Shown one piece after another: positions 1-64,000 of a DNA stretch of 64,000 bases. How positions within the stretch are numbered: the stretch's first letter is position 1; the number at the start of each line of letters is the position of its first letter. The notes under the pieces are model-generated. The model was given only the letters and a program-made list of their open reading frames with translations, was not told the DNA's origin and made no database searches. Source of the DNA: Epiperipatus broadwayi (taxonomy: Eukaryota; Animalia; Onychophora); the NCBI GenBank assembly GCA_028023455.1, contig JAQFVV010000011.1:3038001-3102000 (forward strand), read 5' to 3'. The translations under genes and the position numbers were made by a program.

Positions 1-1359
1 AACACTGCTTTAAATATATCATGCATAGCCTATATGGACGATGTAACCGTTTTCCTCCCCTCTAAAAAGAACCTCCCCATATTACAAGAGATAATCAAGA
101 ATTATACCTCAAATTTTAATTTAAAAATTAACACAAATAAAACTGCTGCATGGTCAATATACACAGGCAAGCACTGTACAGAGATGTTTAATGGTAAACC
201 ATCTGCTTTCCTTGGTTTCCCATTCTACCTTGGAACCAATGGAATGAGGCAAAAAATTCAAAATAAATTAAAAATAGATGCTGAAAAAATCACAGCCTCA
301 CTTGAAAAGTCATACCTGTCAATATATGCAAAGGTAGCACTATTTAATCAACTTATAACTACAAAAATTACATACTATACACCTATAATCAAATTTGCAA
401 AAACATTCATATCTAAAATCTCGTCAATCTGTAACAAACTAATATGGAAGAGAAAGACAGTGGCAATCTCTTTAAAAAATCTGAGCAGACCACCACATAG
501 CAATGGACTTGGACTCCATACAATCAATGTTTTTTACACACAAAAATCAGTAAATCTAATAACAGCAACCATAAAAAGATTTCCAGACCTGGAGTGTGTA
601 ATCAGTATAATAAAACACAGACAGACCACCCCCTTCATATGGATATCTATCCACACTGATTGAAGAACTCAAGCCAATATACAACAAAATATCACTCAAT
701 AATGACAACAAGTATACATACTGGGACATTTACAATATACTACATCCCAACCAAACACCCAATCTACATCCATCAGTTCTTGGAATAGACAACAGGCAAC
801 TACTGCAACAATTCAGAAAATGGTCATTAGAACCAAAATTATTCGATTTTCTACTTAAGCTTAATCTCAATGCTCTACCCACAACCCATTTCCTTAGATT
901 TCGTAGATTCTATACCAATATAGACCCCATGTGCGGACTATGTCATAGAGAAGAAGAGACACAAGATCATTTTCTTCATTCCTGCAGTGCCCTAGAAACA
1001 ATACGTCGCACAATGTTTACCACATACAGAAAGGCTATCATTTCAATAGATGAAATAATAAATACATTTAAAAAAGGCAATAACCCTGCTATTCGTGCAG
1101 CAACATACAGCCTTTATGCCTACTGGTGCACCAGATGCACTTTTGCACTTGCCAATAACCCTCGCCCACCCAGCAACATATTCAATAAAACTAGAACTGT
1201 TAAGAAAAAGAGACAGCATCCTAGCTCAACCAGATATATTTGCAGCCACATGGTCACACTTGAAACAGAGATCCAGTCTATGAAATATAAAGACCAATAA
1301 GATAGATGATGACATTTTCAACATCAGCATTTTTTCCAACTTTAAAAAAAAAAAAAAAA
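1..1359 (+). mobile_element. Decayed L1/Tx1-like non-LTR retrotransposon, 3' part (RT core, zf-RVT, poly-A)
   Basis: YMDD RT motif at 31-42 opens ORF 34-663. ALPTTHFL..CGLCHREEETQDHFLHSC CCHC finger lies at ~870-990, and an A16 tail at 1344-1359. Stops and frameshifts separate the domains. Confidence 0.85.
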
Positions 1360-1531
1360 TGCAAGCATAAACTGAACTAGATAGAAGACCAAATTTAAAA
1401 ACAAGAAGAAAAAAAAAGGATGCAGAAAAGATAAAGACTTATATACTGAAAGTTGTAATTTGTTTTTCATTTGTAAAAAATCAATATATGACTCTGTAAC
1501 TTTTTAGACTCAATAAAGTTTTGCTTTGAAA

Positions 1532-1770
<239 letters not shown>

Positions 1771-2114
1771 ATTCGATTTTTTGTGTTTATTTATACAAAT
1801 ATAAAATTAATGATATGGATGAATTAATAATATAGTCATCAGAAAGATGATAATACTTAAAAATCAGTACTAAATAAAAATATAACTATTAATTGAAGTT
1901 TGACATTAAAATTATATATCTTGTTGTTTTGGTATTCATTTGAATAATAAATTGTTAAACCACTAAACATCACATGATCACAATCTCTTATATTAGCACA
2001 TAATTGTTATTAAACAAGGCAAAACTCTCCATCCAGTAGTGTCACCCTGTGCCAACCAGAGTAATCAATGGATGCCAGAGCCTTGTGCATAAAATCCCTA
2101 TCTAGTGCCTACTT

Positions 2115-2173
2115 ATCTAATATTCCCAGACTAGTTTCTGGCTTGTGGCCTTTGTCAGTGAGGAGCCTTGAAT
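2115..2173 (-). ncRNA. Type I hammerhead ribozyme motif, family A, core mutated (CUGACAA)
   Basis: Minus strand reads cuccuca-CUGACAA-aGGC-cacaa-GCCa-GAAAC-UA-GUC-ugggaau. Confidence 0.7.
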
Positions 2174-2396
2174 TTGAGAGCACTGCACCTACATCTTAGG
2201 ATCTAATGCAACCCTCCATCAGCCACCTTTTATCTCTACTTAACTACAAAACTATGAGAATGAAATTGAAAACACAATAATATTTTCAATCTAAGCTCAA
2301 TAGCTTATATAGTCATAGTTTTGTAGTTAAGTAGAGATAAAAGATGGCTGCTGAAGGCTTGCATTAGATCCTAAGATCTAGGTGCAGTGCTCTCAG

Positions 2397-2455
2397 ATCC
2401 AATGCTCCTCACTGATGAAGGCCACAAACCAGAAACTACTCTGGGGATATTGGAT
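2397..2455 (+). ncRNA. Type I hammerhead ribozyme motif, family A
   Basis: Reads auccaa-ugc-uccuca-CUGAUGA(2412-2418)-aggc-cacaa-acca-GAAAC-UA-CUC-ugggga-ua-uuggau. Helix I is UCCUCA/UGGGGA plus AUCCAA/UUGGAU. Consensus GUC is changed to CUC. Confidence 0.75.
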
Positions 2456-3134
2456 AAGTAGGCACTAGATAGGGATTTTATGCACAAGCCTTCTGGAATC
2501 CATTGATTACTCTGGTTGGCACTACTGGATGGGGAGTTTTTGCCTTGTTTAATAATAAATTGTTATTATTAAAATACTTCTATACAAGTTAAGATTAGAT
2601 ATCATGATAAAATATAGGCAAATAAACATAATAAAGCCATGTAAGTCCTAGCTTTTTATCAATTGATTTAGATGAGCTTACTAATGATGTGAATGCATGG
2701 TTTAGGGTGAGAATCACAAACCTGGTCCCTACCACCACTAGTGGGAATTACATGTTTTCAGATGAATGGTGAGTTTTTTCCAGATGTTAAAAGAAAAGCC
2801 ATACTTACTATAGATGCACATTAGATGTTTAATTTTTTTTGCAAAGTTGCTTATGCCTCTCATGAAATATTACAACTTGGTACAGACCTATAAAAGTTCC
2901 AATTTTGATATTGGCATTCATATACAGTTTGTAATTATGCTTTTGGCTGGCAATACAAGAAAACAACCAATGAGTTCTGTGACTCTATATGCATAACTTG
3001 TCGCAATAAACAACTTGGAACAACTTTGTGGTCTACCTCTTTATCTATGATGGCCCATGAGTATTTGAGATTAGTTAAGTAAATGTGATTTTAAGACCAT
3101 TTGTAAAATTTATATATATTTTAACCAATCTTAA

Positions 3135-3275
3135 TCCATGCCTCAAAAAAAGAAATATGTTTGTGACTATTTAGTGGGATACTTGAAAATGGGTTTTATC
3201 AAATCTGTAACGAATCAACAGTTTATGGTGTGTTTATTGTGCTACAAAATGTTATCAAATGAAGCACTAAATTAA
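3135..3275 (+). mobile_element. Remnant of a Buster/Charlie-type hAT transposase N-terminus (BED-finger region)
   Basis: Translates YLKMGFIKSVTNQQFMVCLLCYKMLSNEAL, resembling the YL.xGF...C..C...LSN.AM pattern of ZBED5/SCAND3-like proteins. Recognised from memory only. Confidence 0.45.
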
Positions 3276-4662
3276 GTTGAGTATTAGTGGGGAATAGGGA
3301 AATTATACTGCTAACAAGAGTACAATCATGGGCAATAGGTAAAAAAAGATTAATGATCTTTGGTTTAGGATTTAAGATATATATGACAAAATGGTGGACA
3401 AAATTATAATAGTAGGACAATCATTATTTCATTGGAGAAAAGAAAATATTGCAAATTTTTATTATTTATTAATATTTAGATACTATATGCATGTATGGAT
3501 TGAAAGTATAGTTGTGGGGAATAAATCCGCTATTTGATGCATGATATTTTGATATGTGTTGCATAACTTGTTGGCACCTTACTGTGGTTATATATGCTTT
3601 CTACTAAGAATTAATACTTCTCAAATGTTTACACAGTATAAGTTTATAGTAATTTAGGGTAAACAGATGCACCCATACTCCTTAGCTGTCACTTTATTTA
3701 CTCAGACATTTGTTCCTTAATTTGTTTGGATAATTACATTATATACAAGTAGACTATCATTAATCAAGTATTGTACCTATTATTCAAACACTTCTATTAA
3801 TCTAACAAAATTTCTAATAAATTAGTTTACGAATATATTTATGAACTCAATTAAAGGAATGGGAGGAGGGGGGAGTCAATAATTTTTATTTAAAAATTTA
3901 CATGTTTCTAACCTCTAATTTTATCGTTTTTAAAATAAGTCAAACTTTATTAAAACTTTTTCTAAATGCATTAGTATTTGGACAAGTATAAATAAAGTTT
4001 AGATTAAAAAAAACTACAACGATTAAATTAAACAAAATAGTCCAACATTCAGTAACTATTTAATTACAATGAGTCGTCGTCCCCCCCCCCCCTTTTCTTA
4101 TTAGAGTTTAGACTTACAACGGAGAAATTCACGAATCTAAAATCTCTGCAACTGTCTGGAAACAGAATTTTAGATTAGTTTTACTATATACAATTTAAAT
4201 ATGTCTGTTTATGTTAAAAAATATATAGCTAATCACAGCATGTGCTATTTTTATTTTTAAGATCTTTACTAATACAAAAAAATTAATATGAACATAATGA
4301 TTAAAAAAAAAAACTACTTTATTTTTAATATAAATTATTCCACACATTTATAAACTTTATGTGCTGTCAAATTAACATTTCTTTAGAATATATACAAACG
4401 CATATGTTTATATCTATAAATAAAATGTAAGAATGACTGTCTAAAGAAACTTTCCTGGATCCATTTTTGATGGAACAAAGAAAAAAACTCACCTTAGCCA
4501 AATAAATTAAAACACTGTATACTGTCCATTACTCAGTATTCATATGATTCTTGACTTATTGAGCAATCAATCAGGTTTTAAATATATCTACTACGTCCTA
4601 AAAGTATTATTATTTTATACCAGTCGGAAAAACATCGTAACTTTAAACTCAAGTTATCACAA

Positions 4663-4858
4663 ATTTGAAGATTTGCTATCTTAATATAAACTGAGCTAAC
4701 TGATCGTATATATGTGTGGGACATGATGATTTGGACCAATTAATGAATGCTGGTTTAGCACGAATATGTATATTGGAGATTATTTATCTTTAGCACGTGT
4801 GTGGCCATGTGTATTAGTTGTATAAGATGGAGTACATAGCTGTGGAAAGTTTGAAATA
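4663..4858 (+). mobile_element. Family B hammerhead element, degenerate copy
   Basis: ggaccaa-ttaatga-atgctggtttagca-cgaat-atgtat-attggagat aligns with the B copies at 17.6, 27.9, 38.0, 38.6 and 55.3-55.6 kb. Confidence 0.75.
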
Positions 4859-5038
4859 ACAAACTAGAAAAAGAATAAAGAGTAAATACCAATTAGAAAT
4901 TTCTAAAGTCTATAAATAAACTTTTACCAGTGTATGCCAATTTCTACACATGGACAATAGATAATCAGGGCCGGCGCTGGGTACTAGGCGCCCGCATGCA
5001 AATTTGATTTTGGCGCCCCTGTCAATATGTATGTTTAC

Positions 5039-5697
5039 TAAGGTGACCCGACCGTGTCCCGTGGCGTTTTAAAAAAGTCATGATTTTTAGAAAGAATGCA
5101 CGATGTAATGCTATTTTTGATATCAAAAATAGCATAAAATTGATTGTTAAATTATATATTATTTCATACAAACGGTTTGTATGAAATAATATATAATTTA
5201 ACACGGCAAATTTAGATGTTAGAAAAATTTGCAGAAATTTTAAAAATAATGTGTTTGTTAAAAATAGACAGAGTGATTCAAATATATATATATAATAAAT
5301 TTAAAAAAATAATGTTTGAGATTAAAATATTTAAATGTTTAAAATAATTTTCGAAAAACATTTACATATTTTAATCTCAAATATTTTTTTTTTTTAAAAT
5401 TTCATATTTATTATTTGCGTCACTGTCTGTTTTTAACAAACCCATTATTTTTAAAATTTTTGCTAATTTTTCTAACCTCTAAATTTATGCAAATATTAGC
5501 AAATTTAATAATAAATTTACAATTTATAAATGAAATAATTTTAAAAAAAGATAATATTACAAACATACATATTTAATTTATTATTATTAATGTACGCTAT
5601 ATCTATATAAACGCTCCATATAAACCAAATTTTTAATCAGCCCCCCCCCCCGGTCAATGGTGTCCCGTTTTACCAATGTTAAAATCTGGTCACTTTA
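5039..5697. mobile_element. Nested non-autonomous hAT-type MITE
   Basis: Ends TAAGGTGACC / GGTCACTTTA (9/10 inverted match). Flanks ATGTTTAC (5031-5038) and ATGTATAC (5698-5705) form a 7/8 TSD. Long internal palindrome at ~5208-5486. Confidence 0.75.
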
Positions 5698-5843
5698 ATG
5701 TATACCACCTACATGTTATAAATATTAGTGTACAAAATCTTTCTAAGGGAAACAAACAAGGCAATGTAAATAAATAATTTTTAATATTAAAAAAAAAGAA
5801 AATACAGTTAAAAAAAGTAAATGCATTACAAAACATGTTATAA

Positions 5844-8347
5844 TTATAATAATTTTATACTCCTTGACTTCATATTAATAAACCTTGATATGATTGTATT
5901 TATTTCCAGTTCTGCACAAATATCATTTTCAATAGCAATTAATGCCAAATTAACAAGCCGTTTTTGTGACATAGTTGTTCTCAAGTAAGTTTTAATTAAT
6001 TTTAACTTAGAAAAAGAGCGTTCACCGCTTGCAACACTAACAGGTAATGTTAATAATATTCTTAAAGCTATTGATAAGTTTGGCATAGATAAATTATTAG
6101 AAACTATAAAATTAAGTGTTTCGAAAGGGTTTTGAGAATTTAAAAAATCCTTTTGAAAAATATCTCGAAAAGCACATAATTCGTCGAATAAATCTGTAGC
6201 ATTAATATCTTTACTGTTATCAAATTTCAAAATATTTTCTAAATCTTTGCATTTTGCTTGTAACTCGCTCTTATTAATTTCTGATATTTTATATAGAAAA
6301 TTGAAATTATTATAACATGCTTCGAGGAGTTCAAAGCGTTCTGTTAAAGAATTAATCGCTACATCTAAAAGTGTAAAAAACATGTTTATTTTAAATTTTT
6401 CTTCAGGTATTTGAGGTGTTTCGTCCTGATGCTCGTAATCAAATTGACGAGTTTTTTTTCCGTTGTCGAACTTCTTTGGCAGTTTTAAATTCTTTCTCTC
6501 CATCAACCTCTTCGCTAAGTTCATCTGCAATTTTGAGAATGTTTTTGAAATTTGAATCTGATCGATATTCTCGTAAAAATTTATTTAGATTTGCGATCGA
6601 TTCTAAAGCAAGTGAAGCATTCATATTTACATTTTGGAGCATTTTACTGACAGGATTTATTCTATTTAATATATCATGCCAAATTATTAAAGAACAAATA
6701 AATTTGTAATCCTTAAGGTTAGTGCAGAGTGATTGAGCTTCATGTTGAATTTCTCTATTAAAAGATTCGTTGTTCATTATTTCATAGAGTGCATCATAAA
6801 TTTCACCCAACTGATACCGTAGAGGCCGGATTGCATCAATTCTGCTTTCCCATCGTGTTTCTGATGGTTGTTTTAGAGTTAAAGTTTTAATAAATTTTAA
6901 AAGGATTGACCACCGTTTATAAGATGATGAAAAAAAATTGTATTTTTTTTGAACAATTGCAAAAAACCAATTGTATCTACATTGACTTTGGCGGCATCGT
7001 TTATGATTAAGTTTAAAGAATGAGCAGCACATGGTACGTAAAATGCACGAGGGTTTTTGGTTAAAATCAAATTTTGAAGTCCAGCCTTTTTGCCTTTCAT
7101 GTTGGCCCCATTATCATACCCTTGACCACGCATGTCTTCAATGGGAATCTTCCATTTTTCCAGTTGTTCAATTATTGTTGTACATAAACCTCGTCCAGTG
7201 GAATCTGTTATATCTATGAAACCTAAAAAGTTTTCTCTAATTTTAACCGTTCCATTATTACAAAAAACGAAGCGAATAATTATGGTCATTTGTTCAGTTT
7301 TACTTGCATCTGGTGTACAATCTAAAATAATAGAATAATATTTGGATTTCTTTATCGATAATAAAATTGTTTCCCTAATTGCTGTACTTAAAATTTCCAA
7401 TAATTCATTTTGGCTATCTTTGCTCAAATAATGTACTCTATTGTTTTGATCTAGGGCCCTCTCAACATGATTTTCCATAACGGGATCAAACTTCGCAAAT
7501 AATTCAATTAATTTTAAAAATTTCCGTTATTTTTTTCGTATAATTTATCAGATGATCCGCGAAATGCTAAATTTTGACTACCAAGGAATTTGATAATTTC
7601 AATCAGCCGTTCCAAAACACTCCTCCAATGTTTCTTTTCCATTTCATATAAATTTTGAGATTGACAATCAATAGTAATTTTGTTTTTTAATCTTTTCTCA
7701 AGTTCATTCCAATTCAATAAACTTTTCATGTGAGCCATACTAGTTTCATGTCTGTGTAAAGTTGTACTTAAATTTCTCCAATTATTGTATCCTTCTATGA
7801 GGCTAGATTCAGTAGATCCAAAAACTTTGCAACAAAAGCAAAACACAGAGTTCAAAATTTCGGAATAAATAAGCCATTTTCGAAAAACTACTTCTCCGTT
7901 TTCCATTTTTCTATTATAATATACATCAGAAAATTTACGGCCATGTACATCGTTCGGATATATAATATCTTTCTTTTGAACAGGCCCCATTTCTACTAAA
8001 ATAACACGTAGTTTGTCATCGATTTTATTCCATTCAGCTGGATCTTCTAAATTTGTACACATTTGATATGATATTGGCACAATGACTTTGTTGTCACTTA
8101 ACTGTTTCTTACTAAAATCTTGTTCAATATTTTCAACAGTTCCCTGTGATCTAGATGATGTGCACGGTTCTGGTTCTTGTTGAGTATAAGCTATTTCAGA
8201 AGCAGTTGATATTTTAAGATATTTATTAAGTGATCCACTTTGTTTTTTAATGTTTGCTATTTTTTCAGCTTGGCGTTTACGATTTTGTGCACCGGATAGT
8301 TTTTTCTTAGTTTTTGATTCCATATTACTTTTACTCATGAACGCCAC
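5844..8347 (-). pseudogene. hAT transposase (ZMYM1-like: TTF-type Zn finger, DUF4371/DDE, C-terminal dimerisation domain), ~830 aa, split into four ORFs
   Basis: ORFs 7514-8347, 6897-7478, 6439-7032 and 5844-6530 contain FCFCCKVF, SIILDCTPD, GQGYDNGANM, HSLNL, TRWESR and ASGERSFSKLKLIKTYLRTTM. They join through single-base indels in homopolymer runs. Confidence 0.93.
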
Positions 8348-10329
8348 TTTAAAATAATTTTCAAATGTAATAAATAAATAAATACGGACTCTAATTTATA
8401 TATTTACATCATGTATCTTAATACTTAAGATTATATATCGCTAATTTAGATGTCCAACACAAATTACTTCTTGCGCCAAAATACAAAACTCTATACGCGG
8501 AGGGGAAGAAGTTGTTTAACTTGTTTACCTAAAAAAGGCAGCTAATAAATTGGAAATATTCAGCCATTGACATTAAAAATGGTCAGGTTTTAAAATAACT
8601 CAAGTGTCCAGTTTTTTACGCTTGATTGAACATTTTAGTTTTACCATTGGCAAGATTTTCTTTTGTTATCATATATTTTTCTAATTAACACAGGTGGCCT
8701 GCCAGGCCTGATTTGCGATTTCAATAGAAAATTTCCTGGGATTATAATTATTGTTTACAAGTTCTTACTAAGATTTTAAAATTTGCGATAAACATCATAA
8801 GCAAACGTATGTAATTAATTTGCAAACCTAATTAGTATGCAGAAAAAATAGACTTTTGACAACGATTAAAATATATAAAATAAAAAGTAAACTGAAAATT
8901 ATATTAAGTTTACTGGAATTATACCTATAATATATATTACATACACGTTCGAATATTTATATCAAATTATTATTTAAATAAAAAATTAGAAAATGTTTTA
9001 TTTTGCAATATTATAATCGTTTCTTACGATTTCAAAATTATGTACATGATCTAATATATATATACGCATATACATACATAAGTTCTAATTTATAATACTT
9101 TTAGTGTGTGTTTATTTATATATTTGCTAGCAGAAAGTTACTTATAGTTTACTATAAGCAGTACTATATATATATAAACATTACAATATGAAATTTGTAA
9201 TATAATAAACTTTATGTTTAGTTTATTGTTCATGATAAATAATAGATTTGATTGTTTTATATTTTTAATATTAAGCAGAGCTTGTGTGCAGGCCTGCTTG
9301 TGTGTGTCATTTAATAAGATATAATATGACTTCATATGATTTTCAATAATCTACTCTCAATAATTTTTGTAAATAAACATTTGAGAATAATATTCTTCAA
9401 ATGTGAGTATTTTTGTTAGTAGAGTTTTAATTTCTCAGGGATGGCGCCTTCTTTTTCAGATGCTAATCTCTCAGTGATGGCGCCTCCTTCTGCCAGCGCC
9501 CGCATGCCTAGCATGCGTTGCATGCCCGCTTCCGCCGGCCCTGTAGATAATTATAATCCATTTGCATTGTGTCTGAAATGAAGACATTTCTTCATTCACT
9601 GCTATATCTCACCTAGCCTTCAACTAATTGACTAGTCCAGATTCCATCTTATCTTGAGTGGATTGTCACAGACCAATAGATATATGAAAAGATAACATAT
9701 TCAATAGCAGAAACAGGCCAATGGTTGATGATGCTCAATGAATCCAATTGCTCTCATTATGAATAGGGATCTAGCTATAAATAGTCAGTCCAGTTGAAGG
9801 TAAAGTCAGACAACAATAAATTACTGTCAAATATGAACAACAATATGCACGTTGTTTGCTATTTGACTAAAGCAGTGAGGCAAATTCTTGTTAGAGCTGG
9901 AAGCTGCTAGAGCCCAAATCAGACATGAGGCTAGCTGAGACAGAACATCTGGAAGTGTATACTGTTATGGAACAGCTGAAAATATTACACAAACCTAGAA
10001 ATATGCTTGAAGTTCCTTGCAATAATAATTGCATGGCATCTAAATGCTGTACCAAGCCAATGTATCAGGTGTATAAACATTATTGTACATAATCTATATA
10101 TATCGTATATGTATACACCAACAGATTTAAACAGTTTTGTATAGATTTATAAATATTGTATAAATATGTGAAATAAATATTGAATCATATTTATACGAGT
10201 CTGTGTTTATTATTATCATACATAAACACAACATGCACCAATTCGGATATAATTACAATATCTATATTTATATGTCCTGGGAATCACAATACAAAAGATC
10301 ATAAGAAAGTTTAAATTCTGGCATATGGA

Positions 10330-10870
10330 GTCCAAATACTTGGACTTCATAATTAAATTAAATCTCACTGTGCTACCAACAAATCATTTCCTGGTCACGT
10401 GGAGAGGTCTTGCCCAAAATAGATTTGACATGTCAACTTTGCAAATATGAAGAAGAGACCATTGAACATGTCCTTTATACATGTCATATTTGGATCCTAT
10501 TAGAAAATTTATCATAGATCGTACCAATGTTAATCCTAGGGAATTTTTTTCAATCAAAGCCATTACAATAAAAGGACACTTCCCATTAACCAGGATGGCA
10601 ATTTTCCTCACTTTCACCATCTGGTTACTACGATGTCGATTGATCATCAAAAATAATAACTGTGATTTGTAAAATCATAGAAAAAATTAAAGTAAAAGAC
10701 CGAATGGTAGCCCCTATGGAAATATTCAAAGATACCTGGGCAATTTGTCAGTTGCCTGAAACCTAAATATTCCATTCCAAAAAATCCAAGAACTCTCAAG
10801 TATGAACAATCCCTTGTAGCTTCAAGCTCAACCAGGTATTGCTGGAGTATTGAGCACAAGATAAACCATG
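10330..10870 (+). mobile_element. L1/Tx1-like LINE 3' fragment (zf-RVT)
   Basis: LPTNHFL...CQLCKYEEETIEHVLYTC...FLTFTIWLLRC...DRMVAP..IFKDTW. Homologous to the 0.9-1.3 kb and 54.1-54.6 kb pieces. Confidence 0.8.
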
Positions 10871-11974
10871 GATATCAATGCTAAAGGACCATAGAAATAT
10901 ATTGTATTCAACTTGAATTTCTATTTAACTAATGAACCTAATTTTTAAAAAGAAAAAAAACTATTATCATATTAACAGTATTCAAACTATTTGCTAGTCT
11001 TCAGTATGCAAACCATTCTTGCAATCATTACACTTTCACACACACACATCAACAATCACTTAGCAGGGTTTATTTTCTTTCTTAGCACAATTGACTTTTA
11101 ATACACATTTAAATGTACAATTGGCATATGTAGATTTTCTAGAGGAGCATAATAATTGGGAGATACTTTATTTATATAATGTCTGCATGTATTTACATGG
11201 TTAAATAACAAACTTTATTTACATCCGCGTGCATACAATACACACACAGTTAGTCCAATATCTATCTTGTTTCTACATAAAAAAAATCTAATGTGATTAT
11301 AATCTCTTCATTGTGCATCATGTTATCTTTACTAATAATAAATGAGTGGGTTTTTGCTTGGGAGTATTTATTTTATTGCATACAAATAAAAAAAATACAA
11401 CTACCAAGGATTAAACGTATAAATGAGTAACGCAAACTGATATATTTAAATATACATACGAAAACACTAGCTGAAAATAAGATGGATCTTTTTTTCGGTT
11501 TTATTAGATAAGTCTTCATCACAACTCTGCCATATCACAGCCAACCACCATCACAACTAGCAAAATAAAGATATGACTCAATGCAAAGATCATTTTATGC
11601 ATTCTAACAATAATATATGACTGCACTTCTATGTAAGTGGTTACTATTGTTGAACAATTTGAAAGTATTTTTGATTACTTAAAGGTAATAAATACTTAAA
11701 TATATTAAAATATTATTGACACCAAATATTACTTTAATTTCAGCAGCGCTCCATTACGGAACAAACGCCAGATGTACAATTAGTTTTATTATTTAATATA
11801 TTAAAATTAATTAATAAGTATTCCAAAAGTATCTTATAAAAATAATAACGTTAAAATTTATTTGAAGCTGACTATCTTATAAAATTTCTCATCAAATGCA
11901 GATTTAAGAGGTAGTTAATATAATACTCTACTTTAATTATAACATCGGATAAATAGGGGTAGTTGTTTGACATT

Positions 11975-12160
11975 TGTTGGCCATGGAGTTGACAAAGATT
12001 ATGTTGTGGAAATAGGATGGAGCAGGATATGGGGAAACTTAGGATGGGGAATGGAAAGGGAAGGTAAAGTGGCTAACAGGTTTCTCTGGACATAGTTGTT
12101 GAAGATTCCTGTCTCCGTATAAGGAGAAGTCACAGTGCGTCACATCACATGCCTTTATAC
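11975..12160 (+). mobile_element. Family C repeat (probable LINE ORF2 C-terminus plus 3' UTR)
   Basis: gagttgacaaagattatgttgtggaaa...aaggagaagtcacag is shared with 13735-14040 and 49625-49935. Confidence 0.7.
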
Positions 12161-12889
12161 CATTTATTCTAGGCTTTCCCCCATTATATCTTTAAGTTTT
12201 GAGCGTTCGGATACGAAGAGTTAAACCACACATACAAAAAAAAACTTTACGTAATTAAGATGCATAAGTCGAGAAATTGAAAAAAAAAAATGTTTAGTAT
12301 TTTATTCTTTTATTTTCATACCAGATTTGAGTACATATTAATAGTTTTTATTTTTTTGGTTTTATGTCATTAGTTTTACGCGAGTAAAACTTTATTATTT
12401 TTCATATTTTCAAACTAAGCATTCTATTTTCTTATAATTTCTTCTTAATTGTAAAGCTGGACAAAATTCTTTTAAATAACTTTTGCTATATAAAGTATAA
12501 AAATGATGTAAATTAAAGTTTGCCACCTTCTTTTCATTGTGACACTCGAAAAATCAATATCTAAAATTTTAAGTTTACTTTTAATGTCACGTGATGAAAG
12601 GACAAAGAAAGCCATGTTGAACTAAGATGAAGAATGTTGTAAAGTAATTAGAGTTTTCCCTGAAGAACTTTACTTTTAGCATGATAATTACTGTGTGGCT
12701 TCATTAAAGCAATAGTACATTTTAGGATGATTAAAAATATTTTTAAACAGACTTTAGTGCTATGTATAGACAGACATTTATAACAACCACAAATAATAAT
12801 TATATAATCATATATATAAAGTTAAACATCATGTGATTTCAGCGTAAAAATGCTTTTCAAACAAATTTTATTTATGGTAGTTCTGCTCC

Positions 12890-13030
12890 TATTGTAAGCG
12901 TAGGTAATCAACAAATGCTAGATAGTAGTGTGTATTAAATTCATATTTGGTGTTGTCTTATCCATATCTCTAGACTAGTTCCTGACTTACGACCTTCACC
13001 TGTAAGGAGTTTTCATTCTGGACTAGTGCT
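12890..13030 (-). mobile_element. Family A hammerhead element, degenerate copy
   Basis: ccatatctctagactagttcctgacttacgaccttcacctgtaaggag aligns with the A consensus ccaatatccccagactagtttctggcttgtggccttcatcagtgaggag. Confidence 0.65.
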
Positions 13031-13481
13031 TCTAAATTTTCTTCATCTACTGCATCTTTCTTACAGTGGCCATTTTTTATTTTTTTCATATGCTATATCT
13101 TAAGATCCAGATTAAACACTTTTCACTATCCAAGTTCATAGTCTGGAAATATGCATAGGACAGCATTAAAAGGAGAGTTAATAAGCAATACCATCTATTG
13201 ATTATTGAAGCTTACAATAGGTGGCAGAACTGGAATCACATCACTTGAAATTTGCTCAAAAGTAGATAAAATTATAAAATATTTTTGGAAGAGGAATTGC
13301 ATAAAGTTTTCAGATATAAACCTTTTTTAAATTCAAAAATCTGCATCCTGATCTATAAAAACCCTGTCATATATATATCTCAAATTGTTTAGTTTTTATC
13401 AGACAACTTCTCATTTCAAACTCTAATATGTTAAAACTATACACCAATATAAAACCTCAGACCATCCTTTTTTAAATAGTA

Positions 13482-13728
13482 GCAACTCTCTCCACGCATT
13501 AGTGCTACTTAATGCAAGCTATGGTAATAAGCAATTGCAGAATGTCTGTGCATTTAAATTGCTATCTAGTGTCTGCCATCCAATATCCCCAGACTAGTTC
13601 CTAGTTTATGAGTATCATGAGTTAAAAAGTCTTGGATTTGGTATAGGGATTTAAATACAGGAATTTTTTGGCATCTACTGATTTCTGTAGCTTGCACTAG
13701 GTGTCACTATTGTATGGAGAGAATTTTT
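13482..13728. mobile_element. Family A element, degenerate fold-back
   Basis: Antisense copy 13482-13640 with a decayed hammerhead core, followed by a sense 3' segment 13645-13728. Confidence 0.65.
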
Positions 13729-13734
13729 ACATAA

Positions 13735-14040
13735 ATGTTTGAAAACAGAAAGGGTACATATAATGAAGTTATGGAAGAATAAATATGAAAAAAGTGATTA
13801 TACAGAAAGTGAATTATTGGTTTTTATGCTGGGTTTGGGAAAAGATAAGAGGGAATTAGATATTAAGGCTATAGAGTTGACAAAGATTATGTTGTGGAAA
13901 TGGGATGGAGCAGAATATGGGGAAACTTAGAGTGGGGAATGGAAAATTAAGTGGCTAACAGGTTTATCTGGACATAATTGCTCAGATATTCTTGACTTCA
14001 TTTAAGGAGAAGCCACAGTACATCACATAACATCACATCT
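13735..14040 (+). mobile_element. Family C repeat (probable LINE 3' end)
   Basis: ORF 13739-13930 (KLWKNKY..VFMLGLGKDKRELDIKAIELTKIMLWKW) is conserved in the minus-strand copy at 49.6-49.9 kb. Confidence 0.7.
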
Positions 14041-15549
14041 ACATCCTAATAGCTTGTAAAAAGAAAAGAAATAGTGGTCATATGATAATTTAATGGTTTA
14101 ATATCAACCTTTTTCTCTATACATGCATTTCATGAACAATTTCTCACTTAAGTGTATATCTAGAAGCATCAAATACTGGCACCTCCATATTCATAATGAC
14201 TGTATGACATTTTCCCATTACACATATATATACCTCAAATCCACACACTGTCTTAATGCTGTTATTACTTATTATTGTTACTAAAGTGGATTTGAAAAGG
14301 ACTTCAGGATAGTCAAAATGTAAGATTGTGTATACGTATATGTACAATAAAATGTTTTTTGCTAAAAAGTGTTAAATGTAGAGTGGATAAATTGCATTTA
14401 TATAAGATTTAATATGTAAACTTTAAATTAAACATACCAACAATGTTGACAAAGGTATGCTTACAAACATCAGCACTCCAAAAATAGGTGAATTCATTGT
14501 ATTCTTGTTCCATTGTTCAACATTTAGAGTCCTTTTAATATATAACCTACGATGAGCGTTATTTATTTTTTTTTGCTTACACACAATGAGCTATGTTTAA
14601 TTTAAAGTTTATATATATAAACTTAAATCTTTCAAATAAACTGCTGTTACACTATTTTTGAAAATGTTGAATCCCTATTAGCAGATTGAATTAAAGTTCC
14701 AAACTTTTGATTGGTCAATTATATTTACCTTTTAAAACTAAATTTATTTTAGTTTAGTTTTTAAAATGCAAATTAATATTAAATTATTAAAGTAAATGAA
14801 TGTTTTTAAATTTTTATTTATTTATTCATAATTGATGAAAATAATCTATTTTTTAAAAATAATTAATATTTCACAAATATTTTCTGGAAAAATAATGTGT
14901 AAAAAAGTTTCTAAAACATAAGTTTTACCTTTGAAAATCAAAACAAAAAAAAAATAGAACTGTCAAAATCATTGACAGGCATTCTCTAGTGGAGTGAACA
15001 ATCAGCACCTTGGAAGGTGAGTTTATCTCAATGTTATAACACTAAATTTAAATATTATTAATTTATTAATTGTACATTTTTTTCAGGTGGTAGCATTATT
15101 CATTGCAATTTTTCCTCTGGAAAATCAACAACGTTAAAAATAACCATTAGATAATAAATTAACATAAACACATGGGCAACACATGAGTGTGGTCTATACT
15201 CAGAGAATGTTAATACATAATAGTAGCATATAGTAGAGATAGTTGCAAAGATCAAGTTATGTGTATGCAAACACACTACGTTCTCTTCCCAAGGATAAAT
15301 GGATGCAGCTAGGCAAAAGAATGCAATATAACATGATAAGATTTCAGCATGATTTTGAAAGTTTGTCATTCTTTATCATCATTTTTACACATGTTAACAC
15401 TTAAAAAAATTGAGCTATATTATTTATATATGAATAATAAATATTTTCCATGAAGGCATGCATTAGAAATAACATTTTTTGAATCACACTGGTATTGAGG
15501 TTAACTTTGATACCAACACTCTTATCACAATTTTTTTAGTATCTCAATA

Positions 15550-16088
15550 TGATAAATTTAAATGGCTTATGTATCTGTCAACATATTTTCTGATTTCCAA
15601 TTACCATATTTTTCTACTCATTCATAAATCTTCCTGCAAATTTTTCTATATATTTCTTTTTAACAACTCCTTTTTGGGTATCCCATTTTTCTTTTTTCAA
15701 ATGATATTCAATTTAATATTTATTTTGGAAATTTTTTTATTAAATTTCTCACATTCTTTTGTTGTATATATATTACTTCATTAATCTTACTGCTGAGCTT
15801 TGTCAGTAATCCATTTCTGAAATCATCAAGTCTCTTTCTATTCTTTTATTCAATTGTCACAACTTACTTGCATATGGAAAGATACTTTTCAGTACTGTGT
15901 CTTACATGCATCATTTATTGATTTTTGATATATTATGATCTCAGAATATTCTATTATCATTGCCATACTTTTTTTATTCTATATATTTTTTCTTTTATAG
16001 CTTTATCCATTGTTCTTTTTCATATGATCTTTATGCCTAGACATCACATTCTCCAATCCATTGTTCATTGCCCAACATACTATCATGT
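15550..16088 (-). mobile_element. RTE-clade LINE, decayed 3' half (continues from 18440-20290)
   Basis: Frameshifted motifs KTVLKSIFPYAS, EMDY*QSSA and KRKMGYPKRSW match RTE SILxYGSEVW, EMDYWRRS and RKRGRPKRSW. Confidence 0.7.
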
Positions 16089-16094
16089 TAAATT

Positions 16095-17200
16095 TTTTCA
16101 GTAATACATATATATATAAAACAGCTATAAAAATATATATATTAATAATAATTATATATGAAAAGCCCTTTTCAGTACATGATTTTGTGCCCTTTTTAAA
16201 TGTTAAGTATCTGTTTTAATGTTAACCAATTATTGCAGATACAGCACCATCTAGTGTTCCATAATGTAAGTAAAATAACAATAACAAAATAAAACAGAAT
16301 AAAATTATGATAGAGACTTAATACAAGTTTAATGAATTGACTATATACCATATCAATATACAGAATAAATAATATATATGATATACAACTTTATATGTAC
16401 TATCTTATATAATTTTCCATTCATTTTTAATTGACCAGTTGTTAACTAAATTTATTGAAGTTTTATAAATATTCATGTAATTATTTAAATTATGCTTAAA
16501 AGAATATGTTTCACATATAAAGCAGATTTATCATTTCACCTATTAAATGCATTGTTATGTTATTTGGTTCTTACCCCTAAGTGTTTTCTTGCATGACTAT
16601 AGTAAATCATATTGTATATCACAATTAATTTTATATATAATTATTTTTTGTATTCTATATTGGCTTTTAATTTGTAATCACTTATTAATTTATTCAGACT
16701 ATTATTATTTGACCATCCAATATTTATATATTTATCAATTTTTGGTTTTTTATTAATGTGTTATAAATTTTGGGTTAATATTAAAGTTTGATCCAATTCT
16801 TATTTGAACCTATTATTACTATCACTGTTAAAATCATTTTGCATAGAAATATTATTTAATATAGATTTTTTAGAATTAAAAAATATATTTTTAATATTCT
16901 TTATATCCACAATCATTATATAATTTAATACACTGATTCTTTTGTAAATCAACCACATTTTTATGTGTATTATATTTATCGTTTCTGTATTTAAAATTTT
17001 TAATGACTACCATCTTTTGTACCCATGCTTGCTGTGAATCTATAGGTATATATTTTTCTTAATTTGTTTTCTTCAATAAAATGTTTTAATATAATTTTGT
17101 CATCACTATCTGTGTAAATTTCTATATCTAAATATTTAATTTTATCTTCAAATTCTACTTTTGAAAATGTAGTATTATATATCGATAGATAATTATAAAT
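16095..17200 (-). mobile_element. Decayed Penelope-like element (RT C-terminal region, GIY-YIG endonuclease, 3' region)
   Basis: Minus-strand translation across frameshifts gives KVEFEDKIKYLDIEI, IPIDSQQAWVQKM..KNFKYR and IYKINCD-YNMIY...RTK*HNNA..KSAL. These match the PLE FTxExE..FLD, IP..S.HP..QK and YKIxC..C..YIGQT..R.KEH motifs. Confidence 0.7.
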
Positions 17201-17222
17201 TAAGAGGCAATATAAAATACAA

Positions 17223-17801
17223 ATTATTTATCTTTTCAACATATATGTGTTCAAGTGTATCAGTGATATGAGATAGAGTGGTGAATGGTGGGTCATGTGA
17301 AAGTCTGTGTTCATATACCCTATACATTATATATATTGATACAGGTATATAATAGGCCTATATTTTAGTTTTTGCGTAGTAGAGATGTCTGCCCATCCCT
17401 TGTATATGTATTAAATGGATTATGCCCTGTACATGAGGGGTCAGATTGACTTTAGGTCAACATGGCTGTACAAGAATCTCAGCCTCAGGGTGGCCTTTGA
17501 GCATTCTATCATCAGATTTTCAATTGGATGGATGGTTGAGGAGTTGGAATGTGGAGTGGATTGAAGTCTGTCCATTAAAGTATGAAGATTAGCTATCTTA
17601 ATATATATCTGAGCACTTATTGCATATATGTGTAGAGATGATAATCTGAACCAACTGATGATTGCTGGTTTATCATGAAATACGGATATTGCTGATTATT
17701 TATCTTTTCAACATATATGTGTTCAATTATATCAGTGATATGAGATAGAGTGGTGAGTGGTGGGTCATGTAAAAGTCTGAGCTCATATACCCTATACATT
17801 A
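17223..17801 (+). mobile_element. Family B hammerhead element: one 472-nt monomer plus 107-nt terminal redundancy
   Basis: Direct repeat starts at 17223 and 17695. Hammerhead core CUGAUGA at 17655-17661 and GAAA at 17677-17680. Confidence 0.9.
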
Positions 17802-17802
17802 A

Positions 17803-18430
17803 AAAAGAAATTGTATATAAAATTAATGGTGACCATTACAATATGATTTACTAGAAAAATACTGGGAACCAGATTAAAGAATCAAAGAACATAACAATGC
17901 AATTAATGGACAAGATGCATTCACTAATTAACACATGGACATAAAATAGATGCTACAAAAATATTAAACTTTTAAATTATATTAAAGATCCAAAAATAAA
18001 GCAAATATCTAAAACATATTACATTAAACATAACATATGACTATTTACAAAACTTCAATAAATTTAATTAATAGCTGTTTAATTAAAAATGAATGAATAA
18101 TTTTATAATTAAGTATATATAAAGTTGTATAGTGTATATATTATATTATTTATTCTGTGCATTGTTATGATTATATGGTCAATTCATTGAACATATGTTG
18201 AACCTTTACATTATAATTGGATTCTGTTTTATTTTGTTATTGCTGCTATTTTACGTTTATTATAGAACACTAGATGGTGTTCTATCTGCGATAATTGGTT
18301 AATGTTAACGTAGATGCTTAACCTTTGAAAAGGGTATAAAACCATGTACCAAAAAGACTTTTTATATGTAATTATTATTAATATATATATATAGCTGTTG
18401 TATATGATTATTATTGATTATAATTTATAT
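17803..18430 (+). mobile_element. Second Penelope-like fragment (GIY-YIG plus 3' region), inverted relative to 16095-16650
   Basis: Reads IVYKINGDHYNMIY...RIKEHNNAIN. It forms a diverged ~550-bp inverted repeat with 16110-16650. Confidence 0.7.
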
Positions 18431-18439
18431 GAAAGAACA

Positions 18440-20290
18440 GCATAATGTACTTTTGATGATATATATATTTGATTTTGTTATATTTACTTCCAGACCCTAT
18501 TTTGTATATTTCTGTATCAATTTTGAGCAAAATAGTTCAAATCATCATCATCAGCCTTGAAGAATGTATAGAATTCTAATTATTATGTAGCGGAATTCTG
18601 TTTCTTTGCATTTCCCTTTTCATATATTAAGGGCTTGCTCTAAATATATTTTAAATAATGTGAACAACAAACAACACCCCTCTTTGAATTCTTTATTTAT
18701 TATCCAAAATTATATTTCCAAGTTTTATTTTTGTGTATTGATTTTTACTGCATTTCTTATCTGCTTTATTAAACATATAATGTTTTTATTGGGATACTAT
18801 CATGCTTTTTAATGATTATATTTAAAAGAAATACTTTTGCTTTCTTGCCATCTTCTTTCTATTATAGGAGTCTTTCCTTTCTCTGACTTGTCACTTTATT
18901 TATATCATATATTTATATTCAACTTTATTTTTAGAATTTTGTCATGTATCTGACTCAATAAATTAATAATTGTCGTTCCTTTATAATTTTCACAACAATC
19001 TTTTCTGCTGCTTTTATGAATTATTATAATATGACAGTTTCCATTCACCAGTATTAACAGTCTTGAAACAACTCAGTTAAATGTTTAAGTAGCCTTTTAC
19101 TTTCATTTTGGACTAATTCAAATATAATTTCACTGGTCAAAAGTTTTCCTGTTTTGTACAATTATCTTTTCAGTATCTTTTAATGTAATAAGATATGCTA
19201 TCATTTTGCTTATTTTGTTCTTCATCCATCTTCTCAAATTCAATCCTAGTCTTGTTAAAAAAACTTTCAAAACATTATTTGCTTTCATTATTTGTAATTA
19301 GAGATATTTCATCTTTATTTTTTTCTTGTCTTAAACTCTTAAACATTCTCCAGCTTTCATAAATTGAATCAATCTTTTATAATAACATTTCATTGTTTAA
19401 TTTTTATTTTTATATTTTTTTTATACCTTTGCTTGAATTTACATATATATATTTAATTCTATCTTCCTTTATTTTAGAATTTAAATTTTTATAATTCATG
19501 TTTATTTTTCTGCTATCTAATTTTCAATCACCCGATTCCACTAATATGTTTTTTTTTTTTCTATATTAATTTTCTTTGTATATACCCAATGCTTCTCTTG
19601 CAATTGCATATATTCAATTTTTTATATAATGTTCTTCAATAGATTCATAGTTTTTTAATCGTAACTTTCACTTTAATCATAATCCATACAATCTCCCAAT
19701 ACACTCTTATTCTAAACCATATAAATTTATCTTTCTTCCTTTACTACTGTCTTGTTAACTAACCTATCAGTCCAACTTTGTTTCTGATGGAAACTTTAAC
19801 TTCTTTCTCCAAAATATGCTTACTACTAGATGATATTTCTCTGCATATTTTTCATAATTAGTACTTTAAAATTTGTATTCCGCTATATTATAATATAATC
19901 TGTTATAAATTTAAAGTTTTATGTATTTTGAATCCATGTGTATTTATAAATTCCTTTATGTAGATAAAAATTAATATCCTTAAACTGTTTCATTCATATA
20001 TATATTAATCAGACATATTGCATTATCATTTATCATATCTTCACCAAATTGTTCTATAGATTCTTCTTTTTCTACTTGTTTCTCCAATGTTATCCAAGCA
20101 ATACACTTTCTCTAGATATATTTAATTGTTCAAAAAATTCATTTTCTAATATTCACAGGAATGTTGTGATTCATACCACAAACCTTTAATATACTTATTT
20201 TCTGTCTATATTTAAACATATTCAATTTAATTAATCAATGCTTAATTGCTTCCCATATCATATATATGTTCTCAGACTCCTTGAGTCAAT
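18440..20290 (-). mobile_element. RTE-clade LINE, decayed 5' part (APE plus RT)
   Basis: Motifs EQFGEDMINDNA (APE), IHKSSRKDCCENYKG, KEGCCLLFTLFKIYLEQAL, ADD and GLEVNITKS. Confidence 0.8.
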
Positions 20291-22114
20291 ATTCTTACTC
20301 CTTACTGTGTGCTTTTATTTTTTGAAATAAAAATGATTATAATGTTAAAGGTTTTCTGAACCTTTTTTTGTTTTGTTTAGAAAACCAGATCAATCATCAT
20401 TTGTTCAATTTTGGTTATTTATTCATTTTATTTATTGGATAGACTTTTTGTATGTCATGTTCTATAAATATCATACCATTTACAACTTTACTAAAGACTT
20501 TATTCTAACAGTTTCGATCCGCACTGCAAGCATCATCAGAGATACAATATTCAAATATATTATTATACAATTAATACATTTTATACACATTCATTTTAAT
20601 CATGGTCATTAATATTCAATGCTTTTAGGAATATCAAGTAGTTTGTCCAATGCCTTAACCCCAAGCTGGGAGGATGAGAAATTCTGTATCAGAGTTGATA
20701 TCTTCTAAAACAACTGCTTTCATTGCTACTAGGATCTGTCCCATCTGTCAATATATACTATATTCAAACAATAATTTAAAATGTGCAAAGTTAATTTAAA
20801 TTGGCGCCTTTATTTCACAAATGAATGAAGTATTCAAATATTAATGAAGTAAATAAATTGAATATCTTTTAAATTATAAATAGAATTTTAAAAGAATAAC
20901 ATGCTAACGCTAAACCGACAACTATATAAACTAATTATACATTGACTTACATTTAAATTCTGATGACGGATGTAATACTGAAATCAAAAATTTCTATGCA
21001 TTGGCTATATGTCCATAAACCCTGTTAAACCAGGTTTAACATTCTCGCTCTCTCAAAACACTTAATAATCCAAATTCAAATTTAGATACATTTGTTTATT
21101 TGTACATCGACGGAATTAAATACTATGTGGTGTTGCAAATTTATCAAAAACTGGATAATTTTAAAATATGTTGTTGTATAATTTGTTTAAAAAATAGATA
21201 AATTAAAAATATTGCAAGTAAAGACTCTCGTTAATGGAAAGTCTGATAAATTGTTTAACCAATGGTTATAAGGAGAAAATGATTTTATTCATATAACTGA
21301 AATCTTATTTCATTTTCTTAAAATAATTCTATTTTTAATATTATTAATAAGAAAAAAAAACAAAAAACAAATCAACATTTATGATTTAAATTTTCAACAA
21401 CAAAAGAAAAAGCTTTCAAATCAGATTAAATAAATGATTAATGATTACGGTTCTAAAATTATAAAATGACTATATAATTTATATTCACATTTACAAGTTT
21501 TAAAAATTAAATATTTATGCGACTTCAAATAAATTATGGGAATCCCCCAGCTTCATTTTTAAAATATATTTTTCTAAACTTTAGAAATTGAAAAAGGAAA
21601 AAATATAAAAAGAAAATTTGAATGAAATATATTTCAGTTTTTAATAACCATAAAACATTTTCTTTGACGGTCTATAAATATTTGATTACATTAATATAAT
21701 CTTCAAAGCACTGTTTTTTTAAATGTATACTAATTACAATTTATATATATAAAATAGATTTGCCTTGTGGTAAAATTATAGCACATCGCTTACAATTTTA
21801 CAACCTGCGGTTGAATATAAGTCAGTTAAATCTATGTTCCAATCAGATAAAGGATTTTTCTCACAATAGTTAGTCCATAGTCAAATCAGTCAACCAAACA
21901 TTATATGTTGGTGAAGGAATATTTAAGTATATTTTAACTAGAGAGTAAAACAATGATAGAAAAAACACACAAGTCCTCATCTTATAGCAGTTGATGAAAT
22001 AATGCCTTTTTAAAAAATATTTTCTCTATAAGCGACTGTTAAAAAGCTTTTGCCCAGGAATAAGCTATTTAAACTCCAACTTATTTTATCTTTTAAAACC
22101 CATAAATATTATTA

Positions 22115-23055
22115 ATCATCATCATCATCAACCATTATCAATCCACTGCAGGATGAAAGTCTCTCCAAATTCAATCCAACTTCTCCGATCTTTAGCTTCT
22201 CTTCTCATCATCCCTGCACACTTTTTTATTTCATCCAGCCATCTCACGTGTGGTTTCCTTCTGGGTCTTTTGCAACCTCTTGGCTTCCAGTTTAAGATTT
22301 CAATTGTCCATCTATTATCATCTCTTCTAGCAATATGTCCAGTCCAACTCCACTTCAGTCTTTTAATTTTTTCAATAAGGTCAGTAACACCTGATTGTTC
22401 CCTTACCCATATATTGCGTTTTTGATTTCTTCTTGTTACTCCCAACATGCATCTCTCCATACTTCTTTGAGTGATCTGAAATCTCTGTATTGCTCTTCTA
22501 TTAAGTGTCCAAGTCTCAGATCCATAAGTAAGAACTGGTAAAACACATTTATTAAAAACCTTCCTTTTCAAACACATAGGCATATTTCCTTTTAATATCA
22601 AGTTATTTCTATCAAAAGTATTCCAACCAAGCTTAATTCTATGATTAATTTCATCCGTTATGCTTCTATCTGTATTAATAATCTGACCAAGGTATTTGTA
22701 GCTGTTAACTTCTTCTAACTCATCATAGCCAATCTTTATTTTCATATTTTGAGAAAATCCATTAAACATTACTTTAGACTTTTTAATATTTATCTTTAGT
22801 TCTACTTTCCTACGTTCATCTGATAACTTGTGCAACATTTCCTGCAGTTCTAAAGCATTATTTGCAAAAACAACTAAATGACTTAAATAATCTCCATTTA
22901 CTTTCACTCCTTTAGATTCCCATTTTAATCCACAAACTACTACTTGCAGCACTGCTGTAAAAAGTTTTGGAGATATGGAGTCACCCTGTCTTACACTCTT
23001 CTCAATGTTGACTTTCCTAGTATCATTATGCAACCTAATTGTTGCTGTTGCATTT
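22115..23055 (-). mobile_element. 5'-truncated RTE (BovB-like) LINE with (TGA)n tail; 301-codon ORF lacking the catalytic FADD motif
   Basis: ORF 22128-23033 has VRQGDSISPKLF, YKYLGQ, LPVLTYGSETW, GHIARRDDNRW and RPRRKPHVRW. The (TGA)n tail is at 22115-22130. Confidence 0.92.
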
Positions 23056-23393
23056 TTATTAGTAAAAGATTATCAATATTTTTTAAGACTGCAACTTTTC
23101 TGGTTTTCCCATCTACATAATCCAACCTTAGGTGATTATCTTTCCAATCTACATATTTAAAATTTAATATAATTTAAAATGATTTTTAAAAAGTTTGCCA
23201 AACTATTTACTAGTAAAAATATTCCATGTAACTGTACAAATAAATGAATAATTTGTGTGCAAAGGTTTTAATAATTTGTTGTTATACTGTATTTTTATCA
23301 AAGGTTGTATGGTTAGTGAATCTGTCTGCTATATCTATGATCTGGATTGCAAATGTGGCTGAATGTTGAAATTTTATGTTCAATAGATGAGAA

Positions 23394-23512
23394 ATTTTTT
23401 TTTTTTCATATGTCATAGCATCGGCTGGGATGCGAACCCCCAACCATCTGCAACCAACTACTTGCTTGCAAGGTAGCTGCGATGACCTCTCGGCTAACAA
23501 TGCTTGCCGAAT
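23394..23512 (-). mobile_element. tRNA-Gly-derived short SINE (long-insert subfamily)
   Basis: GCATTGTTAGCCGAGAGG...GGTTCGCATCCCAGCCGATGCT-ATGACATATG-(A)n, with A and B boxes. TSD ATAGATGAGAA at 23383-23393 and 23513-23523. Confidence 0.85.
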
Positions 23513-24147
23513 ATAGATGAGAAGTTGAAAGCAAGCCTAGGATTTTTTCTGCAGGAAATTAAATCCAAATAGCTATAAAATTAATGATCAGTAAATGGAT
23601 AACCAGCTATTCTTAACTGTTGAATAAAAATTCCAGATTAGTCTGAATTTGTCAAACGAATGTTACTAATCTGAATATAAACAAAAATTTGATTATAATA
23701 TGTTGTAGACTAGACCACAAGTGAAAAAGATGTTATGTTCCTACAGGCAGTAAGACTACAATTTACCTTTATCTTTTTTCATCTGTACATCATGATACTT
23801 TATATTCTGTGGGCATTAATGAAACTTTTAAATACTGTCATCTGAAAAAGAAACCACCTGATTATAATCTGAAAGTGGATGTTTTATTGAATAAACCAAG
23901 AGTCTGTACAAGGCATGCTTTATATTTCTGAATACTAAGATGAATTTCACCAAAAAGATCAAACATAATTTGAAAAAAAAAAAATTATGGAACAGATAAA
24001 ATCTTACATAGAAAAGTTTTATCAAATTTAACCCCCAGGTCAAAAGAGAGTAACTTTTACTAACTTTTATCAACCGCAATAAATAATCACAATAACAACA
24101 TTATGGGATGTTCTCATATGCTTCTAATATAATAGTTTCCTTCACTC

Positions 24148-24258
24148 TATACTAATGCTATCTAGTGTAAGCTTGAGTAATCAATGGATGCCAGATAATA
24201 TAATGTTATAAAATGCTTTCTGGTTTTTATCTTCATCAGTGAAGATTAGAATTCAAAG
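24148..24258 (-). mobile_element. Family A' hammerhead element, internally deleted
   Basis: ucuuca-CUGAUGA(24239-24233)-agauaaaaacca-GAAAG, with helix III deleted. The 3' end is shared with family A. Confidence 0.65.
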
Positions 24259-24479
24259 CCCCCAACAAAAATTTTTTAAGATTTTTAATCTGAGCTAATA
24301 AACAAAGGTTGCAAACAGAATAGGAGTTCATTTATTACTAAAGAATGCTCATGATCTAGGATTCAAATTTTGTTGTTGCTCACAGACATTTTCAGGTAGT
24401 TGAAGATGTTTAATTAAGCAAATGTGGTATATGTTCAGGTAGCTGATATATAATGAACTGAGAAAGATATGCAGTATTA

Positions 24480-27180
24480 ATTAATAAATGGATAACTATC
24501 TCAACATTATTAAAAGAGAAATCATATACCTATAGTTACTGAATCAAAAATTGGAGATACTGTACAGATTAATTGAGCAATACAATCTTGATGTATTTGC
24601 ACTTCAGGAGAGTGATGATTCTAATAATATTAAACTTGATTATTGGTAAATGTATAAAATAGTGATTTTTATTTCAAATCAACTTGTAAAGTAAACCATG
24701 TCTAGAGAAGATAGTTTCAAATGATTTTACAATATGTGGATAGGTAATTTTTACACATGTAACATTTATAATCTCCCAATACAAATTGACTCTTCTAGAT
24801 CTTTTTTATATTTTCTGCATTCATAGAAGATTTCAATTCTCATAGTAGTCTTTGGGAATATATAAATAGGATCAAATAGATCAACAACTTTTAGAGTGAA
24901 TGGACTTAAACAACATGTATCTACTTTATAAAGCCAAATCAGGAGGAACATTCCACTCAAACAGGTGGGGAACAAAAGCAATTCCTGATTTATGTTTTGT
25001 TTCAACAAAAAATGGGTTCATTCTTACTCATTGAATTATTGATATTGAATCATTTTCTTCATAGCCAAAATTAGCACAATCTAATCACTCTTGGGGTCTA
25101 CATTCCTTCCTATAGTTGCAAGTATCCTATTCTGAGATGGAATTTAAAGAAATCTAACTGTAGCTAATGATAGACAGAATGTTAAGACAATATCTCCAAT
25201 TTTGTCTTGTTATGATAGATTTTATAAACAACAGTTGCTAAAGAATCCATATTTCATGGATATCAAAAATACTTCACTCCAGTCAAAGATAAACAAGTAA
25301 TGCTCTTTATAGTCAGTTTTTGTCAATTAAAGATCTACAAATTGGTGATAAATTTGTAAAATTACCGGATGTCATAAAAGCAAAATGAAGAAAGACCACG
25401 GAGAAGGAAAACTTTACAAGATCTAATTATAAGGACTGACATTTTTACATAAGCTTGATAAGTATAGAAGCTTACTATCAGAACTGCTACTACCACTGCT
25501 AATCAGGTCACAATCTTATATATCAAACTTCTAAACCTAAAATGATAGAATAAGAAAGCAATATTAAAATAGAATTGGTAAGTTTTTTTTTTCACAATAT
25601 TCCTCCAATATCAATCTGATAAAACCAATAGATACTAGTGAATTTGAAAATTCTATTGATTGACTAATAGATAACTTCTAGAACTATGAACAAATTAAAA
25701 CTAAAGCCAAAGTATTGTTGATAGAACTTTTCAGTAACATAATTCATAAGCACATTATTCCAAAAATTTTGGTACCCAAGCAAAATGATCGTTATCTTAA
25801 ATCCAAATACATCCCAAAATGATTCAAAAATTATCATCAATATCATCCTTACATGTTCCCTAGAAATTCTTTGAAAGTATTATATTAACACAAAATTTTC
25901 TAATAGTTGAGAACCATCCATCTATAAAGCAGATTGAGTCTAAATAAGGAAGAAGCTGTTACAAGCAAGTTAATTACTCACATTGATAAGATCTTTAAAA
26001 TAAATTAAAAGTTAGTGCTATTTTTATTGATCTAACTTCATGTTTCATTGATTTTCTTCTAAATGTTTAAGTGCAAGAAAACTATTAAATGTACTTAATA
26101 AACTTTTCTCACTTAGTGTCAAGTGACACTAAGTGATAATCATAGTAAACACAAAACATTACAGAATGGTATTCCATAGGTTTCAGTTCTCTCATTTTAT
26201 TTAATATATTCATCAGTGATGTACTAGCAACAAAATGCAGGAGATTCAGCTAAGCAGATGATATTGCCATGTTTTCTCAAAACAGTTCTTTCCTACAATA
26301 GAAAAATCAATAAGGATACAAATTTTTTTTTAGAAATCTTGTTTAAAGACTGGCATTTTATCTGTAATCCAATGAAGACCATATGCTCAATTTTACATCT
26401 AAGCAACAGGGAATCATCTTGTGATCTAAAATAACCCATTTGTAATAATAAACTGATCACACAACCCTATTCCATGCTACTTAGAAGTAACATTGGATCA
26501 CATGTTTTTCTCATTTATCTAAGATCAGATCAAAATAACTTTCTTGGAAGTTGTTTGGCACTATTTGGATTTTGATGCAAATACTTCCATGGACAGTTTC
26601 CTTAGCACAAACACATTTCCCCAGGTAAATATTATGCACTTGTTTGGAAAGAAAATTTTCATATTAAAGTATTGGATATTCAATTAAATATTATTATGAG
26701 AAATATTTTTAACACATTCAAGTATACCCCTTTTGAATGGCTTCTTGTCCTTTCACATATTCTTCTACCAAAAGCCTCACAGAAAATATAAAAAGCTATT
26801 AAGCAGTACAGATCTGTCAATGATTTAAGATATAGTTTCATCACCAGACTCATCCCAAATCAAGATTCACTTTTTGAATGCTCAACAAATAATCTTCATT
26901 TGAAGAATCAATTTCTAGATTCAACTACAAAATCATGTGGATTAGATTTTAGAGATACAACTGGAATCTTAGCAACAAATTTAGGACTATCCAAAGTTAT
27001 TGTATTTATATGTTTCATAATGGAAATTAACAGCCACATATCTATGAAAATGTGGACTAACACAAGCCATCAATAACATAGTTAATAACCATCAAGCCAA
27101 TGGCTACAGTGGTAAAATTGAAGGTATTAATAAAGCAATTAATGAATCTACTTCCTGATTGGAATCTGTACAAGTTTTTT
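24480..27180 (+). mobile_element. Decayed ~2.7-kb I-group (Ingi/Vingi-like) LINE: APE, RT, C-terminal CCHC
   Basis: Motifs DVFALQE, QNGIP*VSVL, *ADDIA, NPMKT..LHLSN, YLEVTLD, YYALVW and CGLTQAINNIV. The clade call is from memory of motifs only. Confidence 0.7.
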
Positions 27181-27351
27181 TGGCATATTTTGTTAATAGT
27201 TAAATTGTCTAAAATAATTCATACATCTTATAATACTGCTGGTATGATGTAACATAATACAATATGAAATGAAAATTTCTATTAGCCCATTTTAAAACTA
27301 AAATATAAGATATTATACAATAGTCAAATTCTGAATTGAGAACTATGAGAA

Positions 27352-27405
27352 TATAAGCTCAAAGGACCAGTTTCAGGATAATTCTCTTCATCAGTTATGA
27401 TTTTT
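27352..27405 (-). ncRNA. Type I hammerhead motif, family F (single copy)
   Basis: ucauaa-CUGAUGA(27394-27388)-a-GAG-aauuau-CCU-GAAAC-UG-GUC-cuuuga. Helices I and II are partly decayed. Confidence 0.6.
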
Positions 27406-27559
27406 GTTAAAGAGTGAATTAACAGAGGTCAGAAAAATGCTCACATTAGTAATAAATAAATAATACATGTTCCAGGGTAATGAGAAATGTCACTGCCTCA
27501 TGACAGTAATCCCTTGTCAAATAAATACTAATCATTATCAAAAGTTATCATTATGTTGC

Positions 27560-27850
27560 ACCAAAGTCTTAATCAAAGTAGAACAGAATCCAATAATTAA
27601 GATTTAATAAAAAAAGAACCAAACCATTATAACCTAATCATAAAAAGCTTCTAGCATTATTTGGAATCATGCCTACATCAAATACCCTGGGTGAAAAATA
27701 GCTGTAATTACATTTTAAATTTTTTTGGTATTCAATCAAAAAAATTACCGTCTTCCAATTATTCCATATCCTGTTTGCTATATATCTCCACCAGCGTATC
27801 ATTAAATAATAGCATCGTTAAAGCAATAGTAAATAAAATTTATAAATAAA
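27560..27850 (+). mobile_element. Possible Penelope-like RT C-terminal remnant
   Basis: KVEQNPIIKDLI and MPTSNT/PWVK.IAVI resemble the 16.9-17.2 kb remnant. Heavily frameshifted. Confidence 0.4.
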
Positions 27851-27854
27851 AAGA

Positions 27855-28115
27855 GTTGTAAGTTGGAATAGTTTGAAGCCTGTCCATTAAAGTATGAAGA
27901 TTGGCTATCTTAATATAAAGCTGAGCACTGATTATATATATGTGTGAGGATAGTAATCTGGACCAACTGATGATTGCTTGTTTAGCATGAAATACGTATA
28001 TTGTTGATTATTTATCTTTTCAACATGTGTGTGATCAGGTGGGTCAGCAATATGAGATGGCACTGAGAGTAGTGGGTCGTGTGAAAGTCTGAGTTCGAAT
28101 CCCGCCTATATTACA
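27855..28115 (+). mobile_element. Family B hammerhead element with intact core and helix III
   Basis: gaccaa-CUGAUGA(27967-27973)-u-UGCU-uguuu-AGCA-u-GAA-AUACGUAU-A(28000)-uuguug. Confidence 0.88.
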
Positions 28116-28293
28116 TATATAAATGCAGGTTTTAGCCTGTGCAATGTATTAAATAAAAACTTTATGAAATGAAGAACACTTACATTCATAATACATTGAA
28201 CAGAAAAAAATATATACAAAGATTTATGTCATTTGCATTGACGAGATATATCTCTAGATACAAATATAACTTTTTAATATCCCGAAATGGATG

Positions 28294-28631
28294 AAATAAT
28301 ATGGAAGCGCTGAAACTTCCAGCGAGCTATATGTTCACTGTCACTAAACGTAAATGTAGAATGCGCCCACCTACATTTTAGCTTTAATCGTATATAGGCA
28401 TCCCATTTGCTGACATACGTGCACGCAGAGCGTGATTTATGTATACTACCGTAATTTCAAGACAACTATAAGCTATTCTGAAATTATTGTAACTAATCAT
28501 TGAGAAAGTAGGTCAATAAATGGTATGCTACTATACATTCAAAGCTAAAGTGTAGGTGGGATTATTCTATATTTACTGCCAGTTAGTGCGCTCATTACTC
28601 GCAGGGGATTTTCAGTGCTTCCGCATTATTT
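28294..28631. mobile_element. Unclassified MITE/fold-back with ~120-bp imperfect inverted arms
   Basis: Arms 28294-28414 and 28512-28631, for example cccacctacattttagcttt / aaagctaaagtgtaggtggg. Confidence 0.7.
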
Positions 28632-29638
28632 GTATAATTAAATACATAACTAAGTAGATGCAAAATAAAACTTTCATTAGAAACTTTAAGAAAAACATTC
28701 AATAATACTTTTATACAAATAATACAATAATTAACTGTTTTTGCTCTGCATAGATTAACTTAATTAGAGAATATTGAATTTCAGAGCATTGAATTTCGGA
28801 TTGATTTTCATTTGTGTAAGGTAAAAAAAAATCTTTTTGGTCAAATGAAAATAATTATTTGATCAACTGCCACGCAAGTGCTTAAACACCATGAGACTTT
28901 TCAGCAATTAACTGTATCGTCATTTTACTGTTTTTCATATAAATAATAATATTTTTTTTTAAAAAATTAAAATTTAAATAACAAATAGCAAGGTAAATTA
29001 ATGAACTAAAAAAAAAAATCAATTATTTATTTATTTATTTAATAATGGATATGAAATTCCTCTCACTCCTTATGTTCTCATTTTTTCACTCTTGAAAAGA
29101 GTTTAATTTCCTCTCAATAAATGTAATGGAAAAAAACAGTGCAAAGATTTCATTCTCCTTATTATAAAAACTAACATCAGAATATGTCTGAATCTTGTTT
29201 TATAAAGGATTTGCTTTCCAACAAAAGTTATATACAATACATGAAAAAGTTACTTCAGCTTAAAATATTTCACACACACACTCACACATCTTCAATTTCT
29301 TTATATAAAAAAATAGGCATTGAAATCTTAATTGTATTTTAAATATTCATAATTGATTAAAAATCTATAAATACGTAATTTCTTTTAAATATTATTCTAC
29401 AACATTATTAAAACAAAAAAGTCCTTTTTTCTTTCAATAATGTGATATCCACTGAAGACGCTGACCCTTTTGCTTTTTCATAGATGCTAGAGAAATTCAT
29501 AGTTTTAAAATCATAAACTGTAAAATATATCAGATGAAAGCTTTATTAATATTATATACTACTTACCATTTATATCAAAAACTGTTGTATTCCTTGGAGT
29601 ATAAAATTATAAATCGCTGAACAATAATAATATATATA

Positions 29639-29736
29639 TTTTTCTCTTATGTGTCATAGCATCAGCCGGGAAGCGAACCCGCTAACCTGGGACAACTGCT
29701 TGTAAAGCAGCCATCACTGACCTCTCGACCAACATA
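29639..29736 (-). mobile_element. tRNA-Gly-derived short SINE (intermediate subfamily)
   Basis: GGTCGAGAGGTCAGTGATGGCTGCTTTACAAGCAGTTGTCCCAGGTTAGCGGGTTCGCTTCCCGGCTGATGCT-ATGACACATAAG-A-rich. Confidence 0.8.
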
Positions 29737-32315
29737 ATGACCTCTCAAAGAACATAATCATGAAAAGCATTATGTTTTTTGAGAGGTCAATGGAAGAGAC
29801 CAAACTTCCACTCATTATTCAAAAATGATATACAGAGTTTAGTAATATTAAAATTAGGTGACTGGTGAGATCATAAATTATATGCAATATCATGTGCTGT
29901 ATTATTTAAATCAATAATGGTTACATAAACTATAATTTATCATCTAATATCTAGTAGTATCATATATAATAAGAAATGAGTCTGGTTCTCTGAACTTTTA
30001 ATGTGGAAGAATAATTGGACCCAAAAATAACAATGTATGTTCTCTAACTCATAATAGTTCAACCAATAATAAACTATGGATATTTTATTATAGCAATATA
30101 GTAAACTGTATATATTCTTTGAAAGCACTCAGTACTAAAAATGCATCTTATGTACAAAATCCATATTTTCTCTGTTGTCTTATTAGTGAATTATGAATGT
30201 TTGTCCAATGTCATGTGTCAAATTCACAACCACAGTGTTTATGTGTAGGAAGTAATTTGTGCTTTTAATTACAGGGATATAGTATAAATTTTACAGTAAA
30301 GTTATCTGCCAGCTGCAGAAACAACCACAAATGTCAATTCATAATTCGGCATTAAGAAAATCCATGTTTTATTGGTGTCAATTCCCTAATATAATTCAGA
30401 TGATTGACATACTTAGCAATGTTTAATAAAAAATATATATATTCACCTTAAATCTTAATTTTTTTTTTACGAATACTATATTTAATAAAAAAAATATTAC
30501 AAAAATAGCCGGTGTTTTTGCATTCTAACATTAATAAGCAGTAACTATTAATAAAACGAAAAGAAGCTATTATGATATAGTCATGATTTCTATTGAAAAA
30601 TCAAAAAAAAATTAAGTTTTTTATTCAGAGGCACTCCAGTAAATATATATTTGCACCTTAACGTTACCAAATATAACAAATATGTTTAAAATTGTAAATT
30701 TTAATTTAGCTTTATCAAAATTTGGATATTTATTTATATAATATTAAAATGTTTTATTTAATTCACATTAAATCTTTAAAAAAAATTTGTTAAAGCAATC
30801 AATTATTACAAAAATGATGGGCTGAAAACCTGGAGATTTTGTATTCCACTGTAACGACAGTCTTTCAGATCAGTATATAATTTTCACATTTAAAATCTTT
30901 TGTTTAATTTAAATTAAATCTTAAAAAAATTGTTAAAGTATGGGCCTTTACAAGATTGGATGCATCTGTTTGGGATATATTCAATGTTTTTGATATTTTC
31001 TCTATGTAAGAAACATTAATATAATTGCAGATATTTTACTAAATTTTATTCCATGTCTCTCTGACATACTTTAAAAATATTAACTCTTTTTAATAGTTGG
31101 AAAAATGTAATGATATTTATATAAAACATATGATATGCACTGGAACATCTACATCAACTTTTTTAAGTTTGTAACATCACTTCTTCAGTAACATAAAACA
31201 GTGCTTTTGAAAAGAATTTTTTTCACAAAGCTAATAATGTTGTAATACTTAGGGAACTTTAATCAGATCTTAGAATATTCTTATTAAAATGTTTCATTAT
31301 GAGCCTGTCTTCAAAATAATTCTGAGTAATGTATTTGGAATGAGAGGATTCTGTGAAATGATTATAATTTTAAATGTTACATATTAAAGCAGTAGTAAAA
31401 GTTATTTATGTACTGTTGAAATTAGTAATATTTAGGGAACTATAAACATGGTATTAACATCTCCAGTTGATTATTCCATTGTAGTTTTGTTTTTTCCCCC
31501 TAAAACAGGCTTTCTTAATAAGCACTGACATCTAAGTACAGATGCAATCTCTTTATACATGTCTATTATTTGTTTAATATTTATTATCATCAAATTACTA
31601 CAATTTAATCTAAAAGTGCTAAATTTTCTGTACTCACATGTTTGATATCATTCATATTAGATAAATATATTGATGATCATTGTTAATCATTTATTAAGTT
31701 GTGGATTACTATATCATTTATCACACAAATATAAACTTTAAATATTGTTAAAGATTAATATATTTATTTTTTAATAACTATAAACACGTGGTATAAGTAT
31801 ATTTAAAAAATACATATGAAAGAAGTAAAATGAAGTCAGATTAATGATTCATTAACTTATAATTGGGTTTGAAGTATATATCTGGATTGGTAATGATATA
31901 ATAATCCCTAACACAATGAATGATTATTAATAATAATTAGATGCCAAATATGTTAATACAGGTAGTTTAACTTTGAATATATCTGTAGTAAAATATTTTA
32001 AATGTAATTTGAAATAATAGACTATTCATTTAAAATTACAGTATGCATAAACATTATTTATTATTATATCTTACCGTTTAGAAAAAAATAATATTAAAAT
32101 TGTACATTAATTCATTTATTTGAGAAAGTGTAGGTTGAAAACAAATATTTCCAAATTATTTTTAAAATATATTATATCCATTTGCATTTCTTTTATTAAA
32201 CCATTAGTTATAAAATAAATATTGTGACTTTTCAAAGTAGATAAATTAAAAACATTAATTCAAAATATTTTCAAATTACTATTGTTGTTATTATTATTAA
32301 TTACATAGAATAAAA

Positions 32316-32519
32316 TTAACCTTTAAACCTGCATTGTTCATTTTAGTGTATAAATCTATTCACACTCACCAGTTAATAAGAGTTTAAAAACATAAGTGAG
32401 TCACTTGGCTTATATAAGAATACGCTCTAAACACAAGTGATTCTTTTTACAATTCTTACTGATGGGTAAATGTGCATATACTTATACACTAAAATGAATA
32501 GCACAGGATTGAAGATTAA
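32316..32519. mobile_element. piggyBac-type MITE (196 bp between TTAA sites)
   Basis: TTAA at 32316-32319 and 32516-32519, with ~55-bp imperfect TIRs (shared core ttcattttagtgtataa). Confidence 0.75.
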
Positions 32520-33128
32520 ATTTCTTCTATGTAATTACACACAAAAATAAATATATATACACAAAGCTAAACTGTTAACTTATATATTATTATTGTTGTT
32601 GTCTCTCTTATCTCACGTGTATTTCATGAGCAATTTTTGCTCTTCAGGTGAGTTAAAAAGTAACAGTATATCTCTATGTTGACAACTTGATAGCTTTTAT
32701 AACATCACTCTGATGCAAAGTAGATTTAAATCACCAGATGAGAGGTTTGTTCATGAAATGCATATATAGTGAGAGAGAGTAGTCAAAATTTCTGTACTGG
32801 TGGGCCAACTGTGATTTAGTGAAGTTGAAATGAGAAAGGCATTGATAAAGCTCAACTTATTAGTCCTGACTTCAAAAATCACATAATCTCTTAAGCAACT
32901 AACCATGTGATTTTAAAAAAATATATAGCTTTTTTATAATCAGAGCACCAATATTGTCTGATGTGCGTTGCAGTTCTAAAGAGATTATTTTGTTAATTTT
33001 CTCTCCCCATTTTTATTTTGTAGCTTTTTTAAAACTCATACATTAAACTAAACATGTCATGGATTTTTTAAATGTAATTGATATTCTTTTTAAGAGACAT
33101 ATAAATATAGACTATTAGTACAGTAGCA

Positions 33129-33489
33129 CAGGGGTCCCCAACCTTTTTGCATTTAAGAGCACATTCTATAATACTGGCCAGGTGGTGGACACCATTTATT
33201 TTTTCAACCAAGTCGTGGGCACCATTTATTTTTTTCAATGTAACCAAAAAATATATATTACAAAAATAAAATTTTAGCATATAATTAATGTTTATATTTT
33301 TACACTGTAAAAGTATAGTATGCCCTACAATTTGATTACAATATAATACAATAATTTATAAGAAATTTTAAAAATTAAATTTATTTGTATCAGATAAATA
33401 ATTTTTTATAGTGTTCGGATAGTGGCGGGCATACGTAAAATGGTCTGCAGACACCATGGTGCCTGCAGGCGTAGGGTTGGGGACCCCTG
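33129..33489. mobile_element. hAT (Charlie-like) MITE, 361 bp
   Basis: Perfect 15-bp TIRs CAGGGGTCCCCAACC / GGTTGGGGACCCCTG and an internal ~35-bp tandem duplication. No matching 8-bp TSD. Confidence 0.85.
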
Positions 33490-33490
33490 T

Positions 33491-33645
33491 AAACTCTTCA
33501 TACAGTAGTGTCACCCAGTGCATGACTTAGTAATTAATGAATGTTAGAAGGTTTGTACATAAAATCTTTATCTAGTGCCTACTCATCCAATATCCCCAGA
33601 TTAGTTTCTAGCTTGTGGGTTTCATCAGTGAAGAGCCTTGGAATA
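33491..33645 (-). mobile_element. Family A hammerhead element
   Basis: cucuuca-CUGAUGA(33628-33622)-aacccacaagcua-GAAAC-UA-AUC-ugggga. Confidence 0.85.
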
Positions 33646-34235
33646 CTAATTGAACTCTTCTATAAAAATATTGTTTATATTTTTTATTAGAAAGGTTTTA
33701 AAATTTTGATTTTGAAATCAAATTATCATCACATAACTATGCATATGCATGATTTAAAAATAATATTAACTGCACAAAAATATGTAGAAATAATTGTATA
33801 ATTCCTATTACAAAAAAAAGTAAGATGAAATATTTAATAGATCACTTATTTAGACAATATGCATTCAGTCAACAAAATATAAAATGCAAAATATAATTAG
33901 TAATATATAAGAACATATATAATAATCACATTCATATCGGCTTTTTTCAAACCAAATTGAGCAAACGCTTTTTGCGAGTGTTAAATAATAAATGAATAAC
34001 CTCTGACCCATACAAGATATAGAATTTATGCAGCAATAAAAGGAATCTTCTTATTACTACGACTCAAATATTTATATATGAGCAAATCTGAAGTACTGGC
34101 ACAGAAGGTGTGACTATAGAACAGTCACTTTGAATTACTATATATAACTTATGAATGAATGACGCCGATGAAATTTACCAGAATTTACTGAACGTCATTC
34201 CAACTGAAATTAATCATATATATAAATCAGCATTT

Positions 34236-34266
<31 letters not shown>

Positions 34267-34447
34267 TAGACGCTATAAAAAATAAATGCTGATTCATATA
34301 TAATAATATTATAATTCAATAATTATTTAAGTAAAATTATAATGGTATATACATATACACACACTTTACACATATTTTTTAAAAAAATATCTTAATGGTA
34401 CAATAACTTAAATTGTGTGTGTGTGCAAACTAAGTTGTTAAAATAAT

Positions 34448-34595
34448 TAAACCACTAAATATCTCATGATCACCATTTCTTATGCTTGCTCATAAAGGCA
34501 CTAGATAAGGATTTTATGCACAAGCCTTCCGGCATCCACTGATTACTCTGGCTTGTATTGAGTGGCACTACTGTATGGAGTTTTGTCTGTTTTTA
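34448..34595. mobile_element. Family A 3' fragment with inverted tail (no hammerhead core)
   Basis: Antisense far-3' tail at 34448-34497 is joined to a sense segment at 34497-34595. Confidence 0.75.
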
Positions 34596-35154
34596 AAATA
34601 ATAGTTCCTTTCAGATTATAAACATAAAAATAAATTTTTTTTATCAAATATTAAAATTCAAAAAAAGGAGGACCAAAAAAATATTGCCGGATATCATACT
34701 ATCTATAATAAAGCAGGTGTAATTTTAGTGAATGGTATAATTATAAAGCAACTATAATATTATAATTATGTGAGTTTTTAATTATAAAGTGCATATTTTT
34801 AAAAGATGGTTGTATTTCATCTTTTATTATCCAAAAAAAAGCAAATGGAATCTAAATTGATATAAATAAAATCAAGTCTTTTTGATTTGTGGTACATGAT
34901 GTTGGGGTTTGGCATTTGTCCTATGAGCCTTGTATTGTCATTATTTGCAAATCAGAATTTGACTTTAACTTTGCAGTGGATTGATAATGGTTGACAATGA
35001 TGATGATCATAATATTTTATATCATAGTTTAAGAATGATATAATAGAATTATGTTCAAAATAAAATACCATGTCACTTCAAATTTAAACTGTATTTTTTT
35101 TATTCAAATTTTGAAAATGTAAAATTAGAAAGCTCAGCTTAAATTTGAAGTCAC

Positions 35155-35505
35155 ATTTTAACATCTTATTTCTGCCTATCCTGCATTCCCCAATGATCGT
35201 GTCTTTGCTTTACACTCTGCTTTACATTCTATGCATATGCATTAATCCAGTTACTGTTTGATAGTAGCTGCATAGAATCATGTACCTGCCATATTTTAAT
35301 TGCTTTTTTTTATTACCCATACTAATTCAAAGCTGATATTTTAACATCTTATTTCTGCTAATCTCATATTCCCCAACAATCATGTATTTACTTTATGCTT
35401 AATGCATGCATGCACATAGTATTATGCTCATTGGTAGTAGCTGTGTAGATACATTCATATGATATCTAGATGCATTTTAATTTTGAATTTCTTTTATCAC
35501 CCATT
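35155..35505. repeat. Diverged tandem duplication, period 183 bp
   Basis: attttaacatcttatttctgc starts at 35155 and 35338, and similarity continues through the unit. Confidence 0.8.
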
Positions 35506-36866
35506 CTCACTAATGAAGAAAAGGTGGTCTACATATGATGCTGAATTCAAAAGAAAAGTTATATTAGTTTTTATTTAAATAAATAAAAATGTTTCTTATT
35601 TTTCAATATCATACCTATTAAAATCATTTTCAGATTTTTTTTTCAATTTTCCAAGCTTAGAATCCTACTGCAGTTTAAATTTAAGGGCAGCTTGTATTCA
35701 AAGTAATATGGTATCATAATTTAGACAGTACCAAATGCAATCTAATATCAGATAAGAGATTAAACATAAGATTTTGTCTGTTTTCAATTATTTTCTCTTT
35801 TTTTTTAGATGCATTAAATTATCAATCAAATAGCAGATCTTAGTATTGTAAGCTAGACTATTATTGTGGCTTGTTGGCATAACAACTTAAATAATTCTTA
35901 AAAGCTAAGAATCACTGTCTTTATATTGTATAAAATCGATTTTACTATATAGCTCCCCCCCCCCCCAGTTTTCTTTCAATTCCTATTTAATTTTTTCACA
36001 AATGTGTGTGAGCTTTATTTTAACAGATATTTTCTTTTCTAATCAAATTTTATATCATCTAATTAGATGTACTTTCCCTGTCATTTCAATTTTAATATTT
36101 TTTTAAAAAATTTTGGCTTTATTAATTAACTTAATATTCCGATTCTATGCTTTGCACTTAAAAAGCTTGTATTTGGATAAGCAATACATATGGTTTTTCG
36201 AAAATATCTCAATTATAATAATTACATGTCAAATCATTTTATAGTAATTCTTTACTTTGTAAATAGTGTTTAAATACTTTCAAAATAACTATTGGAAGTT
36301 ATAGTGAGAGACAAAGGAAAAAAGGATTGGAAAAAAATAGATCATTAAAGCAAATGATGAAAGAAGAGAAAAAATATATATAAATGGTAGCCTTTGGCCT
36401 AATGGCTGTTATTTATATATCTAAAGCTCCAAATTCAATTCTGTCACTATTCAGATCAACATCGCATGAAGAGAGAATAATAATATTAAGAAAGAGAAAA
36501 TAATATTGTATTAAGAAAAGAATAATAATATTACTATTTATCTCGAAACATTGTATTATATACTAATCTTTGTGCTATTATTAATAGTTGAAAGTAATTG
36601 GAAAATTTAAATAAAGTTTAAAATGTTTTAAAGACTTTCAATATTTAATGTTAGATTATAAAAATCCAACATAATAAGCACAACTCAAATGCCATCATCA
36701 CAAACATAAAGGCAAACACATGATAGACATAGTCAAAATAAGAGTCATATATCACATGACCCTATCTCTTAAGCTTGTAAGTTACAAACCATGAGGATTG
36801 CCAATTCCTCTACAAGCTTTATGATAAATGCTTAGCCAGAATCAGCACTTAAAATATCTCTGTCAG

Positions 36867-36937
36867 GAACCCCTCCCCAAACCCCTGACCATGGTTTTGT
36901 GCTTTGGCACTCCTCAGAGAGGTGTCTGGGTAGGTTC
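36867..36937 (-). ncRNA. Type I hammerhead motif, family E (G12>A)
   Basis: ACCUCU-CUGAGGA-GUGC-caaa-GCAC-aAA-ACCAUGGU-C-AGGGGU. Confidence 0.85.
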
Positions 36938-37423
36938 AGACACTAAATCTAAAAATAGCAACCCAAAGCCAAGCACTTATCTAAAAGTTATCTATTGAGT
37001 AGAAAATCTGAAATTTTCAGACATCTACATGTCTTCAAACCCAGCTATCCAACTCAAATAGCTATATGGGGGTGATAGATCTTCAGCCATACCATATATT
37101 AGTAGTCTTAGCAATATAAAATTGCATAAGACTTATGGTAATCCTCATTGTTTATAACTTACAAGCTTAAGAGATAGGGTCGTGTGATATATGACTCTTA
37201 TTTTGACTATTTATAGTCTCTGCCATAAGTCTTATGCAATTTTATATTGCTAAGACTACTAATATATGGAATGGCTGAAGATCTATTAGCCCCATATAGC
37301 TATTTGAGTTGGATATCTGGGTTTGAAGACATGTAGATGTCTGAAATTTTCAGATTTTCCACTCAATAGATAACTTTTAGATAAGTGCTCGGCTTTGGGT
37401 TGGTATTTTTAGATCTAGTGTCT

Positions 37424-37494
37424 GAACCTACCCTGACACCTCTCTGAGGAGTGCCGAAGCATAAAACCATGGTCAGGGGTTTGGGGAGGGGTTC
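37424..37494 (+). ncRNA. Type I hammerhead motif, family E (G12>A)
   Basis: ACCUCU(37438-37443)-CUGAGGA(37444-37450)-GUGC-cgaa-GCAU-aAA-ACCAUGGU-C(37474)-AGGGGU, with an extended distal helix I. Confidence 0.85.
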
Positions 37495-37659
37495 CTGACA
37501 GAGATATTTTTGAGTGCTGGCTCTGGCTAAGCATTTATCGTAAAGCTTGTTGAGGAATTGGCAATCCTCATTGTTTACATGATAAACATGTATCATTTTC
37601 TTACTATAACTATAGATCATAATGTATTGTAGGAAATAACACATTTAAAATATTAGTTT

Positions 37660-37975
37660 TCTGATTAGTTGTTTCTGGACTTCCATTATTTTTCTTAAAT
37701 ATTTTATTGAGTATATTCTTTAGTGTAGTTGTCTTGATAAGATTATGTTAGTGTCGAAAGTGTCTGGAATATTATGTATATGAATTTATAGAGTGTTAGT
37801 CTTGAATTATTTCTGTTAAGAATCAATAGATGTGTTAGTTTTAATATATTTTAAAATACTTTCCTCATTCGGCTGCATGCTGTTGGATTTTTTGTTTATT
37901 ACCAAGTTTGCACTATAGAAAAGAGTATGGTTTTCAGCATGTGCCAATAAAGTAAATTTGAATATATTATTTCCT
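37660..37975 (-). mobile_element. Possible Penelope-like RT C-terminal remnant
   Basis: NIFKFTLLAHAENHTL..LVINKKSN resembles the PLE I.FT.E.E.N..L.FLD..I.K motif. Confidence 0.45.
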
Positions 37976-38735
37976 GAGCACTTATTGCATATATGTGTAG
38001 AGATGATAATTTGGACCAACTGATGATTGCTGTTTTGGCATGAAATACATATATTGATGATATGAGATAGTGTGGTGAGTTCTGTGAAAGTCTGTGCTCA
38101 TATACTCTATATATTACATATATTGTTGATAAACCACTAAACATCACATTCACTATTTCTCATTAAAAAAAATTTTTTTTTAAAAAAATAAAAAAAAAAA
38201 TATTACAATATAAAAAGGGGGTTTTCCTTGAATTTATTAAAAAAAAATTTAAAAAAAAAACAAAAAAAAAAAATATTGTTGATATTGGTATATAATAAGC
38301 CTGTATTTCAGTTATTACATAGTAGAGATGTCTGCCTATGCCTTGTATATATATTAAATGAATTATGTCCTGTACATGAGGAGTCAGATTGATTTTAGGT
38401 CAACATGGGTGTGGCAAGAATCTCGGCTTTGGGTGGTCTTTGAGCGTTCCATCAGATTTTCAATTGGATGGACGGTTGAAGAGTTGGAGTGTGGAGTGGA
38501 TTGAAGCCTGTCCATTAAAGTATGAAGATTGGCTATCTTAATATATATCTGAGCACTTATTGCATATATGTGTAGGGATGATAATTTGGACCAACTGATG
38601 ATTTCTGGTTTAGCATGAAATACATATATTGGTGATCATTTATCTTTTCGACATATATGTGTTCAAGTGTATCAGTGATATGGGATAGAGTGGTGAGTGC
38701 TGTAAAAGTCTGTGCTCACATACCCTATATATTAT
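37975..38735 (+). mobile_element. Family B tandem dimer (two hammerhead cores)
   Basis: Cores at 38020-38026 and 38595-38601. The 575-nt spacing includes a short deletion and an A/T-run tract at ~38150-38275. Confidence 0.88.
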
Positions 38736-39789
38736 AGCTCATTATTATAATATTTTCCTTTGGAAGAGAACGTTCTTCACCAAAAATATGTTGGTTTTAA
38801 ACGATGATCGAGTATAGTTTAGTTTATTAAGAAGCATGTATATTAATGCAGGAAATTGTTACAATTTAATTACAGGTTTAATTTGTATTACACGTAACCC
38901 CCACCCCCTCTTAACACCCACTTTTATAAATGCATATTATAAAATAAAAAAAACAACAAATTTAATGAAGCATTAATTATATAGAAGTTTACTGCCAAAG
39001 TAATTTCTTTAAAATGAGTCAATCTGATTTTGCAACCCCCACCCCACCTAACACACACTTTAAATATCATTTCCAAGATTTAATAATGAATGCTAATGTT
39101 TCTCAGAGGAAATGCATAGCAATTGTAAGGTTTGCATTTGAAAATGGGTTATTCAACATGCAAGCCATTTCTTTGAAGTGAACTGCACGGAACTTTAAGA
39201 CCACATTATTTAATAATGGCGGAGAACTTATTCAAATGAAAATTTTGAAATGATTTTCCAAAATAAAGAAATATATTTCTTATATTTTTATGTAAGGAGT
39301 GGGGGGGGGGGGATATTGTTAAAACATATTAATTCGTTTATAAAATTTCTTTATTTGAAAAGTAGTGTTTATGATAAATATAAAATTCAGTAAAATAAAT
39401 TATTCATTTTTTCAGCTTTTTTCTTATTTTCCAAAAAAAAAAAAGCGGTATATGTCAGATGTAAAGAGCTCATTTTAGACTATTTTCACTGTAAAAATTG
39501 ATTAATGGAACCAAGAATAAATCAGTATTCTTTCTAGTTGGTAATGTTACTGTTTGTGAGCAAGCTGTCAAAAGAAAAAAAGAAAAACTACTAGAATTTT
39601 AAAACTTTTATCGAGCTTTTAGATAATGTCAAATAAAAAAAAATATTAAGAAAAGAAAAATCAACAATCAACTTTTAAATTATCAAAGAAATTGACAAAT
39701 TCATCAAGCAAATCAAAAAACCGTTTCAGCATTCTAATACTAAGTGTACCTTTAGAGCTGAATGGTTAATCTTCGTACAAACTAATGCA

Positions 39790-40600
39790 TATAAAGTTTT
39801 TAAAATAAATAAAACTGCACCGGATAAAGGGCGCGGTTAGCCAATCATTTCTATTCCCCTTTTAACACAAATAATTGCGCTTTAAGAAGTAGAAATGAGT
39901 GCACACGTGACTTAGGATTTTGAACTAGCAATTAAAAATCTTTTTAAGGTCGCAAACAATCCAACTATATATCCTACAGCGCGTGATAAATGGTATTCAG
40001 CCATTTTTAACTGTAAAGATAGTAAATGAATCTGAGCTAGTCAGATAAAATATTGATTCACTGAGTATATATTTTCTAGGTTTTTGGAAATTTTAACAAT
40101 GCATCCCTTATCTTAATTTCACCATATCATTACTACTCACCAGATCGGAAAGTCACAAACCCCCTAAAAGTATTAAATATCTGAATTTTCACACTCATAT
40201 TGACAGCCCAAAAGGAATTGAAGTCTATTCATTTTTAACATCTTATGAAAGGATGAACAATCCAATCATTTGTACCAGGTCGAACCGCTGAAACCACCTA
40301 CTTATGCGTATATATAAGTTTTGGCCAGTTTCAAACTCCTTCATAATACATTTATAATCTTATAAAGGTTACGTGAATGAACCGGCACGTTCGAGCAAAA
40401 TGGGAGATCTTATTGATAGCTTTAACTATCAACAATGGCCCATCTCGGCTGCTAGATTCAAACCCCTACTATCCAAATACTTTATTTGTTTCGGGGTAAA
40501 CCCTGGGGCACCAGCTAGTCTGAAGACTAACGTATTCGGGCAGTAGGCTCATAATCCAGCACTCGAAACATTCCCTTAAACTAGCTCAGTCTAATTTTCT
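39790..40600. promoter_or_regulatory. CpG-retaining region, candidate promoter
   Basis: Many CpGs in a CpG-poor background, with GGGCGCGG, CCAAT (39841-39845) and E-box CACGTGAC (39904-39911). No linked exon identified. Confidence 0.3.
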
Positions 40601-40978
40601 TCAATAACAAATTATACAAAATTGGTGGTGGAAAGAATTAATAAAAGGTTGGTAAAAAGAATTGACCGACAAATAAAGTTTAAGTTTGAAAGACAATTTA
40701 TTAACTAACATTAAATAATTTTAAACATTCTATAAATTTAATATAATACACACATTTTAAATTAACATTTCTAAACTAGTTTAAATATTCTTGTAGATTT
40801 TAATAGTAGAACACTGGTATTTATATAATTTAACTAATAACACTGATATAATGATCACGCACATATTAACTCATAATAATAAAGCATTAATAGCATTTGA
40901 AACTTAAACACACATATCAATAGTTCATTTTATGTATGATAAGAGTTCATATAATTTGAATCTTGAATATTTATGAAT

Positions 40979-41558
40979 TACAGCGGTGGCTACTACGTAT
41001 AAATGATAATAAATAAATGTTTACCTAGGATTTTTGGAACGGGGATATTGCTTGTTGTTGACTGCTTCTGCTGCTTCTGATGAATTATATCTAACCGGTT
41101 AGATTTGGACATTTCTTGAAGAGATTTTTATGCGAATCCATTGGCTTTATTCTTGAAGACAGTTGAACATTTGCCGAAGGATTTCTGTGTTGTCATAGAG
41201 ACATGATTTCACAGGCAGGTTTTGATGATCTTGTTGGACTAAAAAGGCTGGAGCACGAGTGTATATTTCCAAAAGCTGCTCAACAATGCATGTTTGTTTC
41301 TGGATTCATAATAGAAATTGCACAAGACTGTCACTGCAAACTAGATTGAAATAAACCCTTAACTGATTGTCCGATAAAATATTCCATATTTATACCGATG
41401 AAGTGTTTTCCTTTTGATATCCTCCGGCAAATATCTGTTGTCAAAATTCTTTAGCAATTAATCCTATGACAACATGTTTTTTGATTGATTGTTTAATTAG
41501 TAGTAGCTATTTCAAAACATGTTCTTTTCATATCCTTAATTAATAGCGCACCGCTGTG
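40979..41558. mobile_element. Unclassified 580-bp element with short imperfect TIRs
   Basis: Left end TACAGCGGTGGCTA versus right end reverse complement CACAGCGGTGCGCTA. The interior is GC-richer with a decayed reading frame. Confidence 0.35.
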
Positions 41559-43693
41559 TTTTTTTTTTAAAAAAATACATTTTTCATTTATTTATAATAT
41601 TTAATACTGATACATTTTTTTTACATTCGCACGCACATATATAATTTTACTCTACACATCAAAACTAGTTTTAAGATTATTTTTCTTCTTTAATTTAAAT
41701 GAAGAGATTTATATATTTTTTTAAAGCTTTTAAATTGTATTTCACTAATAATAATAAACTCTTTACTTCCTTTTTATAAAACCTTCAGTTTAACTTTAAG
41801 AAAACCCCCTTCCCACTTTAAATCAATGATTTTTCAACTTTTATTTCAAACTCTTTTGCGAAAGATTTTTTTGTTTTAATAATTTTTTTACGACAAAATT
41901 ATTTTATATACATGTGCCAATTTGGCCTTGGCACACATTATACTAAAGATAAATATTTCTTAGATTTTTTTTATTATATATCAGTGCATCTTTTTCACAT
42001 CTGATATGGTTGTTACTACTAGGGGTGGAAATATCATACTTGCAGAGATAATAAACGCGAGATTGTTACTTTTACCTTATTGTTAATCTTCAATTTACTG
42101 TGATATTAAGAGATATAAATAAGTTTAAAAAATATTTTTAAGGTGAAAAATTGATTGCCTTAAAAATATAAAATACAAAAAGAACCAAGTCATTTTTTAA
42201 TTATAGTAATATTTGAATTTCCTGGTACACTTCAATTAGCCTGTACAACATTTCACAAGGGATATTTATTATCATACTGTTTAGTTCTACTTCACAATAA
42301 AACACACATTTATAGAATATGCAATAAGCCATTTTAATGAATGATTAATTACACTTTGATTATATATTTATATGAAGAAAACTGAAAATAGTTACATGAT
42401 ACCAGAAAGTTATGATTTGACACAACATAAAAAGTAAAAAAAGCCAGTGTTTGTCAGTTAAGTAATTAAATGAAAAAATCATAGGATACTGTCAAAAAAA
42501 AAAAATATTAAAGTCTTTCAAAAAGACTGTAATTTCTATTATTATTGATACTATAGATGATGAAGCAATTTATGAAGAAAGTAGTGATGAACCAGATATG
42601 GAATACAGTGATAATATAAATGAAAATGAGTGGAATTTTTAGATTTTTATGATTAAAATGATTAATAAAATAACTTTCTTTATGATATTATTCTTATTTT
42701 ATTTTAATATTACAAATATACTGTATATATATATTTATAATAATTTTAAAAAAATGAAATTTGTATATTAAAAAAATAAGTGCACATTATATGTGTGTGC
42801 ACATTACATTTGTTAAAATGTAATAAATATTATGACTCCTTGTGCAGTCTCCTAATATCTAGATAGTAGTGACATCTATCTTTATCAGCCTCTATTTCAA
42901 ATAGACTATAAGACAACCAAAAATCTATGACAGAACAAATATAAAAGCAACCTGGCTTGGTAAGAAAAATTATTTATCATTTCTTTCTTCTTGAGTAAAG
43001 GTCGAACATCCAGAAATTGCTCTGAAGAAACTTCAGGCATTGCATTGGTATCTAGTTGCCTATTTATATCCTACATAACAAAAGAGAACTTAAAAACGTT
43101 AAATGCTGTCAGACTATGTCTGTTATGCATATAATCAAACTTTTATACAGTTAAATAAATAGCAAATCTAATAATTTTGTAAAATATCTTCTAACGTAAA
43201 AACAAGTCCAAAAGATTAATAGTAAGTTTTATATAACTCTAAATTTAAGATGTTAAAAAATTAAGTTAAAGGATAGCAAATAACATCAATCTACCACTAA
43301 ATGATGATAAAAAGACATTATCCAATCATTATAAAAACAGTTAACAGGTTTCATATATTGTATACGAGTGTCATTTAAGATTTTATTGTTTAACTGCATA
43401 CATTACTTTATGATTTACATTCATCTTTAATAATACTTATAGGTTATTTGAGTATAATTAATAATTTACATTGTTCTATTGTGCATTATCTGAATTTATT
43501 TTATAGTTACTGCTTTAATCAATCTATTTCTTTGCCTACACTAATAATTGAATTTTATCAGCCTTTATTGAGTCATAATTTTTGATCAAATTAGACAAGC
43601 ATTACAATGAAATAATCTACAATTGAAATGTTTATTTCAGATCATTTTGAGTCTTTGTTAAAGTTCTTTAATTGTAAGCAAAATAATACATTA

Positions 43694-43797
43694 GTCAAGC
43701 ATTGGTGGTCGAGAGGCCAGCGATGGCTGCTTTATAAGCATTGTCCCGGGTTAACGGATTCGTTTTCCGGCTGATGCTACGACACATGAGGAAAAAA
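43694..43797 (+). mobile_element. tRNA-Gly-derived short SINE (intermediate subfamily)
   Basis: 5-nt leader GTCAA, then GCATTGGTGGTCGAGAGG...GGATTCGTTTTCCGGCTGATGCT-ACGACACATG-A tail. TSD AAATAATACATTA on both sides. Confidence 0.85.
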
Positions 43798-44765
43798 AAT
43801 AATACATTAATAATTCAATACACTTCTTTCCTTATTATTTTGTAATTCAATAAATAGGAATAGTTCGCTATAAAGGAAAGATTAACAATATTACAAATTA
43901 ACTACAGCTTAACACTGCGTTCGACCGGGTGCGCTGTAATTAAATTGTTAATTTTTCTTTTATAAAAAACTATTCTTATTTATTGAATGTGTTAACAAGG
44001 CATTACATAAAATAAACCAAATACATGCCATCAGAACTCAGAAAGTATTTTTGTTTTGAATTAAATCGATTCAGAATTTTTTTAACTTTTCATAACTACA
44101 ACATCAATGGTTTGTTTTAAATTGACAAGTCCTAATAGAAGATGTACATTTAGTTAGCTTTAATCCAATAAACATTAAAATTGCTAGCATGGAGTGAGAT
44201 GTCTGAAAATGAAAAGTAAAGAAGATGTGGTTTATTGCAAATAACGCCCATGCCATTAATAACAAAGAAAATTGCCTCCAACTTTCAAACAAATGTAATA
44301 TTTAAATAATTAGCAACTTGCCTATAAATTCTACAGCATATCTACTATATTATGAATGTTATTAATCTGGTTTCTCTGGCCGAATTAGTAAAATAAAGAT
44401 ATAGAATAAACTTTTCCCCTAGCCTGTATTAGAAAAGTTTTAGAAAATTAATTACATAAGAGTGAATCAGTAAATTATTTAACTTTCTTGGATGGATGTT
44501 TAGTGATTCAGAAAAGAAACTAAGCACACAAATGAAACTACATCAGGAAACAAAATACAATATTATCAAAAAAAAATTTAAAAATAAAAATATTTATTTG
44601 AAATAGAAAATAATTAAATCTTTAATAAAAAAAACCTTTGTCTAATTGAATTAAAATTTATAAAAAGATAATTCTAATTAGTTGAAAGTTCAAAATAATG
44701 AAGTACATATAACTGACTTTTTTCTTCTTGTCTGCCAATAAATAGGGTTCTGCATTAATTCTTTT

Positions 44766-45182
44766 TATGTAAAACTTAATAACCTTGATACATATAGTGA
44801 AATTAAAATTCTTTTAATTGAAATAATTCTTCATCACGGCTTAGCGGTTTCAGAGATTCTCTCTTCATAATCATAGCCTTTAACTGTAATAATTTATACA
44901 AATTTATGCAAGTTTGTTCAGATGGTTCATCTTTTCAAAATAAAAAAGCATGCATCTTTTCTGTTTATTGCGTTTACATCTCTCGCTATAAACCATGCCA
45001 TTTTAATCTTCCTTTTTATATTATTCCTTTCAGTAGATATTATAGTAGCATTTGCAGGTTCGAATTCATGATTATGATTATGGAGAGAGAATCTCTGAAA
45101 GTGTTAAGTCGTGGTGAAGAATTATTTCAATTAAAAGAATTTTAATTTCACTATATGTGTCAAACGTATTAAGTCTTACATA
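44766..45182. mobile_element. MITE with ~110-bp near-perfect TIRs, TA-flanked
   Basis: catatagtgaaattaaaattcttttaattgaaataattcttca is mirrored at 45115-45157. Both ends read TA-TGTAA. Confidence 0.85.
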
Positions 45183-45419
45183 GTTATTATATAATAGTGA
45201 AAGAAATTTGGAATTATAATTCTTTTTATGTAATTCTTAATTGTCCAAATACTATTTGCTTAACTGGATTCAATAGTTTAAAATTAAATACTTTTTTAAA
45301 AAAAAAAATCATAAATCAGTCTCTATATCTATTCTTGTTTATTTATTTAATCGTTTTTAAGTGTTGGATTATAGATTATTATAGTACTTTTTAAAGAAAG
45401 ACTGATTCCTTACTTATAA

Positions 45420-46330
45420 ACTGATTTCTATTATTTTTCTGATTTCTAAATTGTTGGAATATAGTGATAAAACTGTTATCATAGCATCAATATGATATTG
45501 TTGCTGGTAGAAGTAAACTGGATGTCTTTTACAATCAGGTGCACAATTTGATATTATCATTAGATAATAGTATCAAACTGTTACTTTATACTTAGATTTA
45601 TCTAAGGTGTTTAACCAGGTGTATCATAAAATTTTACTTAAATGTCATGTTTTTTTTTTTTTTGCTTCCCACTTGAAAGCAATTTAAAGAATAATAATGA
45701 GACAATATACATTTCAATCATTAGCAGTTACTTTATAATAATTAATCATGTTCTGATCTTGGTTCCTATTTAGTTTTTAATTTACGTAAATAATAATTTT
45801 TTATTATATTTGTAATCGAGGATTTATAATTTTGCAGATGATGTCGCTTTGCCCTATGCTTCAGTTTCACATAATTAGATGGCTAATTTTTAATTATCAA
45901 TCGATTTGAATAAAACCAAATTGATACATTTTTCTTACAATTTTTTTTTTTCATATGTCAAATGCGTTGACCGGGAAGCAAACCCAGGCCAGCTGCTTAG
46001 AAGGCAGCTATGCTAACCACTAGGCTACCACAATTTGCAATTAATATTTTTTGCATTGTAATAATACTTTCAAGCTAATATTTTATATATTAGTAATTAT
46101 TGTATCTAGGTATATTTATTGATTCTAGATTGTCATAATTAAATCATATTGATACCCTTTGGACTTTTACCCAAGTGTTTACTTCAATCAGTTTCTATTT
46201 GGGGAATAGTTCTACTTTTATAACGAATACTTTATCAGTTTTATAAAATTATAAAACACATTATTGGTAGATCTTATTGGAGATATTTAAGGGACTAATA
46301 TTTTAGATATTCTTCATCTATATCGATTAA
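45420..46330 (+). mobile_element. Decayed L2/CR1/jockey-like RT fragment (interrupted by a SINE)
   Basis: Motifs LYLDLSKVFNQVYHKILL, ILGPI..IYVN, FADDVA and YLGIFIDSRL. Confidence 0.7.
45941..46033 (-). mobile_element. tRNA-Gly(TCC)-like retroposed copy / shortest SINE subfamily
   Basis: TGGTAGCCTAGTGGTTAGCATAGCTGCCTTCTAAGCAGCTGGCCTGGGTTTGCTTCCCGGTCAACGCA closely resembles metazoan tRNA-Gly-TCC. It is followed by TTTGACATATG-(A)n. Confidence 0.8.
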
Positions 46331-46526
46331 GAGTGATTGTTGATATTTATTTTAGAATCCTCATTCAGTTTTAATTTTTTTGTTGTAAATATATGATTAT
46401 ATTATATAATGAGCTTGCAAATAACTTGTTAAATTAGGTCATGTGACATACGACTTGATTTCTTTGTATATGATTATATATTAAACTCCAACCAATGAAT
46501 AAGAAGTAGCTTAGTTATAATAGTGC

Positions 46527-46745
46527 ATACAGTAGTGCCACTCAGTGCCAACCAGAGTAATCAATGGATACCAGAAAGTTTGTGCATAAAATCCCCATCT
46601 AGTGTATTCATCCAATATCCTCAGACTAGTTTCTGCCTTGTGGCCTTGGTGAGTGAGGAGCTTTGGATCTGAGAGCACTGCACCTTTAATAACAGTTATG
46701 TGCTAGCATAAGAAATGGTGATAATGTGATGTTTTGTGTTTATAA
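46527..46745 (-). mobile_element. Family A element with inverted 3' tail; core mutated
   Basis: Antisense copy 46527-46685 (core CUCACCA; GAAACUAGUC intact), then the sense tail taataacagttatg... Confidence 0.85.
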
Positions 46746-47299
46746 TGGTCCTAAGTTACTTAATGTATTGATACATAGATGTGTGATTTAGTTTTGAAAA
46801 AATGTTTATATCATTAGTTATTAAACAATATTTTATACATTTTAATTTATTTTATTATTTTTTATTTTATTTTATTTCTCAAATTTTAAACTCATTGTCT
46901 GAGATTTTTCTTGTATGGAATTTATATTAGTGTTTTATTTACTTATTGTTTTCAAAATGAATAAATAAATAAAAATAAATAAAATTTAATCAGAAATCTG
47001 TTGACCTAACTGTTGGTGTAATTTCTCTCTTAGCATTGAGAAAGGCATTATTGAGGCTTAAATTGGAAGTTTGCATTATCAGTACTTAATCTATTTTTGG
47101 TAAAATAAATTGAAATAAATAAATTTTGGCATTGATCTTAATTTTGACTTTGACTAATGAACATTCTTCAAAAAAATAATATCACTGAAAAAACATATAA
47201 TTTCAAATCTTTAATGACTTTTAAAAGTGGTATATTAATTGTTCCAACAACATTATCTCATGACATTTTACATGATTACCCATATGCTTCCAAGAGTCA

Positions 47300-48070
47300 T
47301 CTATTATGTTTCAGTGATCAATGAATACAAGATAATATAATGCTATAAAATCCCCATTTCCAGACTGGTCAGTTTCTGGTTTTTGCCTTTATCAGTGAAG
47401 ACTATGATTCAAAGATATAATTAATGTACTTTTGCTTCTGATAGTTATCTTTTGCTTATTTATACTATTCAGACTAATAACATAAAATTTAGAAAGCTCT
47501 AAAAGGCTTTAAACTCAGGCAAACTCATTTGCATATTTATATAGATATGTCATCATGTTATTTTCTGCAAGTATATTAATTCCCATTTTTGAATCCTAGT
47601 TTTTACTAATAAAGGCAAAATCCCAAAACTGGTTGATCTGAAATTGAGGTTTTGTAGCACTTAACCATATAATATCCATTAATTATTCAAAATAATTCTA
47701 AAATATATTAAAGATAATTTATATGGAATGCATATGAATAAGTATATAAAGCATGTTGTGGGGTTATCAGTATTAACCTTCCTATATTAAAAGGTAGAAG
47801 AAGCTTATATTGGGATGAAACCAAGTTTTCAAAAAATATCTAGAAATAAACCTGGTGATCAGATTTATAGCTATGTGCATGTTATTTACTATGGATTTAA
47901 AATCATAAGGTTTTTAAATTTTTGATTTAATAGATTAAATAATATAAAAAAGTAAAATGTGGTTGTTGGATGCATAAGTGAATTAGTCCTAGGTTTGAAT
48001 CTTAGTCTTTATTGAGAAAGATAAAATCCTGAAACTGGTTACTCTGGAAATGGAGATTTGATAGTACTAT
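47300..48070. mobile_element. Family A' cluster: minus copy plus two tandem plus copies (spacing 406 nt)
   Basis: Cores at 47395-47389 (CUGAUAA, GAAAC-UGACCA-GUC), 47606 and 48012. All are followed by ugg/ugaaau-ggggauuuu-like sequence. Confidence 0.7.
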
Positions 48071-48465
48071 TATCAATTGTTTAACCTTACATAAATAGCT
48101 TCAGACTATATATGAGCTCTTGGATATATTTTGTAACAATATTACAATAATAATATGGATCAATCTTTACATTATTTGCTCTATTAAATAAAAATATAGT
48201 AAATTTACTCTTGATTTACTCATTTCATTTAATAGCAATTGTAATACCCAATTTTATTTACTAGTGCAATGATCATATGAAGGAATTAACACATAATAAA
48301 TTGAAAAATTTCATGAATGTTAATATATAGAAGAAATTAATGGATGTAAAGTGAATAAAGAAACATCTTCACCCTCTCAAACTAAGATACTTTAGATTGA
48401 ACTATATAATTAAATTTAGATACAAAAGATAACATTGACACTATTATCTTTTCAAAAGTCTCTAC

Positions 48466-48513
48466 CTTGTGCTTTGGTTTGAGAATATCCTCAGTACTCA
48501 ACAAAACATTGAG
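48466..48513 (-). CDS. Candidate 48-nt internal exon of an unidentified host gene (LNVLLSTEDILKPKHK)
   Basis: AT-rich tract plus AG acceptor, GTAGAG donor, open frame, phase 0/0. No homology recognised. Confidence 0.2.
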
Positions 48514-48989
48514 CTATTATAATAACATTACAGCTCAGTGCATTAAACCCTTTAGTTTTGGTTAACAGCAATTGATAACTTCAATAATTTAATAATTCAT
48601 GGCATCATAAAAAATAACATAAAAACAATTCAATAATCTCAGGATTTGTTTTAAACATTTAATACATCAGTAAATCATTATTTATATATATATATATGTA
48701 ACTGAAATTTTGCAATACTGCCTGATTCAATGCATTAATATTATTTTACTTTTGAACATATCAGTCACAACAGAGAGAATAATACATTGTAGTATACTAT
48801 CTCAACACCAAAGTAAGCAGAAATAATGATGGAAAATCAAATTATTTAATATTACAAGCCAATTTAATTACAATATTATATTATTATTCATCATTGTCAT
48901 GTTGTTTTTTTAATTTTTATATAAATTTTATTAGATAAAATGTTATATTGTGCTACAGTGTAACATTTTCTTTGTTTTCAGTCGGAAAT

Positions 48990-49360
48990 TTTTAATAACA
49001 AAATATTTATTCAGACAAAGGAAGGAAATGAATTTTAATTTAGATGTGCTTAAAGAAAAATAAACAAATACTACAAAGAACCCAAATATACCAACCACTT
49101 TAATTCCAAACTATTTTTTCTATGGCAGATTATAAATAAAATCAACAAAATAATCTAGAATAAATTATATCACACATTTAAAAGGTAATAAATAGATGAT
49201 TATAAGATGTATATATAGAATGTAAATTATATGTTCATGTATATTTATATTCATATGTTTGTATTATGTTGTAGTTCTGAAGAAGATTGTTGGAACAATT
49301 GAAACTGTAAAAGAGGGTAATAAATAAAACATTGTGTAACAGTAGTAAAGTGCATGGATG
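48990..49360 (+). mobile_element. Probable Penelope-like 3' end with hammerhead-like motif D
   Basis: Frameshifted KGRK..LDVL.E.INKY resembles a GIY-YIG C-terminus. CUGAAGA(49277-49283)-a-GAUUG-uuggaa-CAAUU-GAAAC-UGUA follows, then AATAAA. Confidence 0.45.
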
Positions 49361-49624
49361 AGTTAGTATTATATGATATCCTGTAGAAAAAAACTAAAAA
49401 AGGATGCATAGACTCATATTTTTTACTACTTTAAATTTTTCAATATTAAAAAGTTTGTCCTTAATGTTGTCTTTTTTATATAAAATTTAAAATAATCAAT
49501 GTAAAACAAAATAGAAAGACAATTAAATACAAGTAAAAAATTTATTTAATATATCTAATCAGACTTTCTTTTTTTGGTGGAAATTTATCAAGATTTTTTT
49601 TATTATTATATAAAACACATGTAG

Positions 49625-49935
49625 TGCAATGTGATGCATGGTGGCTTCTCCTTTATTGGAGTCAGGAATCATTCAGCCACAATGCCCAGAGAAACCTATA
49701 AGCCACCTTATCTTCCCTTTCCATTTCCCACCCTAAGTTTTCCCCATATTCTTTACTATCCTGCTCCATCTCATTTCCATAACATAATCTTTGTCAACTC
49801 TATGGCCTTTATATCTAAATCCCTCTTACCTTTCCTCAAACCCAGCATAAAAACCGAGAACCCACTTTCTATATAATATCTTTGTTTATACTTACTCTTC
49901 CATAACTTCATTATTTGTACCTTTTCTGCTTGCAT
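49625..49935 (-). mobile_element. Family C repeat (probable LINE 3' end)
   Basis: Reverse-strand homologue of 13735-14040. Confidence 0.7.
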
Positions 49936-52900
49936 GCATTTACATTCAATTAACAGATGCCTAATATTTTCTATGCCTTCCTTACATGATGACTACTCTA
50001 CAGCAACCCCACCCAATGGCCATTATTGATATTACATTACAACAAATATAATTAGTAAAATACGTATTTGCACATAAAAATGAATATTTATCCTTGAAAA
50101 TTACATCTTCAAGTGTTGGATTATAAGCTTTTACAATTAAAATTTTAGCAACATAAGATCTCTCAGAAAAAATGCAACAAATTAACATAATTTTCAACTT
50201 TTAAGGAAAAATTAAAAAATTAAAACAATTCTCTATGTAGCTACAAATGCAAATCTACATGTTCAGTGGTTTTGCTAAGCATAGGCTCTGAGGAAGACTG
50301 TTAAATAATCAAAATGATCACATTTGAAAAGTAAATATTATTGTTGTTATATTTAAAAATTATTTTACATCATCTTGATATAACTGGTAATAAATATGCA
50401 TTTGTTACAATCAAACTAGTAACTATTGCTTTCAAACCCAATGTTTCTGATAATAGAATATAAATGATATGCAAATGATTGACCTATATCAAGTTAACAA
50501 AAGATATATTTTGTCATTATTCTGTGTAACCTTTAAATATCATAGTTATACTAAGCACTGCATAAGTCTGTCAGGGATTTGCAAACATCAACCAGAATTC
50601 ACAATTCATTCAGTACTACAGATATGTCTATCTAGTTTCTAATTATTTTTTAAATGAGAAGGCAAAAGAATATTAATCTATCACTTATTTCATTTAGAAA
50701 AATTTACTCTTTAACAATTTGGATTACGTTCTTAGTATAAGACACTAATTAGTAAAGTAATTAAGATATTATATTAGAGAACAACATTATAAAATTTTAA
50801 CTTATCAGAAATACTATGTATATAGATATATACAATTTATTTAGTTTTATCCTAATCATATTACTAGTAAGTCGACTTACCAATAATTCACATCATTTTA
50901 AGCATAAAATTTCTATTAAATTGTTCACTAGACAGGTGCCAGATGAAGAGTGGCTTGCATTTTAAAGTTAAAATATTAAAGCTGTCTGGCTCCTACCAAG
51001 TGAAATTATAAAAATAAATGCTTTTGCTGTATACTTTTTTAAATTTCAAAATAGAAATCATATAAATTGCATACATGTATTCACACACGTACATATACAG
51101 CATACATACATTAATGGTATCATTTCATTGTTAAACATTAGCTTTTAACTTATCACATAGAATAGAAGGCTACAAAAAATATTCATCAGTTTATTTTTCT
51201 CATTAACAGTCTCAGTAATTTTTACGATTTTGAACTCCATCTATACAGCATTTCTTCAGATCGGCTTGATAACACTGTTCTTATGATATAACCTTTATTA
51301 GAGATCATGAACCTTTTTATGCTTGTGTGCCAAAAAAAAAACCCCATAATAATTGGAATTGTACCAATGAGTATTATTAATTTAGTAATATTAGCATATA
51401 GTAATTAAACAATAATGCACTGGGATTTCATGACTATAAAACATGTTTAGTATATATATATATTAAAATATAATTATATATATATTAATAAAAATGCTTC
51501 TTATACGGAGTAAAAATTTTAAAAAAGGGGATATAGAGTATCTCTTTAAAAGGTAAATGTTTGAATGAGAATGTATTGGATTATTATGTGAATTATAAAA
51601 TACAATATAATTTAAATTTTATTTTTGTCTGAAACTTTGGGATAATGACATTTTGCTTGTAATGATATGTTAGAACATGGGAATTAAACTAGGGCTCTTT
51701 AGAATCATGATTGTTGAATTTAAGATGATGCCTCAGCTAACAAGGTTATTCTTGTGCATGGTCCAACCTGCGTTTAATTGAACATTATTGAATTTACAAT
51801 TCATCATTGAGTTTGCACTACTTTTTGGAGGTCAAAAAGCATGACTTTATATGCTTTCATGATCTGGACATATGGGCAACATTGCAGGATTTTTTTTGAT
51901 TTTGTTATACAGATACACATGGTACCTAGTATTACTGTGTCCTCATTCTTCATAATAAATGCACAATTAGCCTTTATCTTGGTATTTAATCATATACATA
52001 ATTTTCCAGCACTTTTTATATCAATTTAATTATTTGTAAATCAATTCAAATTGCCTAGAAAGTTTGAATTTTTACTCCATGCAATATACATTTATATTGA
52101 TGCACAAAATTATTACAGTATAATTATAATTTAATTTATGGTAAAATTTAAATAAAAACTTTAATATGATTTTCACTATATATACTAATATATTTCACAT
52201 TTTGTTCTTTAGTGTATATTTCACCTTAGCTCAATCATTTTACAACCACCCCATCATCACAGAAGTAAGAGCAATTGCTCTCACTCTGGATCTATTTTTG
52301 AAACACCCAGTTCACTTTTTTCAAGAGAGTAAAATATCATAGCTCATATTTTAATTATATATACACATATTCCTGAAATATATGACCAAATTCATGAATT
52401 TTAAGTGCATTTTATGCTGACCCAGTATTTATCAGTTGGATCACAATCTCTTCCATATATTTTCATCATTTGTTTGGTATTATATAAGTAGAAATTTACT
52501 ATAGTTTGATTATAGCTGTAAAATTTTCTGCACTCACAACTTTGATACAGACCAATTTCTAGAAATATATTAATGATTTTTAATGATCATTTATTAAACT
52601 AGAGATTATCCCTAGTTCAGGTATACTATTTAATTCTTATTTTATTTAATTAACAGTAAGTGCATATTGTTACAGAGATATAAACACTTGACTTTCCTTT
52701 CCCATATTGACACTTTCAGTAAATTTCACTATATCAGTTTCACAACACATGTATATATATTTATATTAGAAACATGTAAAATTGATAATTATTTTTAAAA
52801 AGGTAATAACTGTTTCACCAAATAAGAGAAATGACACTGCACATGGTAGAAATAATTAAAACAATCTCATTAGTAGACAGTATGTCTGTGCAGAATTCAG

Positions 52901-54074
52901 GGAATTCCATATATTCATTATAGCAATGTTTGCAATGACCAGAACTATTTACATATAAATGCTTTTATGATAAGTAAGGCTTTCTTAATTTCAATTTGTA
53001 TTCAAAATTTAAAATTATTACATTCAAATATTATTTTTTATTGGATGATTTCACATAACAAATCTTTTAAATGTCAACCAAATTATTGCATCAGGTTCAC
53101 TATCCTTAATATGAGCACCCATAACAATATTTGGTAGTTTTCAGTTATGCATACTATGGCCACTAGGTGAGCTTCAGAATCACCAAGAAGCCTGCAAGTG
53201 ATAAATTTATATACAAAAATGGCTAAAATTGATGGAAAATTAAAATTAAAACATCTAAGGCAAGACATCAAAAGTAAGTGAAAAATCAAGTGCAATAATA
53301 CATAAATTTTAAAAAAGTACACACACACATGCTAGAATCACTAAAATTCAGTATTACTAAATAGATTTCATTACATTAAGTTAGTTTTACTTTTTTAAAA
53401 TCCCACACTTGCCTTTAAACTTTATGATTAGGTTTGAGTTTAATAAATTGTTTTTAGAATTTGTTTACTCATGAAACTTCATTTAGTTTTTATGATCTAA
53501 TTTGTGGATAATCATTAATTTTATTATTTTTATACTAATCTGGAGACAATTTTATTTAGTGCAAATCATTATGTGAATTACTGTTTATATACTTTAAAAG
53601 GAATAAATACATACCCTACATAAAATTTACAAATTCTGTTAAATATTCTGTATGCAATGAATAAATATGATTATTAATATTTATAATCATAAAATGAAAA
53701 TAAATATCCATTTTTTTTTTCTTTTTTGCATCTAAATAAATAAATAAAAGCTGAAAATGATTATATAAAAACAAATATATTATTTAATAGAAAAAAAGCT
53801 TTTTTGATAACATTCACTGCTCTCTTCAGTGTAAGAAATATATTATTGCATATGTACTATAATATTAAGGAGAGCAATGAAACATTAATGAAAATGTTTT
53901 TCATGTTAAATTATACAATATTTATTATTATGCAGTGGAGTCATGAAATATACTATATATTGTTCCAAACTCTCCTCACATACATCATACATAGTTGTAT
54001 GATAGTTCCTGTTTGGTTAAAAAACATTGATTAGAATAGAATATGTATTGTTTATTGAACTGCAAATATTTAGC

Positions 54075-54600
54075 ACTTTTCAATCTGAACATAAAGAAAT
54101 ATATATGTATAACCTCTCCTCCCTGCCAACAAATCATTTTCTGGTGTGGAAAAGAGGGTTTAGCAAGATCAACCCTCAATGCCAACTATGTGCCACAGCA
54201 GATGAGACACTTCATCATCTTTTTATTTCTGCCCTTTTCTCAATCTGATCAGCTCCTTTATTAATGAAAGCATGTCACTCAATATTAGAGAAATTTTAGT
54301 CATTCAAAAGGCTATAAAGAGTGGCATATTCTCAAAAATTAGAATCACCCTTTTTCTAACCTTTGCAATTTGGCTATCCAGATGCAAGTGTATATTTAAA
54401 AATGCTTATCACAGTGTCTGCAACATCTATATCAAATTACTCAAGCAGCTCAGGAACAGAGATAGATTGCTGGCTCCGGACTGGCTTTTTCATGAAACCT
54501 GGGCTAGGGTCACCCTCCTGGAGGAGTGAAGGAGGGCAAGGCCCCCAGTCTCAGACCACTGCAAGCTCTACAGAGTGACTGCCTTGCAACAGTATAAAAA
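54075..54600 (+). mobile_element. L1/Tx1-like LINE 3' fragment (zf-RVT)
   Basis: LPTNHFLVWKRGFSKINPQCQLCATADETLHHLF and FLTFAIWLSRC..RDRLLAPDWLFHETW. Confidence 0.82.
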
Positions 54601-54729
54601 GAATATAGCTATGTTCAGATAAACATGTTCAATTGTATCTAATAAATTTTAATTTATTTTTAACAAAACACATATGTTTAATAAAGGATAGAAATGAGGA
54701 AACAATATCCATGCAAACAAAAATGATCA

Positions 54730-54949
54730 TTAACCTTTGGAATTTATTACCAAGGAATTATCAATTGCTACTAATTGACAATCACTGAGGTTAAATCAGT
54801 TTTCTCATTAATCTAGAATAGGTCTTTTGTTGAAATTTTTTTTAGTTGTTGAAGTAAAAGAGCTATTATAGTTTAATGAGTAAACTGGTTTAGCCTCAAG
54901 GATTGTCAATTAGTGTTAATGATAATTTCTTGTTAACATCAAAGGTTAA
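54730..54949. mobile_element. piggyBac-type MITE (212 bp between TTAA sites)
   Basis: TTAA-CCTTTG...CAAAGG-TTAA with ~85-bp imperfect TIRs. Confidence 0.8.
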
Positions 54950-55239
54950 AGGTTATCTCTATTTACATGAATATTATCTCCTCATTTCTATTCTTTATTA
55001 GAATAATTTAATTCAACACGTTTTTTATATACATAGTATATAAATTAAAATTTTAATATAAAGAAAATTTAAAAAACATATATAATAATGGTAAATTGAG
55101 GCACATACCCATTTATTTTTTATTCACTGAAAAAATAAGAATAAGAAGAAACAAATTACTGTACTGTAATTCTATTTTTTAATAAAGTAATAACTGAAAC
55201 ACACAGCTTATTATATACCTATGTCTATATATGTAATAT

Positions 55240-55705
55240 ATAGGGTATATGAGCATAGACTTTCACATAACCCACTACTCTCCACACTATCTCATAACAC
55301 TGATACACTTGAACACATACGTTGAAAAGATAAATAATCACGAATATACGTATTTCATGCAAAAACAGCAATCATCAGTTAGTCCAGATTACCATCTCTA
55401 CACATATATGCTATAAGTGCTCAGATATATATTAAGATAGCCAATCCAAATACATTAATGGACAGGCTTCAATCTACTCCACACTCCAACTCTTCAACCA
55501 TCCATCCAATTGAAAATCTTAATATATATCTTAATATATATCTGAGCACTTATAGCATATATGTGTAGAGATGGTAATCTGGACCAACTGATGATTGCTG
55601 GTTTAGTATGAAATACATATATTGGTCATTATTTATATTTTCAACATATATGTGTTCAAGTGTATCAGAGTTATGAGATAGTGTGGAGAGTGGCGGGTTG
55701 TGTGT
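55240..55705. mobile_element. Family B divergent inverted pair (two hammerheads)
   Basis: Minus copy 55240-55519 (core 55378-55372) and plus copy 55516-55705 (core 55588-55594). ATCT microhomology at the junction. Confidence 0.9.
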
Positions 55706-57329
55706 AATAAAGTAAATAGTGAAACACCTGATTGTCATTCTGATTAAATATGCCCTGGATTATTATTTTTTTCAATATTTTTTTCTTATAGAAATATATT
55801 ATGAAAAAACTATGATCTTTTAATATTTTTAAATCAGTATTTATTTTAAGCATGTTCTAAAACTTTGTAAAACTTGTTAGAAAATAATTTATTACACAAA
55901 ATACTACACACCAAATTTAGAAAAGGTAATAAGAGAAGAATAAAATATATGTTATTCCAACATAAACTGAAATTTTTTTTATTAATGACTATAGTCATGG
56001 ATAGAGCTATGAGAAAAAAAAAATGGCTGCTAGTATAATTGAAAATTTATTAGCAATTTTTTTTGAAAAATATAATCATGTACAACACTCAGAAATAAAA
56101 AAATGGCTGTTTGCATATTATAACATATATTAAATTTATAAATTTTAATGTTTTTTTTTTGTTTGTTTATTTACATTTTTTTAATAGTATATAATTATGG
56201 CTTCACTGTATAATCTTTCTCATTTTCAATATTTATTAATGCTCATTAAAGTATTCACTTTACAACTGCCATATTTCTGTCAAATGTGAGTCTACCCATA
56301 AATATATAACTGACTATCAATTTTTCATTATAAAGCTTGAAATTATTGTATTTATTTTAATTTTAAAGATAGACTTTTTTTTTTTTTTTAAAGATCAAAT
56401 AAGATCTTTTATTGTTTATATATACATAATCCTTTTCTTTTAACTATTCTAATGTCTTCACTCATGCACAAACATGATCTTACATATTTTTAAAAAGTTC
56501 AACTGTTAAAAAAAATAATTAAATGAATTATTATTTAAGAGTTCATAAAACGTTTGAATGAGAGAAATGATAGAGCTAAAATCATGGTGCATAAACATGA
56601 GCCCTAAAGTTTACCACTCTATTTTTTTTTGAACCATGCAGGATTCTTCAAATGTATCATTAACTTAAACATTGGCAAAATATGTAAATGATTTCTGATA
56701 TGTATTAAATTTGACATTTTCTAACTTAATAAATAATGACATAATCATTTAAATATTTTTGTTAAAAGGCATAGAAGTTTTAACATTCTTGCTTGAAATA
56801 ATGTGAAGTGAATTTACATAGTATATATTAGATAATTATGTTTTGATACTCTGCCATTCTAAACATTAATGTAAAAAATACCAAGACAGTTTAAATATAA
56901 AATTTAGAAAGATTTATTGTATCAAGTATACTTTTAACCATTTCGTGTCATATTCATGATTAGTCTGTTGAGAACATTAATGTGTAAAAAAATCTAAGAT
57001 TAAGCCCCAAGCTCTTAGTGATCTGTCTTTCATAATCATGACAGAGAGCACGGTAATTGTGATCCAACTATTGTCAAAATTATGTGTACAGAAAGAAATG
57101 ATCACAATTGTAAAATAAAAGAACATGGTTCATTAGACAAAATAAATATGCAATGAACCAAAAATCAAGTAACATTCAAATTAGCAAAAAAATATATTTT
57201 CAGCAGACTAACTATGAATATAATGCAAAAACATTGAAAATATACTTGGCACAAAAACCTTTTCTAAATTTTATATTTAAACTCTGTTTAGGTTTTTGAT
57301 AAATACATACGTTAAAAATATAGTTAGTA

Positions 57330-57445
57330 GTCTTGCGTTGTTAGCCGAGAGGTATCGCAGCCGCCATGCAAGCAAGTAGTTGGTTGCAGACGGTTGTGGG
57401 TTCGCGTCCCGGCCGATGCTATGACATATGGAAAAAAAAATATAT
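57330..57445 (+). mobile_element. tRNA-Gly-derived short SINE (long-insert subfamily, CpG-rich, young)
   Basis: GCGTTGTTAGCCGAGAGG...GGTTCGCGTCCCGGCCGATGCT-ATGACATATGG-A9. TSD ATATAGTTAGTA at 57318-57329 and 57446-57457. Confidence 0.9.
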
Positions 57446-60114
57446 ATATAGTTAGTACAATAAATCTTTCTACGTATTTTTTACATTAATATATATTAGA
57501 TAAATGTATAAGAAAGAGTGTGGATAATTTGAAACTTATGAAATGATTAGGGTTAACAAAAGGAATTGCTTTAGTCAATTTGTATATTACAAGTTATATA
57601 AAGGAAGAACGATAGTTGAAATGAATTTTAAAAAAATCATTAATACACAACAAAAACGAGAAAATATATAAATATCCACTAATAACAATAAAGAGAATGT
57701 TAATTTTAACAGAAAACAGTTTTTTTGCTTCCCCATTCAAAACAAAAAAAAAAAAACAACATTACGAAATGAATTACGAGGAAATATTTTTCAAGTAGGA
57801 GAGTAAAAGAGATGTGTATCTGGCATCGGTACTGAACACAACGTCAAAATAAAATTCAATATTTCTTTTGAACTCTTAGATAATATTTAATGTAAGATTA
57901 TTTTTTTCTAATCTTTTATTTTTTATTCTTCTGAAAATGAAGATTACCAAAAATATTTTTTTTGAGTTACTTTCAGAGAAGTGAGAAATGGAAAACTTTT
58001 TTTTTATCTAGGAGATTTAAAAATGATTTTTTTTAAATAAAAAAAAAAAAGAATTTTTTAAACTTGTTAAACATAAAATATATATATATAAAATTACTTT
58101 ATTTTACTTTTTTCAAAATTTTAAAAAGAAAGGAAAAAAAATTATTAATATTAATAAAATTTAGGTATGCTTACGACACCCCAAAATTCTAATTCATGCG
58201 TACTCACAAGGAATTTTATTTCAAACGTATATTAATATATATTTGATTTGAATTTTAAGCGTTTGCAAAAAATATTTAAAAAGATGAAATCAAATCATTG
58301 AAACTGATAAGTTTTCGGTGATCAATTTTTATTGTTCAAATTTTTTTACAAAATAAAATAAAAAGACACCATTTATTTATCATTATAACAATATACGGTT
58401 TATACTCTGTCTAAAACCAGATACCGGAACTAAGCAACTGAATATAGTGATCCAGAAATAATCTTTGATTCTCATTAGGGATAGTTTGTCATTAGTGTCT
58501 TCCTCTTAACATAATTTATTCTAGAATTTCAATTTTAGAATTACATAATAAACTTTAATGAGATCTTATATCAATAAAAAATATGCACTGTATTTGGAAA
58601 ACCTAAAATAAAACATGTATAATCATGTGTATACAGAATGTGTACTTTAATATATATATTAGTAATAGTTTTAATGTGTTAGCTTCACATTATCAACATT
58701 AAAATAATTGACCACTTAATAACATCTAAAATACACATTGTTTATTTACTTGAATGTTATTGGCTGATTCATTGTGTGTTCATTTTATGCAATAAATCAA
58801 GATTCTTTGATGTTTTTCTCTTATCATTTTTTCTTTGCAAGCCATTTTAATTATATGTGAATGGAATATACGGCCATTTTCTTTTCGCAATTGTAAAATA
58901 CTGACACAATCGTAAAGTTATTTTTTGGTATTTTATCCATAATTTTTATAAGTGTGCTAGAATATAAGTTAAACAGGCAGAAAATAGATTTTTTATAAAC
59001 AGAAATGGTCATTGGTGATGAACCCTATGAACTTATGACTCATTCAAGTCTTTCAATGATCTTATTTAATCACTGCTAAAAGTGTTGGCAATTATAAGAT
59101 AGTAAAAGATATGTTACCTGTGAAGAACTGCTTTTTTGCTGATAACTATTCAAATCCAGAATTCTATAATCATGATGACAAGTAATAAAGGTTCCGAAGC
59201 AACCATTTTTTTTTTAGAATATATATACCTATATGCACACAGAAACATGTTTTTAATTATGTATAATCCTCCTCAACTATGAAAACTTTAAAAATATAAG
59301 CAAATTTCTTATACTTACATTTTTAAAAAATTTGATCGATATCTTGATACTAATTACTTAATTATGTACTTCACTAGATATTCTTTAATTCTACGGGTAT
59401 GTATTAAATGAATCTTCTAATGTTACATATTTTGGATAAAAAAAATAGGATTTGTAAAACCTCCATAGATAAATATTTGATCATTTCACTGGATCAAAAA
59501 AAAAAAAAGGCAAATATCTCATTGGTATGATGACCAGACATTTATTTTATATTTTTCAATTCTACTTTTTGACCAGAGTATTTAATGAAAGAAGATATTG
59601 TTTATTGTCTGGTTTAGCTTTATGCACTTAATCAATTTAAATATATCTTAGTACCAAAACCTAGGTATTGTAATTATTTAAATAAATATTTAAGTCACAG
59701 AACACAGAAGAATTTAGTATGATTCTCAAACTAGGTATATTTAAGAGTTTAATTTTTTTAAATCCTGTAAATCTGTAATCAGAATTTTATTTCCAGACAT
59801 CCAGAAGAAGTAAAAATTTCCAACAAAAACTCCATAATTTTTCAAATTGTTATAAAACACTTTTCTTCTTCAGGTTTTTAAATAACAGTCTGACAGTCTT
59901 TTATTGTATGGATTTTAATATTGAGAAAACAAATTAAATATTTTTCAACTTTAAGAGTTATTGTAATATGTAATCACTTATTATGTCAAGATTATTTCTG
60001 CATTATCTAAATAAAAAAATCTATACTATCTCTAAAGTTTTACATAAAGGCTATCAATAACTGTCTATTTAATTATAATCTATGTAATCCAACTAAATCA
60101 CTAAATAATCAGAG

Positions 60115-60430
60115 ACAAAACTCTCTATAGGTATTGCCACTCAGTGCAAGCCAGAGTAATCAATAGATGCCAGAAGGCTTGTGTATAAAATCTCCATCTA
60201 GTGCCTACTCATCCAATATCGCCAGACTAGTTTCTGGCTTGTGGCTTTCATCAGTGAAAAGCCTTGGATATGAGAGCACTGCACCTAGATCTTAGGATCT
60301 AATGCAACTTTCCAGCAGCCACCTTTTATTTTTACTTAACTATGCTGAGTCGCAATACATACAGAGAGTTTTGCCTATTTTAATAACAGTTATAAGCAAG
60401 CATAAGAAATGGTGATCATGTAATGTTTAT
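60115..60430 (-). mobile_element. Family A element with intact hammerhead core and inverted 3' tail
   Basis: uuuuca-CUGAUGA(60254-60248)-aagc-cacaa-gcca-GAAAC-UA-GUC(60225)-uggcga-ua-uuggau. Sense tail at 60361-60430. Confidence 0.9.
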
Positions 60431-60999
60431 TGGCTTAAATAATCAGAGGCTGAAAAAAAAACTTGAAACTAAAAATTCCTATCATTTCACAAGCAGTCAC
60501 CATTACAAATTATTATCTCATTTGAAAACTAATTACTGTTAACTATGTTTATTTCATTATAATCTATCTATTTGATTTATATGCATATACAAACTAATAA
60601 TATAACATTGATCTGTAAATGAATATCTTGATATCCTTATATAGAGGTAAAATATAATTGAAAAAATACTCAAAACTTAATACCCTACAATTGGCAAGTT
60701 TTGTAAGTACTGCCATTTGCTCCATTCTTCCTCTATATGATCTTTGTAGAAGCTTTTGCCCTGAATTGTATATTTATTGCACAAGCTGTTTTATATTTTT
60801 ATCTTAGAATAATTATACTATCAATAAAGTAATCTTATAACCAATTATTAGCATAATATGATTCTAAAGACTAGAATCAAATTAATGTTATATTACATGA
60901 TGTCATAATGCTACTAAATCCAGTTATTTTATCTATTTCATAGATAACATTATGTAAATGTTATTAATTATTGATTATAACAAAATAATCTATAGCAAT

Positions 61000-61077
61000 C
61001 TCTTCATACAGTAAGTGCCACCTAGTGCAAGCCATAATAATCAATTGATGCACTAGGTGGCCCTACTGTATGGAGTT
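61000..61077. repeat. Short fold-back of the family A 3' end
   Basis: Arms catacagtaagtgccacctagtgca / tgcactaggtggccctactgtatg. Confidence 0.75.
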
Positions 61078-61582
61078 GCTACTGTCTTGACAGCTTGTGT
61101 AATCATAGGAAATGATTATCATGTGATGAACATGATAATCACTAATTTCCTGATAATAAATCATTAGTTAAGCTAATAATACAGTTAAATAAAGAGAGAT
61201 TTTATTAATTTGCACTTGTTGCACATAATAGTTTGACAGTTTTTATTAATGCAGGGTTATAACATTAATTTGTTTTTGCTTTTTATATATATATATTACT
61301 GTCAAACACAACATAATCCCAAAATAATAAATTACAATTTTAAAACTGCAATAAATTTCATGTAAATGTAATTGACATCTTGACTTAAAAAAAAAAAAAA
61401 AACACTTTGTAATTTACCCATAGAAAAAAATACTATTAATATGAGCAAATAAACATTTTATATTAAAAAGCAAACAAATCAAATTAAAAAAGAAGTTTTT
61501 TCAATATATAAAGAGACAAAAATAATATAAAGATGGCAAAATTTATATAGATTATGGTGTAATTATTTTTTTTTTCAGATAG

Positions 61583-61849
61583 TCAATATGTAAACAATCG
61601 AGCTAACCAATTGCTTTTGGTTAGGAAATGGGTATTCAGATATTCTAAGTTAACAAAACTACAAAGCAAAACTCCATTTTCATCTCTCAGAAGTTGGCAA
61701 TCCTTATAAGTACTGCTTTTTTTCTCCATTTCTTTATAAAAGTCTATTGGAAAGACTTCTTGTTGGTTATTTAAAGGTTGTTTTATTCCTATAAAACTCA
61801 ATTGATTCAATATTTCAGCTTTACAAAATTTTAATGAAAGGTCAGTTGC
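61583..61849 (-). CDS. Candidate terminal exon (88 aa) of an unidentified gene
   Basis: AG acceptor at 61851-61850, then the open frame ATDLSLKFCKAEILNQLSF...PIDFYKEMEKK...THFLTKSNWLARLFTY*. Protein-like composition but no recognised homology. Confidence 0.3.
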   Translation of the reverse strand, partial: ATDLSLKFCKAEILNQLSFIGIKQPLNNQQEVFPIDFYKEMEKKSSTYKDCQLLRDENGVLLCSFVNLEYLNTHFLTKSNWLARLFTY

Positions 61850-62510
61850 CTTTTAAAATAATTTTGTTATTGTTATAATATGGTTCTCTTAATTATTAGG
61901 CCATTACAGCCTTAAAATTAAAAGCAAATGCATATAGAATATATTTTGAGTGTGGAATTGCAAAAAAAAAATCTATTCAATGAAAGTTGCATTTTAACTT
62001 TTCATTGAGTCTTTAGGAATATGAGCAAGAAAAATTTCTGTCTACTTATTTGCAGCTGCAATGTGAATTTTATATAATAAATAAACACAGATAGATTTGA
62101 GTTTAAGATGAAGAAAGACAATGCTTTTTCTCAGATGCCTGATTGTTACTAGTTTATTGGCCAGGTTTTGCTGAAAGCAGGATTAATGTTTGAATGTGTT
62201 TAGGAATCCTTATTCTTTTGTGTATTTACAATCATGACGACAATAATAAATTATGATACTCATATCTGGGAGACTGTAAATTGTTTGCCATAATAATGGT
62301 TGGTTACAGAGAGTAAGAAATACTAAACATTACAAGGTTGTGGACTAAGTCAAATTCAATGATGATCTTCAATTTAATTACCTATAGCTGAGGATCACGT
62401 TCAAGTGATTGCATCATTGGTAAAAAAACTGTCCAATAATAATAAGATGTTCTACAGCATTATGAAATTAAAAGGATGAAAGAACAATTGATTTTTAAAA
62501 TGGACATATA

Positions 62511-63392
62511 TGAGGGGGAGGAGGGCAAAAACAACCGGAATTTGATAATAAAAAATTTATTTTTAAGGGTTATAAATTTATTCTCTTTCAAATTGTTATC
62601 CATTTGATGCAATGCCCAGTCTAAATGTGTTTTTAATTTTTCAAAGTAATCTGGAAATACTTGCAAAGTGATGCTTTTTAATATCTCTGTCACTTTTTCC
62701 CATCACATTTAAGACCACAAAAAAAGAGACTTTTTCAGTCAAGAGATTTAAAAAAATTGCAGAAAGCTAGATCAAGTGAATATGGCTGATAGATGAGCTG
62801 AATCATGCTGAATTTAATTAAAAAGTGTTTCATACTCAAGGCTTTAAGAGGTGACACTTTGTTGGTATGGAAATTGCATTCTTTTTTTTGCCACAAAATA
62901 GAGTGTTTACATTTTAATGCATAATGTAAATGTTTCAAATCTTGCAGATAAAATGCCTAACTGTTATAAATTAAATCTGAAAGAAAAATGTCATTTGCAT
63001 TAAAAAAAAACAGTGTTCTTTTGACTTTGTATTTCACTTGCTCAGATTTTTAAGGATGTAGTAAATTTAACATTTCAATTAAACCATTCATAAAATTAGG
63101 TTTTTATGACATCAGCTTGCTTATAATCTGTTTCAAGCATTACAACTGTTTTCATGCTGTTTTCTACAAATGAAAACAGAATTTCACATTGTTCAAATTT
63201 ATCAGTCATTATAAAACAATTGACACCCTTTATTAAAAAAAAAGTGCTAAATGGCCCCACAATTTTACATGGTGATATCATTTGGCAGATTTATGCAGAA
63301 GTGATTCTGAAAAAAGTATGTAACAGCAGAAGTATATACTACAATAGGCATGCAAACCAGAGAACATTTTCGGTTATTTTTGGGTTACCCCA
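62511..63392 (-). mobile_element. Internally deleted, decayed mariner transposon
   Basis: QPYSLDLAFCNFF (YSPDLAP motif) and N-terminal MTDKFEQCEIL. Degenerate TIRs tgagggggag..aaaaacaaccggaa / ttcggttatttttggg..cccca, flanked by TA. Confidence 0.8.
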
Positions 63393-64000
63393 TAAGTATT
63401 AAGTCTGAAGAAATTGTCATTTTCATGAAAAAGCATAACATCCTTATTTAAATGTATCAGAAAGTTTTGGAACAGAGAAAATGACATTATAGAATTATCA
63501 TGGGAGATTTTGTGCTAGAAGTAATAAGTTTTTAAAAATGCTGTGGATAAATTTGTTTATAAAAGCAGAAATGAAAAGAATTTACAGAAAAATATATATA
63601 TATTATTTCTTTTTTTTTTTTGAGAAAAAATATTAAATGGAATATGAAAAGCCAAATGAAAGTACATCAGAATTGGATTTTTGGCTAACAGAAAACGTGT
63701 ACTTCATAATGAATTGACCTTAATGAATTAAACACAAAAAGGGATTATCAATTAAGTAAGATGTAAAAGATGTTTTAATGCAAAGTTTGAGAGATAAAAA
63801 TTATTAAGAAAGATACTATTAACACTGATAATAGAACTTTCAAAAACACTCTATTGGATTTAAACTTGAATTTACAAAACAACAAAATATTAATAGACTT
63901 TAATAGATTTTCATGATGGCTCAGATTTGATTATATTTAATAGAAAAAAAAAACAACTGATATTCTACTATGGTCAGTTACACAGAATGCAATGATAATT

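Follow-up and report, generated by a model that had tools for sequence, protein, structure and literature searches.

A head-to-head pair of permuted hammerhead-ribozyme units flanked by a 13-bp duplication suggests a retrozyme insertion made by a Penelope-like element

Metazoan non-LTR retrozymes are described as non-coding repeats of 150–450 bp with a type I hammerhead ribozyme, a GC content under 45–50% and strong self-pairing, flanked by duplications of more than 4 bp and present as dispersed copies in high number (Cervera and de la Pena 2020, PMC7229834; Li et al. 2026, bioRxiv 10.64898/2026.07.22.740005; these and the following sources are cited for the sections concerned). Head-to-tail arrangement of the units, expression as linear and circular monomer RNA and self-cleavage in vitro also count among the traits of the class. 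Penelope-like elements (PLEs) have been proposed as their mobilisers (PMC7229834), and a kinship of the two has been argued from co-occurrence and trees, with scant life-cycle evidence in the relevant sections of the preprint (bioRxiv 10.64898/2026.07.22.740005). Insertions of EN+ PLEs typically consist of a head-to-head inverted, 5'-truncated copy with a one-sided tail and a short duplication (PMC3846280, PMC8557442, PMC11167929, PMC4209133); in the passages cited the tail measures 30–40 nt, the duplication 8–10 bp in rotifer examples, and the hammerhead lies upstream of the start sites. In vitro, both strands are cut and extended by purified PLE protein; synthesis begins inside the RNA at two sites, one at each boundary of the tail and both downstream of the hammerhead, and uncleaved RNA is used and preferred (PMC11167929). 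Hammerhead pairs on opposite strands, 100–700 bp apart, were noted in earlier work that also covers double hammerheads (PMC4209133).

In the window, the whole 64-kb stretch of DNA analysed here, positions 36731–37576 comprise two head-to-head, permuted copies of one non-coding unit with a period of 423 nt, which we term family E (Table 1). The alignment thus bears out the back-to-back, circularly permuted 423-nt copies described in the initial annotation. Of the extent given there (36727–37576) the right end holds, but the insert begins at 36731; likewise, the junction does show microhomology, though TGG instead of GG, and the terminal redundancy of the right arm is 18 nt instead of 17, matching at 17 of 18. 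Over 408 aligned sites the two arms show 21 differences (13 transitions, 8 transversions) and one gap, and they are the only family-E copies in the window. What the annotation overlooked is a 13-bp target-site duplication flanking the insert. A match of 12 out of 13 was reached by none of 1500 random site pairs (5-nt slack), and in a wider null search two of 400 pairs equalled its score. As the duplication abuts both outer ends, the 3' ends of both arms were joined to the sides of one staggered cut, indicating a retrotransposition-like insertion; a misassembly, or unique DNA duplicated in a single event, would not account for it. The annotation had itself named a unique template-switch duplication or a misassembly as the contrary case, against which stand both this duplication and the high-copy family described below.

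Table 1. Coordinates of the family-E insertion and of the other hammerhead families in the window; ends with a plus sign are distances (nt) from the ribozyme cut.
Feature	Position	Strand	Remarks
Target-site duplication, left copy, 13 bp	36718–36730	+	12/13 identical to 37577–37589
Left arm, 408 nt	36731–37138	−	Unit 87–423, then 1–72; 3' end at +156 from ribozyme cut, distal start site
One-sided extension (tail), 55 nt	36731–36785	−	At outer end of left arm only; compare PMC8557442, PMC11167929 (sections on tails)
Hammerhead core, type I, left copy	36881–36923	−	A at G12 (36898); predicted cut after 36887; Rfam 27.8 bits
TGG microhomology	37136–37138		5' ends of both arms meet here
Right arm, 441 nt	37136–37576	+	Full 423-nt unit plus 18-nt terminal redundancy; 3' end at +101 from cut, proximal start site
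Internal copy of tail sequence	37154–37208	+	Continues into remaining unit; head-to-tail join ~37209–37223, bridged by family contigs
Hammerhead core, type I, right copy	37438–37480	+	A at G12 (37463); predicted cut after 37474; palindromic helix III
Target-site duplication, right copy, 13 bp	37577–37589	+	12/13 identical to 36718–36730
Family-A insertions, short/long ends	+114/+171, +112/+171–173, +100/+169, +110/+171		Offsets 57, 59–61, 69 and 61 nt
Family-B insertion, short/long ends	+81/+142		Offset 61 nt
Family A	1958–2547, 13482–13727, 33491–33642, 34448–34588, 46525–46739, 60115–60435, 60992–61085		Type I, short palindromic helix III
Family B	4663–4833, 17223–17801, 27851–28130, 37953–38734, 55203–55704		Unit ~472 nt; AUA cleavage triplet

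Both arms contain all hammerhead parts that had been claimed (helix I ACCUCU/AGGGGU, CUGAGGA, GUGC-tetraloop-GCAC, palindromic helix III and a GUC site), and the reported replacement of the catalytic G12 by A was confirmed in each. The Rfam model Hammerhead_1 matches the left copy only, with an E-value of 2.5e-4 and a score below the gathering score of 34, and no match to any Rfam model in the window reached the gathering score of that model; ranked by E-value, the scan of the whole window returned only hairpin-driven chance matches. The unit has a GC content of 38%, compared with 24.5% and 28.5% in the 1-kb flanks, within a window that is AT-rich, transposon-strewn and has a CpG observed/expected ratio of 0.36, features that point to an animal host. 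Its predicted circular fold has a z-score of about −7.5 (none of 40 shuffles was as good) and its linear fold one of −6.6, with the right-copy hammerhead at the tip of a long predicted rod (~37380–37555). The predicted fold contains 25 G-U pairs on the ribozyme strand versus 5 on the opposite strand, and the longest Met-ORF in the doubled unit spans 39 aa, so that the earlier picture of a hairpin-rich, G-U-bearing unit, GC-richer than its flanks and lacking a credible ORF, agrees with all three measures. Five of the 13 arm differences at paired sites break a predicted pair, as expected of decay, and no compensatory, two-sided changes were found among the arm differences.

In unit size, GC content, self-pairing, the length of the duplication and its high copy number in dispersed copies, family E resembles the described non-LTR retrozymes, from which this locus differs in being head-to-head instead of tandem and in having two ribozymes that lack G12. 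The proposal of a retrozyme-type family is therefore supported by its sequence traits, the family being known here from DNA. The word 'inverted' is absent from the main text of PMC7229834, and among the papers since 2020 that a literature search listed, none describes, judged by title and abstract beginning, a head-to-head, tailed anatomy in retrozymes. The palindromic helix III is like that of dimer-requiring hammerhead forms, and the two hammerhead regions co-fold into a predicted double hammerhead at −68.8 kcal/mol, versus 2 × −30.8 kcal/mol for the single ones. Intact family-E copies are predicted to cleave mainly as double hammerheads. Even a unit lacking G12 could be released in this paired form, which a palindromic helix III favours (PMC4209133, passages on double hammerheads).

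Hammerhead viroids carry ribozymes in both polarities, are not known to have a resident DNA form and are infectious RNAs. With these and with viroid-like circular RNAs family E has its size, branched fold and hammerhead in common, but its type I ribozyme lies on one strand only, its helix III is of the dimer type, its chromosomal DNA form is abundant and nothing points to an infectious RNA. A motif scan of the opposite strand of the 423-nt unit found no CUGANGA core. The label 'viroid-like' of the initial annotation does not fit this one-stranded ribozyme or the abundant DNA repeat seen in run X1 (see below), and a hammerhead viroid or infectious viroid-like RNA was rejected as a candidate on these two grounds.

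A run search listed family E in 22 sequencing runs from 9 studies and 11 organism codes, none of them on record as RNA, and contigs were aligned to the right arm (440 bases) for four of the 22 runs, termed X1, X8, X6 and X5 (2 organisms, 3 studies); X1 may come from the sample that yielded the window, and the small shares in organisms C–K were given no weight. Matching contigs numbered 29,814 in the DNA run X1, 444 in X8, 514 in X6 and 363 in X5; summed contig depth is not equal to copy number, and the contigs are short and cannot reveal circles or array length. Family E clearly occurs at high copy number in two or more organisms. At position 37463, G made up 67% of the depth in X1, 87% in X8, 97% in X6 and 98% in X5, indicating that copies with an intact G12 are the norm of the family; the higher share in the runs guessed to be RNA (87–98%) was given no weight, as contigs cannot rank depth and these runs may be DNA. 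Joints going back 423–424 bases were present in all four runs, X1 included, and the other join of the unit (37222/37223) was crossed with at least 31 letters on each side by 5 among the 32 records listed. Together, these joints show that head-to-tail copies exist in DNA, and the G12-bearing, head-to-tail relatives predicted from the window alone are real. An intact hammerhead motif is nevertheless no guarantee of activity, as one of nine Xenopus retrozyme elements tested was found to cleave (Li et al. 2026, bioRxiv 10.64898/2026.07.22.740005, in the section on these assays).

Two irregularities appeared along the unit. The runs guessed to be RNA showed a dip in depth at 37212–37241, which was likewise given no weight; in X8 and X6, three contigs depart from the unit upstream of 37228, where they have a long stretch of different sequence that may belong to a longer parent element. 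Separately, position 37412, at the foot of the ribozyme stem and 62 nt upstream of the cut, is directly preceded by unrelated and mixed sequence in 173 contigs of X1, and many family-E copies seem to begin there. Scans for exact motifs yielded no matches to family E in public metagenome and viral contigs and none to family A (see below) in public metagenome contigs. Family-specific sequence words were not found in print; the supplements of PMC7229834 and of the preprint may list the family.

The run data also bear on how the arms acquired their A12. The family CpG at G12 is decaying in X1 (T in 43% at 37462, A in 33% at 37463), and CpG deamination, as originally suggested, may be the ultimate source of the A. 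An independent decay in each arm is disfavoured, however, since besides A12 both arms carry minority letters in common at 37189 (13%) and 37541 (38%). The chance of three independent matches is about 0.13 × 0.33 × 0.38 = 0.016, a rough, depth-weighted figure that ignores linkage. A12 was thus probably inherited from the template, and a single source lineage in which A12 was already present probably supplied both templates, so that the copy was probably dead on arrival. At nine or more sites over 90% of the X1 depth stands against the right arm, with the left arm having the family letter. Accordingly, at all four 'CpG' differences it is the right arm that has gained and not the left that has lost, as the left arm matches the family letter. 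At 37182, 37456, 37512 and 37540 the change is A to G on the RNA strand, accounting for four of nine polarised right-arm changes and running against the AT drift of the genome; these could reflect A-to-I editing of the template, for which the numbers are too small.

The placement of the 3' ends recurs in two other type I hammerhead families of the window, families A and B, whose ends were likewise measured from the ribozyme cut. Five insertions, four of family A and one of family B, are head to head, each with one short and one long end (Table 1; the +171 of family A and the +142 of family B are the reference arms themselves), and three further family-A long ends lie at +169 to +173 against the reference +171. 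The duplications of the five insertions match at 17/18, 13/14, 9/10, 13/13 and 20/23 positions; in four of them the score exceeds all 400 null pairs, and in A5 it is within chance (49/400). At two more head-to-head family-A loci (13482–13727 and 60992–61085, ends set by eye), both ends lie near the proximal site, and no clear target-site duplication was found at either. In total, six of the eight head-to-head loci of the window have a one-sided tail. Several further copies of family B have ends at +111 to +119, which match neither start site.

Family-A copies are mostly head-to-head stubs with 10–18-bp duplications and 3' ends at about +100–115 or +169–173. Their duplications frequently start with element-like sequence, which suggests microhomology priming. 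Within family B, 17223–17801 is a partial tandem enclosed by an inverted-repeat pair (16114–18405), 55203–55704 is the head-to-head pair with the 20/23 duplication, and the tandem at 37953–38734 is broken by a family-A tail and A/T runs. The tails of family E (36751–36770) and family A (1969–1991) have a motif of ~20 nt in common that ends 11–20 nt before the long end. For the tails alone the similarity was significant (3 of 3000 shuffles and 13 of 3000 window segments were as good), the motif having been chosen post hoc, and over the full downstream region it was not significant (197/2000). The motif is absent from family B; it is a candidate enzyme-recognition site.

Taking together the directly observed duplication, head-to-head arms, TGG, 55-nt tail, high copy number, joins and G12-intact relatives, we favour, at a probability of roughly 0.7, a single insertion of a non-LTR retrozyme of the animal type, for which a PLE probably supplied the endonuclease and reverse transcriptase (RT) in trans. 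The enzyme would cut both strands 13 nt apart, and each 3' end would prime reverse transcription inside an uncut RNA at a fixed site, +101 or +156. Both cDNAs would then run back through the uncleaved ribozyme, and their 5' ends would be joined, the arms now meeting at the TGG microhomology. The locus is like EN+ PLE insertions in its inverted copy, one-sided tail, short duplication and the position of the hammerhead upstream of the start sites. In contrast to the PLE examples in the passages cited above, it lacks an RT-endonuclease ORF, its tail is 55 nt instead of 30–40 nt and continues into the next non-coding unit, and its duplication has 13 bp instead of the 8–10 bp of rotifer PLEs. No ORF combining an RT with a GIY-YIG endonuclease was found at the locus or among the window ORFs, and neither Pfam searches of 10 window ORFs nor a crude six-frame motif scan of the window revealed a partner PLE.

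The permutation of the arms had first been read as pointing to a circular or multimeric template. As evidence for a circle this is not supported: two start sites combined with different 5' stopping points are enough to produce both permutations, the five further insertions fit this anatomy, and a tandem RNA explains the permutations equally well. One linear RNA from −338 to +156 would hold both arms and only one ribozyme, and would stay uncut because of A12. As the template of the PLE-made insertion we lean towards an uncut tandem or read-through RNA; a jump between short RNAs, taking place where the RNA would naturally have its 5' end, around unit position 87, appears improbable, although the three contigs that diverge before 37228 would agree with it. 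Copying from a covalently closed 423-nt RNA circle, with each enzyme going once round, is conceivable and on balance unlikely. Such circles are established for retrozymes of coral, mussel and axolotl (PMC7229834, section on circular RNAs), neither arm end falls at the cleavage site, and both arms (408 and 441 nt) are within 18 nt of one unit, while other arms of the window span ~50–580 nt. Yet the closeness of both lengths to one unit is a single observation made post hoc, the linear RNA suffices, and unprocessed RNA is accepted by PLE protein in vitro (PMC11167929, section on RNA templates); the back-joints occur in DNA too and cannot demonstrate a circle. We regard as rather doubtful the fuller proposal that the insert is the footprint of a retrozyme circle copied once round from both cut ends by a PLE dimer, with the motif in the E and A tails marking the enzyme-recognised site.

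A further reading, which we consider poorly probable, dispenses with a free retrozyme family: the arms would be the clipped ends (pLTR plus tail) of an autonomous PLE, and the 423-nt period would arise from an RT jump near unit position 87 to another RNA just past the tail. The PLE-typical anatomy agrees with this, and the left arm stops at the equivalent of 37223, at most 5 nt from the divergent upstream sequence of the three contigs of X8 and X6. However, contigs span the junction of tail and body in each of the four runs examined, the summed depth of X1 does not fall there, and the unit is without an ORF in any frame and folds as one strongly paired predicted structure with the ribozyme at the rod tip.

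Twin priming by LINE-type elements also yields head-to-head arms, a duplication and microhomology, with arms that are largely non-overlapping and a 3' end that is A-rich or a simple repeat. All of the first three features are present here, and the window contains RT and zf-RVT fragments (22128–23069 and 614–1300), but the arms overlap almost wholly, begin at two fixed internal sites and have no A-rich or simple-repeat end, so that an L1- or RTE-like enzyme acting on a retrozyme RNA through twin priming is very unlikely. A DNA-level fold-back duplication of a satellite monomer by template switch or repair, or an assembly artefact, is extremely improbable, for although both are common in high-copy repeats such as this unit and repair would fit the junction microhomology, neither would leave 13 bp duplicated on the two flanks, 21 sites distinguish the arms and the end geometry recurs in two unrelated families.

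Under the preferred reading of a PLE-made retrozyme insertion, a full non-coding unit with the PLE signature of inverted arm, tail and duplication would provide independent anatomical support for PLE-driven retrozyme mobility. The locus bears on both the mover and the template of animal retrozymes and gives exact predicted priming sites (+101 and +156). As the element class and the insertion anatomy have each already been described, the gain is incremental unless a circular template is shown. If the circle footprint were true, the locus would prove by its anatomy that animal retrozymes pass from circle to genome, as has been proposed, and would name two priming sites.

Other parts of the window contain further mobile-element remains. 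A broken hAT transposase (PF05699, PF14291) occupies 5145–8395 on the reverse strand, with palindromes at 5145–5203 and 5208–5486. The non-LTR retrotransposon fragments comprise the RVT_1 match at 22128–23069 and the zf-RVT match at 614–1300, the latter near an (ATA)74 microsatellite (1548–1769). Isolated hammerhead-core-like motifs of other sequence types occur at 40520 (+) and 20539 (−). Besides the pair at 16114–18405, inverted repeats were found at 28294–28631, 32298–32537, 43845–43988, 44766–45182, 54679–55000 and 56888–57283, possibly representing MITEs or other fold-back insertions.
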